Positions 1 through 64,000 of a DNA stretch of 64,000 bases are shown here, in pieces. Where the stretch lies: assembly GCA_045577985.1 (NCBI GenBank), contig JAZNJJ010000026.1:19403-83402 (forward strand), in the 5' to 3' direction. The stretch comes from Alphaproteobacteria bacterium. GTDB lineage: Bacteria > Pseudomonadota > Alphaproteobacteria > RF32 > CAG-239. The notes beneath the pieces were generated by a model. The model saw only the letters and a list, made by a program, of their open reading frames with translations. It was not told the DNA's origin and made no database searches. Within the stretch, counting starts at the first letter, position 1; each line of letters begins with the position of its first letter. The translations under genes and the position numbers were made by a program.

Positions 1-52
1 ATTCGCTTTCGCTTACATTATACACATAAAAAAAACAAATGCGTTCTTTTAT

Positions 53-628
53 ATGATAAGTTTTTTATGTTTATGCGAATTAATTCAACATACATATTTT
101 ATTGCTGTGTATCCACACTATCTGATTTTGTTATTTTTGTATTCAAGTATTATTACTGCTTATGCTATGTCAACTACAAACAACAAAAAAATTATATATA
201 CGTTTATATCGTTTATTTTATTAAATGTTGTATTAAATTTGTGCACGGTCGCAATCACAAATAATAAAAGTTCTTTGAATTATATGCGCGAATACAATAA
301 AAATCCTGAAGCTTCTATGGTTAATTTTAATGTTACATATTTTAGTATATATGCCCCAAGATTTTCCTATTATTGGTTTTATCCAAATTTTGAATATATG
401 GATAATTCTATGTTCGATAGACTTCCTGATTATAATATAAATGATATTATACAAGAAAATAATGTCGAATTTATTGCATATAATGATGAAGTAAAATTAA
501 ATTTAAATATGGATATTATGAAAAAATATTATAACGCGAAAGATTATTATGATCAGCATAATTTTAATATAAAAATTTTAGAAAATTATGAACAGATTTT
601 GCCTAAATTATATAAGAGAAAAAATTAA
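53..628 (+). CDS. hypothetical membrane-anchored protein (start uncertain; Met at 164 is equally plausible)
   Basis: ORF track. One hydrophobic helix (IIYTFISFILLNVVLNLCTVAI) followed by an N/Y/K-rich soluble part. No motif I recognise. Confidence 0.3.
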   Translation: MISFLCLCELIQHTYFIAVYPHYLILLFLYSSIITAYAMSTTNNKKIIYTFISFILLNVVLNLCTVAITNNKSSLNYMREYNKNPEASMVNFNVTYFSIYAPRFSYYWFYPNFEYMDNSMFDRLPDYNINDIIQENNVEFIAYNDEVKLNLNMDIMKKYYNAKDYYDQHNFNIKILENYEQILPKLYKRKN

Positions 629-636
629 ATTATCTG

Positions 637-1617
637 TTATCTAACGCCTTTATCTAACGGATCAAAATATAATTTGATGGTTTTCCATGAACTGTATTTA
701 TCTGCATACTTAACACCAAAAACTTCTTTAAATGCCTGTTGTGTTGCAATAACTGCTCTTTGAGCACTTTCTGCTACAGAACGATATGCAGGATCTGTTT
801 TGAAACGGCTGAGATCTAAAAATTCTATTCTCTGAATAGATCCATCTCTGAGTAAGTGGACTCTTATTTCAACAACCATTTTATCAAGTCCTATTGCTCC
901 TGGATCAAGGTTCCAGTTTTGACGTAACAAACTTGCTATTGCGTCTGTTTCAGATATTGTTAGATCACTAAAGTAAGAACCTTCGCTATTTCCGCCCTCA
1001 ATTCCCATTTGTTTTACATCGGTACCATTTTTAATGATAGCCTTTTGATTTGTTTCGCCAATATCTATATTTTTATTATTATCTATTTCTTGCATTAAGC
1101 TCCTTAATGCATTACTTTGAACATTAGATTTTGGAGTTTCTTTTTTAGGCTTAGCCTTAGGTTTTGGCTTAGGCTTAGGTTTAGGTTTTGGCTTTGATGA
1201 AGGCACAGGAGGCTTCTTTTTAGGTTGTTCAGCTTTAGGTTTCTTAACCGGCTTTGGAGCTTCTAAGAAATCTTGTGAAACAGGCGAAGGAGTTTCATCT
1301 GCTTTATTTTCTTGAGGTTCAGATTTTGTTTCTTCTTTAATTGGCTCCGGCACTTCCTCAATTTCTTCTTTGGTATCATTATTTGTATATTGTTCTGATT
1401 GAGGTTGTTCAACAACTGTAGCTTTTTGATCTTCTTCGCCAAATTCGGCTTTTGTTGGTAAGTTTGTTATTTCATCAATTCGTACTTCTGATAAATCTAC
1501 AATTATAGGTGTTTCACCTAAAGTCATATCTCTGCGCCATAAAAAAGGCATATCAATAATCATCAAAATGAATACTGCTATATGTAATATTATAGATTGT
1601 TTCAGATACTTATTCAT
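637..1617 (-). CDS. tolA: TolA-like cell-envelope integrity protein
   Basis: N-terminal TM anchor, long E/K/P-rich linker with a (KP)n run, and a TolA/TonB-type C-terminal domain (NWNLDPG...VEIRVHLLRDGSI...AESAQRAV). Lies directly downstream of tolQ-tolR. Confidence 0.65.
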   Translation of the reverse strand: MNKYLKQSIILHIAVFILMIIDMPFLWRRDMTLGETPIIVDLSEVRIDEITNLPTKAEFGEEDQKATVVEQPQSEQYTNNDTKEEIEEVPEPIKEETKSEPQENKADETPSPVSQDFLEAPKPVKKPKAEQPKKKPPVPSSKPKPKPKPKPKPKAKPKKETPKSNVQSNALRSLMQEIDNNKNIDIGETNQKAIIKNGTDVKQMGIEGGNSEGSYFSDLTISETDAIASLLRQNWNLDPGAIGLDKMVVEIRVHLLRDGSIQRIEFLDLSRFKTDPAYRSVAESAQRAVIATQQAFKEVFGVKYADKYSSWKTIKLYFDPLDKGVR

Positions 1618-1622
1618 GCCAA

Positions 1623-2081
1623 CTATTTCTTTTTAGATGAAGTATTTCTTTTTCCGGTGTATGGCTTTGCTTCTGTTTTTAGACCTACCTTTTCATATCC
1701 GGCTTCTTTTAATATTGCCATCAAAGCTATAACACGACCATATGATGTTGTTGTATCACCTGAAATTGTAACAGATAAAGAATTATTGGCTCCTTTTATA
1801 GCTGTTAATTTATCAAGAACTTCGTCGTCCTTAACAACGCTTTCCCCGATATAATAATGACCATCTTTATCTACACTTATATTAACAGATGTTTCGTTAC
1901 CTTCTAAATTTTTACCACCGACCTTAGGTAAATCTAAAGGAATTCCCGATGTCATTAATGGAGCAGCCACCATAAAAACAACAAGCAAAACCATCATTAC
2001 ATCCATTAAATTCGTAATATTTACATCTGCTTGACGACGTGATTGGCGACGACTATATGATGATGTTTGCATAAATGACAT
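1623..2081 (-). CDS. tolR: TolR (ExbD/TolR family)
   Basis: About 150 aa, with the ExbD/TolR N-terminus (ADVNITNLMDVMMVLLVVFMV) and a periplasmic domain. 2-nt gap after tolQ. Confidence 0.8.
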   Translation of the reverse strand: MSFMQTSSYSRRQSRRQADVNITNLMDVMMVLLVVFMVAAPLMTSGIPLDLPKVGGKNLEGNETSVNISVDKDGHYYIGESVVKDDEVLDKLTAIKGANNSLSVTISGDTTTSYGRVIALMAILKEAGYEKVGLKTEAKPYTGKRNTSSKKK

Positions 2082-2083
2082 TC

Positions 2084-2833
2084 TTATTCTCCTGCCAAAT
2101 CTGCTTTTAATGTTGTTTCATCTATTTCTCGAGATAAAATTGTCGAAAACTCTGCCATAAAATTATCTAATTTTTTAGCATATCTATCTATTGAAGTAGT
2201 TATTGTATTATATGCAACAACGGCAGGTATTGCGGCAATGAGACCAAATGCAGTAGTAAATAATGCTTCTGCTATACCGGGAGCCATTGCTGCCAACGAA
2301 TTACTTTGAGTTACGGCAATAGCATTAAAACTGTTAATAATACCCCAAACTGTACCAAATAAACCGATTAACGGAGCAACTGAGCCAGTCGATGCCAGAA
2401 AACCTAAATGAGTATCTAAACTATCTAATTCTTTATCCATTGATACAGTCATTGCCTTTTCTATTCTTTGCTGAAGAGAAACACCACGAATACTTCTGTC
2501 TGTTTTTCCTTTCATAAGGGTATTTCTTTTCCATTCACGCATTGCTGCAACGAACATAGCAGACATCGGATCTCGGGGACGATTTCCGATTGCTTCATAT
2601 AAGCGATCTAATGAACCTCCAGACCAAAATGCTTCTTCAAATTTTTTAGATAAGTTCTGCACTTGACGTAATGTAGAAAATTTTTCTAAAATTATAGCCC
2701 AAGACCAAACTGATGCGGCAATCAAACCTATCATGACAACCTTTGTTACAACATCTGATGCCCAAACCATATCCCATAATGACATTTGCTCTGCTGCAGT
2801 TTTAGCAACTTCTGAAAGTGCTTGTGTTTCCAT
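2084..2833 (-). CDS. tolQ: TolQ (MotA/TolQ/ExbB proton channel)
   Basis: Three-TM layout; SVWSWAIILEKF and the C-terminal APGIAEALFTTAFGLIAAIPAVVAYN motif typical of TolQ/ExbB. Confidence 0.85.
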   Translation of the reverse strand: METQALSEVAKTAAEQMSLWDMVWASDVVTKVVMIGLIAASVWSWAIILEKFSTLRQVQNLSKKFEEAFWSGGSLDRLYEAIGNRPRDPMSAMFVAAMREWKRNTLMKGKTDRSIRGVSLQQRIEKAMTVSMDKELDSLDTHLGFLASTGSVAPLIGLFGTVWGIINSFNAIAVTQSNSLAAMAPGIAEALFTTAFGLIAAIPAVVAYNTITTSIDRYAKKLDNFMAEFSTILSREIDETTLKADLAGE

Positions 2834-2995
2834 CTTTATAACCTTTTTACTTGAAAATTACGATATTTTTTTTGAGAATAACATCAATTGTTAAATATTA
2901 GATTAATTAATTAAAAAAAATAAATGATTTTAAATCAAAAAAAAGCATCACAACTTAGATAAAATATTATTTTATCCAAATTATGATGCTCAAGC

Positions 2996-3244
2996 TTACC
3001 ATCTTCTTATAATGCTACAGATTTTCATCCATACAATCGCAATTGCTACTAAATAGAAACAAGCTGCGACCACGGTCTGAAGGCTGATAGAAAGGCTCAA
3101 TACAGCAGAAAAAGGAGCAAACAAAGAACCTAGCCACCAGAAGAAATAAACAGCAAGAGCCAACCACAAGAGGTCAAAACTTATCTCCTTATTTCTAAAC
3201 CAACCCCATACTAAGAAAATGATGAATGCGACGAGTAGTGCCAT
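2996..3244 (-). CDS. small hydrophobic membrane protein (hypothetical)
   Basis: 82 aa, with three predicted TM helices by eye. No motif. Confidence 0.35.
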   Translation of the reverse strand: MALLVAFIIFLVWGWFRNKEISFDLLWLALAVYFFWWLGSLFAPFSAVLSLSISLQTVVAACFYLVAIAIVWMKICSIIRRW

Positions 3245-3456
3245 AATGTATAAAATTTAAGTTAAAAATCAAAGTATAATGGATTTGAAATAAATTTTAT
3301 TATTGAATGAGCAATAAAATATGGTGCTACTACAACATAACAATTAACAAAATATCACAAAATCCTTATTTATATCACTTTTATTTTACCATATTTTTTA
3401 TACTTTTGCAAAACTTTTATTCTTTTACAAAAAAAAGAGAGCAGACGCTCTCCTTT

Positions 3457-4113
3457 TTATTTATTATTGTACCATTTAATCGCTTCAGCACATTTCTCTT
3501 GGCTTACCCCCTTAATTCGGCAACGATTGACTTCTATTGTTGGTGCTTTATCAATAGAAAAACATCCCTCTCCTAATAACATTATATCTTTATATGTTCT
3601 TACACCAGGATTAAGATTATTCATTTGAATAGCAGTAGAAATTTTTGGCCACTTCAGTTTTACGCCTATGTTGCTTATTTTTGTTTTAAAATCATTCAAA
3701 ACATACACCCGAAGAGAGCAGCGAATCATATTGTCTAAGCCTCGATGTATCTGATAATTATCATAATATATTAAAATACTTCGATTATTATCATCATCAA
3801 ATACAATATCTCCATCTACCATCTTAAAGTGAAAAACTTTGCGATCAGTATTATCATATTTTTTTGTTTTTTCTTTAGGAGTATCAAAGCTTTTTTCTAC
3901 TGTTGCTAAATTCGTACTTGTCTTTGAACTTTCTTGCTGAGTCTCATTCTTTGTCGAAGAAGTAGATTTTTTTTCGGTTGTTTTTAATTTTGTTGCAGGC
4001 GTGTTCTTCTGTACATTTTTACTACCTGTCATAGACGGTGTAAACGTCTGAGCGCTTACACCATTCCAACCAACAAAACAAAAACATAAAATGCAAATAA
4101 ACAGTTTTTTCAT
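3457..4113 (-). CDS. secreted hypothetical protein; its C-terminal Cys-containing domain is shared with the next gene
   Basis: Signal peptide MKKLFICILCFCFVGWNGVSAQ, an S/T/K-rich linker, and a C-terminal domain with the pattern CS[LF]..V...W...CF-x10-11-V..C. A stem-loop plus T-run overlaps its stop. Confidence 0.5.
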   Translation of the reverse strand: MKKLFICILCFCFVGWNGVSAQTFTPSMTGSKNVQKNTPATKLKTTEKKSTSSTKNETQQESSKTSTNLATVEKSFDTPKEKTKKYDNTDRKVFHFKMVDGDIVFDDDNNRSILIYYDNYQIHRGLDNMIRCSLRVYVLNDFKTKISNIGVKLKWPKISTAIQMNNLNPGVRTYKDIMLLGEGCFSIDKAPTIEVNRCRIKGVSQEKCAEAIKWYNNK

Positions 4114-4120
4114 AAAACAC

Positions 4121-4834
4121 CTATTTTATTTCATTTAAAATTCTTCCCGCATTTTCCAATTCTTTATTAACGCCTTGATAATCGTTATTAATTTTTGCAA
4201 TTTCGTTAGCTTTTTCTTCTTCTTTTTGCCTTTCAATCACGCTATCTGGAACATCTTTGAACTCTGAATAATATTCAGGATTTTTAGAATTTATGTAGTT
4301 AAAGTTTTTTCCGCAACTATTTACATTACCGACAACACGACTATCTTTCATTACAAGTTTATCGCCTTCTAACAAACAATTTTTTACATCGTATCTCAAA
4401 CTATCAAATAATAAAAAGCATTTTTCCGTTTCAACAACAGCTTCAAAACTTTTTTGTTTATGAGGTAATAAATTTGTTAATGTTACTTGAGCATTAACAA
4501 CGGTTTCGGCATCTTCCGGATCTTCAACTACTTCAACTTTTTCACCAGTGATATAATATTTTCCAGAAATCATATCAACCCATCCCAAATCTAGTGTAGC
4601 TTCTTTTACTGTTTTTTCCATACGGTTAAATGCTGTAACAACAAAAGAACATTTATCAACTAAACCTTCTTTATTTTCAATAGGTTTAATATTTTCTATA
4701 CGAAATAAGATGCTACCTTCCTCTGATGTTTCTTCTTCGGTCAAGCGACGACGAGCAGCTGTTGCATCTACTATTGAACTTAGAACAAAGCCCAAAACCA
4801 AACTTGATAATAAAAATTTTTTAGATAAATTCAT
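4121..4834 (-). CDS. secreted hypothetical protein, tandem paralog-like partner of 3457..4113
   Basis: ORF 4121..4867 trimmed to Met at 4834, which has GGAG 8 nt upstream. Signal peptide LLSSLVLGFVLSSIVDATA. Same Cys/Trp pattern (DKCSFVV...LGW...EKCFLLFDSLRYDVKNC). Confidence 0.5.
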   Translation of the reverse strand: MNLSKKFLLSSLVLGFVLSSIVDATAARRRLTEEETSEEGSILFRIENIKPIENKEGLVDKCSFVVTAFNRMEKTVKEATLDLGWVDMISGKYYITGEKVEVVEDPEDAETVVNAQVTLTNLLPHKQKSFEAVVETEKCFLLFDSLRYDVKNCLLEGDKLVMKDSRVVGNVNSCGKNFNYINSKNPEYYSEFKDVPDSVIERQKEEEKANEIAKINNDYQGVNKELENAGRILNEIK

Positions 4835-4910
4835 TTTTCTACTCCAAAGTATTAAATTTGTAATCATAATAATTCTTTTTTATTTAATTTTTCTTAATTT
4901 TTCAAAAAAT

Positions 4911-5669
4911 CTACAACTCTTTTAATTTACGTTGTAATCTCAATAGATCACTCCATGCCTTGGCTTTTTGGGGAGCACTACGTAATAAAAATGCAGGGTG
5001 AAAACTTGATAAAGTTGGAATAGTATCCCCATTGTTCAACGTATAATCTATAAAGCGTCCTCGCAAATGTGAAATACTTTCACCATTATCTAATAACGCA
5101 TTTGCTGCACTCCCGCCAAGAATGAAAATAATTTTTGGTTTTATCAATTCTATTTGTCGTTTTAAAAATGGTAAACATACTGCAACCTCTCCATCAGTTG
5201 GCGTTCTGTTTCCAGGTGGGCGCCAAGGTAAAACATTTGTTATCCAACAGTCATCTCGCGACAAAGAAATTGTTTTTAACATTTTATCTAACAAATGCCC
5301 GCTTCGCCCTACAAATGGCTCACCTATTCTATCCTCATCAGCACCGGGAGCTTCACCAACAATTACTATTTCAGCTTGAGGATTGCCATATCCAAAAACT
5401 GTTGAATTTGCCGAAAATTTCAAAGAACATCCCTCAAAATTTTCGAGCATTGCTTTTAAATCATCTAAAGTCTGGGCTTTTGAACATAGTTCTTTAGCGT
5501 TATTGCAGGCAATATTATTTGCTTGAGCTAATAACGTTGTTGCTGGACGAGTGTTCTCTATTGTTATTTTTTCTGAAGATTGGCATAAGGCATTATAAGG
5601 TTCATCATCACAAACCTCATCTATACCACTTAGAATATACCAGTGCAATATTTCTGCTATATCATCCAT
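4911..5669 (-). CDS. uracil-DNA glycosylase, family 4
   Basis: Motif A GEAPGADEDRIGEPFVGRSGHLLDKML and motif B FHPAFLLR. Start trimmed to MDDIAE at 5669 (GGAG upstream). Confidence 0.8.
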   Translation of the reverse strand: MDDIAEILHWYILSGIDEVCDDEPYNALCQSSEKITIENTRPATTLLAQANNIACNNAKELCSKAQTLDDLKAMLENFEGCSLKFSANSTVFGYGNPQAEIVIVGEAPGADEDRIGEPFVGRSGHLLDKMLKTISLSRDDCWITNVLPWRPPGNRTPTDGEVAVCLPFLKRQIELIKPKIIFILGGSAANALLDNGESISHLRGRFIDYTLNNGDTIPTLSSFHPAFLLRSAPQKAKAWSDLLRLQRKLKEL

Positions 5670-5772
5670 TTTTTCTCCATTTTTAATAACTATATCTATA
5701 TTTACTTTTTTTTGCAATATAAAGTGAGTATTTACACATTTATAATAATTTTAATATATCATAGAGGTTAAA

Positions 5773-7677
5773 GTGCGAAAATTTAGGAATAAAAAGGTTA
5801 TGAAAAACATTATGATTAAATCAATTTGTGCAATTGCAATTATTTCATGTGCAGTTTTAGCTTGTTCTCAAAATATTTTTAACTTTGGATACAAGCAATA
5901 TACAATAAAACCTGTTTTTGATAAAGATGGATACTGGAAAACACCGGATTTTATTGTTAAACTGAACAAAGATATGAAAAGTGTATCTCTTTATTCTAAT
6001 AACTCATTATATGGTGCATATTTAGCAGGCAGAGTTGCTCATTTAAGACAGGACTTTGATACGGCTGCAGAATATTATAAAATTGTAATTAATAAAGATA
6101 AAGATAATTTAGATATTAATCGCTCAATTTATATAATTTTAACGTCTTTAGGGCAAATTGACGAAGCTTCTACTTTTGCGCAAAAAGAAATCGATGAAGG
6201 GCAAAAAAATACTTTAGCTCCGTTAATTGTTGCCATCAAAAATTTTGCTGATGGAAATTATGCAGAAGTGAGAAAAAATATCGATATGTTAGATGATCCT
6301 GTATATAAAACTATTATAAATCCTTTATTTTATGCATGGTCATATGCCGGTGAAAAAAATGAAAAAGATGCTATTGAAAGTATTGATAAAATCATAAAAG
6401 ATCCAGCCTTAAATTCCGTAAAATCTTTCCACAAAGCATTAATTTATGATTATTTGGGAAACAAGGAAAAGGCTAATGAGATGTTTTCAGATATTGTTAT
6501 GAAAACACCTCAAGATGTAACTTACAGAATATTAGAAATTATTACAGATTTCTATGTTCGAAGTGGTGATAAAAATATGGCCAAGCAGATATCTAACAAA
6601 TATAATAGTGATAGCACATTAGCTATTTTGTTATCAGATATAGATAAAAGAATTGATTCTGGTTTCTCTTCATCTGAAGCTATAATTAATACTCCTAAAA
6701 AGGGATTAGCCGAAGCATTATTTAATATAGGAACAATATTTAGAGTTTCTCAGGGGGGAACAGAATTTGCTCAAATATACATATCAGCTTCGTCTTATTT
6801 AAATCCTGAATATGATGTTTCAAAAATTGCATTAGCCAGCATTATGGAAGAAGTAGGATTGTTAAAAGAGGCAAATAAATATTATTCAGAAATAGAAAAA
6901 GAATCCGGTTCTTATTTTATTGCTAGAATAAAAATGATTGAAAATTATAATACTCTAAAAGAATATGAAAAAGCAGAAGAAAATTTGAAAAAACTTCTTA
7001 AAGACTATCCTAATAATTTTCAATTACTCAGTGATTTGGGACATATTGCAAGTGGGATGAATAAAAATAAAGAGGCTATAAAAATTTATAATAAAGCAAT
7101 ATCGTCTTTGAAAAATGTTAATAGTAATAGTTGGCCGATATTTTATGCCTTAGCTGTATCTTATGATAGAATCGATCAAAAAGATAAAGCAGAAGAAAAT
7201 TTACAAAAAGCTCTTAAGCTTAGTAATCGAAACCCAAATGTATTAAATTATTTAGGTTATACTTGGCTAACTAATAATAAAAATACAGATGAAGCTATAA
7301 ATATGATTATTGAAGCATACAAACAACATCCTTTCGAAGGACATATTATAGATAGTTTAGGATGGGTATATTTTAAGATTGGTGAATATGACAAGTCTAT
7401 CGAATATCTTGAACAAGCTTCTGATTTAAATCCTGGAAATGCCGTTATTAGCGATCATCTTGGAGATGCTTATTGGTTCGGCGGAAGAAGAAATGAAGCC
7501 GTGTTCCAATGGAAACATGCTTTAGTCTTAAAGGAAGATTCCGAATCTGTAGATAAAAAAGCAATTCAAGCGAAAATTGAAGATGGTATCGTGAAAAATA
7601 ATATTATAAAGATAAACGATATGAAAGTTAAAGAAGAACTATCTAGCTTGGATACAACTGATGAAAAAAACAATTAA
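5773..7677 (+). CDS. TPR-repeat protein, probable lipoprotein
   Basis: Many TPR-like 34-aa helical repeats (AxxYYxxA... patterns). N-terminal AVLAC lipobox. GTG start at 5773 or ATG at 5800. Confidence 0.7.
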   Translation: MRKFRNKKVMKNIMIKSICAIAIISCAVLACSQNIFNFGYKQYTIKPVFDKDGYWKTPDFIVKLNKDMKSVSLYSNNSLYGAYLAGRVAHLRQDFDTAAEYYKIVINKDKDNLDINRSIYIILTSLGQIDEASTFAQKEIDEGQKNTLAPLIVAIKNFADGNYAEVRKNIDMLDDPVYKTIINPLFYAWSYAGEKNEKDAIESIDKIIKDPALNSVKSFHKALIYDYLGNKEKANEMFSDIVMKTPQDVTYRILEIITDFYVRSGDKNMAKQISNKYNSDSTLAILLSDIDKRIDSGFSSSEAIINTPKKGLAEALFNIGTIFRVSQGGTEFAQIYISASSYLNPEYDVSKIALASIMEEVGLLKEANKYYSEIEKESGSYFIARIKMIENYNTLKEYEKAEENLKKLLKDYPNNFQLLSDLGHIASGMNKNKEAIKIYNKAISSLKNVNSNSWPIFYALAVSYDRIDQKDKAEENLQKALKLSNRNPNVLNYLGYTWLTNNKNTDEAINMIIEAYKQHPFEGHIIDSLGWVYFKIGEYDKSIEYLEQASDLNPGNAVISDHLGDAYWFGGRRNEAVFQWKHALVLKEDSESVDKKAIQAKIEDGIVKNNIIKINDMKVKEELSSLDTTDEKNN

Positions 7678-7682
7678 AAAAA

Positions 7683-7711
7683 ATCCCCATGGTTTGCATG
7701 GGGATTTTTTG
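7683..7711. terminator. bidirectional rho-independent terminator between the TPR gene and secF
   Basis: ATCCCCATGgtttgCATGGGGAT stem flanked by an A-run and a T-run. Confidence 0.75.
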
Positions 7712-8647
7712 TTATACATTACCAAACGGATTTATGTCTTTTTCATCCGGTTGAGCTCGTAAATCGAACAAATTGAGTAACGGAACAGAAATATATATTG
7801 AAGAATATGTTCCGATAAGTACACCTGCACTGATAACAAATGCAAAACTACGTAAAGCGTCTCCACCAAATATTAATAAAGATATTGAAGCAAAAAATGT
7901 TGTTACACCTGTTAAAATTGTTCGAGAAAAGATGTCATTAACACTTTTATTTAATAAATCATATTGAGGCATCTTTCTATATTTTTGCAAGTTCTCACGG
8001 ATACGATCATAAGTTACAACTGTATCATTAACAGAATAACCGGCGAGAGTTAAAATTGCGGCAATCGTTGTTAAACTAAAGTCCAAATGCATCATCGATA
8101 ATAAACCTACAATGATAAACACATCGTGGAATAAGCCCATTAACGCACATACAGCAAACTTCCATTCAAAACGAAACCAAATATAAAGAGAGATTGCTAA
8201 AATTGCTAATAAAGAAGCCATTATTCCTGAAAATTTCAGCTCCTCACCTACTTGTGGGCCAACAGACTCTACTCGTTCAAAAGAAAAATCTTTATCTAGA
8301 ATTTCTTTTATTTTATTTACAGCTTGACGCTGACTTTCTTCATCAGCATTATTTGCTTGCGCACGAATCATTAACTGCTCATTATTTTCACCTACAGATT
8401 GCAGATTTAATTCATCTAAATTTAATACAGATAAATCTTGACGAACTTTATCTACATCTACAGGACCGGACTTACTTTTTACTTCAACCAAAACTCCACC
8501 TGAAAAATCAATTCCATAATTAAAGCCGGTTGTATATATACTAACTATTGTTGCAATAGATAATATTATAGACAGTGCATAGGCAATCTTACGACCTTTT
8601 AAAAAATCAATATTTGTATCTTTTGTTATCCAACTAAATAATCTCAT
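7712..8647 (-). CDS. secF: protein translocase subunit SecF
   Basis: About 310 aa with the SecD/SecF six-TM C-terminal half (AAILTLAGYSVNDTVVTYDRIREN). Follows secD. Confidence 0.9.
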   Translation of the reverse strand: MRLFSWITKDTNIDFLKGRKIAYALSIILSIATIVSIYTTGFNYGIDFSGGVLVEVKSKSGPVDVDKVRQDLSVLNLDELNLQSVGENNEQLMIRAQANNADEESQRQAVNKIKEILDKDFSFERVESVGPQVGEELKFSGIMASLLAILAISLYIWFRFEWKFAVCALMGLFHDVFIIVGLLSMMHLDFSLTTIAAILTLAGYSVNDTVVTYDRIRENLQKYRKMPQYDLLNKSVNDIFSRTILTGVTTFFASISLLIFGGDALRSFAFVISAGVLIGTYSSIYISVPLLNLFDLRAQPDEKDINPFGNV

Positions 8648-8665
8648 ATCTTTATTCCTTATTTA

Positions 8666-10216
8666 TTATAGTGGTAATTTAGTAGGCTTACACTTTGCAA
8701 ACCAACCTTCAACCAATAAACGACTGACTGTTACAGATGTAAACATTGATGTTGCTATACCAATAGCTAAAGTAACAGCAAAACCGCGAACAGGTCCACT
8801 ACCAAAGTAAAATAAAACAGCTGCCGCAACCAATGTTGTTAAATTTGAGTCAACAATGGTTCTATACGCTTCTGTAAATCCAACGGAAATAGCATCACGA
8901 ATCGAACGACCACGATTTACTTCTTCACGCATACGCTCAAAAATTAAGATATTTGCATCAACAGACATACCAATTGTTAAAATGATACCGGCAATACCTG
9001 GCAATGTTAATGTTGTTCCTATAAAACTCATAATACCTAACATTATGGCTATATTTAAGAAGATAGCTATGTTAACCATTACTCCAAATAAACCATATGC
9101 CAAAAGCATGAAGATGACAACAGCAACTAAACCAACAATTGAAGCAACAATACCATCACGAATTGAATCAGCTCCTAAACCGGCTCCCACTGTTCTTTCT
9201 TCTAAAACTTCAAGAGGAGCAGGTAAAGCACCTGAACGTAACAATAGAGCCAAATCGTTAGCACTTTTTGTCGTAAAGTTTCCGGTTATTACTCCACTTC
9301 CTCCAGTGATTGCTGTTTGGATGTTTGGTGCAGAAATAACCTCGTTATCTAAAACAATAGCCAGTCTTTCTCCTATATGATTACTGGTTACCTCGGCAAA
9401 TTTACGTCCACCAATAGTATTAAAGCGGAAACTTACAACAGGCTCCCCTTCTTGGAAGGTAACACGAGCATCAGTTAAATTTTCACCCCCAACAACAGGT
9501 TTGCGGATAATAACATATTGCTCTCCATCTGATCCACTCATTACACGAGATGTTTTGCTTAATTTTCCTCTTTTAGCTTGAGAAACACTGGTTGTAGCGT
9601 CAACTAAATGAAAAGCCATTTTAGCAGTCTTTCCAAGTAAAATTTTAACGCTTTCAGGATTCTGAACACCAGGAAGTTGAACTAAAATTCTATCACTGCC
9701 CTGACCTTGAATACTTGGCTCTTTTGTACCAAGTTCATCTATACGACGACGAACGATATTGATTGATTGATCTATAACTCTATATTTCAACTCAATTATT
9801 GCTTGTTCATTATAATTGATGGTAACAAGTCCATCTCCATTTTCATCTTCAACAACATTTAATCCTGTATCCAACTTACGGAATGCATCTTTTGCTTTAT
9901 CACGAGCATTGTAATCTGCGATTTTAACGGTTACACCTTTTTCATCAGATTGTAATTCTTGATAGCGAATTTTATGTTCTCTTAATGATTGGCGAACAGA
10001 ATCTTCCAATGTATCCATCTTTTCTCTTAATACGTCGTCCATCTTAACTTGCAATAACAAGCTTGATCCACCTTGTAAATCTAATCCCAAACTAACGGGT
10101 TGCCACCATTTGGGTAATTTATCTTTATTTGGTACTAAATTTGGAACAGCAAAGAAAATACCTACCAAACATATTGCGATGATAATCAAAATTCTTCGAA
10201 GTGATAATTTATACAT
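8666..10216 (-). CDS. secD: protein translocase subunit SecD
   Basis: 516 aa with the N-terminal TM, a large periplasmic domain and conserved GLDLQGG, LPAPLEVLEERTVGAGLG and GMSVDANILIFER motifs. Confidence 0.9.
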   Translation of the reverse strand: MYKLSLRRILIIIAICLVGIFFAVPNLVPNKDKLPKWWQPVSLGLDLQGGSSLLLQVKMDDVLREKMDTLEDSVRQSLREHKIRYQELQSDEKGVTVKIADYNARDKAKDAFRKLDTGLNVVEDENGDGLVTINYNEQAIIELKYRVIDQSINIVRRRIDELGTKEPSIQGQGSDRILVQLPGVQNPESVKILLGKTAKMAFHLVDATTSVSQAKRGKLSKTSRVMSGSDGEQYVIIRKPVVGGENLTDARVTFQEGEPVVSFRFNTIGGRKFAEVTSNHIGERLAIVLDNEVISAPNIQTAITGGSGVITGNFTTKSANDLALLLRSGALPAPLEVLEERTVGAGLGADSIRDGIVASIVGLVAVVIFMLLAYGLFGVMVNIAIFLNIAIMLGIMSFIGTTLTLPGIAGIILTIGMSVDANILIFERMREEVNRGRSIRDAISVGFTEAYRTIVDSNLTTLVAAAVLFYFGSGPVRGFAVTLAIGIATSMFTSVTVSRLLVEGWFAKCKPTKLPL

Positions 10217-10227
10217 TATAACCTTCC

Positions 10228-10602
10228 TTATTTTTTATTTTTATTTTTCATTTTCGTTTTATTATCTTTTTTAGAAGATACTTTTGTTTTTTCAGAATTA
10301 ACTAGTGCACTAACGGACATACGATCCATAACAATATCTACACCTGGTGCAATTTCTAAAGATAATTCATTTTCTTCTATTTTTGAAATTCTACCATAGA
10401 TACCACCATTAGTAAGAACTCTGTCTCCAACCTTAAGAGCATTTACCATTGCGATATGTTCCTTTACTCTTTTTTGTTGAGGTCTAATTAAAAGAACATA
10501 GAAAATTATCAATATAAAAGCTAACTGGACTAAATTTGCGCCCAAAGAAGTGCTCTCACTTATTGCTGGAGCGGAAGCAGCTAATGCATCGCTAATAAAC
10601 AT
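10228..10602 (-). CDS. yajC: preprotein translocase subunit YajC
   Basis: Single TM followed by IRPQQKRVKEH...L.VGD.V.T.GG.YG.I, the typical YajC pattern. Upstream of secDF. Confidence 0.8.
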   Translation of the reverse strand: MFISDALAASAPAISESTSLGANLVQLAFILIIFYVLLIRPQQKRVKEHIAMVNALKVGDRVLTNGGIYGRISKIEENELSLEIAPGVDIVMDRMSVSALVNSEKTKVSSKKDNKTKMKNKNKK

Positions 10603-10697
10603 ATTTTTCTCCTTTACATATAGTTATGTAGGTAGTTGTATATCATATTCGCAAGATAAAAAACTAATTTTTCAAGTTATTAACGTTTTTTTAAATT

Positions 10698-11564
10698 TTA
10701 CGGAAGGTATGTTCGAGGATTTACAGCCTTTTTTCCAGCTCTAACCTCAAAATGAAGTTGAGGTGTTGTAACGCTTCCCGTACTACCGACTGTCGCAATT
10801 TTTTCTCCACGGGAAATATTTTGCCCTTTTTTCACAAATAAACGATCATTATGAGCGTATGCAGTTATCCAGCCATCTTTATGTTTTAATAATATTAAAT
10901 TACCAAATCCTTTCAACTCGTTGCCTGCATATGCAACAACACCAGAATCTGCAGCCTTAACATTTGTACCTTTGGGTGCTTTTATATTAATTCCATCATT
11001 TTTACGTCCTTTACCTAAATTACCGTAACCGGAAATAATAGTTCCCCTTATCGGCCAATCAAACTTATTACTGCGAGAGCTTGCCACTTTAGTCTTTTTT
11101 GAACCATCTTGTTTTTTGTTTATTTTTGAATACCTATTGTTTTTTGCAACATAAATTTTTGCATTTTCTTTTTGAACTATTATTGAGGAAACATTACCCG
11201 GCAACACTAATTTCTGTCCGACAGATAAAGAATATGGAGTTTGCAAATTATTTACTTTACCTAATGTAAGGACATCAGTATTGTACATTTTTGAAATACC
11301 GTATAAGCTTTCTCCTTTTTTCACAATATGATAATGAGGTGCCGGCAACTTAAGTTTTTGACCTATTTTGAGAGTGTATGGCGCTTTTAAATGATTGGTA
11401 TTTATTAAATCTTTTAAATTAACATTATGATTGCGAGATATACTATATAGTGTATCTCCTCTCCCAACAGTTACAATATCAGAAGAGTTTCTATTCCACC
11501 AGCTTGTAGAATTACAAGCCGTTAAACAAAACAACAATAATGTAATAACAAGTATTTTTTTCAC
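10698..11564 (-). CDS. LysM-domain M23 peptidase lipoprotein (NlpD-like)
   Basis: Lipobox LTAC, two LysM repeats (GDTLYSISRNH..., GESLYGISKMY...) and an M23 C-terminal domain (GINIKAPKGT...HNDRLFVKKGQ...GSTGSVTTPQLHFEVR). Confidence 0.8.
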   Translation of the reverse strand: MKKILVITLLLFCLTACNSTSWWNRNSSDIVTVGRGDTLYSISRNHNVNLKDLINTNHLKAPYTLKIGQKLKLPAPHYHIVKKGESLYGISKMYNTDVLTLGKVNNLQTPYSLSVGQKLVLPGNVSSIIVQKENAKIYVAKNNRYSKINKKQDGSKKTKVASSRSNKFDWPIRGTIISGYGNLGKGRKNDGINIKAPKGTNVKAADSGVVAYAGNELKGFGNLILLKHKDGWITAYAHNDRLFVKKGQNISRGEKIATVGSTGSVTTPQLHFEVRAGKKAVNPRTYLP

Positions 11565-11609
11565 AAGATTACTCCACTTTATGTTAGAATAATCATTATT
11601 TATTTATAT

Positions 11610-12611
11610 TTAATTAAATTTATCTAATGAACCTATACCATAATTATGTGATATTGTACTATTTTTTAAGTACATTCTAGAACTTGATAACATATTTTCT
11701 GCACTTTCGTTTATACCACGACGTTGCATATAAAAAATACTAACCATTTCCGCATTTACTTTGTCTACATTCAATTTGCGAATTTTATTTATTATCGAAT
11801 CCCATATTACTTGGGTTATTTCTGATATTTTTTCCTTTTTATATTTAGTGATTATAATACCTATTTTTGTATTATCATAGCGACCTATTTTAGCAATATT
11901 TCCAACACATTCTATACAAGCATCTGCCACGCTTCTTAATAATTTATCTCCAGTATTAAAACTAAATCCACTATCCACAAAATTTAATATATCAGAAAGT
12001 TCAATAGATATAAAAAGCAATGGTCGATTATATCTATTACATACTTTTATTTGATCTGAAAGATATTTATAAAGACTTTTTTGATTTAATATATTGCTTA
12101 TTAAAGCATCTTTTTCTTTAACTGTTTTTAATTGTTTTTCTAAAGTTAGTTTTTGTTTTAAAGGATAAGCTAAAAAACTTATTCCCTTACATTGAAGAAG
12201 TTCATTTAGTATCGGACTAGCTCTTAATATTACAGGAATTTTTGATCCATCTGTCTTATATAACATTTGTTCTGATGATAAAGTGCGTTTGTTTTTCTTA
12301 AGATATTTCAGTATATCTTTTAGATTCTCTTTATTTGCGGGAATATCTTCAATAATATTTCCTAAAATAGACTTTCCGAGTAAATCTTCTCTTTTATAAT
12401 TTCCATATGATATCATATCATCATTAATATTAATGATATTAAAATCTTTATCAACGCTGAATTTTAAATCTTTTCTTTGCTTCTTATTATCTTCTTTTGA
12501 GCTAAGAATATTGCATTCTTGTACTAGTTCTTTTATTTCGTGTAATTTATAATGAAGCATTATAATATATAGAATTAAAATGAAAATTAATAACAAAAGT
12601 CCGTAAATCAT
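11610..12611 (-). CDS. membrane-anchored PAS plus degenerate GGDEF-like domain protein
   Basis: N-terminal TM, a PAS-like segment (NIININDDMISYGNYKREDLLGKSILGNII) and a GGDEF-fold-like C-terminus in which the GGDEF position reads RYDNTK. Confidence 0.45.
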   Translation of the reverse strand: MIYGLLLLIFILILYIIMLHYKLHEIKELVQECNILSSKEDNKKQRKDLKFSVDKDFNIININDDMISYGNYKREDLLGKSILGNIIEDIPANKENLKDILKYLKKNKRTLSSEQMLYKTDGSKIPVILRASPILNELLQCKGISFLAYPLKQKLTLEKQLKTVKEKDALISNILNQKSLYKYLSDQIKVCNRYNRPLLFISIELSDILNFVDSGFSFNTGDKLLRSVADACIECVGNIAKIGRYDNTKIGIIITKYKKEKISEITQVIWDSIINKIRKLNVDKVNAEMVSIFYMQRRGINESAENMLSSSRMYLKNSTISHNYGIGSLDKFN

Positions 12612-12736
12612 ATCCGCTCCTTCTATATTTATTTAAGAATAGAATAAATTATAAAAAATATTAAGTAAACAAGTATTGATTTTTTATACCATTTTGCATA
12701 TTATACGGCAGGGTTAAATATAGAAAGAAAACTTAA

Positions 12737-14182
12737 GTGGCAAAACAACCAGATATAGAAGATTTAAGCGGTGATAAATATAAATATGGCTTTGTAACTA
12801 ACATTGAAGCTGATGTGGCTCCATGTGGTTTAAATGAAGAAATTATTAAATTTATCTCAAATAAAAAAAATGAACCAAAATGGTTATTAGAACGCCGTTT
12901 AAAAGCCTTTAGATATTGGAAAACTTTGGAAGAACCCAAATGGGCAAAATTAACATACGATAAAATAAAATATCAAGATCTATGTTATTATGCTGCTCCT
13001 AAACAGAAGGTTAAGCCTAAAAGCCTTGATGAAGTTGATAAAGACATCTTAGATACATATAACAAATTAGGTATCCCGTTGAAAGAACAAGAAGTTCTAG
13101 CGGGTATTGTTGCTGTTGATGCTGTATTTGATAGCGTTTCTGTTGCTACAACATATAAAGCAAAGCTGGCTGAACAAGGTGTTATTTTTTGTTCAATATC
13201 CGAAGCTATTAGAGAATACCCTGATTTGGTACAAAAATATCTCGGTTCGGTTGTTCCGTATACTGATAATTTTTTTGCTTGTTTAAATTCCGCAGTTTTT
13301 ACAGATGGTTCCTTTGTTTATATTCCTAAAGGGGTTACTTGTCCATTAGAATTATCTACATATTTTAGAATAAATACTCAAAATACCGGACAATTTGAAC
13401 GAACGCTTATTGTGGCAGAAGACGATAGTTATGTTTCTTATTTAGAAGGATGTACAGCACCTCAACGAGATGAAAACCAACTACACGCAGCAATTGTTGA
13501 AATTGTTGTGATGAACAATGCTGAGGTAAAATATTCAACTGTTCAAAATTGGTATCCCGGAGACAAAGATGGTAAAGGAGGAATTTATAACTTTGTTACC
13601 AAAAGAGCCGCTTGTCGGGGAATAAATTCTAAGGTTTCATGGACACAAGTTGAAACAGGATCTGCCATAACATGGAAATATCCCTCTTGTATTTTAATTG
13701 GTGATAATTCCGTAGGAGAATTTTATTCGGTTGCAATCACTAATAATAAACAACAAGCAGATACCGGAACAAAAATGATTCATATTGGAAAAAATACTAA
13801 ATCTAAAATCATTTCTAAAGGAATATCTGCCGGATATTCAAATCAAACTTACAGAGGATTAGTTGATATTTCAGCAAACGCTAATAACGCTCGTAATTTT
13901 TCACAATGTGATAGCTTATTAATTGGGTCTAATTGTGGTTCTCATACTGTTCCATATATTCAAAATAAAAATAAAACAGCCCTTTTAGAACATGAGGCAA
14001 CCACATCTAAAATTAGTGAAGAACAACTATTTTATTGTCTACAACGTGGTATTACAGAAGAAGAAGCGATAGGGTTAATCGTTAATGGTTTTTGTAAGGA
14101 AGTTATGCAACATTTGCCAATGGAATTCGCTATTGAAGCATCAAAATTAATTAACATCAGTTTGGAAGGTAGTGTAGGATGA
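12737..14182 (+). CDS. sufB: Fe-S cluster assembly protein SufB
   Basis: 481 aa, strongly SufB-like throughout ([16 protein letters not shown]...[24 protein letters not shown]). GTG start. Confidence 0.9.
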
Positions 14183-14475
14183 GTGAAATAAATGAAACAG
14201 AATTATATAAGAGAGCTTTAAAAACCTGGGGAAAAGGTCCTCAAATGATGCAGGTTGTTGAAGAAATGGCTGAACTAACCAAAGAACTGATGAAAAATAT
14301 CAATAGAAATAAAGATAATATTGATGAGATTATTGAAGAAGCAGCTGATGTTGAAATTATGTTGGGACAATTGAAATGTTGTTATAATATATCGGAACAG
14401 ATTGCTAATTATAAAGCGAATAAACTAAAAGTTATTGAAAAAAGGTTAGATGATTGGGATAAGAAGGAACAATAA
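14179..14475 (+). CDS. small MazG-like (all-alpha NTP pyrophosphohydrolase fold) protein embedded in the suf operon
   Basis: 98 aa with paired acidic helices [10 protein letters not shown] and [10 protein letters not shown] (an EExxE / EExxD pattern). ATGA overlap with the sufB stop and TAATG overlap with the sufC start. Confidence 0.5.
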
Positions 14476-15230
14476 TGCCAATACCTATATTAGAAGTTAA
14501 AAATTTATATGCTCGAGTTGATGGTAAAGAAATTATAAAAAATTTTAATTTAACCATTAATAAAGGTGAAGTTCATGCAATTATGGGACCAAATGGAGCT
14601 GGAAAATCTACATTATCTTATGTATTAACAGGTAAACCAGGATATGAAGTGATTTCCGGAGATGTTTTGTTTAAAGGAAAAAATTTATTGGATATGAAAC
14701 CGGAAGATAGAGCTTGTGAAGGATTGTTTTTAAGTATGCAATATCCTGTTTCTATCCCTGGTGTAACGTGTAGTAATTTCTTGAAACATGCAATAAATTC
14801 CATGCTTAAATACAAACAACAAAAAGAGTTAGATGCTGCCGAATTTTTAAAGTTATTAAAAACAAAAGCCAAAGAACTGGATATAAGTCCGGAAATGCTT
14901 AAAAGAGAAATAAATGTTGGATTTTCTGGCGGCGAAAAAAAACGTATGGAAACTTTACAAATGAGTTTATTAGAACCTTGTTTAGCTATATTAGATGAAG
15001 CAGATTCAGGACTGGACTTTGATGCCTTAAAGTTGGTGGCAGATGGAGTTAATAAACTAAGAAATGAAGATAATGCTCTTTTGATTATTACTCATCATTT
15101 GAATTTATTGAATTATATTGAACCTAATTTTGTACATGTTTATGCAGATGGTCATATTGTTAAATCCGGTGATAAAAATTTAGCTGTAGAACTAGAAAGC
15201 AATGGTTATAAAAATTTTTTGGATATCTAA
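14475..15230 (+). CDS. sufC: Fe-S cluster assembly ATPase SufC
   Basis: Walker A GPNGAGKST, ABC signature FSGGEKKR, Walker B AILDEADSGLD. Confidence 0.9.
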   Translation: MPIPILEVKNLYARVDGKEIIKNFNLTINKGEVHAIMGPNGAGKSTLSYVLTGKPGYEVISGDVLFKGKNLLDMKPEDRACEGLFLSMQYPVSIPGVTCSNFLKHAINSMLKYKQQKELDAAEFLKLLKTKAKELDISPEMLKREINVGFSGGEKKRMETLQMSLLEPCLAILDEADSGLDFDALKLVADGVNKLRNEDNALLIITHHLNLLNYIEPNFVHVYADGHIVKSGDKNLAVELESNGYKNFLDI

Positions 15231-15233
15231 CAC

Positions 15234-16487
15234 ATGAACTTAGTAAATCAAAATATTCAACTTTGGGGAAATAATATTCCATGGCTAGAATCCTTGAGGG
15301 AAAAAGGGAAAATAGCTTTTGAGCGAATTGGATTTCCGAACAATAAAAATGAAGCATGGAAATATTCTTTTATTAAACCTGAAATATTGTCTAATTTTAT
15401 AATTAATAATGGTTCAACAGATGAAAATGAAAATGAGTGTTGTTGTTCTGCTTGTCAAAACAGCTTACCATTTGAGGTATTAGATGTAAAATTTTGTAAT
15501 GGGAAAATATCGTGCCAACATTTTGATACAAGTACAGGAATAGTTATTAAACCATTACTTGAAGCCATATTTGATGACGATATAAAAAAATATTTAGGAA
15601 AATCTTTTGATTTTGAAAAATACCCATTCGCGGCGTTGAATACGACGTATTTAGAACAAGGTATTTTTGTTTTGGTTGAAAAAAATTATATCATTAATAA
15701 ACCATTATATATAAAATACCATTATCACGATTGCCAAAATCTTTTTAGTAATATTAGAAATGTTTTTATTTTAGAAACAAATTCTCAATTGAAAATTATT
15801 GAAGACTATGTGGGAGATAAAACTTCAACATATTGCAACAATATTGTAAATGAGTTTTATATTGGTAAAGATGCTAAATTGCAACATTATAAAATACAAA
15901 ATGAAAATCATAATAGTTATCATATTGCAATGAATTCTGTAGTTCTGAAAGATAATGCAAAATATAAGGCGTTATGTATACAAAAAGACTGTATTTTTTC
16001 ACGTAATGAATCTTTGGTCAGATTACAAAATAAAGGCGCAGAGGCTGAGATTAACGGTGTATATTGTATAGGCAAAAATAGTGTTATTGATAATACAACA
16101 AATATTATGCATTTGGCTCCTCATACCTATTCAAATCAATTTGTAAAAGGTGTTGTTAATGAAAACGGAAAAGGAATTTTCCAAGGACAAATTCATATTG
16201 CTAAAGATGCTCAACAAACGGAGGGAAACCAACTTCATAGGGCCTTATTATTGAGTGATGAAGCTGAAATTGACTGTAAACCAGAACTCGAAATTTTTGC
16301 AGATGATGTAAAATGTTCTCACGGTGCAACTTGTGGTGATTTAGATAAAGAGCAACTTTTTTATATGCAATCCAGAGGAATCGCTTTAGAAGAAGCAAAA
16401 CAAATCTTGATCGAAGCATATTTAAATGAAGTTTTGGAAAAGATTGAAGATATTGATATAAAAAACTGGCTAATTAGTTGTTTTTAA
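15234..16487 (+). CDS. sufD: Fe-S cluster assembly protein SufD
   Basis: 417 aa with the SufB/D beta-helix C-terminal region (PELEIFADDVKCSHGATCGDLD.EQLFY..SRGI). Follows sufC. Confidence 0.85.
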   Translation: MNLVNQNIQLWGNNIPWLESLREKGKIAFERIGFPNNKNEAWKYSFIKPEILSNFIINNGSTDENENECCCSACQNSLPFEVLDVKFCNGKISCQHFDTSTGIVIKPLLEAIFDDDIKKYLGKSFDFEKYPFAALNTTYLEQGIFVLVEKNYIINKPLYIKYHYHDCQNLFSNIRNVFILETNSQLKIIEDYVGDKTSTYCNNIVNEFYIGKDAKLQHYKIQNENHNSYHIAMNSVVLKDNAKYKALCIQKDCIFSRNESLVRLQNKGAEAEINGVYCIGKNSVIDNTTNIMHLAPHTYSNQFVKGVVNENGKGIFQGQIHIAKDAQQTEGNQLHRALLLSDEAEIDCKPELEIFADDVKCSHGATCGDLDKEQLFYMQSRGIALEEAKQILIEAYLNEVLEKIEDIDIKNWLISCF

Positions 16488-16944
16488 ATTTTTGCAATAT
16501 TCTAAATAAAGCGGGACGCATGAATTTTCCTTGCCATAGCCCTATTCCTTTTTGTTTAGCATCTTGTTCATCAGATAGGTATTTTTCTGTTCGATATCGG
16601 GTAGCCCATCCGGCTCTAATCATTTCTTGATTTAATGAAACATTATTATCAATAAAGCATTCACAAAGTTTTCTATTATATTTATCACTTTGTTTCAAAC
16701 ATTCGCAATTAACATCTTTATTTGCTATTAATTCTTGCAAGTATTGTGTGGATTTTTCTCCACAATTATATTCTTCAGCTAAAGCATTTTCGCAAATTTG
16801 TAAGTATTCCGGAGCATCAATCCCTTCTAAACGGATACGTTCATTATTTTGTTCTAACGAATCTCCATCCACAACTTTCAAATCGGCATGAGCAAATTGT
16901 GAAAAACATAAGAAACAAATGAATATTATAAAATATTTATACAT
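16474..16944 (-). CDS. secreted thermonuclease (staphylococcal nuclease, SNase-like)
   Basis: Signal peptide, then VVDGDSL...IRLEGIDAPE and a C-terminal GLW motif typical of SNase homologs. Convergent 14-nt overlap with sufD. Confidence 0.7.
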   Translation of the reverse strand: MYKYFIIFICFLCFSQFAHADLKVVDGDSLEQNNERIRLEGIDAPEYLQICENALAEEYNCGEKSTQYLQELIANKDVNCECLKQSDKYNRKLCECFIDNNVSLNQEMIRAGWATRYRTEKYLSDEQDAKQKGIGLWQGKFMRPALFRILQKFKNN

Positions 16945-17071
16945 TTTTACCTCGTATTCATATTATTATGTTAAAAAAAATTAGGCAATAGCTATTTTAT
17001 TTACTTTTCTTTCATATAATATTGTTATTGTTAGCTATATGTTTGTAACTAGTCTATTTAAAGGTATTGCT

Positions 17072-18106
17072 ATGTTAAAAAAATTAGGAATGTTATCTGC
17101 TCTTTGTTTGACTCTGTTAGGTTGTCAATACAGTGATTTTGGTACAGATGAAATTGATACGGTTTTTCAACAACCTAATATAAAAGTACCAAATTCAATT
17201 GTAGTATGTCGAGCAAAACAATGTGCTCCAGCCAGATTATCTATGTCTAAAGAATATATTTATAATACTTTATTACATATGTTTGATAGCAATGCTCGCA
17301 GAAAAGCATTAATATGTGCCGCAGATCCGAATACTCATGCTTGTACAGAAAATTATATATCAGTTCCAATAACGGTTGGTATTACTCCAGCGTATATGTA
17401 TGTTGATGATGTTAAAATTACCGATGTATCAATTAGCAAAAAGAGTACATCTGCATTTAATTTAATATTGAATTGGAATGTATCATATAATGGTCAAACG
17501 CCAGTATGTCGTCCAAGCAAAACTTTGTTATATGCAAAAAATATTGATAATGTTATTATGGAAGACAATGGATACACCTGTAAAATGACAACCATTGGAA
17601 CCAGCACCATCAAGACATTATTTGCTATTGATTATATTGATTTAGACTATGGATATATCGGCGGTTTCTATTCTATCGGATTATCTGGACCTGCATTTGG
17701 AGGTGGAGCTGGTTACATGATGCTTCGCTTACCGGAAGAAATTACTTTGGATCCAAAAGATTTTATGGTTGATAAAGATGGAGGCGTTGTTAGAAGAGGA
17801 GATCCATATGTGAGTGCACCTCAACCAATTCCTGCCCAACAAAAAGATACATCTAAGCAAGGAGCTAGTGTTCAAGCTTCACAATCAACCACAGTTCCTA
17901 ATGTAGATACAATCATAAAATATAATCATCCTTCAAAAGATTATGATAATGCTAAAGCGGCTATTGCAAAAAAGAAAAAAGAAGATGCTGAAGCCTTGAA
18001 TTATGAAGGAGTTAAAGTTTTTCCTGTAGCTTCTACAAACAAAAAACCTCCTGTAGTTGCTCCTAAAAATAAAAACGTATTAACTGATTACAGAGAATAT
18101 AAATAA
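17072..18106 (+). CDS. hypothetical lipoprotein
   Basis: ORF 17039..18106 trimmed to MLKKLGMLSALCLTLLGCQ (lipobox). Several Cys pairs and a Gly-rich segment. No motif recognised. Confidence 0.5.
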   Translation: MLKKLGMLSALCLTLLGCQYSDFGTDEIDTVFQQPNIKVPNSIVVCRAKQCAPARLSMSKEYIYNTLLHMFDSNARRKALICAADPNTHACTENYISVPITVGITPAYMYVDDVKITDVSISKKSTSAFNLILNWNVSYNGQTPVCRPSKTLLYAKNIDNVIMEDNGYTCKMTTIGTSTIKTLFAIDYIDLDYGYIGGFYSIGLSGPAFGGGAGYMMLRLPEEITLDPKDFMVDKDGGVVRRGDPYVSAPQPIPAQQKDTSKQGASVQASQSTTVPNVDTIIKYNHPSKDYDNAKAAIAKKKKEDAEALNYEGVKVFPVASTNKKPPVVAPKNKNVLTDYREYK

Positions 18107-18128
18107 ACCATTATTTTAATTCAATTTT

Positions 18129-18155
18129 TAACCGTCTTTATAGACGGTTTTTTTA
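18129..18155 (+). terminator. rho-independent terminator
   Basis: AACCGTCTttatAGACGGTT followed by a T-run. Confidence 0.75.
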
Positions 18156-18358
18156 TTATAAACTCTTGTCAAAAATAAAATATTATGATATTCTAAGAGG
18201 TGATATAAATATTACCATTGGATGCGATTATTGTTATTATTAAGGAAAAGATACACTACAATTTCATAAACTGTAGTTGATAAGCTTTTCATTGGTAATT
18301 TTGCATATTTCCATTTTCAATGTGATTTATAGTGTAAAATTTTAAATTTATATAGCTT

Positions 18359-21300
18359 ATGGCAAAATTTCAGAAGTTTGTTGCAACATTTGTTGCGTTA
18401 GTAGGTATCGTTCTGTTCGGCTCATGCACAGCTGATGGTTTTGAAGATACTCGTTCGTATCCTACTCATGTGGATACAATTAAGATCGTGAAAGACCATG
18501 TTATGGTTAATGACCTCACCCATGACATCGATACGGCTTTAACAGATAAGGCCAGCGATGAAATGGAAGCTAAAATGAGAATCTACAATATCCTTGACGG
18601 AGAAGTTGTTGATTCTTTTAGTATGACCGAATATCCGACTATGGATACTCACATATACTGCCTGAAGGATAATTATGTCATTACTGAAGAGCAGATTGAG
18701 CCGGTATTGGTTTCTTCTGAACTTAGAAGAAATTATAATCGTGATCATGTGAGTTATAACGGATATGAAGAAAAAGATACTTTAATTCTGTCGTTTAACG
18801 ATGGACAGGTTGTTTCTGTTCCGGTGATTATTTATGCATTTTCAGCTGAAGTTAAAGATGATGTATGCCATTTTGGTTCAGACTCATTGATTAGTGCTAA
18901 GCTGACAAAAGTGCAAAATATTAACACCTCTAAGAACACGACTAGAGCAACTTATGTTTCAAGTGTCTTAACAACTGAGTATTCTGTAGAATTGACATTT
19001 GCAGAAAAAAACACCAAGAGAGATTCTATTTTTAATGTAAATCTTAAGACTTATGTTAATCGTAAGGTTCTCTCTGAAGATGCGATTGATAAAGTTGAAG
19101 TAATTAACAAAAATCGTAAGGTTATTGATGAAACAACTGAGCAAATCTCTTTTGATAAAATGTATACCATGAAGAGTGGTGAAGTTATCAAAGAACCATT
19201 CTCTCGCATTTTGAAAAGAGAATTTAAGGGTATAGCTCCTTATGAGAAATACGTTTCTTCATTTGATTATGCCTTTGATAAATCTAATGGTGTTGTTGTT
19301 AGCGGAAATGAAAATAGTGTCGAAAAGGAAGGTAACTGGAATGTATTCGGTAAAACTGATAAATATTCAGCAAATATTTCTAATGGAATAGAGGCTGAAC
19401 TTATTGTTACAGATTATTCTCTTTATCACGAGAGAGCCGTTTACAGAGATTCTCATGTAGAAGTTGCTTTTGGATATGAAAATGTTGAAGCTACAGAAAT
19501 AGCTAGCAATGTTTCTGCCAAAGGTTCTGATAAAGAAGGTTTTGATAAGGCCGTTCTCAACAATGAGATCAGGACTCTATATCTCGGATATACTCAAAAT
19601 TTGATGGAAGATGTATATCTTTATCAAACTGCAACGAGTATTCAGGGATATGACTTGGAAAATCCTAAACTTCAGATTCTAGATGATAAGGTTATTGCCT
19701 CAATCGATTTTGTTATCAATTATACTGATGGCAAAGACGTGAGAGAAACCGACAAAATAGAACTTCCGCGTTCTATTTCTTGCCTGACAGATTGGACTTG
19801 TATTGAAGCAAATTCAAACCAGAAGACAGATACAGCTATTGTTGTTATATCTGCTTCTAATCAAAAGAGTGAAGGTTTTTGGTCTTATAAAAATCAGACC
19901 AGAAATGTTTCAACTTTAGCTCATTTGAATTCTTCTAAACAAACCAATAAATGGTCTGTGGTTGTACCAAACGAAATTGTTTATTCTCGAGAAGGAAAAA
20001 CATATAATTTTGGAGAAATAGAATTTTTTGCAGATGAAAATGGTGCCGACGTTGTCTTCGTAAAAGAAGAAAATGGACTTTCTGTTTACAAATATACCGA
20101 TAAGTTGAATGTTATTTATGGTGAAAATACTGTGAATACATCTGCTCCAGGTACAATAAAAGTTGACGGAAAGGGTATTAAGAGTAATAGCTATAAAGAC
20201 AAGAAGATCGTTGTTAATTCAAATAACGTGATTGCTTCTCTGACATGGATTACTACTTATAATGACGGCACAGAAAAGACAGAAAGTGTTAGCAAAACAT
20301 TTCCTCGTGAACTTGTTTGCAACACAAACTGGAACTCTAAAGAAGCTAATGCAAATCAGACTACTGGTAATACAAATGTATCGATAGTTAAATCTGAGCC
20401 TGTTGTAGATGGTAATTGGGTATTCATAAAAGAAACCCGTTCAATTTCAACAACAGCAAAATTGGCTTCCTCTTCTCAGGCAAATGAGTGGACTTCTATT
20501 GATCCTAACAGCATTGTTTATACTCAAAATGGTGTAACTGTTGATTTTGGAACTTTAGATTTTTCAGCTACAAAGTCTGATGCTAAGACAACACTTGAAA
20601 GCACTGTTAAAAATGTTGAGACATATAGTTACGTTTGTACTATTAATGTAGCTTTCGGTTCTAACAGTCTTAACAGTTCGGCTCCCGGTACAATTATCGT
20701 AGAAAAAGCTCGTGAAGTTGTAGATCATGAAATTCGTGATCCAAAGCTTGTTGTTAACAGTGAAGATGTTACTGCTACATTAACATGGGCAACTATCTAT
20801 AATGATGGTACTGAAGAAACAGAATCTGTGAAGCAGAGTTTTGCAAGAAGTCTTGAAGTGTATACTAACTGGTCTTCAAAGGAAAACAATGCAACTCAAA
20901 CAACAGAATCTGCCAACACATCTTTGTTGAGTTCTAACAGTAAGAAGGAAGGTTTCTTCACTTATGTAAATGAAACCAGACAGATTACTACTCTTGTAAA
21001 TTTGGCCAGCTCTACTCAGAAAAATGGCTGGAACTCTATTGATCCAAATAGCATAGTTTATTCTCGTGAGGGTAAAACTTTTGCATTTGATAAAATTGAG
21101 TTTAGCGCATCTGAGGCAGGAGCAAACGTTAAGTTGAAAAATGAGACAGCTAATAGCTCGACTTATTCTTATACAGATAAGATAAACGTTGTTTACGGTG
21201 GCAACACTAAAAATTCAACGGCAACAGGAGAGATTATTGTGGATGTTGTTGTTTCTGGTTATGATATAACAAATCCTCAGCTTATCATTAATAACGATAA

Positions 21301-22240
21301 CGTTATCGCTAAACTGAACTGGATTACTAAGTATTCTAATGGTTCAGAAACTAGCGAGGCTATAACTAAAACTTTCACTCGCTCCTTTAATTGTTATACA
21401 AACTGGAGCTCTAAAGAAGCTAATGGCAATCAAAACACTGGTTCTGCTACGGTAAGCGTTTTGAATACTAAAGCAGAAAAAGATGGGTATTGGTCTTGGA
21501 ACGTTGAAACTCGCGATATTAAAACTATTGCAAATCTCAACTCTTCCAATCAAACCAACGGATGGAAATCTATTGATCCGAACTCAATAATCTTTACACG
21601 TGAGGGTAAAACTTATGATTTTGGAAAAGTTGATTTCAATGCTATTGAGAATGGTGCAACTACCAGTATTAAATCAGAAGATGATATGGTAATCGTATAT
21701 AATTATACTGATGTTATCAACGTAAGTTTCGGTAGCAACACATTTAATAGTTCTGCTACGGGAACAATTAATGTTGAGAAGCCATGGAATCCTGATTTTC
21801 CTGCAGATTGGGGTAAGTTTGTTAAGGCTACAGCAACTGTTTCATGTAATGAAGATGTAAAAGACTGGATTTATACATGGTCATTACATTTTGAAAATGG
21901 AACTCTTCCTGTAGTGGTTAGACGTAATGCAAATGAGCCAGAAATAAACACAAATTACTTTGAGGCCATAACTGATAGTCGTTTTAATGGCGGTTCGTAT
22001 GTTAATGGCAAGTGGGTAAATTCTATTGCTTCAGATGAAAGCAACTTTATGTTGTGGACATCTCATGAAGATAAGGTGTTTAGAATGTTTACATATCCTA
22101 CAGCAACAGCTTGGAAATGGAACAATGGCAAGAATACTGTCTATACCGACGAATTTAACTTTGAACTGAAAAATGACGGCAAGGTATTAGTCATTACAAA
22201 AAATGGTAATGAATTTGCTCGTTATAAGGCTGGTAAATAA
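18359..22240 (+). CDS. 1293-aa surface lipoprotein with four tandem modules of about 180 aa (function unknown)
   Basis: Signal peptide ending LFGSC (lipobox) followed by acidic residues (CTADGFED). N/S/T-rich beta-type sequence. Internal repeats span aa 430-1143. No Shine-Dalgarno-like purine run before the ATG. Confidence 0.7.
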   Translation: MAKFQKFVATFVALVGIVLFGSCTADGFEDTRSYPTHVDTIKIVKDHVMVNDLTHDIDTALTDKASDEMEAKMRIYNILDGEVVDSFSMTEYPTMDTHIYCLKDNYVITEEQIEPVLVSSELRRNYNRDHVSYNGYEEKDTLILSFNDGQVVSVPVIIYAFSAEVKDDVCHFGSDSLISAKLTKVQNINTSKNTTRATYVSSVLTTEYSVELTFAEKNTKRDSIFNVNLKTYVNRKVLSEDAIDKVEVINKNRKVIDETTEQISFDKMYTMKSGEVIKEPFSRILKREFKGIAPYEKYVSSFDYAFDKSNGVVVSGNENSVEKEGNWNVFGKTDKYSANISNGIEAELIVTDYSLYHERAVYRDSHVEVAFGYENVEATEIASNVSAKGSDKEGFDKAVLNNEIRTLYLGYTQNLMEDVYLYQTATSIQGYDLENPKLQILDDKVIASIDFVINYTDGKDVRETDKIELPRSISCLTDWTCIEANSNQKTDTAIVVISASNQKSEGFWSYKNQTRNVSTLAHLNSSKQTNKWSVVVPNEIVYSREGKTYNFGEIEFFADENGADVVFVKEENGLSVYKYTDKLNVIYGENTVNTSAPGTIKVDGKGIKSNSYKDKKIVVNSNNVIASLTWITTYNDGTEKTESVSKTFPRELVCNTNWNSKEANANQTTGNTNVSIVKSEPVVDGNWVFIKETRSISTTAKLASSSQANEWTSIDPNSIVYTQNGVTVDFGTLDFSATKSDAKTTLESTVKNVETYSYVCTINVAFGSNSLNSSAPGTIIVEKAREVVDHEIRDPKLVVNSEDVTATLTWATIYNDGTEETESVKQSFARSLEVYTNWSSKENNATQTTESANTSLLSSNSKKEGFFTYVNETRQITTLVNLASSTQKNGWNSIDPNSIVYSREGKTFAFDKIEFSASEAGANVKLKNETANSSTYSYTDKINVVYGGNTKNSTATGEIIVDVVVSGYDITNPQLIINNDNVIAKLNWITKYSNGSETSEAITKTFTRSFNCYTNWSSKEANGNQNTGSATVSVLNTKAEKDGYWSWNVETRDIKTIANLNSSNQTNGWKSIDPNSIIFTREGKTYDFGKVDFNAIENGATTSIKSEDDMVIVYNYTDVINVSFGSNTFNSSATGTINVEKPWNPDFPADWGKFVKATATVSCNEDVKDWIYTWSLHFENGTLPVVVRRNANEPEINTNYFEAITDSRFNGGSYVNGKWVNSIASDESNFMLWTSHEDKVFRMFTYPTATAWKWNNGKNTVYTDEFNFELKNDGKVLVITKNGNEFARYKAGK
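19646..21787 (+). repeat. four tandem coding repeats (units start at 19646, 20189, 20726 and 21257; 177-181 aa each)
   Basis: Recurring blocks N.V(I/T)A.L(T/N)W(I/A)T.YNDG(T/S)E..E...K.F.R......TNW(S/N)SKEAN..Q.T ... IDPNSI(V/I)Y(S/T)REGKT..F ... Y.YTD.INV.(Y/F)G.N..NS(S/T)A.G.I.V. Confidence 0.85.
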
Positions 22241-22262
22241 ATACCAATGATCAACTTTCTAA

Positions 22263-22289
22263 CAGCACCTCATTTGAGGTGCTGTTTTT
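22263..22289 (+). terminator. rho-independent terminator of the 1293-aa gene
   Basis: CAGCACCTCAtttGAGGTGCTG followed by TTTTT. Confidence 0.8.
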
Positions 22290-22308
22290 GTTTAAATAAA
22301 AATGAAAA

Positions 22309-22340
22309 TGTCCGAAAAAAGGGTTCCTTTTTTTCGGACA
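22309..22340. repeat. 32-nt palindrome A1 (TGTCCGAAAAAAGGGTTCCTTTTTTTCGGACA), followed by T8
   Basis: Read directly. Hairpin plus T-run has the form of an intrinsic terminator. Confidence 0.9.
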
Positions 22341-22413
22341 TTTTTTTTATTAAAAAATCTTTCTCTCACAACGTAACATCAATAGGTTAAATTTTTCTAA
22401 ATTTGAAATTTCA

Positions 22414-22445
22414 TGTCCGAAAAAAAGGAACCCTTTTTTCGGACA
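22414..22445. repeat. 32-nt palindrome B1, the exact reverse complement of A1
   Basis: TGTCCGAAAAAAAGGAACCCTTTTTTCGGACA. Ends 5 nt before the SD of the pilin-like gene. Confidence 0.9.
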
Positions 22446-22463
22446 ATCAGAAGGGAGTTTATA

Positions 22464-23096
22464 ATGACAAATAGTAATCAATCTGGTCGTTCTATGATTG
22501 AAATGTTAGGTGTTTTGGCGATTATCGGCGTATTATCTGTCGGAGGAATTGCCGGATACTCTAAAGCGATGATGAAATTCAGAATCAATAAAACTATTGA
22601 TCAAGTTTCACAAATTGCACAAAATATTAGAATTTTATATGCCAGACAGAAAAATTACGGTAGTTTGAGTGCAAAAATAGTATATAAAGCAAATTTGGCA
22701 CCAAGAGAAATGTTTGAAGATGGTTCTGGTAGTTATGGCATGACTAATGCTTTTGGTGGTAGAGTTGGATTTGAAACAGCATCAAAAAGAGCTTCTCAAG
22801 ATAGTAAAGCTTTTGTTATTTCATTATATGATCTACCGGAAGAAGCGTGTATTGAACTGGCTACGCAAGATTGGGGTGGTGGCGAAGCTTCCGGTTTAAT
22901 TTCTGTAGGGATTGATACAAATTCTCGTCCTATATCTACGAGAGAAAACTGTGCAGGTGAAAGCGGTAGTGGTTATGCTATTGCTTGTGCAGGTGGTTCT
23001 GATGTTCCAGTTCCAATGCCAATAGATGTGGCTGTTGATGCTTGTAGTAATATTACAGGGTCCTCAATGGGGCGTTTAACATTCAAATTCTACTAA
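22464..23096 (+). CDS. type IV pilin-like protein, paralog P1 (atypical class III signal peptide)
   Basis: ORF 22413..23096 trimmed to MTNSNQSG|RSMIEMLGVLAIIGVLSVGG (8-aa leader ending in Gly, Glu at +5, 20-residue hydrophobic helix). C-terminal Cys pair (EEACIELATQDWG ... DVAVDACS). Confidence 0.7.
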   Translation: MTNSNQSGRSMIEMLGVLAIIGVLSVGGIAGYSKAMMKFRINKTIDQVSQIAQNIRILYARQKNYGSLSAKIVYKANLAPREMFEDGSGSYGMTNAFGGRVGFETASKRASQDSKAFVISLYDLPEEACIELATQDWGGGEASGLISVGIDTNSRPISTRENCAGESGSGYAIACAGGSDVPVPMPIDVAVDACSNITGSSMGRLTFKFY

Positions 23097-23120
23097 TCTT
23101 AAAAATTCTTTCTTCTACAC

Positions 23121-23157
23121 AAAAAAAGACTTAGTCATTAAAAACTAAGTCTTTTTC
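23121..23157. terminator. bidirectional terminator between P1 and the convergent 189-aa gene
   Basis: AGACTTAGTcattaaaaACTAAGTCT flanked by A7 and T5. Confidence 0.75.
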
Positions 23158-23161
23158 AATC

Positions 23162-23731
23162 TTAATCAAGGCTAATCATTAGGCGTACATTCTGTTTCAT
23201 GTCTGCCATACCGTGAAAATTTCCACAACCGCAGTTCATCATGTACGTAAGAGCATCATTTTCTCCTTCAGGACCTAGAGCCCAGTATGCACATCCCCAC
23301 TCATCAGCTTCAATATTATATTCGTTTAATATTTCAACTGTTTTGTTGAATAAATTTCGGCGAATATATGCTTCATCAAAATGATTATCCCATGGAATTA
23401 TTTGCTTCTTTCCGCAAACTAATGGACGAAGACTTTCGAGCCGTACTGCTTCGATGAAAGTCCGAGGATTTTCCTCTGTCTTTTTAAAAACAATATTACC
23501 GGTTTGAATTCCCCAAATTTCCGCCTTGCGCCTAATGTCAAGATATGGAAAAATCTCTAAATTATCCCCCTTGACGTAAGCAATTGGACATGGTGTCAAA
23601 ATACATTCTTTGGGTAAATTTTTTCTTTCTTCTTTAGATAAAGAACAAGAAAAAAATTTGTCTGCCATTTCTCGCGTAAACTCGAGTTCATCAAGCATTG
23701 CGAATAACTTCTTTTCGTTCATAATAATCAA
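23162..23731 (-). CDS. hypothetical cytoplasmic protein
   Basis: 189-aa ORF, Cys-rich C-terminus (WGCAYWALG...MMNCGCGNFHG). No family recognised with confidence. Confidence 0.45.
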   Translation of the reverse strand: MIIMNEKKLFAMLDELEFTREMADKFFSCSLSKEERKNLPKECILTPCPIAYVKGDNLEIFPYLDIRRKAEIWGIQTGNIVFKKTEENPRTFIEAVRLESLRPLVCGKKQIIPWDNHFDEAYIRRNLFNKTVEILNEYNIEADEWGCAYWALGPEGENDALTYMMNCGCGNFHGMADMKQNVRLMISLD

Positions 23732-23808
23732 TTTTTAAACAACAAAATAATTATATATCAAGATAGGTGTATATCACTTCAGTATAGAATTGTCAATAAC
23801 TTCAACTT

Positions 23809-24945
23809 CTACTGAAATAAATCCTTTATTTTATCAAAAAATCCTTTTATTTCCGGTTGGCAAGTATCGTCTTTATTTTCAGCTCTGAACGCTTCCATAA
23901 GCTCTTTCTGTTTAGCGTTTAATTTTGTTGGAATAATAACTTTCACGCTTACATATAAATCTCCTCGGCGTTCTGAGTCGTATAAATGCATTCCCTCTCC
24001 TTTTACTTTAATCAGAGAATCATTTTGTGTACCTGATGGAATTTCTACTTTAACCGTTTTTCCATCAATACCCGGAATTTCAACTGAACCACCTAAAATT
24101 GCACAACTTACAGATATTGGAACAGCTGTATATAAATCATTTCCATTGCGTTCATAGAGTTTATGAGGTTCTACAATAATACCCACATACAAATCTCCAT
24201 TTTCTCCGCCGTGTAGGCCAGCCATTCCCTCACCTGCAACACGGATACGCATATTTGATTCAATGCCCGCTTTGATTTTTATTTTGAGTTTTTTATTTAT
24301 TTTTGTTTGCCCCGCTCCATGACATTCAGAACAAACGTCTTTTATAACACGACCTTTTCCTCGACAGTTTGGACATGTCGTTTCAAAAACAAAAAATCCA
24401 CCTTGCTGAGTTCTTACCTTTCCGCTTCCATTACATGTTGGGCAAACCTCAGGCTCTTTACCGTTTTTTGTTCCGTGACCATGACATTTTTCGCAAGCTT
24501 GAGTAGTTGGAATGACAATCTCTTCTTCAGTACCATTGAAAGCCTTCTCTAAAGTAATATTAAGATTATATCTTAAATCACTTCCTCGTTGCTGATATGA
24601 ACGTTGTCGTCCAGATGATCCCCCCATAAACTCTGAGAATATATCGTTAAATACATCAGCAAATCCACCACCAGCAAAATCAAAACCTCCAAATGGATTA
24701 CCTCCGCCCATACCTCCATTAGCAAAAGCGTTCTTGCCGTATCTATCATATGCAGCACGTTTTTGTTCATCTTTAAGTACTTCATAAGCTTCGTTTATAG
24801 CTTTGAACTTTTGTTCAGCTTCTTTGTTATCCGGATTTCTATCTGGATGATATTTCATTGCTTGTTTTCTAAAAGCTTTTTTTATTTCATCTTGACTTGC
24901 CGAACGGCTTACTTCTAATAAATCATAGTATTCAGTATCACTCAT
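23809..24945 (-). CDS. dnaJ: molecular chaperone DnaJ
   Basis: J domain with HPD (YHPDRNP), a G/F-rich region, four CxxCxGxG zinc-finger repeats and the C-terminal domains. Confidence 0.95.
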
Positions 24946-25060
24946 TTTTAGTCTCTTTATTTATGTCATGTATGTTATTTAGATTTTTTATTTCATAAAT
25001 GCAAGCACTAAAGCGCTATAATCAACGCTTTTATATGATTAAAATATTGAAAATGTTAAA

Positions 25061-25092
25061 TGTCCGAAAAAAGGGATCCCTTTTTTCGGACA
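25061..25092. repeat. 32-nt perfect palindrome A2 (TGTCCGAAAAAAGGGATCCCTTTTTTCGGACA), followed by T7
   Basis: Read directly. Confidence 0.9.
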
Positions 25093-25165
25093 TTTTTTTC
25101 ATTAAAATTTGTTCTCCTCGTAACGTAACATCAATAGGTTAAAATTTTCTGAATTTAAGATTTTG

Positions 25166-25197
25166 TGTCCGAAAAAAGGGATCCTTTTTTTCGGACA
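25166..25197. repeat. 32-nt palindrome B2 (one C-to-T difference from A2)
   Basis: TGTCCGAAAAAAGGGATCCTTTTTTTCGGACA, located just upstream of the SD. Confidence 0.9.
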
Positions 25198-25215
25198 ATA
25201 GAAAAGGAGAATATA

Positions 25216-25839
25216 ATGAAGAAAAATAACCAATCAGGTCGTTCAATGATTGAAATGCTCGGAGTTTTGGCGATTATTGGGGTATTATCTGTAGGCGGAA
25301 TTGCCGGATACTCAAAGGCGATGATGAAATATCGAATCAATAAGACGATTGATCAAATTACACAAATTTCACAAAATGTTAGAGCTTTATACGCAAGACA
25401 AAGACAAAAAAGATATCGTAATTTATATGAGGGAATTTTATATAAAGCAAATTTAGCTCCAAAGGAAATGTTTGGTTCGGGAAATATAATGACTAACGCT
25501 TGGGGGCAAAGATTTATGGTGGGGTCTGAAGGAGATGATCAAGAAAGCTTTGGTATTGCTACCCTTGTTCCTGAAGAAGCGTGTATTGAACTTGCTACAC
25601 AAGATTGGGGGAGTCGTGATACGACAGGGTTAATTGGTGTAATAGTTAGAGAGTATGATCTATCTGGTCCTAAACCCGATTTATCCACTGGTACAATAGG
25701 TAATAATTATGCTGTAGCCGTTCCCGGCGGCTCTAAAGTTTCCGTGCCTATGCCTGTTGATATAGCTGTAAATGCTTGTTCTCTTTCATCTGGTGATTAC
25801 TTTCCTGGTTATAAAGAGATTGGATGGGTGTTCCAATAA
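25216..25839 (+). CDS. type IV pilin-like protein, paralog P2, inserted between dnaJ and dnaK on the opposite strand
   Basis: ORF 25165..25839 trimmed to MKKNNQSG|RSMIEMLGVLAIIGVLSVGG. The N-terminal 60 aa are nearly identical to P1. Conserved EEACIELATQDWG and VPMPVDIAVNACS. Confidence 0.7.
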   Translation: MKKNNQSGRSMIEMLGVLAIIGVLSVGGIAGYSKAMMKYRINKTIDQITQISQNVRALYARQRQKRYRNLYEGILYKANLAPKEMFGSGNIMTNAWGQRFMVGSEGDDQESFGIATLVPEEACIELATQDWGSRDTTGLIGVIVREYDLSGPKPDLSTGTIGNNYAVAVPGGSKVSVPMPVDIAVNACSLSSGDYFPGYKEIGWVFQ

Positions 25840-25862
25840 TTAAAGAATTCTTTCTTCTATAC

Positions 25863-25893
25863 AAAAAACCTCCCATATTGGGAGGTTTTCTTT
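25863..25893. terminator. bidirectional terminator shared by P2 (+) and dnaK (-)
   Basis: CCTCCCAtatTGGGAGG flanked by A6 and a T-run. Confidence 0.75.
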
Positions 25894-25907
25894 TAAGAAT
25901 AAGTTGA

Positions 25908-27824
25908 TTATTTAACTTCTTCAAAGTCGGCATCAACAACATTATCATCTTTTGGAGCCTCTGTTGAAGAAGATGTTCCGGCATCCGCCCCATGAGGTGT
26001 TCCTTGCATACCCTCTGCTTGTTGAGATTTATACATAGCTTCACCTAATTTCATAGAAGCTTGCATTAACGCATCTGTTTTTGCTTTAATGTCTTCTAAA
26101 TTTTCTTTTTCAAGGCTTGCTTTAACATCTTCAACAGCGGTTGTAATGCTTGTTTTATCTGCTTCAGCAACTTTATCGCCAAACTCTTTTAAGTTCTTTT
26201 CAACTTCATGAATCAAACCTTCTGCACGATTTCTTGCTTCAACAAGTTCTTTCTTTTGTTTATCTGCTTCAGCATTAGCTTCTGCATCTTTTACCATTTG
26301 GTTGATTTCGGCATCACTTAAACCACCAGAAGCTTGAATGCGAATTGCTTGTTCTTTGTTTGTTGCTTTATCTTTTGCAGATACGTTAACAATACCATTA
26401 GCATCAATATCAAATGTTACTTCAATTTGAGGCATACCTCTTGGTGCAGGCGGAATACCCACTAAATCAAATTGTCCTAACAATTTGTTATGTGCGGCAA
26501 TTTCTCGCTCACCTTGGAATACTCTAATTGTTACGGCTGTTTGACCATCTTCTGCTGTTGAAAATACTTGTGATTTACGTGTTGGAATTGTGGTATTTCT
26601 ATCAATTAAACGAGTAAATACTCCGCCTAATGTTTCAATACCCAATGATAATGGTGTTACATCAAGAAGAAGAACGTCTTTAACATCTCCCATCAATACA
26701 CCACCTTGTATTGCAGCACCAACAGCAACAACTTCATCCGGATTTACACCTTTGTGTGGTTCTTTACCAAAAATTTCTTTTACTTTTTCTTGTACTTTTG
26801 GCATACGTGTCATACCACCAACCAAAATTACTTCGCTAATATCACTAGCTTTCAAACCAGCGTCAGCTAATGCTTTTTGGCATGGAATTGCTGTTTTTTC
26901 AATCAAATCTTCAACAAGTGATTCTAATTTAGCACGAGTTAATTTCATGTTTAAGTGTTTTGGACCAGAAGCATCTGCTGTTATGAATGGTAAATTGATT
27001 TCTGTTTGAGTTGTTGATGATAATTCAATCTTAGCTTTTTCTGCTGCCTCTTTCAAACGTTGCAATGCTAATCTATCACCACGTAAATCAATCCCATTTT
27101 CTTTTTGAAATTCTTCAGCTAAATAATTTACTAAGCGTTGGTCAAAATCTTCTCCTCCAAGGAATGTATCACCGTTTGTTGCTTTAACTTCAAATACACC
27201 ATCACCAATTTCTAAGATAGATACATCAAATGTACCACCACCTAAATCATATACAACTATTGTACCAGTTGCTTGCTTATCCATTCCATATGCTAAAGCG
27301 GCAGCTGTTGGCTCGTTGATAATACGTAAAACCTCTAAACCGGCAATTTTACCAGCATCTTTAGTTGCTTGACGTTGAGAATCGTTGAAATATGCAGGAA
27401 CTGTAATAACTGCTTTTTCAACCTTTTCACCTAAATAACTTTCTGCATATTCCTTGATTTTTTGTAATACAATTGCAGATATTTGTGATGGAGCATATTT
27501 TTGACCTTTTGCTTCAACCCATGCATCACCATTATCTCCTGATACAATTTTAAATGGAGAACTTTCTTTAAACTTAGAAACTTCTGCAGAATCATAACGG
27601 CGACCAATTAATCTTTTAATAGCAAATAATGTATTTTCAGGGTTTGTTACAGCTTGTCTTTTAGCTGGGTATCCAACTAAACGCTCAGTATCTGTAAATG
27701 CTACCATTGACGGGGTTGTTCTGGCACCTTCTGAGTTTTCTAACACTTTTGCATCTTTACCATCCATTACTGAAAAGCAAGAGTTTGTTGTACCCAAATC
27801 GATACCAATTACTTTATTACTCAT
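25908..27824 (-). CDS. dnaK: molecular chaperone DnaK (Hsp70)
   Basis: 638 aa, with canonical Hsp70 motifs ([29 protein letters not shown]). Confidence 0.97.
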
Positions 27825-27858
27825 ATTAAATTTCCTCCTATTTTAATTCTAAAGATGT

Positions 27859-27887
27859 ATATAGGGAGTAAATTTTATGTATGCAAG
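27859..27887 (-). promoter_or_regulatory. candidate sigma-32 (RpoH) type promoter of dnaK
   Basis: Minus strand reads CTTGCA-N15-CCCTATAT, against the E. coli sigma-32 consensus CTTGAA-N13-17-CCCCATnT. About 35 nt upstream of the dnaK ATG. Confidence 0.5.
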
Positions 27888-27925
27888 ATGTTAAATGATT
27901 TTTTTATAATTTTTTTAATATTTAT

Positions 27926-29413
27926 TTATTCAACACTTATTGTATAGCCGTTTTGACGTTCCATTAAATTACATGCTATTTCAAAATCATTGGCATTGCA
28001 TGAATATATTGTATATAAAACATCTCCACTTTTTACATAATCACCAACTTTTTTATGTAAGTCTATTCCTGAACCTAAATATTGTGTTGCACCGGCATAA
28101 ACTCCGATTTTATTAATAATGACATTATTAATCGCTTCAACAACTCCATCAAATGCAGAAACAACCTCGCGAGAATATTTTCCCAATTTGGGAACTTTTT
28201 TTAATCCTTGTGTATTTACAATTTGTTGAAAACTTTCTAAAGCTCTGCCACTTTCTAAAAGTTCTTTGGCTACAGCGTAACCTTTACCACCTCTTAATTG
28301 AGGATCAAATTCTAAGACCCTACCCGCTAAGAATAAAGATTTTTCTTTTAGATCTTGTGGGGCATCCTTATAATTTCTCAGAACTTTCATAACATCTCGG
28401 GCTTCTAAAACTGCGCCTATTCCGTTTCCTATTGGCTCACTACCATCAGTTATAACTGCATCAATTTCAATACCCAGCATATCACCGACATATTCTATTT
28501 GCTTGCGAATTCGCATTGCCTCATTGGTACTATGAATACGAGCCTTCTCTCCTACAGGGATATCCAAAACTAAGTGAGTTATTCCCATTGACATCATCAT
28601 TGATAATATGGATGCTATGACAAATTCGTTTTGATCTATTCCTAATTGACGACGAACATCATGTAATAATCGATTGGCTCTAGATATATAAAGAGCATCA
28701 TAACATACAATAGCTCCATTATTTGTGCGTAAGTGTTTTTGAAATTCGTTATCTTTAAGGTTTATTTCAGCCATACAACCTATTGTATCAGCAACACCTG
28801 CACATGATGTCAAAGAGTGAATACACGGTTTTGCTATGGGTAGTCCGTATGCAGCAACAATGGCCAAAACAATTAAATCTGTTTTATTGCCGGGTATTCC
28901 ACCTAAACAATGGTGATCAACTACTATACTTTTTTCATCCCAATGTAAAACCTTATTGCCAACTAATGCTTCTGTTAAAGAAACTAATTCAGAAGCACTC
29001 ATAAATGATGAACAAGCAACTAAAAAGGCTGCGATATCCATTTTTGAATATCTGCCTGAAGATATATCTTGCATAATATCTACATATTCAGATGATGTTA
29101 ATATATCTCCATTTATTTTGCGCTTTATGGCGTTTATACTTGGAGATGGGGATGATAAGCTTACACTTACCTCTATTCCTTCTGGCAAACCAAGTGCTGA
29201 AAATGCTTCATCATTTAATGCTATCTCATCTAGACCAACAATGCTCTCATCTTCAACAATTTGCAAAAAAGCATATACTGTTTTATTTTCACCTTGAATT
29301 TCAAGTTTGGTTATTTTGTTGATGTCATCAAGTTTATAAACTGTACAATTTTTGTTTATAATTGCAAAATTTTCACCAAACGATTTTAAAGATAAATGTT
29401 TTAGTTTGAGCAT
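27926..29413 (-). CDS. thymidine phosphorylase family protein (long ~500-aa form with N-terminal extra domain)
   Basis: Helical-bundle domain (LTSSEY..IMQDISSGRYSKMDIAAFLVA), an alpha/beta domain (DHHCLGGIPGNKT) and a PYNP C-terminal domain (VGDYVKSGDVLYTIYS). 14-nt gap after pilin-like P4. Confidence 0.7.
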   Translation of the reverse strand: MLKLKHLSLKSFGENFAIINKNCTVYKLDDINKITKLEIQGENKTVYAFLQIVEDESIVGLDEIALNDEAFSALGLPEGIEVSVSLSSPSPSINAIKRKINGDILTSSEYVDIMQDISSGRYSKMDIAAFLVACSSFMSASELVSLTEALVGNKVLHWDEKSIVVDHHCLGGIPGNKTDLIVLAIVAAYGLPIAKPCIHSLTSCAGVADTIGCMAEINLKDNEFQKHLRTNNGAIVCYDALYISRANRLLHDVRRQLGIDQNEFVIASILSMMMSMGITHLVLDIPVGEKARIHSTNEAMRIRKQIEYVGDMLGIEIDAVITDGSEPIGNGIGAVLEARDVMKVLRNYKDAPQDLKEKSLFLAGRVLEFDPQLRGGKGYAVAKELLESGRALESFQQIVNTQGLKKVPKLGKYSREVVSAFDGVVEAINNVIINKIGVYAGATQYLGSGIDLHKKVGDYVKSGDVLYTIYSCNANDFEIACNLMERQNGYTISVE

Positions 29414-29427
29414 TGTTATCTATACCA

Positions 29428-30051
29428 TTATCTAAATGACATTATTATTGTATTTGTATTACCACATGTATCTGTAGCAGTTCCTATACCCATAGGAGCT
29501 GGGTTTGTTGAATGCCCTGCTACAGCTAAATTAGCGGACAGTGAAGTGTTTAATCCAGATTGGATTGCACTATCAACTGAGGTTGGAGCATCCATATTAA
29601 CTGCTATGCCTCTAAAACCACTTGATGATGGACCACCCCAATTATTTGTAGCTATCTGCATACAAATATCTGTGCTTACATTTTCTAATTTTATTGAAAA
29701 TAAAACTCTTGGAGAACCAATGTAATAGATTGAATAATCAACATCTCCTGCACCAGTAAAACTAATGTTATCAGGATTAGATTCATCTTCGGTATATAAA
29801 AATGTGTCAGGTACAGCTTTAGCTTTTTTTACATAAGAATTAATTTGTGCTCCAGATGTTCCTTCATAATCTCTAGCAACAGTACGGACTTTACTGGCAA
29901 GTGTTGATACCTCATCCAATACTTCATTGATAGTGCTACTTGTTTGCATTTTATTTACTAAATTAAAACCACCAACAGATAATATTCCAACAATAGCCAG
30001 TACACCAAGCATCTCTATCATTGATCTACCTCTTTGGTAAAAATTTTTCAT
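29428..30051 (-). CDS. type IV pilin-like protein, paralog P4
   Basis: MKNFYQRG|RSMIEMLGVLAIVGILSVGG. Conserved C...IATNNWGG...SGF.GIAV and a C-terminal Cys. SD AAGGAG upstream. Confidence 0.7.
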   Translation of the reverse strand: MKNFYQRGRSMIEMLGVLAIVGILSVGGFNLVNKMQTSSTINEVLDEVSTLASKVRTVARDYEGTSGAQINSYVKKAKAVPDTFLYTEDESNPDNISFTGAGDVDYSIYYIGSPRVLFSIKLENVSTDICMQIATNNWGGPSSSGFRGIAVNMDAPTSVDSAIQSGLNTSLSANLAVAGHSTNPAPMGIGTATDTCGNTNTIIMSFR

Positions 30052-30078
30052 TTATTTTCTCCTTATTTTATATGTATT

Positions 30079-30678
30079 TTATTTACAACCTTTATACCAT
30101 AACTGAATAGTGTTATTTGAACCATTAGTACAATTTTCAACCGCTTTATCAACTGACATCGGATAATTTGATGAAAGAGAACTTACAGCAAAATCTTTGT
30201 CGGCACAATCACTTGTACAACTTTTAAAATATGAACCAACATCACTGTTGCCAATTGCAACACCTATCATTCCAGATGTTCGTCCTGTTCCCCAATCTGC
30301 GGTAGCTAATTTGATGCAACTGTCGTCAGAAAGATTGCTAATATTGATATTGAAATAGTCATTATCTCCATTAATCTGATATATTGAATCCATTATTCCA
30401 ACATATGTATTTGAACCGGAATCATAATATAAATTTGTTGGATAAGCATTTGACTTATACAAAAACAATGTATATGTTCTATAAGCTTTTTCATATTTGC
30501 AAGCAAACTTTTTTGCATATCTTGCTAAATCTGCTGTATCAGATAAAAGTTGTGCTTCGCGATGAGTTTGCATTGCTTTACCTATTATACCAAAACCACC
30601 AACAGAGAGTACTCCGACTATTGCTAAAACACTTATTGTTTCTAGCATTGTCCGACCAAGTTCACTTATTTTGAGCAT
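30079..30678 (-). CDS. type IV pilin-like protein, paralog P3
   Basis: MLKISELG|RTMLETISVLAIVGVLSVGG. Conserved DDSCIKLATADWGTGRTSGMIGVAI and a C-terminal Cys. SD GGAG upstream. Confidence 0.7.
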   Translation of the reverse strand: MLKISELGRTMLETISVLAIVGVLSVGGFGIIGKAMQTHREAQLLSDTADLARYAKKFACKYEKAYRTYTLFLYKSNAYPTNLYYDSGSNTYVGIMDSIYQINGDNDYFNINISNLSDDSCIKLATADWGTGRTSGMIGVAIGNSDVGSYFKSCTSDCADKDFAVSSLSSNYPMSVDKAVENCTNGSNNTIQLWYKGCK

Positions 30679-30707
30679 TATTTTCTCCTATGTATATTAT
30701 CACCTTC

Positions 30708-30728
30708 TAGCCCCAAAATATGGGGCTA
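30708..30728 (-). other. 8-bp GC-rich stem-loop without a U-tract between the 851-aa gene and P3
   Basis: TAGCCCCAaaataTGGGGCTA. No T-run follows it on the minus strand, so it could be a processing or stability hairpin rather than a terminator. Confidence 0.5.
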
Positions 30729-30734
30729 TAGCGA

Positions 30735-33290
30735 TTATTTTCGTTCTTCAGGTTTCATTGCTTCAGGAGCTTTCTGAATTTTCTTAATTTGCTCAGTGAC
30801 TGGCTTATATACAGTTTGTTGCCATGGACTTTCTTCAACATATTCATGCCCACAAATACTGATACCAAGACTACGTAATGCTGTTTCAGTTGGGATAAAC
30901 ATATCTAATCCATCATCTGTTTTTGTGCCAGAATGAGCCATACCATTTATTGTACAATCTTTGTAAATTAAAGCTCCGCCAACTGTAACATTTTGAATGA
31001 ATGTGTTAGCCAGTATTTCTGCTCCTTTATCTTCTGTATATCGATATCCTTCAATTCGAGCACTATTTTCTAAATAGTCTTCGCCATTTTTAAAGTCAGA
31101 TACATCTAATAGACCTACAGTTAAGAACCCACTTTTACCAACTTCTGGTAAGCTTAAGTTAAGAGCAAGAGGAGTATATTCTGTGCTTTTATCAAGCATG
31201 AACAAAGCTGTATTTTTGCTCGGATTAATGCGTACGGCACGAGCCTTTAATTCGTCATTACGAATTGTTTTAATATCATAACTGTTGTTTTCTTTATCTA
31301 CTAAATCTCCTGCAGTTAAAACGAATCTATCTGAGATTAATAGTCCTGCACCTTTTCTTCCATTTGGACTGGTTATTTGAACTATTGATGAACGCATACG
31401 ATGTATGGTTTCAGGTGTTAATGCTTTGCATGGATCTGTTTCTACTACACAGAAATTATCTAAGCTTTTTGCATCTCCTGTTTCAACCCATGTATCGTCG
31501 ACAACTTGGCACATTCCATCGTCTTTCACGTTACCATTTTCATCTATACAAGAATTTATGATATCAAAACTGCTGTATACATTTCCGTCTTCGAAGATAA
31601 CATCACATCCTTCTGAAACAACCAGACCATCTGATATTACTCCGCCAGAATCTAATACGACATCGCAAACTTCTTCATTTATAACAATTCCATCGCTGTT
31701 TACACCACCCTCAATAGTAATACCATCAGCTTTAACTCCACCATCTGCAACAATGGCATCGCAAGTTTCTTTGGTGAGAATTATTCCATCAGCCACAACA
31801 CCGCCTTTTGCTAATATATTATCACAAACCTCTTCAGTGATCGTAATTCCATCAGCAGTTACTCCGCCTTTCGCAACTATAGCATCACAGGTTTCTTCTG
31901 TAAGGATGATTCCATCAGCTACAACCCCACCTTTATTTGTTATATTATCACAAACTTCTTCCGTAATAATAATTCCGTCAGCATTTGTTCCGCCACTAGA
32001 AACAATTGTGTTGCAAATTTCTTCTTTGATAGAGAAACCATTTCCGTTAACTCCACCATCTTCATAAATCTCAACAACTGGAATAGCTGAGGTTGTTGGC
32101 GGACAGCTACAAGTACAAACACCATCTTCATGGAAAACTGTTACAGGTTCAGGTATAACAGGTGTAACAGGAACTGTTTCGGCAATAGGAGTAAATTGAA
32201 CAGCTTGTTCACAAGTTTGTGGACATACGCAAGGAGGACATGGACGACATTTAGAAATATCTGCTCCTGGACGACCTAACTCACAATCTTTGGCTTGATC
32301 ATATTCTTTTCTAAATCCACATTTTAATGGATTTAAGGCTCTTTCTTCTTCAATTAATGCATTACGTTGCATTGCCATCTCTGTAGGGCTTATACGTTGC
32401 ATTAATCTATCTTCAAAACCAGGTAGATTGCGTAAATTACTTGTTGCATCAGCAAATGCACGTTCAATTAATTTAACTTCACCATTTATTTCCCCGTTGT
32501 ATAATTCTCCATAACCAACACTTTCACCTTTCCAATATACTTTATTTTTTGTTAAATCCATTAAACGCCAGGTGATAGTTATTTCTGAAGAACCACTTCT
32601 AATATCTTCTTTTTTAGCTTCATCCCAATTATATTCATCACAAATATTCATAAAATAATCGGTAATCTCTGCCGTTAAAACATATTCAGGAAGCTCTGAA
32701 GGAACTTCTTCTAAACACAAATCTTGAGGCATTGGCAAAACCTTATAACAATCACCAACTACTTCTTCAAATACTGTATTAAAGGCAATATTTTTTTCCA
32801 TAATACGCCCCTTATTCAATACAGCTTCCTTATCAAAACGGCGGCAACCGAAAATACGGAATCGATAATTTCCTAATTTATTGGTATAAGGAGAATCTAA
32901 TTCACTATCTTTTATTCTAAAGTCTACATGAGATAAAGTAATTGGAGCCATTTGACAACAATTACGTTCTACCGCCTCAGCAACAACAGGATTATATGGA
33001 ACATAGTTTTTAACTTTTACACGCTCTACGCATTTTTTGCAGGTACCAGGGAAAAGACTGCCGTCTTTTGTGCAACGAACACATGGGCCTCCAGGAAAAA
33101 GACTTCCATCTTTATCTGTTGAACAATTAGGACAAATTCCTCCCGGAAATAAACTTCCATCCTTATTTAATCGCACATTTTGAGGAACGTTATTTTCATT
33201 ACCATATCCGGCAACAACTGTGCCGGCAGTAAGAATACTAAATCCTAATACAGCGGATAATATATATAACAATTTGTTATGTTTATTCAT
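30735..33290 (-). CDS. 851-aa secreted Cys-rich repeat protein with a C-terminal degenerate trypsin-like domain
   Basis: Signal peptide; 3x KDGSLFPGG-C..C (aa 43-83); Cys/Pro-rich linker (CRPCPPCVCPQTC); about seven 21-aa repeats GGV.ADGI.(I/L)TEE.CD.I..K (aa 412-570); C-terminal GAGLLISDRFVLTAGDLV ... NTALFMLD ... VTVGGALIY, which resembles a chymotrypsin-fold domain with all three triad positions replaced. Confidence 0.7.
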   Translation of the reverse strand: MNKHNKLLYILSAVLGFSILTAGTVVAGYGNENNVPQNVRLNKDGSLFPGGICPNCSTDKDGSLFPGGPCVRCTKDGSLFPGTCKKCVERVKVKNYVPYNPVVAEAVERNCCQMAPITLSHVDFRIKDSELDSPYTNKLGNYRFRIFGCRRFDKEAVLNKGRIMEKNIAFNTVFEEVVGDCYKVLPMPQDLCLEEVPSELPEYVLTAEITDYFMNICDEYNWDEAKKEDIRSGSSEITITWRLMDLTKNKVYWKGESVGYGELYNGEINGEVKLIERAFADATSNLRNLPGFEDRLMQRISPTEMAMQRNALIEEERALNPLKCGFRKEYDQAKDCELGRPGADISKCRPCPPCVCPQTCEQAVQFTPIAETVPVTPVIPEPVTVFHEDGVCTCSCPPTTSAIPVVEIYEDGGVNGNGFSIKEEICNTIVSSGGTNADGIIITEEVCDNITNKGGVVADGIILTEETCDAIVAKGGVTADGITITEEVCDNILAKGGVVADGIILTKETCDAIVADGGVKADGITIEGGVNSDGIVINEEVCDVVLDSGGVISDGLVVSEGCDVIFEDGNVYSSFDIINSCIDENGNVKDDGMCQVVDDTWVETGDAKSLDNFCVVETDPCKALTPETIHRMRSSIVQITSPNGRKGAGLLISDRFVLTAGDLVDKENNSYDIKTIRNDELKARAVRINPSKNTALFMLDKSTEYTPLALNLSLPEVGKSGFLTVGLLDVSDFKNGEDYLENSARIEGYRYTEDKGAEILANTFIQNVTVGGALIYKDCTINGMAHSGTKTDDGLDMFIPTETALRSLGISICGHEYVEESPWQQTVYKPVTEQIKKIQKAPEAMKPEERK
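31581..32057 (-). repeat. about seven tandem 63-nt (21-aa) coding repeats inside the 851-aa gene
   Basis: GGVVADGIILTEETCDAIVAK / GGVTADGITITEEVCDNILAK and similar units. They also produce a long antisense shadow ORF (31405..32067). Confidence 0.85.
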
Positions 33291-33301
33291 TATGTTTTCT
33301 C

Positions 33302-34825
33302 CTATACCTGTTTTGCGGGCATAACATATCTATACGATAATGCCTCTGCTATGTGTACTTTAGACACATTTTTTTCATTTTGCAAGTCTGCAATCGTTCT
33401 TGCCAACTTCAATGTTCGATGATATGCCCTTGCAGACATCTTCATTTTGTCTGCAAAGTTTATCAAAAGTTCTTTCGCATCAGCTGTTAATTGCGTAACT
33501 TCTTCAAGTATATCGCCTTTAAGTTGAGAATTTGTACGCAAATTAGGACAACCTAGCTGTATAAAACGCTCTTGTTGAATCTTTCGAGCCTTAATTACTC
33601 TGTTTCTGATTACTTCTGAACTTTCACCTTTTTTTACTTCAGAAATATCCCAAGGACTGACCGGAGGTACTTGTATATGTATATCGAATCTATCCATCAA
33701 TGGACCAGAAATTTTTGATTGATATTCTTCGGCACATTTTGGAGCTCTAGTACATTCTTGTCCATTATGTCCTAAATATCCGCAACGACAAGGGTTCATC
33801 GCAGCAATGAGCTGGAAATTTGCAGGATATTGAGTATGACAATTTACTCGTGAAATTGTAACGTAACCAGTTTCAATCGGCTGTCTTAGAGCCTCCAATG
33901 TTGCTCGATTAAATTCAGGTAATTCATCTAAGAACAGCACTCCATTATGTGCTAAAGAAATTTCACCAGGTGTCCCTTTTCGACCACCGCCGACTAAAGC
34001 AGGAGTTGAAGCATTGTGATGAGGATCTCGATATGGACGATCAAAACTAATTTCACTATCTTTTAATTCTCCGGCAATAGAATGAATCATACAAGTTTCC
34101 AAAGCTTCTTCGGTTGTTAAAGGAGGTAGGATAGTTGTTAATCTTGACGCCAACATGGATTTACCAGCTCCAGGAGTGCCAACCATTAATAAATTATGAG
34201 CTCCTGCCGCTGCAATTTCTAATGCTCTTTTAGCCGTTTCTTGCCCTTTAACATCTGACATATCTAAGTCGGATATCGGACTCTTTTTCTGTTTTGCAAT
34301 TGGATAAGGAAGCTGTTGAACTCCTTTAAAATGATTTATTAACGACAATAAATCCGGAGCTGCGACAATATCTTTCAATCCAGACCACACCGCCTCACTT
34401 CCTTGCCTTTCAGGACAAATTAAACCTTTATGTTTACGATTTGCATGAATAGCGACAGGGAGGACACCATTGACTGATAAAATAGATGCATCTAATCCCA
34501 ACTCACCAACAACAACATACCCCATTATATCTTCGGCAGGTATAATTCCCATTCCTACTAACAATGCTGTGGCAATCGGCAAATCAAAATGAGAGCCCTC
34601 TTTTAATAAGTCTGCCGGAGCTAGATTAATGGTTATGCGTTTTGCCGGTATTTCTAAGCCTATAGTGTTTAGAGCTGCTCGAACTCTTTCCTTGCTTTCT
34701 GCAATTGTTTTATCAGGAAGACCGACAATATTAAAAGCGGGTAATCCTGATGATATTTGCAACTGCAAATCCACGTCTAAAGTAGATAATCCATTAAAAG
34801 CGATAGTATTTACACGAGCTAACAT
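33302..34825 (-). CDS. comM: ComM/YifB Mg-chelatase-like AAA+ ATPase
   Basis: N-terminal Lon-protease-like fold start (MLARVNTIAFNGL...GLPAFNIVGLPD), Walker A GTPGAGKSM, Walker B VLFLDELPEF and a C-terminal Mg-chelatase subunit ChlI domain. Start trimmed to 34825. Confidence 0.9.
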   Translation of the reverse strand: MLARVNTIAFNGLSTLDVDLQLQISSGLPAFNIVGLPDKTIAESKERVRAALNTIGLEIPAKRITINLAPADLLKEGSHFDLPIATALLVGMGIIPAEDIMGYVVVGELGLDASILSVNGVLPVAIHANRKHKGLICPERQGSEAVWSGLKDIVAAPDLLSLINHFKGVQQLPYPIAKQKKSPISDLDMSDVKGQETAKRALEIAAAGAHNLLMVGTPGAGKSMLASRLTTILPPLTTEEALETCMIHSIAGELKDSEISFDRPYRDPHHNASTPALVGGGRKGTPGEISLAHNGVLFLDELPEFNRATLEALRQPIETGYVTISRVNCHTQYPANFQLIAAMNPCRCGYLGHNGQECTRAPKCAEEYQSKISGPLMDRFDIHIQVPPVSPWDISEVKKGESSEVIRNRVIKARKIQQERFIQLGCPNLRTNSQLKGDILEEVTQLTADAKELLINFADKMKMSARAYHRTLKLARTIADLQNEKNVSKVHIAEALSYRYVMPAKQV

Positions 34826-34826
34826 C

Positions 34827-35360
34827 TTACCACCTTGGAACATTTTCTCCACTACGCCAACGACGAGACGGATATACTCCTCTCTTCAACGTATCATATT
34901 TTGCAGACATACGCGGAATATTACTTAATCTTACATAGCAAGAGTTTTCAAGACGCTTAACACATTTTTCTACAGCTTCTTCAGGTCCACGACAATATGC
35001 CAAAATTCTAGTATTAGGATCTTGTAATACTACCTGATTTCTGAAATATTTGTTATTTTCAACATCTGGAAATTCTCCTTCAATTTCATCAGGATTAAAT
35101 TCCTTTGTCATGAACTCTTGAGATGTTTCAGTTGTAACAAAATCTGAACAAGCTGGAACTTCATATTGCCCCTGTTCATCATAAACGACTACGGTTGTTT
35201 TATTTTCACATTCTGGAACTAAAAACTCTTTTTCTTCTAAAGTTACATCTGCTCCATATTTCACCTCTTTAGATGGTAGCCTATGATAACTGTCTATTTC
35301 TACACACCCTGTGGTAAAAAATACGAAAAATAATATCAAAATTTTACAAATTTGCTTCAT
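34827..35360 (-). CDS. hypothetical lipoprotein (first gene of the comM / pilin-like cluster)
   Basis: Lipobox FFTTGC; acidic, with several Cys. Its stop lies 1 nt before the comM start. Confidence 0.5.
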   Translation of the reverse strand: MKQICKILILFFVFFTTGCVEIDSYHRLPSKEVKYGADVTLEEKEFLVPECENKTTVVVYDEQGQYEVPACSDFVTTETSQEFMTKEFNPDEIEGEFPDVENNKYFRNQVVLQDPNTRILAYCRGPEEAVEKCVKRLENSCYVRLSNIPRMSAKYDTLKRGVYPSRRWRSGENVPRW

Positions 35361-35440
35361 TTTACACCTTAATAAAAACTAGTTTGTTTTAATTTAGCCT
35401 CTAAATGTTAAAATTATATTTATTTCAAATAAAAAAATAC

Positions 35441-35564
35441 TTGCATTTACTTAGTTTTTGTGTATATTAACGCTCGTCCCTTGCCGGATTTATTTATGTT
35501 CGGCTATACATTAACCGACCTGAAAAGGTCTTTTGTTGAGTAATCCATAAGGAGATATTGAAAT
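35441..35564 (+). promoter_or_regulatory. candidate rpsF promoter (TTGCAT-N16-TATATT) plus a ~95-nt GC-richer 5' leader
   Basis: Hexamers at 35441-35446 and 35463-35468. The leader contains CGCTCGTCCCTTGCCGG...CGGCT...CCGACCTGAAAAGGTC, with pairing potential. Confidence 0.4.
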
Positions 35565-35903
35565 ATGGCAAATTATGAAGGCGTATTAATCGCCCGTCAA
35601 GATCTCGGTTCTTCTCAAGTAAATAATATCGTTTCTGAGTTGAGCGATGTTATTAAGGCAGAAGGCGGAGAAGTTGTTAAAGTTGATAATTGGGGTTTGA
35701 AAAACCTTGCTTATCGTATTAAGAAAAACCGCAAAGGTCACTATGTTTTGTTAAACATTGTTGCTCCTGCTAAAGCTATTAGCGAATATGAAAGACGCAT
35801 CAGACTTAGCGAAGATATTATTCGTTACATGACTGTTAAAGTAGAAGATTTCAACAGCGAAATGTCTTCAGACAGTGAAGTTAGTGCAGTTGAAGAAGCA
35901 TAG
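35565..35903 (+). CDS. rpsF: 30S ribosomal protein S6
   Basis: YE...I.R.D..........I...GG.V.....WG.K.LAY.I.K...G.Y pattern, with an acidic tail. Confidence 0.95.
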
Positions 35904-35914
35904 GAGTAATTAAA

Positions 35915-36139
35915 ATGGCAAAACAAACTTTTTTCAAAAGAAAATCTTGTCCTTTTTCTGGTGAAAATGGAATTAAGATTGATTATAAAGATGTGAAGTT
36001 ACTTTCTCGTTATGTTTCTGAGAAAGGTAAAATTATTCCTTCACGTATTACATCTGTTTCAGCTAAGAAACAAAGAGAATTAGCTCGTGCAATTAAACGT
36101 GCTCGCTATATTGCTTTGTTACCATATGTTGCTATGTAG
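35915..36139 (+). CDS. rpsR: 30S ribosomal protein S18
   Basis: FFKRKSCPF...[45 protein letters not shown]. Confidence 0.95.
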
Positions 36140-36148
36140 GAGGGTATT

Positions 36149-36634
36149 ATGGAAGTTATTTTACTCGAACACGTAGAAAAATTAGGTAAAATGGGTGATA
36201 AAGTTTCTGTAAAGAATGGTTATGCTCGTAACTATTTATTACCTCAAGGTAAAGCTTTGCGTGCAACAGATGCTAATATGGCTTATTTTGAAGCTCAAAA
36301 AGCTGCTTTAGAAACTCGCAATAAAGAATTATTTAATGAAGCTTCTAAGTTAGCTGAGTCATTAAATGGCTTTAGCGCTATTTTGATTCGTCAAGCAGCT
36401 GAAACAGGACAATTATATGGTTCTGTTACTATTCGTGATATTGCAAGCGCAATTAAAGAAGCTGGTTTCGAAGTTGCTCGTCGCTATGTTTATTTGGAAA
36501 AACCTATTAAAGATTTAGGTATTTACCAAGTTAAATTAAACTTGCACCCTGAAGTTTCTCAGACAATTTTAGTAAATATTGCTAGAAGCTCTGAAGAAGC
36601 TAAGAAACAAGCTAAATCTTTCAGTCAGGAATAA
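36149..36634 (+). CDS. rplI: 50S ribosomal protein L9
   Basis: MEVILLE.VEKLGKMGD.V.VK.GYARNYL.PQGKA. Confidence 0.95.
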   Translation: MEVILLEHVEKLGKMGDKVSVKNGYARNYLLPQGKALRATDANMAYFEAQKAALETRNKELFNEASKLAESLNGFSAILIRQAAETGQLYGSVTIRDIASAIKEAGFEVARRYVYLEKPIKDLGIYQVKLNLHPEVSQTILVNIARSSEEAKKQAKSFSQE

Positions 36635-36654
36635 TTTTCTGAAATAGATTAAAA

Positions 36655-36686
36655 AAAGCCTTTGCTATGCAAGGGCTTTTATTTTT
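36655..36686. terminator. bidirectional terminator between rplI and the GT2 gene
   Basis: GCCTTTGCtatGCAAGGGC (one G-T pair) flanked by A7 and a T-run. Overlaps the GT2 stop. Confidence 0.65.
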
Positions 36687-37470
36687 TACGTTTGATATAA
36701 ATTTTGAAACCTAAAATAGAGATAATTTTAAACTTTTTATCTGTAGAATTTTTTATAGAAAAGATTTTCTGAAATATTTTACTTCTATGATTATGCTTGT
36801 ATTTTGTTATTTCTGCATCTGTATAATATTTTTGATGAACCCTATCAATTTCCGGTCTATTTCTACTACTGTCAGATGATATTCCGCCAGCTCTAAAAGA
36901 AGCGATAATATATGGAACATATTCAAAAGTTCCGCCATTAACAGCCAGATTTGTAAATTTTTCAAAATCAGCAACTATACGGAATGATTCATCATACAAA
37001 CCTAGCTTATTGAAAACATCTTTTTTAATGAATGTTGCTTGATGGCATAATGTATCATTTATGAAAAAATATTTATTATGAACTTTTCTGCTATGAAAAA
37101 CTTTTTTCCATTTTATATAATCAAATTCTATATCGCCATAAATAACATCAGCTTTATGAGATTGAGTAAAAATTTCTTCTAATAATGTTTCTTTATAAAA
37201 AGAATCTCCCGCATTCATAAAAATAAGATATTCTCCTTTCGCCTGACTGATACCTTTATTCATAGCATTATAAATACCATCATCAGGTTCCGAAACAAAG
37301 TATGTCATTTTATTTTTATATTGAGAAAAAATATCTAATATCTCTGATTTTGAACCTCCATCGATAACAATCCATTCAAAATCATCAAAGCTTTGAGATG
37401 CAATACTCTTACAAGTATCTTCAACACCTTCGGCATTATAGCAAATTGTTATAACTGAGACTTTAACCAT
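36679..37470 (-). CDS. family 2 glycosyltransferase
   Basis: VSVITICYNAE....CKSIASQSFDDFEWIVIDGGS, followed by a DxD-like region (EPDDGIYNAMNKG). Very AT-rich. Confidence 0.75.
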   Translation of the reverse strand: MVKVSVITICYNAEGVEDTCKSIASQSFDDFEWIVIDGGSKSEILDIFSQYKNKMTYFVSEPDDGIYNAMNKGISQAKGEYLIFMNAGDSFYKETLLEEIFTQSHKADVIYGDIEFDYIKWKKVFHSRKVHNKYFFINDTLCHQATFIKKDVFNKLGLYDESFRIVADFEKFTNLAVNGGTFEYVPYIIASFRAGGISSDSSRNRPEIDRVHQKYYTDAEITKYKHNHRSKIFQKIFSIKNSTDKKFKIISILGFKIYIKRKK

Positions 37471-37496
37471 GATATAAAGACCTAAAAATAAGGCGG

Positions 37497-37662
37497 TCGG
37501 GGAGTTCGCAAATCATAATTCAGAAAAATGATTTCTTGTGCCTTTAAAAGTAGTGTAGAACCGTTTTATACTTTTTGGACATACGCACAAGACTCCCCGA
37601 TCATTAGGGGGATATATTCTTTTAAAGGCGAATATACAAGCCCTCTGAATTATTAACCTGCG
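37497..37662. other. GC-richer structured element: ~156-nt imperfect inverted repeat (rod) plus competing 9-bp GGGG/CCCC pairings. Candidate sRNA, cis-leader or MITE.
   Basis: Arms 37507-37550 and 37619-37662 pair as 4+10+5+11 bp. TCGGGGAGT (37497-37505) is perfectly complementary to ACTCCCCGA (37592-37600), which can alternatively pair with GGGGGA at 37607-37612. Confidence 0.5.
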
Positions 37663-37778
37663 AAAGTTAATGTGGTAATAATAAAGAATCATTACCTCTT
37701 TTTTGTATATAAAATTTTAAAATATAAATCAATAATATTTTTTAGTACCTGAGCAAAAGTTTATATTTATCAAAATTA

Positions 37779-38204
37779 TTATTTAAACTGCTCAGCAAAC
37801 TTATATTTGTCTATTCCATTTATCTTTAAAATCTGTGGATTTTGTAATATATTTGGTAACTCGATAGAAACAAAAGTGCTGCGCTTATCTGCATTATACA
37901 CAAATGCTGTTATATTTCCAGAAGCAGACCATATAAAACGCCGTGAAGCAATTGCCCAAACTTTCATTATTTCTGGATCTGGTATGCCATTACAAGAATC
38001 CAAGCCTAAGGCTATGAGCTTTTTACCACATTCAGTATTATCTAAAGTATAAGTTCCTGCATTTTCTTTTATATACTGTAAAGCTTGACGCTTATTTTCG
38101 TCTGTTTCTAAAAAACTGACACTATATAAAACTACACTATCAGGAGGTGTTGTTACATCTGCATTTTGAGCTATATTATAGGCTTTTTCTAAATTATTTT
38201 GCAT
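37779..38204 (-). CDS. hypothetical protein
   Basis: 141-aa ORF, no signal peptide, no motif recognised. Confidence 0.4.
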   Translation of the reverse strand: MQNNLEKAYNIAQNADVTTPPDSVVLYSVSFLETDENKRQALQYIKENAGTYTLDNTECGKKLIALGLDSCNGIPDPEIMKVWAIASRRFIWSASGNITAFVYNADKRSTFVSIELPNILQNPQILKINGIDKYKFAEQFK

Positions 38205-38280
38205 TTAAATATCCTTATATTCACAAAAAGACTTCGGATTTACCATAGGTTTCCGGATAAAATTATATATTTGTAAATTA

Positions 38281-38832
38281 TTATTCAGCTGTTGCTACAG
38301 GCATCTCTGTTGTTTCTTCAGCAGTTTTACGTTTTGCACCACGACGAGAAACTTTAGCCTCTTTTTCTGTCGGTAGTGTTTCTGCGTTGTTTTCAGCTAC
38401 TTCAACTACTGTAAAACTACGTCTTTTTCTCGTTGTTTTCTCAGCAACTTTTTTTGTTGGATGCTCTTCTGATGTTGTCTCTTCTGCTGTTATTTCTGTT
38501 ACATTATTTTCTATTGTCTTATCTGCAACTTCACTATCTTCGCTTTTTTCTGTTGCTTCAATATTATTTTCATTTTGAGCTTGATTTTCTCTACTTTGAT
38601 TCTTGCGTTCGTTAATCTCTGTTACAATTTTACGATAATGTTCTGCATATTGACGAAATACTTCCATTTCAACATAGTTACCATTGCTATGAGCCTCTTT
38701 AGCTAACTCATTATACTTTTTTATTAAATCTAATGCCGTTCCACTAAATTTACCTGCAGAACTAACACTATCAAATTTGTAATTTAACGAATATACATTA
38801 TTACCGCGAAATTTATTATTAACTTTTCTCAT
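38281..38832 (-). CDS. DUF4167-like protein (alphaproteobacterial conserved, adjacent to prmC)
   Basis: N-terminal G.A..L..KY..LA.EA...G......E.F.Q.AEHY.(R/K)I pattern, followed by a low-complexity E/T/K tail. Confidence 0.55.
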   Translation of the reverse strand: MRKVNNKFRGNNVYSLNYKFDSVSSAGKFSGTALDLIKKYNELAKEAHSNGNYVEMEVFRQYAEHYRKIVTEINERKNQSRENQAQNENNIEATEKSEDSEVADKTIENNVTEITAEETTSEEHPTKKVAEKTTRKRRSFTVVEVAENNAETLPTEKEAKVSRRGAKRKTAEETTEMPVATAE

Positions 38833-38920
38833 TTATAAACCAATCAAAAAAAACAAGCCTTATAGCCTTAATAAAATTAAACATTTTTGAGCGACAAAAA
38901 ATATGCTCATTTTTTATATA

Positions 38921-39787
38921 CTAATTTTTTTTTATTTCTGCAATAGCTTTTTGCATAATTACACATCGTTCTATTGATGATAAATCACAAGCCGTTGTTT
39001 TGTGAATAAATCCTTTTTTAGAAAATATTTTGATAATTTCTTGAGATTGAAAAATACCTGCCTCAATAAAAATAAGACCATTATCTTTTAATAAGTCAGG
39101 AGCCAACTCTGATATCCTTATATAACTATCAAGACCATCTTTTCCACCGTCTAATGCTAATATCGGGTCGTGCTCTTTAACTTCATCATCTAATTTTTTT
39201 ATATCATCACTGGGAATATATGGTGGATTAGTAACAATTATATCATATTGTTGATTAAAGTTTTTTAGAAAATTATTGGCAAACCAATCTGCCTGTATAA
39301 AATTTATACGTTCATTTACTCCTAATTTGCGAGCATTTTGTTTTGCTACTTTTAGTGCTTCATCAGATATATCAACTGCATCTCCTTTGGCACTTGGCAT
39401 CTCTAATAATAATGATTCAATAATGCAACCACTTCCCGTACCTAAATCTAAAATAGATACATCTGTTTTTTCCTTTGTATATTCTAAAACACTTTCTACC
39501 AGAATTTCGGTATCACAACGTGGTGATAAAACATATTCATTAGTAAAAAATTCTGCTTTGAAAAATTCTTTATGACCAATAATTTTATCTAAGGGATAAT
39601 GGTTGATTCTTTTGGTTAATAATTTTTCTATTTTTTCTTTATTTATATCATCAATCTCTTTTCCCATATATATTTCTGACGGAGAACATTCTAAAACATG
39701 AGAAATTAAAATACGTGCTTCTAATCGAGGATTACTAATTCCTCCATCTACAAGTTTTTGTATTACGTAAGAATAAAAATCTATCAT
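38921..39787 (-). CDS. prmC: peptide chain release factor N5-glutamine methyltransferase PrmC (HemK)
   Basis: SAM motif ILDLGTGSGCI and catalytic IIVTNPPYI. Start abuts the rpoH stop. Confidence 0.85.
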   Translation of the reverse strand: MIDFYSYVIQKLVDGGISNPRLEARILISHVLECSPSEIYMGKEIDDINKEKIEKLLTKRINHYPLDKIIGHKEFFKAEFFTNEYVLSPRCDTEILVESVLEYTKEKTDVSILDLGTGSGCIIESLLLEMPSAKGDAVDISDEALKVAKQNARKLGVNERINFIQADWFANNFLKNFNQQYDIIVTNPPYIPSDDIKKLDDEVKEHDPILALDGGKDGLDSYIRISELAPDLLKDNGLIFIEAGIFQSQEIIKIFSKKGFIHKTTACDLSSIERCVIMQKAIAEIKKN

Positions 39788-40693
39788 TTAGGCGGCGCCA
39801 CTTAAACTTAATTTAACTTCTGCTGATAATTTTTCAAAGGCTCTTTTTTCTATTTGACGAACTCGTTCTCGACTAATATTAAATTTATTGCCAATGTCAT
39901 CTAATGTTTGAGGAGAATCTGTCAACATTCTGTTTTTCACAATATATTGTTCTCGCTCATTTAACTTAGCTACAGCATTTAATAGAATCTTGTGTTTTAA
40001 TAAAGCTTCCTGTTTTTGTTCTAATCGACCTTCAATATTTTGACTTTTATCCGCAAGTAAATCTATTTTTTCTACGGTTTCATCATCTGCACCATAAACC
40101 GTCGTATTAAGAGAATAATCACCGCTGATACGACGGTTCATCTCAATAACATCTCGCTCATCTACAATTAATTCTCCAGCTATTTGCTTTACAACTGCCG
40201 GTTCTAATTCTTTATTTTCATATAGTCCCAATCTGGCTTTTATGCGACTCAAATTATAAAATAATTTTTTTTGTGCGGCAACTGTTCCAATTTTAACTAA
40301 GGACCACGAACGCAAAACAAAATCATTTAAGGCTGCTTTTATCCATAATATAGCATATGTCGATAACCGAACATTTTTACTTACATCAAATTTTTTTACC
40401 GCTTGCATCAAACCTATATTTGCTTCAGAAATTAAATCCGCTGTCGGTAAGCCATATCTTCGATATGTTAAAGCGATTTTCACAGCCAGACGCAAATGAG
40501 ATGTTATTAATCTCTGAGCGGCTTGCAAATCCCCTCTTTCTTTAAATTCATAGATTAAACGATTTTCTTCATCTTCTGTGAGAATCGGAAATTGTTTGAT
40601 TTGCTCCAAATAAGCATGTAGGCCATCATCTGCAACAATTGCAGGCAGATTACTTTTGTTTTCATAAACAACTATATCTGTACTTTTTACCAA
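39788..40693 (-). CDS. rpoH: RNA polymerase sigma-32 factor RpoH
   Basis: Sigma-70 regions 2-4 and an RpoH-box-like QKKLFYNLSRIKARL. About 300 aa. Confidence 0.85.
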   Translation of the reverse strand: MVKSTDIVVYENKSNLPAIVADDGLHAYLEQIKQFPILTEDEENRLIYEFKERGDLQAAQRLITSHLRLAVKIALTYRRYGLPTADLISEANIGLMQAVKKFDVSKNVRLSTYAILWIKAALNDFVLRSWSLVKIGTVAAQKKLFYNLSRIKARLGLYENKELEPAVVKQIAGELIVDERDVIEMNRRISGDYSLNTTVYGADDETVEKIDLLADKSQNIEGRLEQKQEALLKHKILLNAVAKLNEREQYIVKNRMLTDSPQTLDDIGNKFNISRERVRQIEKRAFEKLSAEVKLSLSGAA

Positions 40694-40711
40694 AGCTTAA
40701 CCTCTTAGCTA

Positions 40712-41347
40712 TTACCAACTATAAGTAAATGTTGCGTCTTCAATTTGTTGCGGTGTGGAAATCAAATTAGGGACAACTACTTTATAGTAATTTAAATATT
40801 GATATATAATTACATATAAGTTTTTAAAATTTTTAGATTTATTATCTACACTTTTACATATTCGATAAATCGTCCGATGTTCATTTATTTTTAAATGAGC
40901 TAACAAAGACATTGTTGTATAGTTTTCTTTTCCAGAAATATCATCTTCTGATACTTGTGAAAAATCATGTAAATTACGAACCAAAAGTAACCGGTCTCTT
41001 TTTTCAATCACCGAATTAGTATTGATTTTATTTATATAATTATAGATGAAAGACTCTACTTGTTTTTTTAATTTAGTATCAGAACATTTCAGTTCTGGAA
41101 GTTTATCATCTTCTTCAATAAAATTTACATCTGTACTATTGGGTTGTGACTGTTCTTCTTCAGACATCTCTTTTTCTATAGGACGAATATCTGTACCGGC
41201 ATAAAACTCATCTTCATCCGGAGTCATTTCTTCATAGTTAATGGATGACGGAAAATTTGTATATTCAACTCCGTCGTTAGCATATGTTTTTGAACATATA
41301 ATCCCCATAGCAAATAATAAAACAAGTATAGCTTTCTTCATCGTCAT
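40712..41347 (-). CDS. secreted hypothetical protein
   Basis: Signal peptide KKAILVLLFAMGIICSKTYA, with an acidic N-terminal part. No motif. Confidence 0.45.
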   Translation of the reverse strand: MTMKKAILVLLFAMGIICSKTYANDGVEYTNFPSSINYEEMTPDEDEFYAGTDIRPIEKEMSEEEQSQPNSTDVNFIEEDDKLPELKCSDTKLKKQVESFIYNYINKINTNSVIEKRDRLLLVRNLHDFSQVSEDDISGKENYTTMSLLAHLKINEHRTIYRICKSVDNKSKNFKNLYVIIYQYLNYYKVVVPNLISTPQQIEDATFTYSW

Positions 41348-41350
41348 TCC

Positions 41351-42739
41351 TTAGAAACTGATTGATTTAGGTGTTCGAGGGAACGGAATTGTATCACGGA
41401 TGTTAGTAATACCTGTTACCAACATCATCATTCTTTCAAATCCCAAACCGAATCCGGCATGAGGAACAGTTCCGTATTTTCGAGAATCGAGATACCACGA
41501 ATAGCTATCTAATTCCATGCCCATATCTTTTATTTTTTGAACAAGAACATCATATCTATCTTCACGCTGAGAACCTCCAATAAGTTCACCTATTCTTGGT
41601 ACTAATACATCCATAGCAGCAACTGTTTTTCCATCATCATTTAAGCGCATATAAAAAGCCTTAATTTCTTTTGGATAATCTCTCACAATTACTGGTCGTT
41701 TGAAGTATTCTTCTGCTAAAAAACGCTCATGTTCTGTTTGTAAATCTATTCCATATTGTGGCTCATATTCAAACTTACGATTAGAATTTTTCATAATTTC
41801 AATCGCTTCAGTATATGTAATACGAGCAAAACCATTATCAACAATATTACTTAATGTTTGTTTTAATGTAGGATCAACAAAACGCTCGAATAAATCTAAA
41901 TCATCCGAACAATTTTCCATAATATCTTTAACACAATAGCGAACCATGTCTTCAGCCAAATCCATATCATCATTTAAATCTGCAAAAGCCATTTCTGGTT
42001 CTATCATCCAAAATTCAGCAGCATGACGTGGTGTGTTAGAGTTTTCTGCTCTAAATGTTGGACCAAATGTATATATATCTCCAAGAGCACATGCATACAT
42101 CTCACCATTTAATTGGCCTGATACGGTCAAGTGTGCTTCTTTACCGAAAAAGTCTTTACTATAATCAACTTGACCATTTGGTAGTTTTGGCGGATTTTTC
42201 ATATCTAATGTTGTGATTTGACACATTTCACCTGCTCCTTCACAATCAGATCCGGTTATAATTGGAGTGTGTACATAAGAAAAACCTCGACTTTGGAAAA
42301 AACTATGGATAGCATAAGATAAACGAGATCTAACTCTAAATGCTGCTCCATATTTGTTTGTTCGTGGACGTAAATGAGCTATTGAACGCAAAAATTCATC
42401 TGTCATTCCTTTTTTTTGCAAAGGATAATCATCTGGGGCAACACCATATATTTCTATTTCTGTTGCAACAATTTCATATTTCTGCTTACCGCCGGCAGAA
42501 GCTACTAATGCTCCTTTTACGGATATAGATGAGCCAGTTGTTAATTTTTTTACATCATTATAATTATTGAGGGTATTATTGGCGATTATTTGAATATTTT
42601 TTAAACATGATCCATCATTTAATTCAACAAATGAAAAATCTTTAGAATCTCTTTTTGTTCTAACCCAACCTTTTACTAATACTTCAGAAATAGTTTCTTC
42701 CGATGCCAATAATGTTTTTATTTTAGTTCTTTTTAACAT
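41351..42739 (-). CDS. asnS: asparagine--tRNA ligase
   Basis: Collinear with E. coli AsnRS as I recall it (VRGWVRT.RDSK, FGPTFRAENSNT.RH.AEFWM.EPE.AF, IGGSQRE.R.D, GFGLGFER, FPRTP...SF). Confidence 0.93.
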   Translation of the reverse strand: MLKRTKIKTLLASEETISEVLVKGWVRTKRDSKDFSFVELNDGSCLKNIQIIANNTLNNYNDVKKLTTGSSISVKGALVASAGGKQKYEIVATEIEIYGVAPDDYPLQKKGMTDEFLRSIAHLRPRTNKYGAAFRVRSRLSYAIHSFFQSRGFSYVHTPIITGSDCEGAGEMCQITTLDMKNPPKLPNGQVDYSKDFFGKEAHLTVSGQLNGEMYACALGDIYTFGPTFRAENSNTPRHAAEFWMIEPEMAFADLNDDMDLAEDMVRYCVKDIMENCSDDLDLFERFVDPTLKQTLSNIVDNGFARITYTEAIEIMKNSNRKFEYEPQYGIDLQTEHERFLAEEYFKRPVIVRDYPKEIKAFYMRLNDDGKTVAAMDVLVPRIGELIGGSQREDRYDVLVQKIKDMGMELDSYSWYLDSRKYGTVPHAGFGLGFERMMMLVTGITNIRDTIPFPRTPKSISF

Positions 42740-42884
42740 TTTTCCCTCTATTTTTTTTATTTTAATGTTAATATTTATTCAAATCTTATGCACTATATAT
42801 CATTCATCTTAAATTGTCTAGCCTTGACAACAAATTTTATATGGATAATTATGTAGTTAGTGTTTATTTTTAGGAGAATCAATA

Positions 42885-43337
42885 ATGAAAAAGAATCTGT
42901 TGTATGTTTTACCTGTTTTAATGGCTTTATCCGCTTGTGCTCCAAGAATTGGTAGTAGCGATTATGGTTATTCTTCCGTTGGTCAAGTTTCAAGTACGTT
43001 TCCTTGTACTGTTATTTCTGTAAGAGCTGTAAATGTTAACAGCGGAGGCGGAACTGGGTCTGTTTTGGGCGGTGTAGCTGGAGGATTTGCAGGTTCAACT
43101 ATCGGACACGGAAAAAGTTCTCATGTATTAGGAGCTATCGGAGGTGCAGCTGTTGGCGCATTAGCAGGAAATATGGCTGAAGGTGCTTTGATGAGACAAA
43201 GCGGATATGAATATGTTGTCAGAACAGATAATGGTGGTATTTATACAGTTACTCAGGGTGCTGATAATTTAATTGCTGCAGGACAGAGATGTATGCTTAT
43301 AAATGGAAATCCTGCAAGAGTAATTCCTTATTATTAA
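42885..43337 (+). CDS. glycine-zipper outer-membrane lipoprotein (SlyB/Pcp/17-kDa-antigen-like)
   Basis: Lipobox MALSAC. GxxxG-rich segment GSVLGGVAGGFAGSTIG...GAIGGAAVGALAG. Confidence 0.7.
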   Translation: MKKNLLYVLPVLMALSACAPRIGSSDYGYSSVGQVSSTFPCTVISVRAVNVNSGGGTGSVLGGVAGGFAGSTIGHGKSSHVLGAIGGAAVGALAGNMAEGALMRQSGYEYVVRTDNGGIYTVTQGADNLIAAGQRCMLINGNPARVIPYY

Positions 43338-43391
43338 TTTAAAAAAAATATTGCACTTAAAAAAATAATCAGCTAAATTGCCGATTATTCT

Positions 43392-43482
43392 GGATAGATG
43401 GCCGAGTGGTCGAAGGCGCACGATTGGAAATCGTGTGTACCTCCAAAGGGTACCGTGAGTTCGAATCTCACTCTATCCGCCA
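43392..43482 (+). tRNA. tRNA-Ser (anticodon GGA), CCA encoded
   Basis: GGATAGA...TCTATCC acceptor stem, GCCGAGTGGTCGAAGGC D-arm, CACGA-TTGGAAA-TCGTG anticodon arm, long variable arm, GAGTTCGAATCTC T-arm, GCCA 3' end. 91 nt. Confidence 0.92.
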
Positions 43483-43493
43483 TTTTACTTTTT

Positions 43494-43522
43494 AACCTGC
43501 TGACGGAGCAGGTTATTTTTTT
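43494..43522 (+). terminator. rho-independent terminator after tRNA-Ser
   Basis: AACCTGCTgacggAGCAGGTT followed by ATTTTTTT. Confidence 0.8.
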
Positions 43523-43638
43523 GTTTAAAAATGGAATTACTAAACCAACTTATTACAGATATAAAGAGAGTTTTGGATTGTGAGCCATAAAGAAAAACTC
43601 CTCACAATTTTTGTGTTGTGAGAGGGTTTAATTAGTTT

Positions 43639-43932
43639 TTATTCACATTTAACATCGTTACGGGTTATGTTTGTAAAATCAATGATTTCATTGGTAGTAT
43701 CCCATATTGTTACCTCAACAGTTTCACCAATAGAAGATGTAGCTATGTGAGAAAACGTTGAATTTGCATAATTTCATGATAAAGACTTGTGTAAACAAGA
43801 TGCATGATGGGTATAATGCAATTCTTTATATTCCTCATTACTTTTTATTGCTATTAGTACGAGGCTGCGATCTACACCTGTCATCACTACCGGTTGACAC
43901 ACAATTTGTCCTGTAATTCTTTTTTCTTTCAT
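43639..43932 (-). pseudogene. 97-codon ORF interrupted by a single in-frame TGA at codon 53 (43774-43776)
   Basis: ATG at 43932 and TAA at 43639-43641. By my coordinate arithmetic, both halves are in the same frame (156 and 291 nt from the ATG are multiples of 3). Lies 10 nt downstream of the 130-aa gene. Confidence 0.45.
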
Positions 43933-43942
43933 AAGCCATTTT

Positions 43943-44335
43943 TTAAGGTTTCATTACTTTTACATTGATTGTATTGATACAACGATGATAACAACGTACA
44001 ACCTCATCAAGATCAGTTTCTGCTGTAATATAAAGTTTTCTGTTATTAAATACAGCACGCACAGGTAGTTTAATAAAAGTACTTAAAATTTTCATCTCTT
44101 TCAAAACATCAGAAAGATCAGAACCACATGATGGCTCTATAATCACCTCATAGAAAGTTCGGGGATTACTCGTGCTATTGTTGAGAAGTTCTTGTCTTTT
44201 TCTTACTTCCTCACCATGTTTTTCTGCTTTTTTCAGCAGTTTATTAAAGCTTTTTAATAGCCCACTGAAAATTACAATAAATACAATGGTGCAAATAGCA
44301 ATTATTGACCAAAAAATAATTCTTTCTGTTACCAT
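43943..44335 (-). CDS. hypothetical membrane-anchored protein
   Basis: 130 aa, N-terminal TM (IIFWSIIAICTIVFIVIFSGLL). No motif. Confidence 0.4.
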   Translation of the reverse strand: MVTERIIFWSIIAICTIVFIVIFSGLLKSFNKLLKKAEKHGEEVRKRQELLNNSTSNPRTFYEVIIEPSCGSDLSDVLKEMKILSTFIKLPVRAVFNNRKLYITAETDLDEVVRCYHRCINTINVKVMKP

Positions 44336-44509
44336 AACATAATATTTTAATAGTTTAACATAATAATTTTTAATAGTGGGCTGATACTAATCGATGTTAC
44401 TATAAAAATGAAGATATTTTCTATATTTCAAAAATTGTTGCATTCTCTTACAAAATATGTATAATAAGCACAAAATAATATAATTATATCACCTTAATTT
44501 TTATGTCTT

Positions 44510-45007
44510 ATGAAAAACAAAGTTTTTTTATTTTTTATGATGCTTGTTTGCATGGTTACAACTTCTTTTGCTAATGACGATGTAAAAAAAAGCGATGAGA
44601 TAGTGATAATCGGAGTTGGTCATATAGATAGTCATTTTGATGAATACGGAAATCTCCTCTACTATTTCGAGGCTGGAGGTAAAAGGTATTATATTGATGA
44701 ACGTACTATATTATTATCCCCAGCAGGAATTGAACAAGATAAAAAGTATCATATCATAGATTCTTATGGAAGACCTAGACGTTTTAACAGTGGCGACCAA
44801 GTTACGTGTTTTCGTTTAAAAAGTTCTCCATTATCAGTTTATGATTTTGTTCAAGGATATGTAAACGAAGAAGAAATTGCCAATATTGCCAATCTTACTC
44901 CTGAAGAGATTGCAAAAGTTACTCCATATGAAAGATTTTGGCTTATTTCAATATGTTTTGTATTGGCTGGTCTTTTAGCACTGGGTGTACCTGGGGATGA
45001 TTGTTAA
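44510..45007 (+). CDS. hypothetical secreted protein with a C-terminal TM anchor
   Basis: Signal peptide FLFFMMLVCMVTTSFA and a C-terminal helix FWLISICFVLAGLLALGV. Confidence 0.4.
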   Translation: MKNKVFLFFMMLVCMVTTSFANDDVKKSDEIVIIGVGHIDSHFDEYGNLLYYFEAGGKRYYIDERTILLSPAGIEQDKKYHIIDSYGRPRRFNSGDQVTCFRLKSSPLSVYDFVQGYVNEEEIANIANLTPEEIAKVTPYERFWLISICFVLAGLLALGVPGDDC

Positions 45008-45115
45008 ACAAGATTGCATTTTATAGCTTGTTTATCGTCAAATTATCCGTAATGAGTTAAAACTTTTACTGTTCTCGTATTGTTTATATCCCCTCATTTG
45101 ATGAGGGGGTATTGT

Positions 45116-46228
45116 TTAATATTTAATACCTATTCCTGATATAACTCCATATCCTCGATTATCATTATCAGATACTAATCCGTGTGTATTTAGATATGTA
45201 GCTGATAAAAATATATCTAAATATTTATTATAACTATATACATTGGACCATAATATCAAATTATCTTGATGACGAGTATTTTCAGCTTTTGTATTTAAAT
45301 ATGCTATATTTGTTTTGTAGTTATCCCACTTATATCCGATACTTATATTCCAAGCAGTAGACTCTCTATAATTATCAAAATAAGCTGGTAAATATTCGTT
45401 TATACGTGAGGTTGAAATACTATTTTTATTTCCGTCAACATATGCTTTTTTGTAACCTGTTGCTATATTAAAATTATTATACTCAAACGTTAATCCTATA
45501 GATAATTCTTTATCTGTTTCATTAAAGATTCCATAACCCAATGAAGTATAAAATTTTGAATGACACAATTGCCATTTTTTCTGTAATCCGAAACTGTATC
45601 CATCCTCATTTGTTTCGTAATCGACATAACGACTTACCATACCTCTGCGATGCTCATTTTGAGGTGTATATGAGAATCCTATCTTTAATGAATCTTTATA
45701 TGGTAATATATACGTAAACTTGGCTGCTCTCCCGTCATTCATTATTGATGTAGATTTTGGTGTTGCATAAAATGTTGATTTATATCCATTGTTCCAATTT
45801 GGATTACTCAAAAAATACGTAGCATTAGAATCATCTATTTTTAAGAATGTTATATCTTGAGCCCCTTTGTGCAACATGTAGGCTGCATTATACGTATAAC
45901 CCAGATAAAATTCTCCTAAATTATTTTTATCAATTATGTATGGATAAAATCGATATTCTCCACCGCGACGATTTTTATCATCCTGACGAAACATTATGGT
46001 TGTAGATGCATGTAAACCTAAACTATGATTTTGATTAAATTCATAATCTGCTTTTAAAGATGTATCAGCTCTTAATACCCAACGATTAGGATATTTATTT
46101 TCTTCTTTAGTTTCCGATACTCCATAATATCCACCAGCTAAACCTGAGGCATCAAATTTCCAAGTTCCGGCATATACAATAATCGGACATATTGATAGTA
46201 AAAATATGAGTATTATTAGTTTTTTCAT
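45116..46228 (-). CDS. putative outer-membrane beta-barrel protein (porin-like)
   Basis: Signal peptide, alternating aromatic/polar beta-strand pattern, Y/G/N-rich, C-terminal ...GIGIKY. Confidence 0.5.
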   Translation of the reverse strand: MKKLIILIFLLSICPIIVYAGTWKFDASGLAGGYYGVSETKEENKYPNRWVLRADTSLKADYEFNQNHSLGLHASTTIMFRQDDKNRRGGEYRFYPYIIDKNNLGEFYLGYTYNAAYMLHKGAQDITFLKIDDSNATYFLSNPNWNNGYKSTFYATPKSTSIMNDGRAAKFTYILPYKDSLKIGFSYTPQNEHRRGMVSRYVDYETNEDGYSFGLQKKWQLCHSKFYTSLGYGIFNETDKELSIGLTFEYNNFNIATGYKKAYVDGNKNSISTSRINEYLPAYFDNYRESTAWNISIGYKWDNYKTNIAYLNTKAENTRHQDNLILWSNVYSYNKYLDIFLSATYLNTHGLVSDNDNRGYGVISGIGIKY

Positions 46229-46231
46229 TAA

Positions 46232-46792
46232 TTATTTCCCCATTTCATATAGCTTATTGTATATTTCATCGGGCATTAGCATTTGAATACTTTCTATGGT
46301 GAAATTCATTTCATGCAACAAACGTTCTATCTTTTGAAAACTAGGATTTGTTATTATTTTAACTGAATAATTTTCAGAAAGCATTTGCTCCCAATTTTGA
46401 GCTTCACAAAGACATATTTCACCGGCTCCCAAACATGGAAGTCCTATTTTTTCAATAACAGGAAGATGCGTAACAAAATGATAATGTCTGATGTTATTAT
46501 CTGTATTTAATAATACTTGATTGATAAATTTTTGAATAACAAACTTTGGACTATTTTCGGTCAAATTATCTGTTTCTATTTTATGATTACAACCAATTCC
46601 TAACGCACGAAACTTTGCAGTTTCAACGGCTCTTGCTATTGGAGAATAGTATATTGTTTCACATAAAGGATAGTTATTTTTTAAATATACTCCGAGTAAA
46701 TAAGCTTCGAGCATACTTGTACGATCTATAGCAGTATCATTACCATAACGCCCATGTCGCCCGAAGCTTAAATAAACACTATTTTGTGGCAC
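46232..46792 (-). CDS. histidine phosphatase family protein (SixA-like)
   Basis: RHG motif near the N-terminus (FGRHGRYG) and VTHLPVI, which resembles the SixA SHLPLV motif. Confidence 0.45.
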   Translation of the reverse strand: MPQNSVYLSFGRHGRYGNDTAIDRTSMLEAYLLGVYLKNNYPLCETIYYSPIARAVETAKFRALGIGCNHKIETDNLTENSPKFVIQKFINQVLLNTDNNIRHYHFVTHLPVIEKIGLPCLGAGEICLCEAQNWEQMLSENYSVKIITNPSFQKIERLLHEMNFTIESIQMLMPDEIYNKLYEMGK

Positions 46793-47753
46793 TTATTTCA
46801 CCTTTATTTTTCTTCAATAGTGAAAGTAGAATACCGCCTAATAACAACCCTATTGTTACGGTTAAAGACTGCCACTCTTCCACTTTATAGCCAAACATTG
46901 GTAGGAATATTTTAAAGCCAATGAATATCAAAATTATTGATATTGCGGGTTTTAAATATACAAATTTGCTTATTATGGCTGCCAATAAGAAATATAATGC
47001 ACGCATTCCTAAAATGGCAAAAATATTACTTGTATACACGATATAAACATCTGTTGTTACTAAAAATATAGCAGGAATACTGTCTAAAGCAAAAATAACA
47101 TCCATTGTTTCAATGATTAAAAGAGCAAAGAATAAAGGAGTTATATATTGTATTCCATTTTTCTTAACAAAGAAATGTTCTCCGTGAATTTCATGCGTAA
47201 CATGAAAGCGTTTAGATACAAATTTATAAATCTTGCTATCTTGGATTTTACCCTCTTCATCGTGCTTCATTAAAAGCATTTTCATACCAGTAAAAATCAA
47301 AAATACTGCAAATAAATATAGTATCCAGTGGAATTTCAAAATAAGGACATCACCTACTCCAATTAAAATTCCTCGCATAACTAAAGCACCTAAAATACCC
47401 CAAAATAAAACTCTATGTTGATACATTTTAGGAACACCTAAAGCGGTAAATACCATTGACATAACGAATATGTTATCCATGGATAAACTTTTTTCTAAAA
47501 GATATCCGGTAAAGTAAGACATTCCCTTTTCCGGACCATCTTCATACATAACGAAAACACCGAATATTAAAGCTGCAACAATATAGGCAACACAAATCCA
47601 TAATGTGTGCCAAAAATGAGGTTCTTCATTTTTTCGGTTAAACCAAAACAAGTCTGCGGCTAACAAAAGCACGACAACAATACCAAAAATTGTCCATAGC
47701 CAAAATGGAGACAAGGTTTCATGATTTGAAAGAAGGTTTATTAAGCTTTCCAT
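46779..47753 (-). CDS. TerC family integral membrane protein
   Basis: EKSLSMDNIFV and FALDSIPAIFLVT.DVYIVYTSNIFAILGMRALYFLL, the TerC signature regions. Confidence 0.8.
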   Translation of the reverse strand: MESLINLLSNHETLSPFWLWTIFGIVVVLLLAADLFWFNRKNEEPHFWHTLWICVAYIVAALIFGVFVMYEDGPEKGMSYFTGYLLEKSLSMDNIFVMSMVFTALGVPKMYQHRVLFWGILGALVMRGILIGVGDVLILKFHWILYLFAVFLIFTGMKMLLMKHDEEGKIQDSKIYKFVSKRFHVTHEIHGEHFFVKKNGIQYITPLFFALLIIETMDVIFALDSIPAIFLVTTDVYIVYTSNIFAILGMRALYFLLAAIISKFVYLKPAISIILIFIGFKIFLPMFGYKVEEWQSLTVTIGLLLGGILLSLLKKNKGEISATK

Positions 47754-48727
47754 TATTTATCCTCTAAATTCCAGGTTGTTCGTATAATCTCATCTATATC
47801 TGTATATTTAGGTTCCCATCCTAAAAGTTCTTTTGCTAAATCGTTTGTAGCAATAACTATTGACGGATCCCCTGCTCTACGAGGTGCAAAATCATAGTTT
47901 ACTTTACGTCCAGTTACACGTTCAGTGGATTTAATTATTTCTAAAACTGATGTACCTTTATTTGTTCCTAGATTGATAATATGAGATTTTGGTTCTTGCC
48001 AGAGTTTTTTTATTGCGGCAACGTGAGCTCTTCCTAAATCTTCAACATGAATATAATCACGAATACAAGTGCCATCCGGTGTATCATAATCATTACCAAA
48101 AACATGAACTATTTCTCTTTTACCCGTTATAACTTCCATAATTACAGGAACTAAATTTTGTGGATTTATTTCTTTTCCACGAATACTTCCATCTGATGCA
48201 TAACCAACTGCATTAAAATAACGTAATGCGATAAAATTGAAATCTTTTAACTTGCTATACCATTCCATAACGCGTTCAATTTCAACTTTACTAAAACCAT
48301 AAAAGCTCATCGGATTTATCGGATGCTTTTCATCTAATGGCATATATTGAGGCATTCCATATGATGCAGATGTTGAGGAAAATACAATATTCTTAACTCC
48401 ATTATTGACCATTGCATTAAAGATGTTTATAGAACCACAAATATTATTTATAGCATACATTTGAGGTTTTTCCATCGACTCTCCTACAGCTTTTTTTGCA
48501 GCTAGATGCACAACAGCATCAAAACCTTCAGACATAGTCTTTTCTAATTTTTCAACATCTAAAATATCGCCTTCAATAAACTTTGCTTCTTGAAATAGAT
48601 TGCAACGTTGTCCTGTTGAAAGGTTATCATAAACCGTTACGTTAAAATTTTCCTCCAATAATGATTTTACGACATGGCTACCTATATATCCAGCACCACC
48701 TATAACCAATATTTTTTTATCTGACAT
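47753..48727 (-). CDS. galE: UDP-glucose 4-epimerase
   Basis: ILVIGGAGYIGSH Rossmann motif, YG.SK catalytic motif (FYGFSKVE) and a DGTCIRDYIHV.DL region. Start trimmed to MSDKK (AAGGAG upstream). Confidence 0.85.
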   Translation of the reverse strand: MSDKKILVIGGAGYIGSHVVKSLLEENFNVTVYDNLSTGQRCNLFQEAKFIEGDILDVEKLEKTMSEGFDAVVHLAAKKAVGESMEKPQMYAINNICGSINIFNAMVNNGVKNIVFSSTSASYGMPQYMPLDEKHPINPMSFYGFSKVEIERVMEWYSKLKDFNFIALRYFNAVGYASDGSIRGKEINPQNLVPVIMEVITGKREIVHVFGNDYDTPDGTCIRDYIHVEDLGRAHVAAIKKLWQEPKSHIINLGTNKGTSVLEIIKSTERVTGRKVNYDFAPRRAGDPSIVIATNDLAKELLGWEPKYTDIDEIIRTTWNLEDK

Positions 48728-48795
48728 GATAATCTCCTTTGTTTTGTTGAATGTAGGATATAGCTTTTTTGCATATTTTTGTTTTTTTATACCCA

Positions 48796-48804
48796 TTATC
48801 CACA
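48796..48804. promoter_or_regulatory. perfect consensus DnaA box TTATCCACA in the galE-dnaB divergent intergenic region
   Basis: Exact 9-mer read in the sequence, about 80 nt upstream of the dnaB ATG. Confidence 0.4.
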
Positions 48805-48883
48805 AGATAAATTTTTTTTGCGTTCCTTTTTTTTGTTTTATAACGTAGAGAAAATTAAAAAAGTATATATAAGGATCAATGTA

Positions 48884-50356
48884 ATGGAAAAATTAGATGC
48901 AGCAAAACTCCCTAAAAATATTGAAGCAGAACAGGCTCTTATTGGCGCTATATTAGCTAATAACAAAGCATATGAAAAAGTTTCTGAGTTTTTAAAAGCA
49001 AACCATTTTGCTGATGCAACGCATCAAAAAGTTTTTGACGTCATGACTAAACTTATAGGAAAAGGTCATGTCGCGGATGTTATTACTCTTAAGAATTTTT
49101 TTGAACAAGAAGGTACATTGAATGAAGTTGGGGGATTTCCTTATTTAGTAAAATTAGCTGATAGTGCATCTCCATTAACAAATGTCGAATATTATGCTCA
49201 ATTTATATATGATAAATATTTACGAAGAGAGTTAATACATACCGGCTATGAGATTGTAAATAATGCTTTAGAAGAAAACATCGAATCTACAGCAACTGAC
49301 CAAATTGAACAAGCTGAAAAGGCATTATATGTAATATCTGATCAAGGTGATGCTCAAGGCGGTTTTGTAGATTTTTCTACAGCTTTGGGGGCGTCATTAG
49401 CAACAATTGAAAAAGCTTACCAAAAAGAAGGAAAGATATCTGGTACTTCTACTGGACTATCAAAACTTGATTATAAAATAGGTGGATTAAACGAATCCAA
49501 TTTAATTATTTTAGCCGGTCGTCCGGCTATGGGAAAAACCGCATTAGCAACTAATATTGCATATAATGTTGCTGAGTTATTTTCCAGAGATAAAGATATT
49601 CCGCCAGAGAATCGTGGCGTAGCTTTCTTTTCTCTTGAAATGTCTGCCGATGAATTAGCATCTCGTATATTATCTACCGTAACTCAAACTTCCAGCCAAA
49701 AAATGCGTAACGGCGCATTAGATGCAGCTGAATTTACGAGAATTGCCGCTGCTGTACGAGAACTGGAAAGCATTCCTATGTATATAGATGATACACCGGG
49801 AATCAGTATTAATGCGATAAGAACCAGAGCAAGAAGATTAAAAAGAAGCAAGGGATTAGGATTGGTTGTTATTGATTATATTCAATTGATTTCTGGTACA
49901 GGAAGCAAAAAAAGTGATGGAAACCGTGTGCAAGAAGTTGCTGAAATTTCAAGAGGTTTGAAAATTCTAGCTAAGGAACTAAAAATCCCGGTAATAGCTC
50001 TTTCTCAATTAAATCGTGGCGTTGAAGGACGTGAAGATAAAAGACCAGTGATGTCCGACTTAAGAGAATCCGGATCTATTGAGCAAGATGCAGATATTGT
50101 AATGTTCGTATATAGAGAAAATTATTATATTCATAATGCAGAACCTAAAATGCAAGAGGGCGATACTCCAGATAAATTCCAGAAAAAACATGATGAATGG
50201 GTTATAAGAGACAGAGAAACTGCAAATGTTGCAGAAGTGATTATAGGTAAGAATCGTCACGGTTCAACTGGTCCTGTTAAACTATTCTGGAATGGAGAAT
50301 TTACTCAATTTGGCAATTTAGCTGAAGAAGATAAAATGGCAGAACAAAGAGGTTAA
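48884..50356 (+). CDS. dnaB: replicative DNA helicase DnaB
   Basis: LP.NIEAEQALIGAIL N-terminus, Walker A GRPAMGKTA, Walker B VVIDYIQL, and LSQLNR / RESGSIEQDAD motifs. Start trimmed to MEKLD. Confidence 0.93.
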   Translation: MEKLDAAKLPKNIEAEQALIGAILANNKAYEKVSEFLKANHFADATHQKVFDVMTKLIGKGHVADVITLKNFFEQEGTLNEVGGFPYLVKLADSASPLTNVEYYAQFIYDKYLRRELIHTGYEIVNNALEENIESTATDQIEQAEKALYVISDQGDAQGGFVDFSTALGASLATIEKAYQKEGKISGTSTGLSKLDYKIGGLNESNLIILAGRPAMGKTALATNIAYNVAELFSRDKDIPPENRGVAFFSLEMSADELASRILSTVTQTSSQKMRNGALDAAEFTRIAAAVRELESIPMYIDDTPGISINAIRTRARRLKRSKGLGLVVIDYIQLISGTGSKKSDGNRVQEVAEISRGLKILAKELKIPVIALSQLNRGVEGREDKRPVMSDLRESGSIEQDADIVMFVYRENYYIHNAEPKMQEGDTPDKFQKKHDEWVIRDRETANVAEVIIGKNRHGSTGPVKLFWNGEFTQFGNLAEEDKMAEQRG

Positions 50357-50358
50357 AA

Positions 50359-50739
50359 ATGAAACCATGGGATAATATTGATGAAGAAGAATGGGAAGCT
50401 ATTTGTGATAGATGTGGCAAATGTTGTTTAATTAAATTGCAAGATGAAGAAACTGATGAAGTTTATTATACAAATGTAATTTGTAAATATTATGACACAG
50501 AACACGCTTCTTGTACTATATATAGTAAAAGATGTGAAACAGTTGAGGGGTGTCTAAAATTAACAAAAGAAAATGTTGATAAATTAGATTGGATGCCTAG
50601 AACTTGTGCTTATAGAAAACTTTTTGAAAAAAATTTTAAGCAGGAACCAGTAAAAACTGTCAGAGATAGAGTTATATCTGAAGAAATGATAAATATTGAG
50701 GATTTAGAAAACCATATTGTTGATTGGGATGATTTATGA
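50359..50739 (+). CDS. YcgN/UPF0260-like Cys-cluster protein, short paralog
   Basis: EWEAICDRCGKCCL.KL.DEETDEVYYTNV.C......C.IY..R......C..LT.ENV..L.WMP.TCAYR. Lacks the LP.WHPL motif. Confidence 0.65.
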   Translation: MKPWDNIDEEEWEAICDRCGKCCLIKLQDEETDEVYYTNVICKYYDTEHASCTIYSKRCETVEGCLKLTKENVDKLDWMPRTCAYRKLFEKNFKQEPVKTVRDRVISEEMINIEDLENHIVDWDDL

Positions 50740-51245
50740 GTTCAGAAAATGAAGACATTTTAATTGATGAGTACAATCCTCAAAATCGTGTTGATGAATT
50801 TAAGCATCTTGAACCCGAATTCTGGAAGCATAAAAAACTTGAAGAAATGAATCATTTTGAATGGGAAGCTCTATGTGATGGTTGTGGAAAATGCTGTCTT
50901 AATAAAATAGAAATAAAAGGTAAGATAAAATTTACCAATGCTCATTGTCGATTTTTAGATTGTAAAAGCTGTTTATGTAAAATATATAAACAACGCTTCA
51001 GTGTTGTTCCTGATTGTAGAGATATTGACTTGGAAGCAATTAGAGAAAAACCTCGTTGGCTACCGAAAACTTGTGCATATTGGTTATTGGATAATGGTTA
51101 TGATTTACCTGATTGGCATCCATTAATAACAGGAAAGGCTAATAGCGTGGAAAAGGCGGGAATGTCCCTAAGCAATAGAGATTTGATTAGTGAAACAAAG
51201 GTTAAAAACTATGAAGATTACATTGTTGACTGGCAAGATCTTTGA
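50736..51245 (+). CDS. YcgN/UPF0260-like Cys-cluster protein, full-length paralog
   Basis: FWK.KKLEEM...EWEALCDGCGKCCLNK...WLPKTCAYWLL.NGYDLPDWHPLITG...IVDWQD. ATGA overlap with the preceding paralog. Confidence 0.7.
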   Translation: MSSENEDILIDEYNPQNRVDEFKHLEPEFWKHKKLEEMNHFEWEALCDGCGKCCLNKIEIKGKIKFTNAHCRFLDCKSCLCKIYKQRFSVVPDCRDIDLEAIREKPRWLPKTCAYWLLDNGYDLPDWHPLITGKANSVEKAGMSLSNRDLISETKVKNYEDYIVDWQDL

Positions 51246-51921
51246 TATTAAAGAAGCTATTGGAATCGATATAAAAATAGTTCAATCTAAAACATCAAGC
51301 AAATTAATTTTAAAGATTGATGCTAAAGAAAGAATCCCCGTACTCTCAATACCAAAATATTGCACAAGAAAGAGAGCAATAAATTTTATAAATGAAAACA
51401 TGGATTGGATTATAGAGAGTTTAAAAAAACTCCCAAAAATTAAATATTTTGAAGACAAAGAAAAAATTTCTTTATTCGGAAAATTATATACAATCATACA
51501 CAAAAAAGAGGCAAAATGTGGAGTTATGGAAGAAAAGGATTGTTTGATTGTATCCGGAGGAAAAGAATTTTTGCATCGACGTGTAAAGGATTATATTAAA
51601 AGAAAAGCCGAAACCGAATTTTTCAATATATCTAGCGATTTAGCTAATCGAATCGGATGTAAAATAAATAGTGTTTGTATAAAAGATACTAAGTCCAGAT
51701 GGGGCAGTTGCTCAACATTAAACAACATAAATTATAGTTGGAGAATCGCCTTAGCTCCTGACTTTGTCATTAAATATTTAATTGCTCATGAAGTCGCTCA
51801 TTTAAAACATCCTGATCATTCTGTAGATTTTTGGAACTGTGTTGAATTTTTATATAATGATTGGAAAAAAGGTCATAAATGGCTTCAAGATAATGGAAAA
51901 AATTTATACGTTTATAAATGA
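51211..51921 (+). CDS. YgjP-like (DUF45/M48-type) metal-dependent hydrolase
   Basis: RWGSCS and HEVAHLKHPDHSVDFW motifs. ORF 51190..51921 trimmed to MKITL. Confidence 0.7.
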   Translation: MKITLLTGKIFDIKEAIGIDIKIVQSKTSSKLILKIDAKERIPVLSIPKYCTRKRAINFINENMDWIIESLKKLPKIKYFEDKEKISLFGKLYTIIHKKEAKCGVMEEKDCLIVSGGKEFLHRRVKDYIKRKAETEFFNISSDLANRIGCKINSVCIKDTKSRWGSCSTLNNINYSWRIALAPDFVIKYLIAHEVAHLKHPDHSVDFWNCVEFLYNDWKKGHKWLQDNGKNLYVYK

Positions 51922-52024
51922 TTGATCACGATTAAACTTGACTTAAAGTTTTAGAACTTTTATCGTGTTGGTACGATGCGAATGATCGTATTCGTGTAAT
52001 GTAAATTGTAAAGGAATATAGCTC

Positions 52025-52636
52025 ATGAAAAAATTGTTATTATTAGCAGGTGTTGCTTGCTTATTTACAGCTAACGCTCAAGCTGAAGTTAGCCAATATG
52101 TATCTGGTAAAGTTTCTTATGATTTTAATAAAGTTGATGTAAAGAACAATAATGGTTCTGCTATTGAAGAAATTAAAATGGATAAAGAATTATTCGGCAC
52201 TCATTTAGCTTATGGTGTTAAAGCAGGATATGTTCGTGGTGAATTAGAATTAAACAACTCTCGTGACGTTAAAAGAAATCATGTTACAGATACTCAATGG
52301 ACAGGTGAATATGATCATTTCAGACTTTATAAACATTCTGTAATGGCTAATGCTTATTTTGACTTCTTAACTTGTACTCCATGGACACCATATGTTGGAG
52401 CAGGTTTGGGTGTATCTTATTTGAAAGCTGACTCTGGTGAAGAAGCTAAATCTGTTTACAATTTAGCATGGCAAGTTATGGCTGGTATTACATATAGCGT
52501 TAATCTTGATTGGGATTTAGATTTAGGTTATCGTTATGCTGATTTAGGTCGTATCAGAAAGAATTATGGAAATGGCGTAACTAAGGTTACTGCTCGTGAA
52601 CATGAAGTTTTGTTCGGTGTTAGATATAATTTCTAA
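52025..52636 (+). CDS. small outer-membrane beta-barrel protein (Omp25/Omp31/OmpA-like TM family)
   Basis: Signal peptide ...ANAQA, eight amphipathic strands by eye, PYVGAGLGVSY motif, C-terminal GVRYNF. Confidence 0.7.
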   Translation: MKKLLLLAGVACLFTANAQAEVSQYVSGKVSYDFNKVDVKNNNGSAIEEIKMDKELFGTHLAYGVKAGYVRGELELNNSRDVKRNHVTDTQWTGEYDHFRLYKHSVMANAYFDFLTCTPWTPYVGAGLGVSYLKADSGEEAKSVYNLAWQVMAGITYSVNLDWDLDLGYRYADLGRIRKNYGNGVTKVTAREHEVLFGVRYNF

Positions 52637-52655
52637 CTATTGAAAACTTTATTTT

Positions 52656-52684
52656 AGGCGATACACATTGTATCGCCTTTTTTG
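52656..52684 (+). terminator. rho-independent terminator
   Basis: AGGCGATACacattGTATCGCCT followed by a T-run. Confidence 0.8.
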
Positions 52685-52785
52685 TTAATCACATTTGTTA
52701 CAAACAAGTAACTTTTTGTGTGTTGCAAGAAAAGAAAAAAAATTGTAGATTAACCGCAGTTAAAACATTTTGAGAGGATAATAAT

Positions 52786-53946
52786 ATGACAACAAAACCT
52801 TCTACACCAATTAATTTATTTGATTGCTCAACAGCTCAAAAGGTTATTGGTCAAGAAAAATTTTTAGACGCATTTAAGACTATCTTAAACCATGGTGCAT
52901 ATTGCCAAGGCCCTGAAACGAAAGAATTAGATGAAAAATTAGCCAATTTCTCCGGCGTTAAATATTGTTCAACATGTGGCTCCGGCACAGATGCTCTTAC
53001 TTTGGCTTTAATGGCATGGAATGTAAAAGAAGGTGATGCTGTGTTTGTTTCATCTTTCACTTTTGTTGCATCTGCTGAAGCTCCTGTTTTATTGGGGGCT
53101 ACTCCAATATTTGTTGATTCAGATCCTGATACATTTAATATGAATCCTGATGATTTGAGAAAAGCTATTGAAGAAGTTAAAAAAGAAGGAAAATTGAATC
53201 TAAAGGCTGTTATTGCTGTAGATATCTTTGGCTCTCCTTGTGATTATGATGAAATTATCAAAATTGCTCATGAAAACGGAATGAAGGTATTATCTGATTC
53301 ATGTCAATCATATGGTTCAGTTTATCATGGAAAAAATGCAGGCTCTATTGCAGATATGAGTGCTACATCTTTTTATCCAACAAAGCCTTTAGCTTGTTAT
53401 GGTGATGGAGGTGCTGTATTTACAAATTCAAATGAAGAAAATGAATTAGTAAAATCTTGTAGAGTTCATGGAATGAGTCCGGAAGATCATTATGATAATG
53501 TAAGATTAGGTATGACCGGACGCATGAATACTTTCCAAGCGGCTGTTATTTTACAGAAATTGACTGTTTTTGAAAAAGAACTTAAAGATAGATATACTAT
53601 TGCAAAACGCTATGATGAAGAACTTAATTCTTATTATGGAAAGCAAAAGATTCTAGATAATTGTCAATCTGCATATGCTTTATATACAATTCATTGTGAA
53701 GATAGAGATGAATTGATGAGTTTCTTAAAAGAAAATGGAATCCCTTGTGGAGCTTATTATCCTAGACCAGTAAATACTCAAACAGCTTACGCTAAATGGA
53801 ACACACGTTCATTGCCTGTTTGTGAAAGATTGTCTAAAACAGTTTGCAGTATTCCAATGCATCCATATTTGAGTGAAGAAGCTCAGTCTTATGTTATAAG
53901 CAAAATGAATGAGTTCGCAGAAAAAAAATCTCAGAAAGTAGCTTAA
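52786..53946 (+). CDS. DegT/DnrJ/EryC1/StrS family PLP-dependent sugar aminotransferase
   Basis: Family-typical layout, including GSGTDAL and the SFYPTKPL Lys motif. Confidence 0.8.
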   Translation: MTTKPSTPINLFDCSTAQKVIGQEKFLDAFKTILNHGAYCQGPETKELDEKLANFSGVKYCSTCGSGTDALTLALMAWNVKEGDAVFVSSFTFVASAEAPVLLGATPIFVDSDPDTFNMNPDDLRKAIEEVKKEGKLNLKAVIAVDIFGSPCDYDEIIKIAHENGMKVLSDSCQSYGSVYHGKNAGSIADMSATSFYPTKPLACYGDGGAVFTNSNEENELVKSCRVHGMSPEDHYDNVRLGMTGRMNTFQAAVILQKLTVFEKELKDRYTIAKRYDEELNSYYGKQKILDNCQSAYALYTIHCEDRDELMSFLKENGIPCGAYYPRPVNTQTAYAKWNTRSLPVCERLSKTVCSIPMHPYLSEEAQSYVISKMNEFAEKKSQKVA

Positions 53947-53960
53947 AATAAATATATTTC

Positions 53961-53995
53961 AAAAAAAACAACCGATTAAATCGGTTGTTTTTTTT
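53961..53995. terminator. bidirectional terminator
   Basis: ACAACCGATtaaATCGGTTGT flanked by A8 and T7. Confidence 0.75.
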
Positions 53996-54572
53996 ACATA
54001 TCATAGTTAGGAATTCTCTCAAATTTATTGTATAGTGCTTGATATGCGGAAGATATTTGTTTAAATTTTTCTTCGGCATTTTCATCATCTTTATTAACAT
54101 CCGGATGATATTTTTTTGCTAATTTCTTATACTGTTTTTTTAATGTTTCAGGATTTATATCTTTGATATCCATTTCTAATAATTTAATATATTTTCGCTC
54201 TTCTATGGTAAAATAAATGCCATCTCTAGAATATGTACCAGAAGAATCCGTGTCATTTGAATAACCGCCATCAAAATAGCTCGCCTCTTCCCATAAATCA
54301 TAACCAAATTGGTATCTTACCTTTGAGCGAAAGCCTCGTTTAAAACGCGTTCGTTTCTTTTCTTCTTCAGGTTCAGAATCCGTTTCTCCAGCATAATAAT
54401 TCCATTTTGAATTATACTCTTGAACATGCTTTAAACAGAACCAATAATATTCCTTAAGCTTTCTATCTTTAGGAGCTTTATATTCCCCTTTTTCATTACA
54501 ATTAGGATGATCACATTGGTGTGCAACATTTTCATTTTGTGGGGCATAATATTTTTTAGTTCTTTTAATCAT
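53994..54572 (-). CDS. J-domain protein with an N-terminal Cys/His-rich segment
   Basis: C-terminal J domain (LKKQYKKLAKKYHPDVN) and an N-terminal CDHPNCNEKGEY...FCLKHV segment. ORF 53994..54878 trimmed to MIKRTKK at 54572, because the extension overlaps mutM and is hydrophobic nonsense. Confidence 0.65.
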   Translation of the reverse strand: MIKRTKKYYAPQNENVAHQCDHPNCNEKGEYKAPKDRKLKEYYWFCLKHVQEYNSKWNYYAGETDSEPEEEKKRTRFKRGFRSKVRYQFGYDLWEEASYFDGGYSNDTDSSGTYSRDGIYFTIEERKYIKLLEMDIKDINPETLKKQYKKLAKKYHPDVNKDDENAEEKFKQISSAYQALYNKFERIPNYDM

Positions 54573-54681
54573 TATCCAATCCAAATTTGACACTTTTTCC
54601 AGTTTACTACTGTTTATAAATAATGGCAAGAGATTTGCAAAATATTTAAGCTGGTGTATACCTTTATTGAGGAGATTGATA

Positions 54682-55533
54682 ATGCCAGAATTACCAGAAG
54701 TTGAAACAATAAAGAATACAATACAGCCTATTTTATTAGGGGCAAAAATCAAAAATATTGAAATTTGCCAAAGAAAATTTCGTGAAATAATTCCCGATGA
54801 TTTTGAAGAAAAATTTATAGGAGCCGTTGTTATATCCATAAAAAGAATCGCAAAATACATGATTATCAATTTTGACAATCAGTTTTCAATAATTTGGCAT
54901 TTTGGAATGAGTGGAAAAATCAGAATAGAATCGAGTATAGATAATACAAAAAATAAGCATGATCATGTTGTCTTTGAAACAGATAAAGGTATTTTTGTAT
55001 ATAATGATGTTCGTCGTTTTGGTCTTATAACTTTATGCGAATCTGATAAGTTAAAAAGTCATCATTTATTAAAAAATATAGGAATGGATCCATGGGATGA
55101 AAAGTTAACGGAAGAATATTTATTACAAAAACTAAATGGTAAAAAGACACCAATAAAAATAGAACTTTTAAATCAAGAGATTATTTGTGGAATCGGCAAC
55201 ATATATGCCTCAGAAATTTTATATAAAGCCAGAATCCATCCTGAAAAAATATCTGCCAGCATTACAAAGAATGAAGCTCTTTTAATTATTAAATATACTA
55301 GAGAAATTTTAGAATCCGCAATAAGAGCCGGAGGTTCTACTATTCATGACTACAAAAAACCAGACGGAAATATTGGTTATTTTCAGCAGATGCATTGTGT
55401 TTATAATAAAACAGGTCAAAAATGTCCGGATTGTAAATGCAATATAGAAAAAACCGGAGGCATAAAAAAAATAGTTCAAGGAGGACGATCTTCTTTTTAT
55501 TGTGAGACATTGCAAAAAAAAGAATCTAAATAG
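54682..55533 (+). CDS. mutM: formamidopyrimidine-DNA glycosylase (Fpg/MutM)
   Basis: MPELPEVE N-terminus, H2TH region, and a C-terminal CPDC...GRSSFYCETLQ zinc-finger region (fourth Cys missing, see findings). Confidence 0.88.
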   Translation: MPELPEVETIKNTIQPILLGAKIKNIEICQRKFREIIPDDFEEKFIGAVVISIKRIAKYMIINFDNQFSIIWHFGMSGKIRIESSIDNTKNKHDHVVFETDKGIFVYNDVRRFGLITLCESDKLKSHHLLKNIGMDPWDEKLTEEYLLQKLNGKKTPIKIELLNQEIICGIGNIYASEILYKARIHPEKISASITKNEALLIIKYTREILESAIRAGGSTIHDYKKPDGNIGYFQQMHCVYNKTGQKCPDCKCNIEKTGGIKKIVQGGRSSFYCETLQKKESK

Positions 55534-55675
55534 AATCCGATAGAATCGATTTATGAAAATTATTAATTTTTATAAATTGATATCATTTTTCTTGTTATAA
55601 TTTATATAAAATACTCTTAATTGTTTAATTAAACCCAATAAAGCCTTAGAAAATAAAAAAAATAAAAAAATTTAG

Positions 55676-55705
55676 TTGACTTCTGATGGTTCTAGTGGTT
55701 ATAAG
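55676..55705 (+). promoter_or_regulatory. candidate sigma-70 promoter of rpsT (TTGACT-N18-TATAAG) with an A-rich UP-like tract
   Basis: Hexamers at 55676-55681 and 55700-55705, about 50 nt upstream of the rpsT ATG. Confidence 0.4.
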
Positions 55706-55752
55706 GTTACCAGTATAAAATTTTGGTTTAATAATTTAATAGGAAGAAAAAT

Positions 55753-56013
55753 ATGGCCAATCATAAATCGGCAAAAACAAGAATTGTCAGAAATAATAAA
55801 CGTAGCGTTATTAATGGTGCTCGTAGAAGTCGTGTTAGAACTTTTGTAAAAAAGGTTGATGCATTAATTGCTTCTAATGATAAAGAAGCTGCTTTAGCTG
55901 CATTCAAAGTTGCTGAAAGCGAAATGATGAGAGCAGCTCAAAAAGGAGTATTCAAAAAGAATACTGCTTCTCGCACTATTTCTCGTTTAGCTCAAAAAAT
56001 TAAAGCTCTTTAA
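55753..56013 (+). CDS. rpsT: 30S ribosomal protein S20
   Basis: [15 protein letters not shown]...N...RS..RT..KK, the typical S20 pattern. 86 aa. Confidence 0.93.
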
Positions 56014-56042
56014 TTTTACATAAAGAATCTAAATTTTGATAA

Positions 56043-56084
56043 AAATGCAAATTGTTTCCGCAAGGTTACGATTTGCATTTTTTG
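56043..56084 (+). terminator. terminator-like hairpin after rpsT
   Basis: AAATGCAAAT ... ATTTGCATTT (10 bp, 18-nt loop) running into a T-run. Confidence 0.55.
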
Positions 56085-56493
56085 CTTATTTTTCAAACAC
56101 TTATTTGCGACTCTGCTAGAATCCTATGTCAAGTTAAATAATTACAATGTTCTTAAAAAGTTCTATTGAAATTTGTTTTTTTATAGTTAACATCCTATTT
56201 AGATTTTCGAAGTAATTATGCAGGACTAAATTACACCGATAAAAAAAATTGGGATGGTTGTTCGCATACTTTATGAAATCTAGCACTAATAAATAAAAAA
56301 TTTTGTAGTGTTATTTTATGGAAGGTTACTTTGGAAGTTTAGATCATATGACAATAAGAGTTGGCGTGTGATTTAATAATTAGATTGAACAGATAAAAAG
56401 GCATAATGAAATAATTTTATGATTTATGAGTGAAAATATTAAATCTGTTTCAAATATTAGTTTGTATAATTTTAATAGGACGGGAAAAGAGAA

Positions 56494-57927
56494 ATGGCTG
56501 AAGAAGCAATAAACAATGAAGAATTCTCCATTAATGACCAATGGAATCAAATTTGCAGTCAATTAAAGATGGAATTTGGTGAAACCGCCTTTGACAGTTG
56601 GTTAAAACCTTTAAGCATCAGCTCCTTTGATGACGGAGTTATGAATATTTGTGCGCCAACTGCCTTCATGAAAAACTGGGTTATAGCACACTACTCAGAT
56701 AGAATCCATAAGATATGGGAACATAAGAATCCAAACATTAAAAAAGTTCAATTCATTGTGCAAAATGTTGCACGCTCTGAAAAATCTAATATGTTGCATG
56801 GCGATACATCTTTACTCAAAAAGATTAAATCGACTCCAACACCTCAAAGTATATATGGACTAAATAACATTGCTAATTCTTATGCTGAAGCAGGTGAACA
56901 ATATTTATCATCAAAATTAAATCCTGCATATACATTTGAAAATTTTGTTGTTGGAAAGACGAATGAATTTGCTTATGTTGCAGCTCGTAAGGTAGCAGAA
57001 TCCAGAAATGTTTCTTTCAACCCTCTATTTTTGTATTCAGGTGTTGGTTTAGGAAAAACTCACTTAATGCACGCTATCGCTTGGCACATTAAAAAGCAGG
57101 ATCCAACAAGAAATGTTGTTTATATTTCAGCAGAACAGTTCTTATACAAATTTGTAAATGCATTGCGTTACAAAGATACTGCAGCCTTTAAAGAACAATT
57201 CCGTTCAGTTGATGTTTTAATGATAGATGATGTTCAATTTTTAGCAAATAAAGAAAAGACTCAAGATGAATTTTTCTATACATTTAACTCATTAATGGAA
57301 GGTGGCAGACAAATTATATTATCTGCAGATAAGTCCCCTAGCGATTTAGATGGTATAGAATCAAGATTAAAGTCTCGTCTGAATAGTGGTTTAGTAGCAG
57401 ATATTATGCCAACTGATTTTGATTTAAGAATTGGTATATTGAACAAAAAAGCTGCTCAATTAGGTATTGAATTACCTCAAAACGTTGCTGAATTTTTAGC
57501 TCAAAAGATTTCATCTAATATCAGAGAATTGGAGGGTTCTTTGAAAAGAATTGCCGCTCATTCTCAACTATTGTCAGGTCATGAAATTACTCTTGATATG
57601 ACACAAGATGTTTTGAAAGATATGCTTCGTTCAATTGATAGAAAAACAACAATTGATGAAATTCAGAAAAAAGTTGCCGAATACTTTAATATTTCTGTTA
57701 AAGAAATGCAATCTTCTCGCAGAGCAAGAAATGTTGCCAGACCTCGTCAAATTGCTATGTATTTAGCAAAACAATTAACTTCTCGCTCTCTTCCTGAAAT
57801 AGGACGAAAGTTTGATAGAGATCATACAACTGTTATGCACGCTGTTCGCAAAGTTGAAGAATTAATCATTGAAGATACTTCTTTGGCAGAGAGTGTTGAT
57901 GCATTACGTCGCTCTTTAGAAAATTAA
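56494..57927 (+). CDS. dnaA: chromosomal replication initiator DnaA
   Basis: AAA+ Walker A GVGLGKTHLMHAI, Walker B LMIDDVQF, and the C-terminal DNA-binding signature (IGRKFDRDHTTVMHAVRKV). Confidence 0.95.
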   Translation: MAEEAINNEEFSINDQWNQICSQLKMEFGETAFDSWLKPLSISSFDDGVMNICAPTAFMKNWVIAHYSDRIHKIWEHKNPNIKKVQFIVQNVARSEKSNMLHGDTSLLKKIKSTPTPQSIYGLNNIANSYAEAGEQYLSSKLNPAYTFENFVVGKTNEFAYVAARKVAESRNVSFNPLFLYSGVGLGKTHLMHAIAWHIKKQDPTRNVVYISAEQFLYKFVNALRYKDTAAFKEQFRSVDVLMIDDVQFLANKEKTQDEFFYTFNSLMEGGRQIILSADKSPSDLDGIESRLKSRLNSGLVADIMPTDFDLRIGILNKKAAQLGIELPQNVAEFLAQKISSNIRELEGSLKRIAAHSQLLSGHEITLDMTQDVLKDMLRSIDRKTTIDEIQKKVAEYFNISVKEMQSSRRARNVARPRQIAMYLAKQLTSRSLPEIGRKFDRDHTTVMHAVRKVEELIIEDTSLAESVDALRRSLEN

Positions 57928-58057
57928 TAGTAAAAAAAACTGTTGACGACTCATTATTTTATCTTCTGATTTAGATGTATTTTTGTTACTCTAGTATCGT
58001 GAAGAGAAACGATGAGTCGTTTTTTATATGTGTAATATTTTAGGTTGGTAGAAAAAA

Positions 58058-59176
58058 ATGAAGTTTACAATAGAAAGAGCTGTTTTATTAAAAACTCTGG
58101 GGCATGTGCAAAACATTGTAGAAAAAAGAAATACTGTTCCAGTATTATCAAATGTTAGAATCGAAGCTAACAACGAAGGTATTAGTTTCAAAGCCACAGA
58201 TATGGATACTGAAATAACTGAAATTGTTGATGCAAAAATATTAGAAAATGGTGCAATTACAGCTCCGGCTCATATGTTGTATGACATTGTAAGAAAATTG
58301 TCTGATGGTTCAGAAATCGATTTAATTTATCCTGATGAAAAAGAACAGCTTACGATTGCTTCGGGACGTTCAAAATTCTCTTTATCAACTATTGGTGTTG
58401 AAGATTTCCCTGTTATTTCAACAGATGCATTGCCTACAAGTTTTGAAATGAATCGTGATGAATTAAAGGATGTAATTGATCGCACTCAATTTGCAGCATC
58501 TACAGAAGAAACAAGATACTATTTGAATGGTTTATATATTCATCCCAAAAATGAGGGTGATACAAAAGTTTTGAGAATCGTCGCAACTGATGGTCATAGA
58601 TTGGCTTGTGTAGAGACTCCATTGCCAACCGGAGCTGAAAATATGGAAGGAGTTATTCTTCCTCGTAAAACAGTTGCCGAAATTCGTAAACTTTTAGATG
58701 ATACTTCTGCAGAATCCATCAATATTTCTCTTTCAGACAGTAAAGTTCGTTTTGTTTTAGATGACGTAACATTAGCATCAAAATTAATTGATGGAACATA
58801 TCCTGATTATGAAAGAGTGATACCTACTGATAATGATAAAATTTTAGAGCTTAAAGTAAAAACTTTGGCAACTGCAGTTGATCGTGTTTCTGTTGTTGCA
58901 GAAAGAACTAGAGCTATAAAAATGATAGCAAATAAAAATCATGTTATTATAACAACATCTAGTCCTGATTTGGGTAGTGCTATTGAAGAAATTGAAGCAA
59001 CTTATGATAGCGAATCTTTGGAGATTGGTTATAATTTCCGTTACCTTTTAGATATCTTATCTGAAATTAAAGGTGAAACAGCTAAATTTAGTTTCAGTGA
59101 TGGAGCATCTCCATCTGTAATACATGATACATCTGATGCTAGTGCTATTTATGTATTAATGCCTATGAGGGTGTAA
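58058..59176 (+). CDS. dnaN: DNA polymerase III beta sliding clamp
   Basis: 372 aa, MKF.I.R..L........V....T.P.LSNV... with a three-domain layout. Lies between dnaA and recF. Confidence 0.93.
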   Translation: MKFTIERAVLLKTLGHVQNIVEKRNTVPVLSNVRIEANNEGISFKATDMDTEITEIVDAKILENGAITAPAHMLYDIVRKLSDGSEIDLIYPDEKEQLTIASGRSKFSLSTIGVEDFPVISTDALPTSFEMNRDELKDVIDRTQFAASTEETRYYLNGLYIHPKNEGDTKVLRIVATDGHRLACVETPLPTGAENMEGVILPRKTVAEIRKLLDDTSAESINISLSDSKVRFVLDDVTLASKLIDGTYPDYERVIPTDNDKILELKVKTLATAVDRVSVVAERTRAIKMIANKNHVIITTSSPDLGSAIEEIEATYDSESLEIGYNFRYLLDILSEIKGETAKFSFSDGASPSVIHDTSDASAIYVLMPMRV

Positions 59177-59177
59177 G

Positions 59178-60380
59178 TTGAACGACTTAGCAGTTAAATT
59201 GAAAGAAATAACAAAGTTGAAGTCAGGTATTAAACGCCTGACTTTAACTAATTTTAGAAATTATAAAAATCTGCGAATCGAAACAGAAGTTTCCCCCATA
59301 ATAATTACCGGTGAAAATGGGTCTGGAAAAACAAATATATTAGAGGCTATCTCATTTCTATCTCCAGGTAGAGGTTTAAGAGGAGCCAGACTCGCTGATA
59401 TAAAGAGATTATCGGCAAATGATGATAATTTACTAATTAATGAAGGTTGGAGTGTAGCTGCAAATATATTAAAAAATGACGAAGAACATCAAATAGGAAC
59501 AGCATCTCAAAAGACGAATCGTGAAGATAATGAAGACGATAGCATTCATTCTTTTGAAAGAAGAATTGTAAAAATAAATCAACAAAAAATTTCACAACAA
59601 TCCGAGTTAGGAAAATATATTTCAACTATATGGATAACTCCGCAAATGGATCGCTTGTTTTTAGGTGGAACGCAACCTCGTCGTAGCTTCTTAGATAGAT
59701 TGGTTTATGCCTTTGATTTAGAACATGCAAAAAGAACTGCTAATTTTGAACATTTATATAGACAGTGGTTTCAGTTAATAAAATCTGGTTGCAAAGATAT
59801 TAATTGGTTAGCTTCTATTGAAACAGATTTAGCTTCATTGGGGGTTGCTATTGCAGCAGCACGTAGAGAGCAAATAGCAAAATTAAATACTTTTATTTTA
59901 AATGAACCAGATGACATATTTCCTGATGTACGTTTGGAATTAAGCGGAACAATTGAGAAGCTATTAGATACAATGCCGGCTATAAAAGTTGAAGATTTTT
60001 ATATTGACCTATTAGCAAAGCAACGACATCGTGTTTTATATAATGAATATGTAGATGGTATTAATAGAACTGATTTTAAGGTGTTTTTTAAGAAAAAAGA
60101 TATGCCCGCTGAAATGTGTTCTACGGGAGAACAGAAAGCTCTCTTAATTAGCATTATATTAGCACAAACAAAATGCCAAATCTTGGATAAAGGCTTTTCA
60201 CCTATACTGTTACTAGATGAAGTTACTACACATCTAGATGACAAAAAAAGAGATGCTTTATTGGAAAAAATCCAAAACTTATCTATACAAGCATGGATAA
60301 CATCAACAGAACCACAAAATTTTTCGGCATTAAAAGGAAAAGCTCAATTTTTTAATATTGAAAATAGCACTCTATTTTAA
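59178..60380 (+). CDS. recF: DNA replication and repair protein RecF
   Basis: L.L.NFRNY, Walker A GENGSGKTNILEAI, signature STGEQKAL, and LLLDEV. TTG start. Confidence 0.9.
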   Translation: MNDLAVKLKEITKLKSGIKRLTLTNFRNYKNLRIETEVSPIIITGENGSGKTNILEAISFLSPGRGLRGARLADIKRLSANDDNLLINEGWSVAANILKNDEEHQIGTASQKTNREDNEDDSIHSFERRIVKINQQKISQQSELGKYISTIWITPQMDRLFLGGTQPRRSFLDRLVYAFDLEHAKRTANFEHLYRQWFQLIKSGCKDINWLASIETDLASLGVAIAAARREQIAKLNTFILNEPDDIFPDVRLELSGTIEKLLDTMPAIKVEDFYIDLLAKQRHRVLYNEYVDGINRTDFKVFFKKKDMPAEMCSTGEQKALLISIILAQTKCQILDKGFSPILLLDEVTTHLDDKKRDALLEKIQNLSIQAWITSTEPQNFSALKGKAQFFNIENSTLF

Positions 60381-60445
60381 ACTTGTTTTTTTATAAATTT
60401 TAACATACCTTAATCTTATAATAAATATAATTAATTCTTATAATT

Positions 60446-60859
60446 ATGAACAGAGATGATTTTATTAAATTCAAGCATCTTTACGAATCCGAATCTCTTG
60501 AAAAACATCAAGTTCAAACGCTGACTTCTATGTATGAAACAGTTTTAGATTTTTTGGATAATACAGATTTTTTGGATTTACTTAGTGAAGAAGAGTGCGA
60601 TGAAATTTATGAAAAGATGTTATCTATTGAAGGAGAACTGGAAAAGAGGCATATTAAACCTATTGACATTAAGTCTTTAGTTATGGAATCTCCTATTGAT
60701 GCAATTGTTTTGTTTACATCAATGAAGTTCCATGATTTATTACTGCTTGATAAAAAAGTTGATTTGCTTCCTGAATCTGAATTTAAGAGTAAATTTAAGG
60801 AACTTCTTGAAATAGCTATGACATCAATTATTTCATTACAGAAATTAGGAGAATGCTAA
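60446..60859 (+). CDS. hypothetical acidic helical protein
   Basis: 137-aa ORF, E/D/L-rich. No motif. Confidence 0.4.
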   Translation: MNRDDFIKFKHLYESESLEKHQVQTLTSMYETVLDFLDNTDFLDLLSEEECDEIYEKMLSIEGELEKRHIKPIDIKSLVMESPIDAIVLFTSMKFHDLLLLDKKVDLLPESEFKSKFKELLEIAMTSIISLQKLGEC

Positions 60860-60893
60860 AAAAAGTCGCAGATTAAATCTGCGACTTTTTTTG
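60858..60893. terminator. bidirectional terminator shared with eno
   Basis: AGTCGCAGATtaaATCTGCGACT flanked by A7 and T7. Confidence 0.8.
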
Positions 60894-60905
60894 TTTCAAT
60901 CTTGA

Positions 60906-62189
<1,284 letters not shown>

Positions 62190-62405
62190 CTATTTATAAA
62201 TTTTAAGTGTTGGCTATAACTTAGATTATTTTTAGCTATTGTCAAGATAAAACGCTTATTCAACTGCTTTAATCAACAAATAAAACTCTTTTATTTTGAT
62301 GATATTATTTTATGAAAATTTTTATCAATAATCATAAATTTATTGAAATGTAATTATTTTAATTTTATAGTTACTTCATTGAAAATTTAGCATGGAGGTT
62401 CTAAT

Positions 62406-62867
62406 ATGTTTTCAGAAAAATGGAACTATCGTTTTTTAGAACTAGCAGAAATGGTAGCTACCTGGTCAAAAGATCCATCAACAAAAACAGGAGCAATCGT
62501 TGTCGGACCAGATAAAGAAATTAGAGCTACAGGTTATAACGGTTTTGTTCGTGGTGTTGATGATGATAAATCAGAAAGAATGGAGAGACCAACCAAATAT
62601 GATTTTTTTGAGCACGCAGAAAGAAATGCAATATATAATGCATGTTTGACAGGAACTCAATTAAAAGGTTGTACAATATATTGTACATTGACTCCTTGTA
62701 CGGATTGTGCAAGAGCTATTATTCAAGCCGGAATTAAAACTGTAATTACATATGAATATAAACTTAAAGATGATGATCCTAAAAATACTTGGCGAGATAA
62801 ATTGAATTATTCTGCTCAAATGTTTGACGAGGCAGGAATAACTTATATTGAATTACCAAAAAAATAA
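62406..62867 (+). CDS. dCMP deaminase (CMP/dCMP-type zinc deaminase)
   Basis: HAERNAI and PCTDCA zinc-binding motifs. About 150 aa. Begins W...FL.LA..V...SKDPSTK.GA.IV. Confidence 0.75.
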   Translation: MFSEKWNYRFLELAEMVATWSKDPSTKTGAIVVGPDKEIRATGYNGFVRGVDDDKSERMERPTKYDFFEHAERNAIYNACLTGTQLKGCTIYCTLTPCTDCARAIIQAGIKTVITYEYKLKDDDPKNTWRDKLNYSAQMFDEAGITYIELPKK

Positions 62868-62943
62868 ATATTTGTTGTCTTTAAATTTATCATATCAGAA
62901 ATATATATGTATTGATGATATGCATAACTAAGGGAGATGCGGA

Positions 62944-63570
62944 ATGAAAATTCTAATTGCTGATGACCATGCACTATTTAGAGACGGACTATCAATGAGA
63001 TTAGAACAAATTGCACCTGATGCTGTTATATTACAGGCTGCAAGTTATTCTCAAGTATTTAAAATTTTAAGAGATGAAAATGATATTGATATGATCATCT
63101 TAGATGTTGAAATGCAAGATATGCCTTGGCAAGAAGCATTGAACGATATAAAAATGGGAAATCCTAATGCAACAATTGTTGTAATTTCAGCATCTGAAGA
63201 TAGTAGAACAATCCGTATGATTTTATCAACCGGTGTAAAAGGATATATACCTAAACGTTCTGATATTAAGGTATTAAACAATGCCTTAAAATTAATATTA
63301 GACGGAGGTACATATATTCCACCAACATTGATAGATAGTACGCCCATGAATAATTTAAGCGGAAAAAGTGCAGGTATAAAGACTTTAACAACAAGACAAT
63401 CGCAAGTTCTTGATTTAATTGCTCAAGGAAAATCAAACAAACAAATTGCTTATGATATGGGTGTTTCAGAATCTACGGTAAAATTACATATAAATGCCTT
63501 GTTGCGTTCATTACATGTAAGTAATAGAACTCAAGCAGTTGTTACAGCCCAAAAGATGGGAATCATTTAA
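62944..63570 (+). CDS. NarL/FixJ-type response regulator (REC + LuxR HTH)
   Basis: ILIADDH, phospho-acceptor context IILDVEM, conserved K (GYIPK), and a C-terminal LT.RQ..VL.L.A.G.SNK.IA....VSE.TVK.H. Confidence 0.85.
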   Translation: MKILIADDHALFRDGLSMRLEQIAPDAVILQAASYSQVFKILRDENDIDMIILDVEMQDMPWQEALNDIKMGNPNATIVVISASEDSRTIRMILSTGVKGYIPKRSDIKVLNNALKLILDGGTYIPPTLIDSTPMNNLSGKSAGIKTLTTRQSQVLDLIAQGKSNKQIAYDMGVSESTVKLHINALLRSLHVSNRTQAVVTAQKMGII

Positions 63571-64000
63571 TTTCTTGATCTTTTTTAGATTTAAGTTGCC
63601 CACATGCGGCTAATATATCTTGCCCGCGCGCCACTCTAACCGGAGCGGCGTAGCCGGCTTTTTCTAACTCTTGAGCAAATAAATGTACTCGTTTATTGGA
63701 GCTTGGCTTATATAAGCATCCCGGCCATGGGTTGAATGGAATTAAATTAAAGCTTGCCCTCAGTTGATATTTCTTCATCAGCGCAATGAGTTCACGGGCA
63801 CATTCCATGGTATCATTAACATTATCAAGCATTAAATATTCAAAAGTAATATACCGACTGCCATCTTCACTCTGATATTCTCTACATGCGGATAAAACTT
63901 CTTCTAGAGGATATTTGTTATTTATTGGCATTATTTGTGAACGAAGATTATTATTTGGAGCGTGCAATGATACAGCTAAACGAACTCCTGTCTCCTTTAG
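63563..64000 (-). CDS. rlmN: 23S rRNA/tRNA adenine-C2 methyltransferase RlmN (C-terminal part; gene continues beyond the window)
   Basis: LAVSLHAPNN.LR..IMPIN.KYPL.E....C....ITFEY.ML..VND....A.EL..L........NLIPFNPWPG......S......F...L...G....VR..RG.DI.AACGQL. The reading frame is open to the window edge. Confidence 0.85.
   Translation of the reverse strand, partial: LKETGVRLAVSLHAPNNNLRSQIMPINNKYPLEEVLSACREYQSEDGSRYITFEYLMLDNVNDTMECARELIALMKKYQLRASFNLIPFNPWPGCLYKPSSNKRVHLFAQELEKAGYAAPVRVARGQDILAACGQLKSKKDQEIK

What the first reader, a model, noticed from the sequence alone, without database searches (positions are those of the whole stretch)
37497..37662. GC-richer rod-like structured element with mutually exclusive GGGG/CCCC pairings in a 308-nt intergenic gap
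A stretch that is visibly more GC-rich than its surroundings sits between a very AT-rich GT2 gene and a hypothetical gene.

The arms 37507-37550 and 37619-37662 pair as follows:
- CGCA/TGCG (4 bp);
- ATAATTCAGA/TCTGAATTAT (10 bp);
- CTTGT/ACAAG (5 bp);
- GCCTTTAAAAG/CTTTTAAAGGC (11 bp).

Asymmetric internal loops separate these helices, giving a rod of about 156 nt. In addition, TCGGGGAGT (37497-37505) is perfectly complementary to ACTCCCCGA (37592-37600) inside the rod. The same C-run can instead pair locally with GGGGGA at 37607-37612. This allows a pseudoknot or alternative conformers.

Candidate identities:
- a 6S-like or other sRNA;
- a 5' cis-regulatory leader of the GT2 gene on the minus strand;
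- a MITE with terminal inverted repeats of about 44 nt.
Basis: seen in the sequence. Interest (0 to 1): 0.6.

Follow-up and report, generated by a model that had tools for sequence, protein, structure and literature searches.

The report
Structured leader RNA before glycosyltransferase gene
The flagged stretch is one copy of a large RNA family absent from Rfam: a folded leader read from the minus strand in front of a sugar-transferase gene, which can fold in competing ways and probably acts as an on/off switch for surface and accessory genes in many bacteria, with an unknown trigger.

Summary
The element is not 6S RNA and not a MITE. It is a ~230-nt leader RNA on the minus strand (about 37696 to 37471), directly upstream of the GT2 gene.

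It belongs to a multi-copy family with no Rfam 15 match. This scan has already noted the family on at least eight other genomes.
- A covariance model built here finds it in 134 of 149 genomes of the family (1 to 85 copies each).
- It also finds it in 14 other alphaproteobacterial families.
- A pattern scan finds it in cultured Rhizobium, Shinella, Phyllobacterium, Celeribacter and Granulicella, and in Luteolibacter MAGs and phage contigs.

The two inner helices are not conserved and clash with a strongly covarying stem (P2).

In typical members the 3' C-box overlaps a terminator arm and matches the ribosome-binding site. A second class with a different box has a correspondingly different site. 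The likely function is a conformational switch on termination and translation.

The window copy lacks a terminator and a matched site, so its output is uncertain. All three leaders in this genome precede glycosyltransferase genes. No transcript data could be obtained.

The parts
37674..37696 (-). P0: 5'-proximal hairpin GGUAAU-(11 nt)-AUUACC. It corresponds to the hairpin at the transcript start in other copies, for example GAAC-UUCG-GUUC.
   Evidence: Position and hairpin are conserved with different sequences in relatives. In G044 it lies about 7 nt after a TTGACT-17-TATAGT promoter. Coordinates.
37653..37670 (-). P1a: local hairpin UUAAC/GUUAA. Its loop carries segment b (UUCGCA, 37659-37664).
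   Evidence: The stem changes from UUAAC/GUUAA here to GGAGC/GCUCU or GGGG/CCCC in other subfamilies. It is 91% paired in orthologs.
37644..37653 (-). Segment d (AUAAUUCAGA). It pairs with d' in the loop of P3.
   Evidence: 98.9-100% paired in orthologs. In 27 G044 paralogs 8 of 9 pairs change on both sides.
37614..37635 (-). H: variable hairpin AUAUUC-(10 nt)-GAAUAU. In this species only, its loop GCCUUUAAAA(G) is complementary to 37541-37551.
   Evidence: A hairpin at this place covaries in G044 (3 of 5 pairs). The 11-bp loop complementarity is absent from orthologs (68.7% paired).
37607..37612 (-). e: upstream C-run (UCCCCC). It can sequester the G-box.
   Evidence: 130 of 194 copies have at least 8 contiguous pairs between the 42 nt upstream and the G-box, against 42 of 194 after shuffling. 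98% paired in G044.
37592..37600 (-). e': G-box UCGGGGAGU, the 5' strand of P1 of the three-way junction. It pairs alternatively with e.
   Evidence: P1 is 99-100% paired. Its 4-bp extension is paired in 82-86% of 195 copies.
37535..37591 (-). P2 (CUUGUGC/GCACAAG) with the conserved internal loop GUAUGUCCA / AAAG and the inner hairpin P2b.
   Evidence: P2 has 7 of 8 pairs changed on both sides in G044, 4 of 7 in orthologs and 8 of 11 in the 98-sequence alignment. The loop letters are invariant across phyla.
37511..37533 (-). P3 hairpin AAUCAU/AUGAUU. Its loop carries d' (UCUGAAUUAU, 37515-37524).
   Evidence: Invariant within the genus. It covaries in the broad alignment (4 of 5 pairs, 99% paired) and in the genome's second copy (AGUAU/AUACU).
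37505..37510 (-). b' (UGCGAA), the junction strand between P3 and P1. It pairs with b.
   Evidence: 5 bp are kept in all 9 orthologs. 5 of 7 pairs change on both sides in G044.
37497..37505 (-). a': 3' C-box ACUCCCCGA, the 3' strand of P1 and the hinge of the switch.
   Evidence: In G044 its variable position pairs with the 5' G-run as AU:12, GC:12, GU:3 and with the G-box as GU:13, GC:12, AU:2. The class of box matches the class of ribosome-binding site.
37471..37496 (-). Reduced expression platform CCGCCUUAUUUUUAGGUCUUUAUAUC. It keeps the family's 5' arm (GACCGCC) but has no 3' arm, no proper terminator and no GGGGAG-type ribosome-binding site.
   Evidence: Sequence. No minus-strand terminator was called. 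Typical copies have a hairpin plus U-run starting 0-2 nt after the box (74 of 195 by a strict test).
36679..37470 (-). Downstream gene: family 2 glycosyltransferase, 263 aa.
   Evidence: Pfam PF00535, E = 2e-19.
37704..37732 (-). Weak candidate promoter TTGATT-17-TATACA just upstream of P0.
   Evidence: Read by eye by analogy with G044. The consensus scan did not call it. Read-through from the upstream ORF 37779-38204 is equally possible.

Best explanation
The element is a ~230-nt structured 5' leader RNA transcribed from the minus strand in front of the GT2 glycosyltransferase gene. It belongs to a large leader family that has no Rfam 15 match.

Anatomy, 5' to 3':
- a terminal hairpin (P0);
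- a small hairpin (P1a) whose loop b pairs with the junction strand b';
- a strand d that pairs with the loop d' of a later hairpin;
- a variable hairpin (H);
- a C-run (e);
- a three-way junction (P1, P2, P3) closed by a G-box (GGGGAG) and a 3' C-box (CUCCCC).

The C-box is the hinge of the switch.
- Shown by sequence: it can pair with the G-box (P1), and in most family members also with a 5' G-run. The G-box can instead be taken by the upstream C-run.
- Shown by sequence: in typical members the bases just after the C-box belong both to the extended P1 and to the 5' arm of an intrinsic terminator, and the C-box is complementary to the ribosome-binding site.
- Inferred: the fold with P1 lets transcription and translation proceed, and the fold with the G-box sequestered stops them.
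- Unknown: the trigger. It could be a protein, a global small-molecule signal, or folding kinetics.

The window copy keeps the whole sensor part. It has lost the terminator's 3' arm and the matched ribosome-binding site. Its effect on the GT2 gene is therefore weaker, works in another way (for example mRNA stability or a 4-bp GACC/GGUC hairpin over the AGG site), or is lost.
For: Family membership and strand:
- Model R1 scores the window copy at 89.4 bits on the minus strand.
- The model finds 1 to 85 copies per genome in 40 of 50 genomes of the genus and 134 of 149 genomes of the family.
- 83 of 88 copies examined have an ORF starting within 220 nt downstream on the same strand.
- G044 copies carry TTGACT-17-TATAGT about 7 nt before P0.
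- Conserved G-U pairs occur only in this orientation.

Structure:
- In 27 paralogs 97.6-98% of cells are paired, against about 40% when partners are slid. 28-30 pairs change on both sides.
- In 98 sequences from several phyla 96.7% are paired, including covarying P3.

Switch:
- The C-run to G-box alternative is conserved.
- The P1 extension is paired in 82-86% of copies. A terminator hairpin starts 0-2 nt after the box in 74 of 195 copies.
- Class A (box CUCCCC): 138 of 191 have a GGAG-type site downstream and 2 of 191 have GGAUGU.
- Class B (box ACAUCCG): 21 of 29 have GGAUGU. The genome background is 10 of 1190.

All three leaders of this genome precede glycosyltransferase genes: GT2, GT2 and GT29.
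Against: - There are no transcript data.
- The window copy has no terminator, no matched ribosome-binding site and no promoter called by the consensus scan.
- Its computed minimum-energy fold (-63 kcal/mol) is the long rod, which includes two lineage-specific helices.
- Within the genus, P1, P3 and the C-run hairpin are supported by conservation only.
- The broad alignment was fitted to the model and was selected with a pattern that fixes GGGGAG and CUCCCC.
- Many copies are paralogs and not independent.
- Downstream genes across taxa are very mixed: pilins, lipoproteins, XRE regulators, a GmrSD-like nuclease, PAS-GGDEF proteins and glycosyltransferases. No single signal suggests itself.
Confidence: 0.6

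Rival explanations
1. It is a c4-like RNA precursor. The three-way junction would be cut out of the leader, for example by RNase P at the 5' edge of P1 as in phage P1/P7 C4 RNA. It would then act as a small antisense RNA. The upstream b and d segments would play the part of the a1/b1 decoys.
For: - The junction domain gives weak, sub-threshold matches to sRNA-Xcc1 (up to 35.6 bits, cut-off 53) and C4 (up to 29.5 bits, cut-off 45), partly at the same loci.
- C4 has three stems, is processed by RNase P at a GGW site at the 5' end of P1, and uses variable loops for pairing (PMC5320573).
- Here P1 starts with GG in 96 of 116 copies outside the gut family, and RCCA follows the 10-bp P1 in 47 of 116.
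- The motif occurs in 20 phage or prophage contigs.
Against: - No second copy of b or d lies downstream near the ribosome-binding site. Own and foreign segments match equally poorly.
- RCCA is absent from all 65 gut-family copies examined. Where present it is mostly part of the 5' arm of the next hairpin.
- The window copy starts P1 with GAUC, not GG.
- The Rfam cut-offs are not reached.
Confidence: 0.15
2. It is a true riboswitch. The three-way junction with its invariant GUAUGUYCA/AAAG internal loop would bind a small molecule, most plausibly a global second messenger, and ligand binding would fix P1.
For: - Unpaired letters stay invariant across three phyla while the stems covary.
- There is a terminator and ribosome-binding-site platform.
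- Many downstream genes concern the cell surface: pilins, adhesin-like proteins, lipoproteins and glycosyltransferases. Some encode PAS-GGDEF cyclases.
Against: - Class B leaders keep the architecture but have a different P2 interior (AAUAAGG...), so the putative pocket is not universal.
- The downstream genes are functionally mixed and often lie on mobile elements.
- Up to 85 copies per cell would titrate a scarce ligand.
- No ligand can be tested with these tools.
Confidence: 0.15
3. This particular copy is a relic. It would be a leader that has lost its expression platform and now serves only as a structured 5' UTR, or has no function.
For: - No terminator 3' arm and no GGGGAG-type ribosome-binding site is present.
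- The same subtype in sister species also lacks a terminator.
- It sits in other contexts there, between a GtrB-like GT2 gene and a 410-aa secreted protein.
Against: - The subtype is about 80% identical across at least 10 species.
- Pairing is preserved and compensatory changes occur in P2. This argues for continued selection on the RNA.
Confidence: 0.2
4. It is a MITE or other selfish repeat with ~44-nt terminal inverted repeats.
For: - There are many copies per genome in some species.
- The arms look like inverted repeats.
- The promoter-leader unit appears in front of unrelated genes.
Against: - The arm sequences differ in every copy and stay complementary by compensatory change.
- Orientation is tied to the downstream gene.
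- G-U pairs are kept.
- BLAST finds one copy in this genome.
Confidence: 0.02
5. It is 6S RNA or a 6S-like RNA.
For: The computed fold is rod-like and about 160-180 nt long.
Against: - RF00013 matches elsewhere in the genome at 69.7 bits.
- It does not match the element at E up to 10.
Confidence: 0.01

Closest known systems
sRNA-Xcc1 (Rfam RF02221), an integron-, transposon- and plasmid-borne sRNA of Xanthomonas that is multi-copy in Xylella genomic islands
   Same: - Both have a three-way junction of about 87 nt closed by a G-rich/C-rich stem, followed by a U-rich junction strand before the closing strand.
- It is the only Rfam family that gives repeated weak matches on the leaders.
- Both are multi-copy and associated with mobile elements (PMC12189769).
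   Different: - Scores reach at most 35.6 bits against a cut-off of 53. The window copy is not matched at all.
- The leaders carry an extra ~110-nt 5' half that pairs with the junction, a competing C-run and an expression platform.
- sRNA-Xcc1 is described as a trans-acting sRNA.
C4 antisense RNA of phages P1/P7 (Rfam RF01695) and the C4-like Group 1 sRNAs of Acinetobacter baumannii
   Same: - Both have three stems P1-P3 and variable single-stranded segments used for base pairing.
- In both, upstream complementary segments lie in the same transcript (a1/b1 in P1).
- Both have a G-G start of P1 and occur in many copies per genome (PMC5320573).
   Different: - Scores reach at most 29.5 bits against a cut-off of 45.
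- There are no downstream a2/b2-type target sites.
- The pairing partner lies in cis, upstream.
- A terminator or ribosome-binding-site platform follows directly.
Terminator/antiterminator and SD-sequestering expression platforms of riboswitches and attenuators, for example c-di-GMP riboswitches before pilin genes in Clostridioides difficile
   Same: - Both are promoter-proximal structured leaders.
- Both have mutually exclusive helices that overlap a terminator arm or the ribosome-binding site.
- Both are frequently placed before pilin and surface genes.
   Different: - No known aptamer matches.
- No ligand is known.
- There are two long-range pairings between the 5' half and the junction.
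- The regulon is heterogeneous.

Membership tests
6S RNA (RF00013) | Match to the 6S covariance model at or above the gathering score | tested here: not met
   There is no RF00013 match on 37000-38300 at E up to 10. The genome's 6S is at C24:73656-73812, 69.7 bits.
sRNA-Xcc1 (RF02221) | Match at or above the gathering score of 53 bits | tested here: not met
   The best score over five genomes is 35.6 bits. The window copy is not listed. The only hit in G000 is the class B leader on C21, 27.2 bits.
sRNA-Xcc1 (RF02221) | Three-way junction closed by a G/C-rich stem | tested here: met
   P1/P2/P3 are supported by covariation. Alignment to the RF02221 consensus is shown.
C4 antisense RNA (RF01695) | Match at or above the gathering score of 45 bits | tested here: not met
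   The best score is 29.5 bits. There is none in G000.
C4 antisense RNA (RF01695) | Target sites (a2/b2) complementary to the variable loops, overlapping the downstream ribosome-binding site | tested here: not met
   In the 445 nt downstream, own b/d segments match no better than those of other copies in 27 G044 leaders.
C4 antisense RNA (RF01695) | Processing by RNase P at the 5' edge of P1 (GGW start) | not testable with these tools
   P1 starts with GG in 96 of 116 and 49 of 65 copies, but with GAUC in the window copy. No RNA data are available.
MITE | Terminal inverted repeats of shared sequence among copies | tested here: not met
   Arm sequences differ between copies and covary: b-b' in 5 of 7 pairs and d-d' in 8 of 9.
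MITE | Insertion independent of gene orientation | tested here: not met
   83 of 88 copies have an ORF starting within 220 nt downstream on the same strand.
Riboswitch | Conserved structured sensor domain with covarying stems and invariant unpaired letters | tested here: met
   The GUAUGUYCA/AAAG loop is invariant.
Riboswitch | Expression platform that competes with the sensor | tested here: inconclusive
   It is met in typical members. The window copy has no terminator and no matched ribosome-binding site.
Riboswitch | Specific ligand | not testable with these tools
   No binding assay is possible. The downstream genes are functionally mixed.
Uncatalogued G-box/C-box leader family (this scan's earlier notes) | Full architecture: P0, P1a with loop b, d, H, C-run, three-way junction, C-box | tested here: met
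   Window copy scores 89.4 bits with R1. All segments are located and paired in orthologs.
Uncatalogued G-box/C-box leader family (this scan's earlier notes) | Intrinsic terminator and box-matched ribosome-binding site after the C-box | tested here: not met
   The window tail is CCGCCUUAUUUUUAGGUCUUUAUAUC. Sister copies of the same subtype lack them too.

The most novel reading that the evidence does not exclude
The leader is a portable, self-addressed RNA gate that bacteria of several phyla and their phages, plasmids and islands place in front of accessory and surface genes. Each copy carries its own pair of address helices (b-b', d-d') that dock the 5' half onto a c4-like three-way junction. 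A shared cellular factor then decides whether the C-box releases the terminator and the ribosome-binding site. That factor could be RNase P acting at the GG start of P1, or a global signal molecule bound at the invariant GUAUGUYCA/AAAG loop. This would be a new, widespread class of cis-regulatory RNA, evolutionarily linked to phage immunity RNAs.
Probability: 0.2. Interest if true: 0.85.

Novelty: new variant of a known kind. Interest (0 to 1): 0.7.

Why it matters
- A ~200-nt RNA with about 50 conserved base pairs is absent from Rfam 15. It occurs in up to 85 copies per 1.6-Mb genome, in most genomes of a gut and rumen alphaproteobacterial family, and also in cultured Rhizobium, Shinella, Phyllobacterium, Celeribacter and Granulicella, in Luteolibacter MAGs and in phage contigs.
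- It sits in front of pilins, adhesin-like proteins, lipoproteins, glycosyltransferases and mobile-element genes. It may therefore be a general control point for how these bacteria present their surface and express acquired genes.
- Finding it in cultured, tractable strains makes the switch hypothesis directly testable.
- For this window it explains the GC-rich island, assigns the strand, and shows that all three leaders of this genome control glycan-building enzymes.

Tried and rejected
- 6S RNA: rejected.
- Any Rfam 15 family: six searches gave no match to the leaders at E up to 1, apart from sub-threshold sRNA-Xcc1. The searches covered the window, 44 loci with gut-family or class-wide copies, and 8 loci from cultured or other-phylum bacteria.
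- tRNA or tmRNA: none at the site.
- Plus-strand RNA: rejected because of terminator, ribosome-binding-site and gene orientation in relatives, and because of G-U pairs.
- Protein-coding reading of the overlapping ORFs 37513-37692(-) and 37528-37656(+): no Pfam match for the 59-aa ORF. Orthologs differ by 1- and 2-base gaps and by compensatory changes.
- MITE: rejected.
- C4-type downstream targets: not found.
- Free RCCA tail as a universal feature: absent from the gut family.
- A leader peptide: I saw no conserved start codon in the G044 alignment. This was by eye and not tested further.
- Synteny: only the G020 copy shares the upstream prmC-DUF4167-ORF context.
- The Hartmann 1995 paper on C4 processing is not held in the library.

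Full report
**Observation.** The sequence is as described.
- TCGGGGAGT lies at 37497-37505, ACTCCCCGA at 37592-37600 and GGGGGA at 37607-37612.
- The four arm helices are present.
- The 308-nt gap lies between the GT2 ORF 36679-37470(-) and the ORF 37779-38204(-).
- GC reaches 0.38-0.40 inside the element, against 0.16-0.26 beside it and 0.316 for the genome.
- Both strands fold better than all 200 shuffles: z = -3.56 and -3.86.

**What it is not.**
- Rfam 15 gives nothing on the region at E up to 10, and nothing but a tRNA in the whole window.
- The genome's 6S RNA lies elsewhere, at C24:73656-73812 with 69.7 bits.
- ARAGORN finds no tRNA or tmRNA at the site.
- BLAST finds one copy in the genome.

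**Relatives and strand.** BLAST against relatives found orthologs of about 80% identity. It also found short hits to the 5' end of my query in several places per genome. Reading those places showed a shared architecture on the strand that corresponds to the window's minus strand: a structured RNA, then a hairpin with a U-run, then a ribosome-binding site and a start codon.

I built a covariance model of the 3' domain (alignment A2, model R1). Its results:
- The window copy scores 89.4 bits. A second copy in the genome, at C2:4686-4774, scores 68.9 bits.
- It finds copies in 40 of 50 genomes of the genus.
- G044 has 85 copies and G020 has 34.
- It hits 134 of 149 genomes and 18 of 20 genera of the family.
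- It hits genomes of 14 other families among about 150 sampled across the class.

Record titles place the organism among uncultured gut and rumen Alphaproteobacteria.

**Spread beyond the gut family.** A pattern scan of species-representative genomes found at least 120 further loci, in:
- cultured Rhizobium, Shinella, Phyllobacterium, Celeribacter, Xanthobacter and Aquimixticola;
- Micavibrio and Rickettsiales MAGs and sphingomonads;
- Acidobacteria (Granulicella rosea DSM 18704);
- Verrucomicrobia (Luteolibacter MAGs).

The full architecture is kept in these. Twenty phage or prophage contigs carry it too. None of these loci matches an Rfam family at E up to 1.

**Structure.**
- In 27 G044 paralogs (alignment A3) 97.6-98% of cells pair, against about 40% when partners are slid. 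28-30 pairs change on both sides.
They covary in 5 of 7 and 8 of 9 pairs.
- The variable hairpin H, stem P2 and inner stem P2b covary as well.
- In 98 sequences from several phyla, P3 also covaries (4 of 5 pairs) and 96.7% of cells pair. That alignment was fitted to the model and was selected with a pattern that fixes the two boxes.
Helices 3 and 4 are paired in only 62.5% and 68.7% of cells and clash with P2 (98.4% paired, 4 of 7 pairs changed on both sides).
- Many conserved pairs are G-U in the minus-strand reading, which fixes the strand.

**The switch.** Several observations point to competing folds around the boxes.
- The G-box (GGGGAG) can pair with an upstream C-run. At least 8 contiguous pairs occur in 130 of 194 copies, against 42 of 194 after shuffling.
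- The G-box can instead pair with the 3' C-box to close the three-way junction.
- In G044 the variable position of the C-box pairs with a 5' G-run as AU:12, GC:12, GU:3 with no mismatch. The same position tolerates the G-box through G-U. A third partner is therefore likely.
- P1 extends by 4 pairs into the sequence after the box, paired in 82-86% of 195 copies. A strict search finds a terminator hairpin with U-run starting 0-2 nt after the box in 74 of 195 copies. P1 and the terminator therefore exclude each other by 2-4 bases.
- A search with RF02221 uncovered a second class of leaders with the same layout but the box pair CGGAUGU/ACAUCCG.
- The ribosome-binding region follows the class. GGAUGU occurs in 21 of 29 class B copies and 2 of 191 class A copies. 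A GGAG-type site occurs in 138 of 191 class A copies and 5 of 29 class B copies. GGAUGU precedes 10 of 1190 long ORFs in this genome.
The count is mine. Most class B copies come from one genome and are paralogs.

I infer that the fold with P1 frees the terminator arm and the ribosome-binding site, and that sequestering the G-box closes both. The trigger is unknown.

**This copy.**
- All sensor parts are present (coordinates).
- The tail reads CCGCCUUAUUUUUAGGUCUUUAUAUC. It keeps the usual 5' arm but has no 3' arm, no U-run after a hairpin and no GGGGAG site.
- Sister copies of the same subtype also lack a terminator.
- Except in G020, sister copies sit in another context, after a GtrB-like GT2 gene and before a 410-aa secreted protein.
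- The computed minimum-energy fold of the window RNA is the long rod (-63 kcal/mol). Without pseudoknots, the junction fold scores -35.4 and the conserved rod -41.7.
- The subtype is nevertheless about 80% identical across at least 10 species with compensatory changes. I think the RNA is still under selection, but I cannot say how it acts on the GT2 gene.

**The genome's three leaders.** The window copy precedes a GT2 gene. The C2 copy (junction only) precedes another GT2 gene. A class B copy at C21:10267-10350 precedes a GT29-like sialyltransferase gene.

**Comparison with known RNAs.**
- The only Rfam families that give repeated weak matches are sRNA-Xcc1 (at most 35.6 bits, cut-off 53) and C4 (at most 29.5 bits, cut-off 45).
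- C4 RNA has three stems, is cut from a longer transcript by RNase P at a GGW site at the start of P1, and pairs through variable loops (PMC5320573).
- sRNA-Xcc1 homologues are multi-copy in Xylella islands next to C4 RNAs (PMC12189769).
- The leaders share the junction, the GG start of P1 and upstream complementary segments.
- They lack downstream target sites. The RCCA that follows P1 in 47 of 116 copies outside the gut family is absent from all 65 gut-family copies.
- I therefore file the leaders as a new variant related to c4/Xcc1-type RNAs and used in cis, not as a member of either family.

**Downstream genes.** They are mixed. They include pilin-like proteins, Cys-rich secreted proteins, thermonuclease-like proteins and lipoproteins. 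They also include XRE regulators, RovC-like and DUF5818 proteins, a GmrSD-like nuclease, PAS-GGDEF cyclases and glycosyltransferases. This argues against a metabolite-specific riboswitch but leaves a global signal or a protein factor open.

**Earlier notes of the scan.** Eight notes on other genomes describe the same family as a two-state terminator leader, with sRNA-Xcc1, c4 or c-di-GMP platforms as the closest known. I reached the same reading before reading them (my statement). I tested the box/ribosome-binding-site idea and the c4 link myself. Those note summaries do not mention two things reported here:
- the spread to cultured bacteria of other orders and phyla and to phage contigs;
- the finding that in this genome the leaders precede only glycosyltransferase genes.

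**Limits.**
- No transcript data were available.
- Paralogs are not independent.
- The promoter of the window copy is not established.
- The mechanism is inferred from sequence alone.

Noticed in passing
G000:C2:4686-4774 (minus strand; locus L019:1501-1589): A second class A copy lies in the same genome (68.9 bits). It has only the three-way junction, with changed boxes (GAGAUG/CAUCCC) and a compensated P3 (AGUAU/AUACU). It sits directly after a terminator and in front of another GT2 glycosyltransferase gene.
   Followed up: partly
G000:C21:10267-10350 (minus strand; locus L331): A class B leader (box pair CGGAUGU/ACAUCCG) with its own terminator and a GGAUGU ribosome-binding site sits in front of a 334-aa GT29-like sialyltransferase gene. 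G020 holds 26 or more such class B leaders that model R1 does not detect.
   Followed up: partly
window 37619-37629 and 37541-37551: A perfect 11-bp complementarity links the loop of hairpin H and the 3' side of P2b plus the conserved AAAG loop. It exists only in this species, and it makes the long rod the computed minimum-energy fold. I cannot say whether it locks the RNA in one state or is chance.
   Followed up: partly
window 37666-37670 and 37463-37467: The 5' strand UUAAC of P1a is also complementary to GUUAA at codons 2-3 of the GT2 gene (AUG GUU AAA). The minimum-energy fold pairs them.
   Followed up: no
L277:2516-2600, L250:4003-4080, L262:6297-6380, L363:10297-10370 and others: In Rhizobium, Shinella, Granulicella and Xanthobacter and in several phage contigs, a second conserved hairpin follows the leader before the gene. 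It reads UUGCGG-GGGCGYAC-CCGCAA. It is shared across phyla and I have no explanation for it.
   Followed up: no
L363, L364, L375 (viral contigs) and L239 (Acidobacteria MAG): Some leaders precede PAS-GGDEF diguanylate cyclase genes (Pfam PF00990, E = 8e-49). Others precede a GmrSD-like restriction nuclease (L221) or XRE regulators (L217, L234).
   Followed up: partly
In sister species such as G044 the pilin-like genes carry the leader described here. The two control regions may replace each other.
   Followed up: no
window 37779-38204 (minus strand): The 141-aa ORF upstream of the leader has no Pfam match. It is conserved next to DUF4167 and prmC in G020 (59% identity).
   Followed up: no
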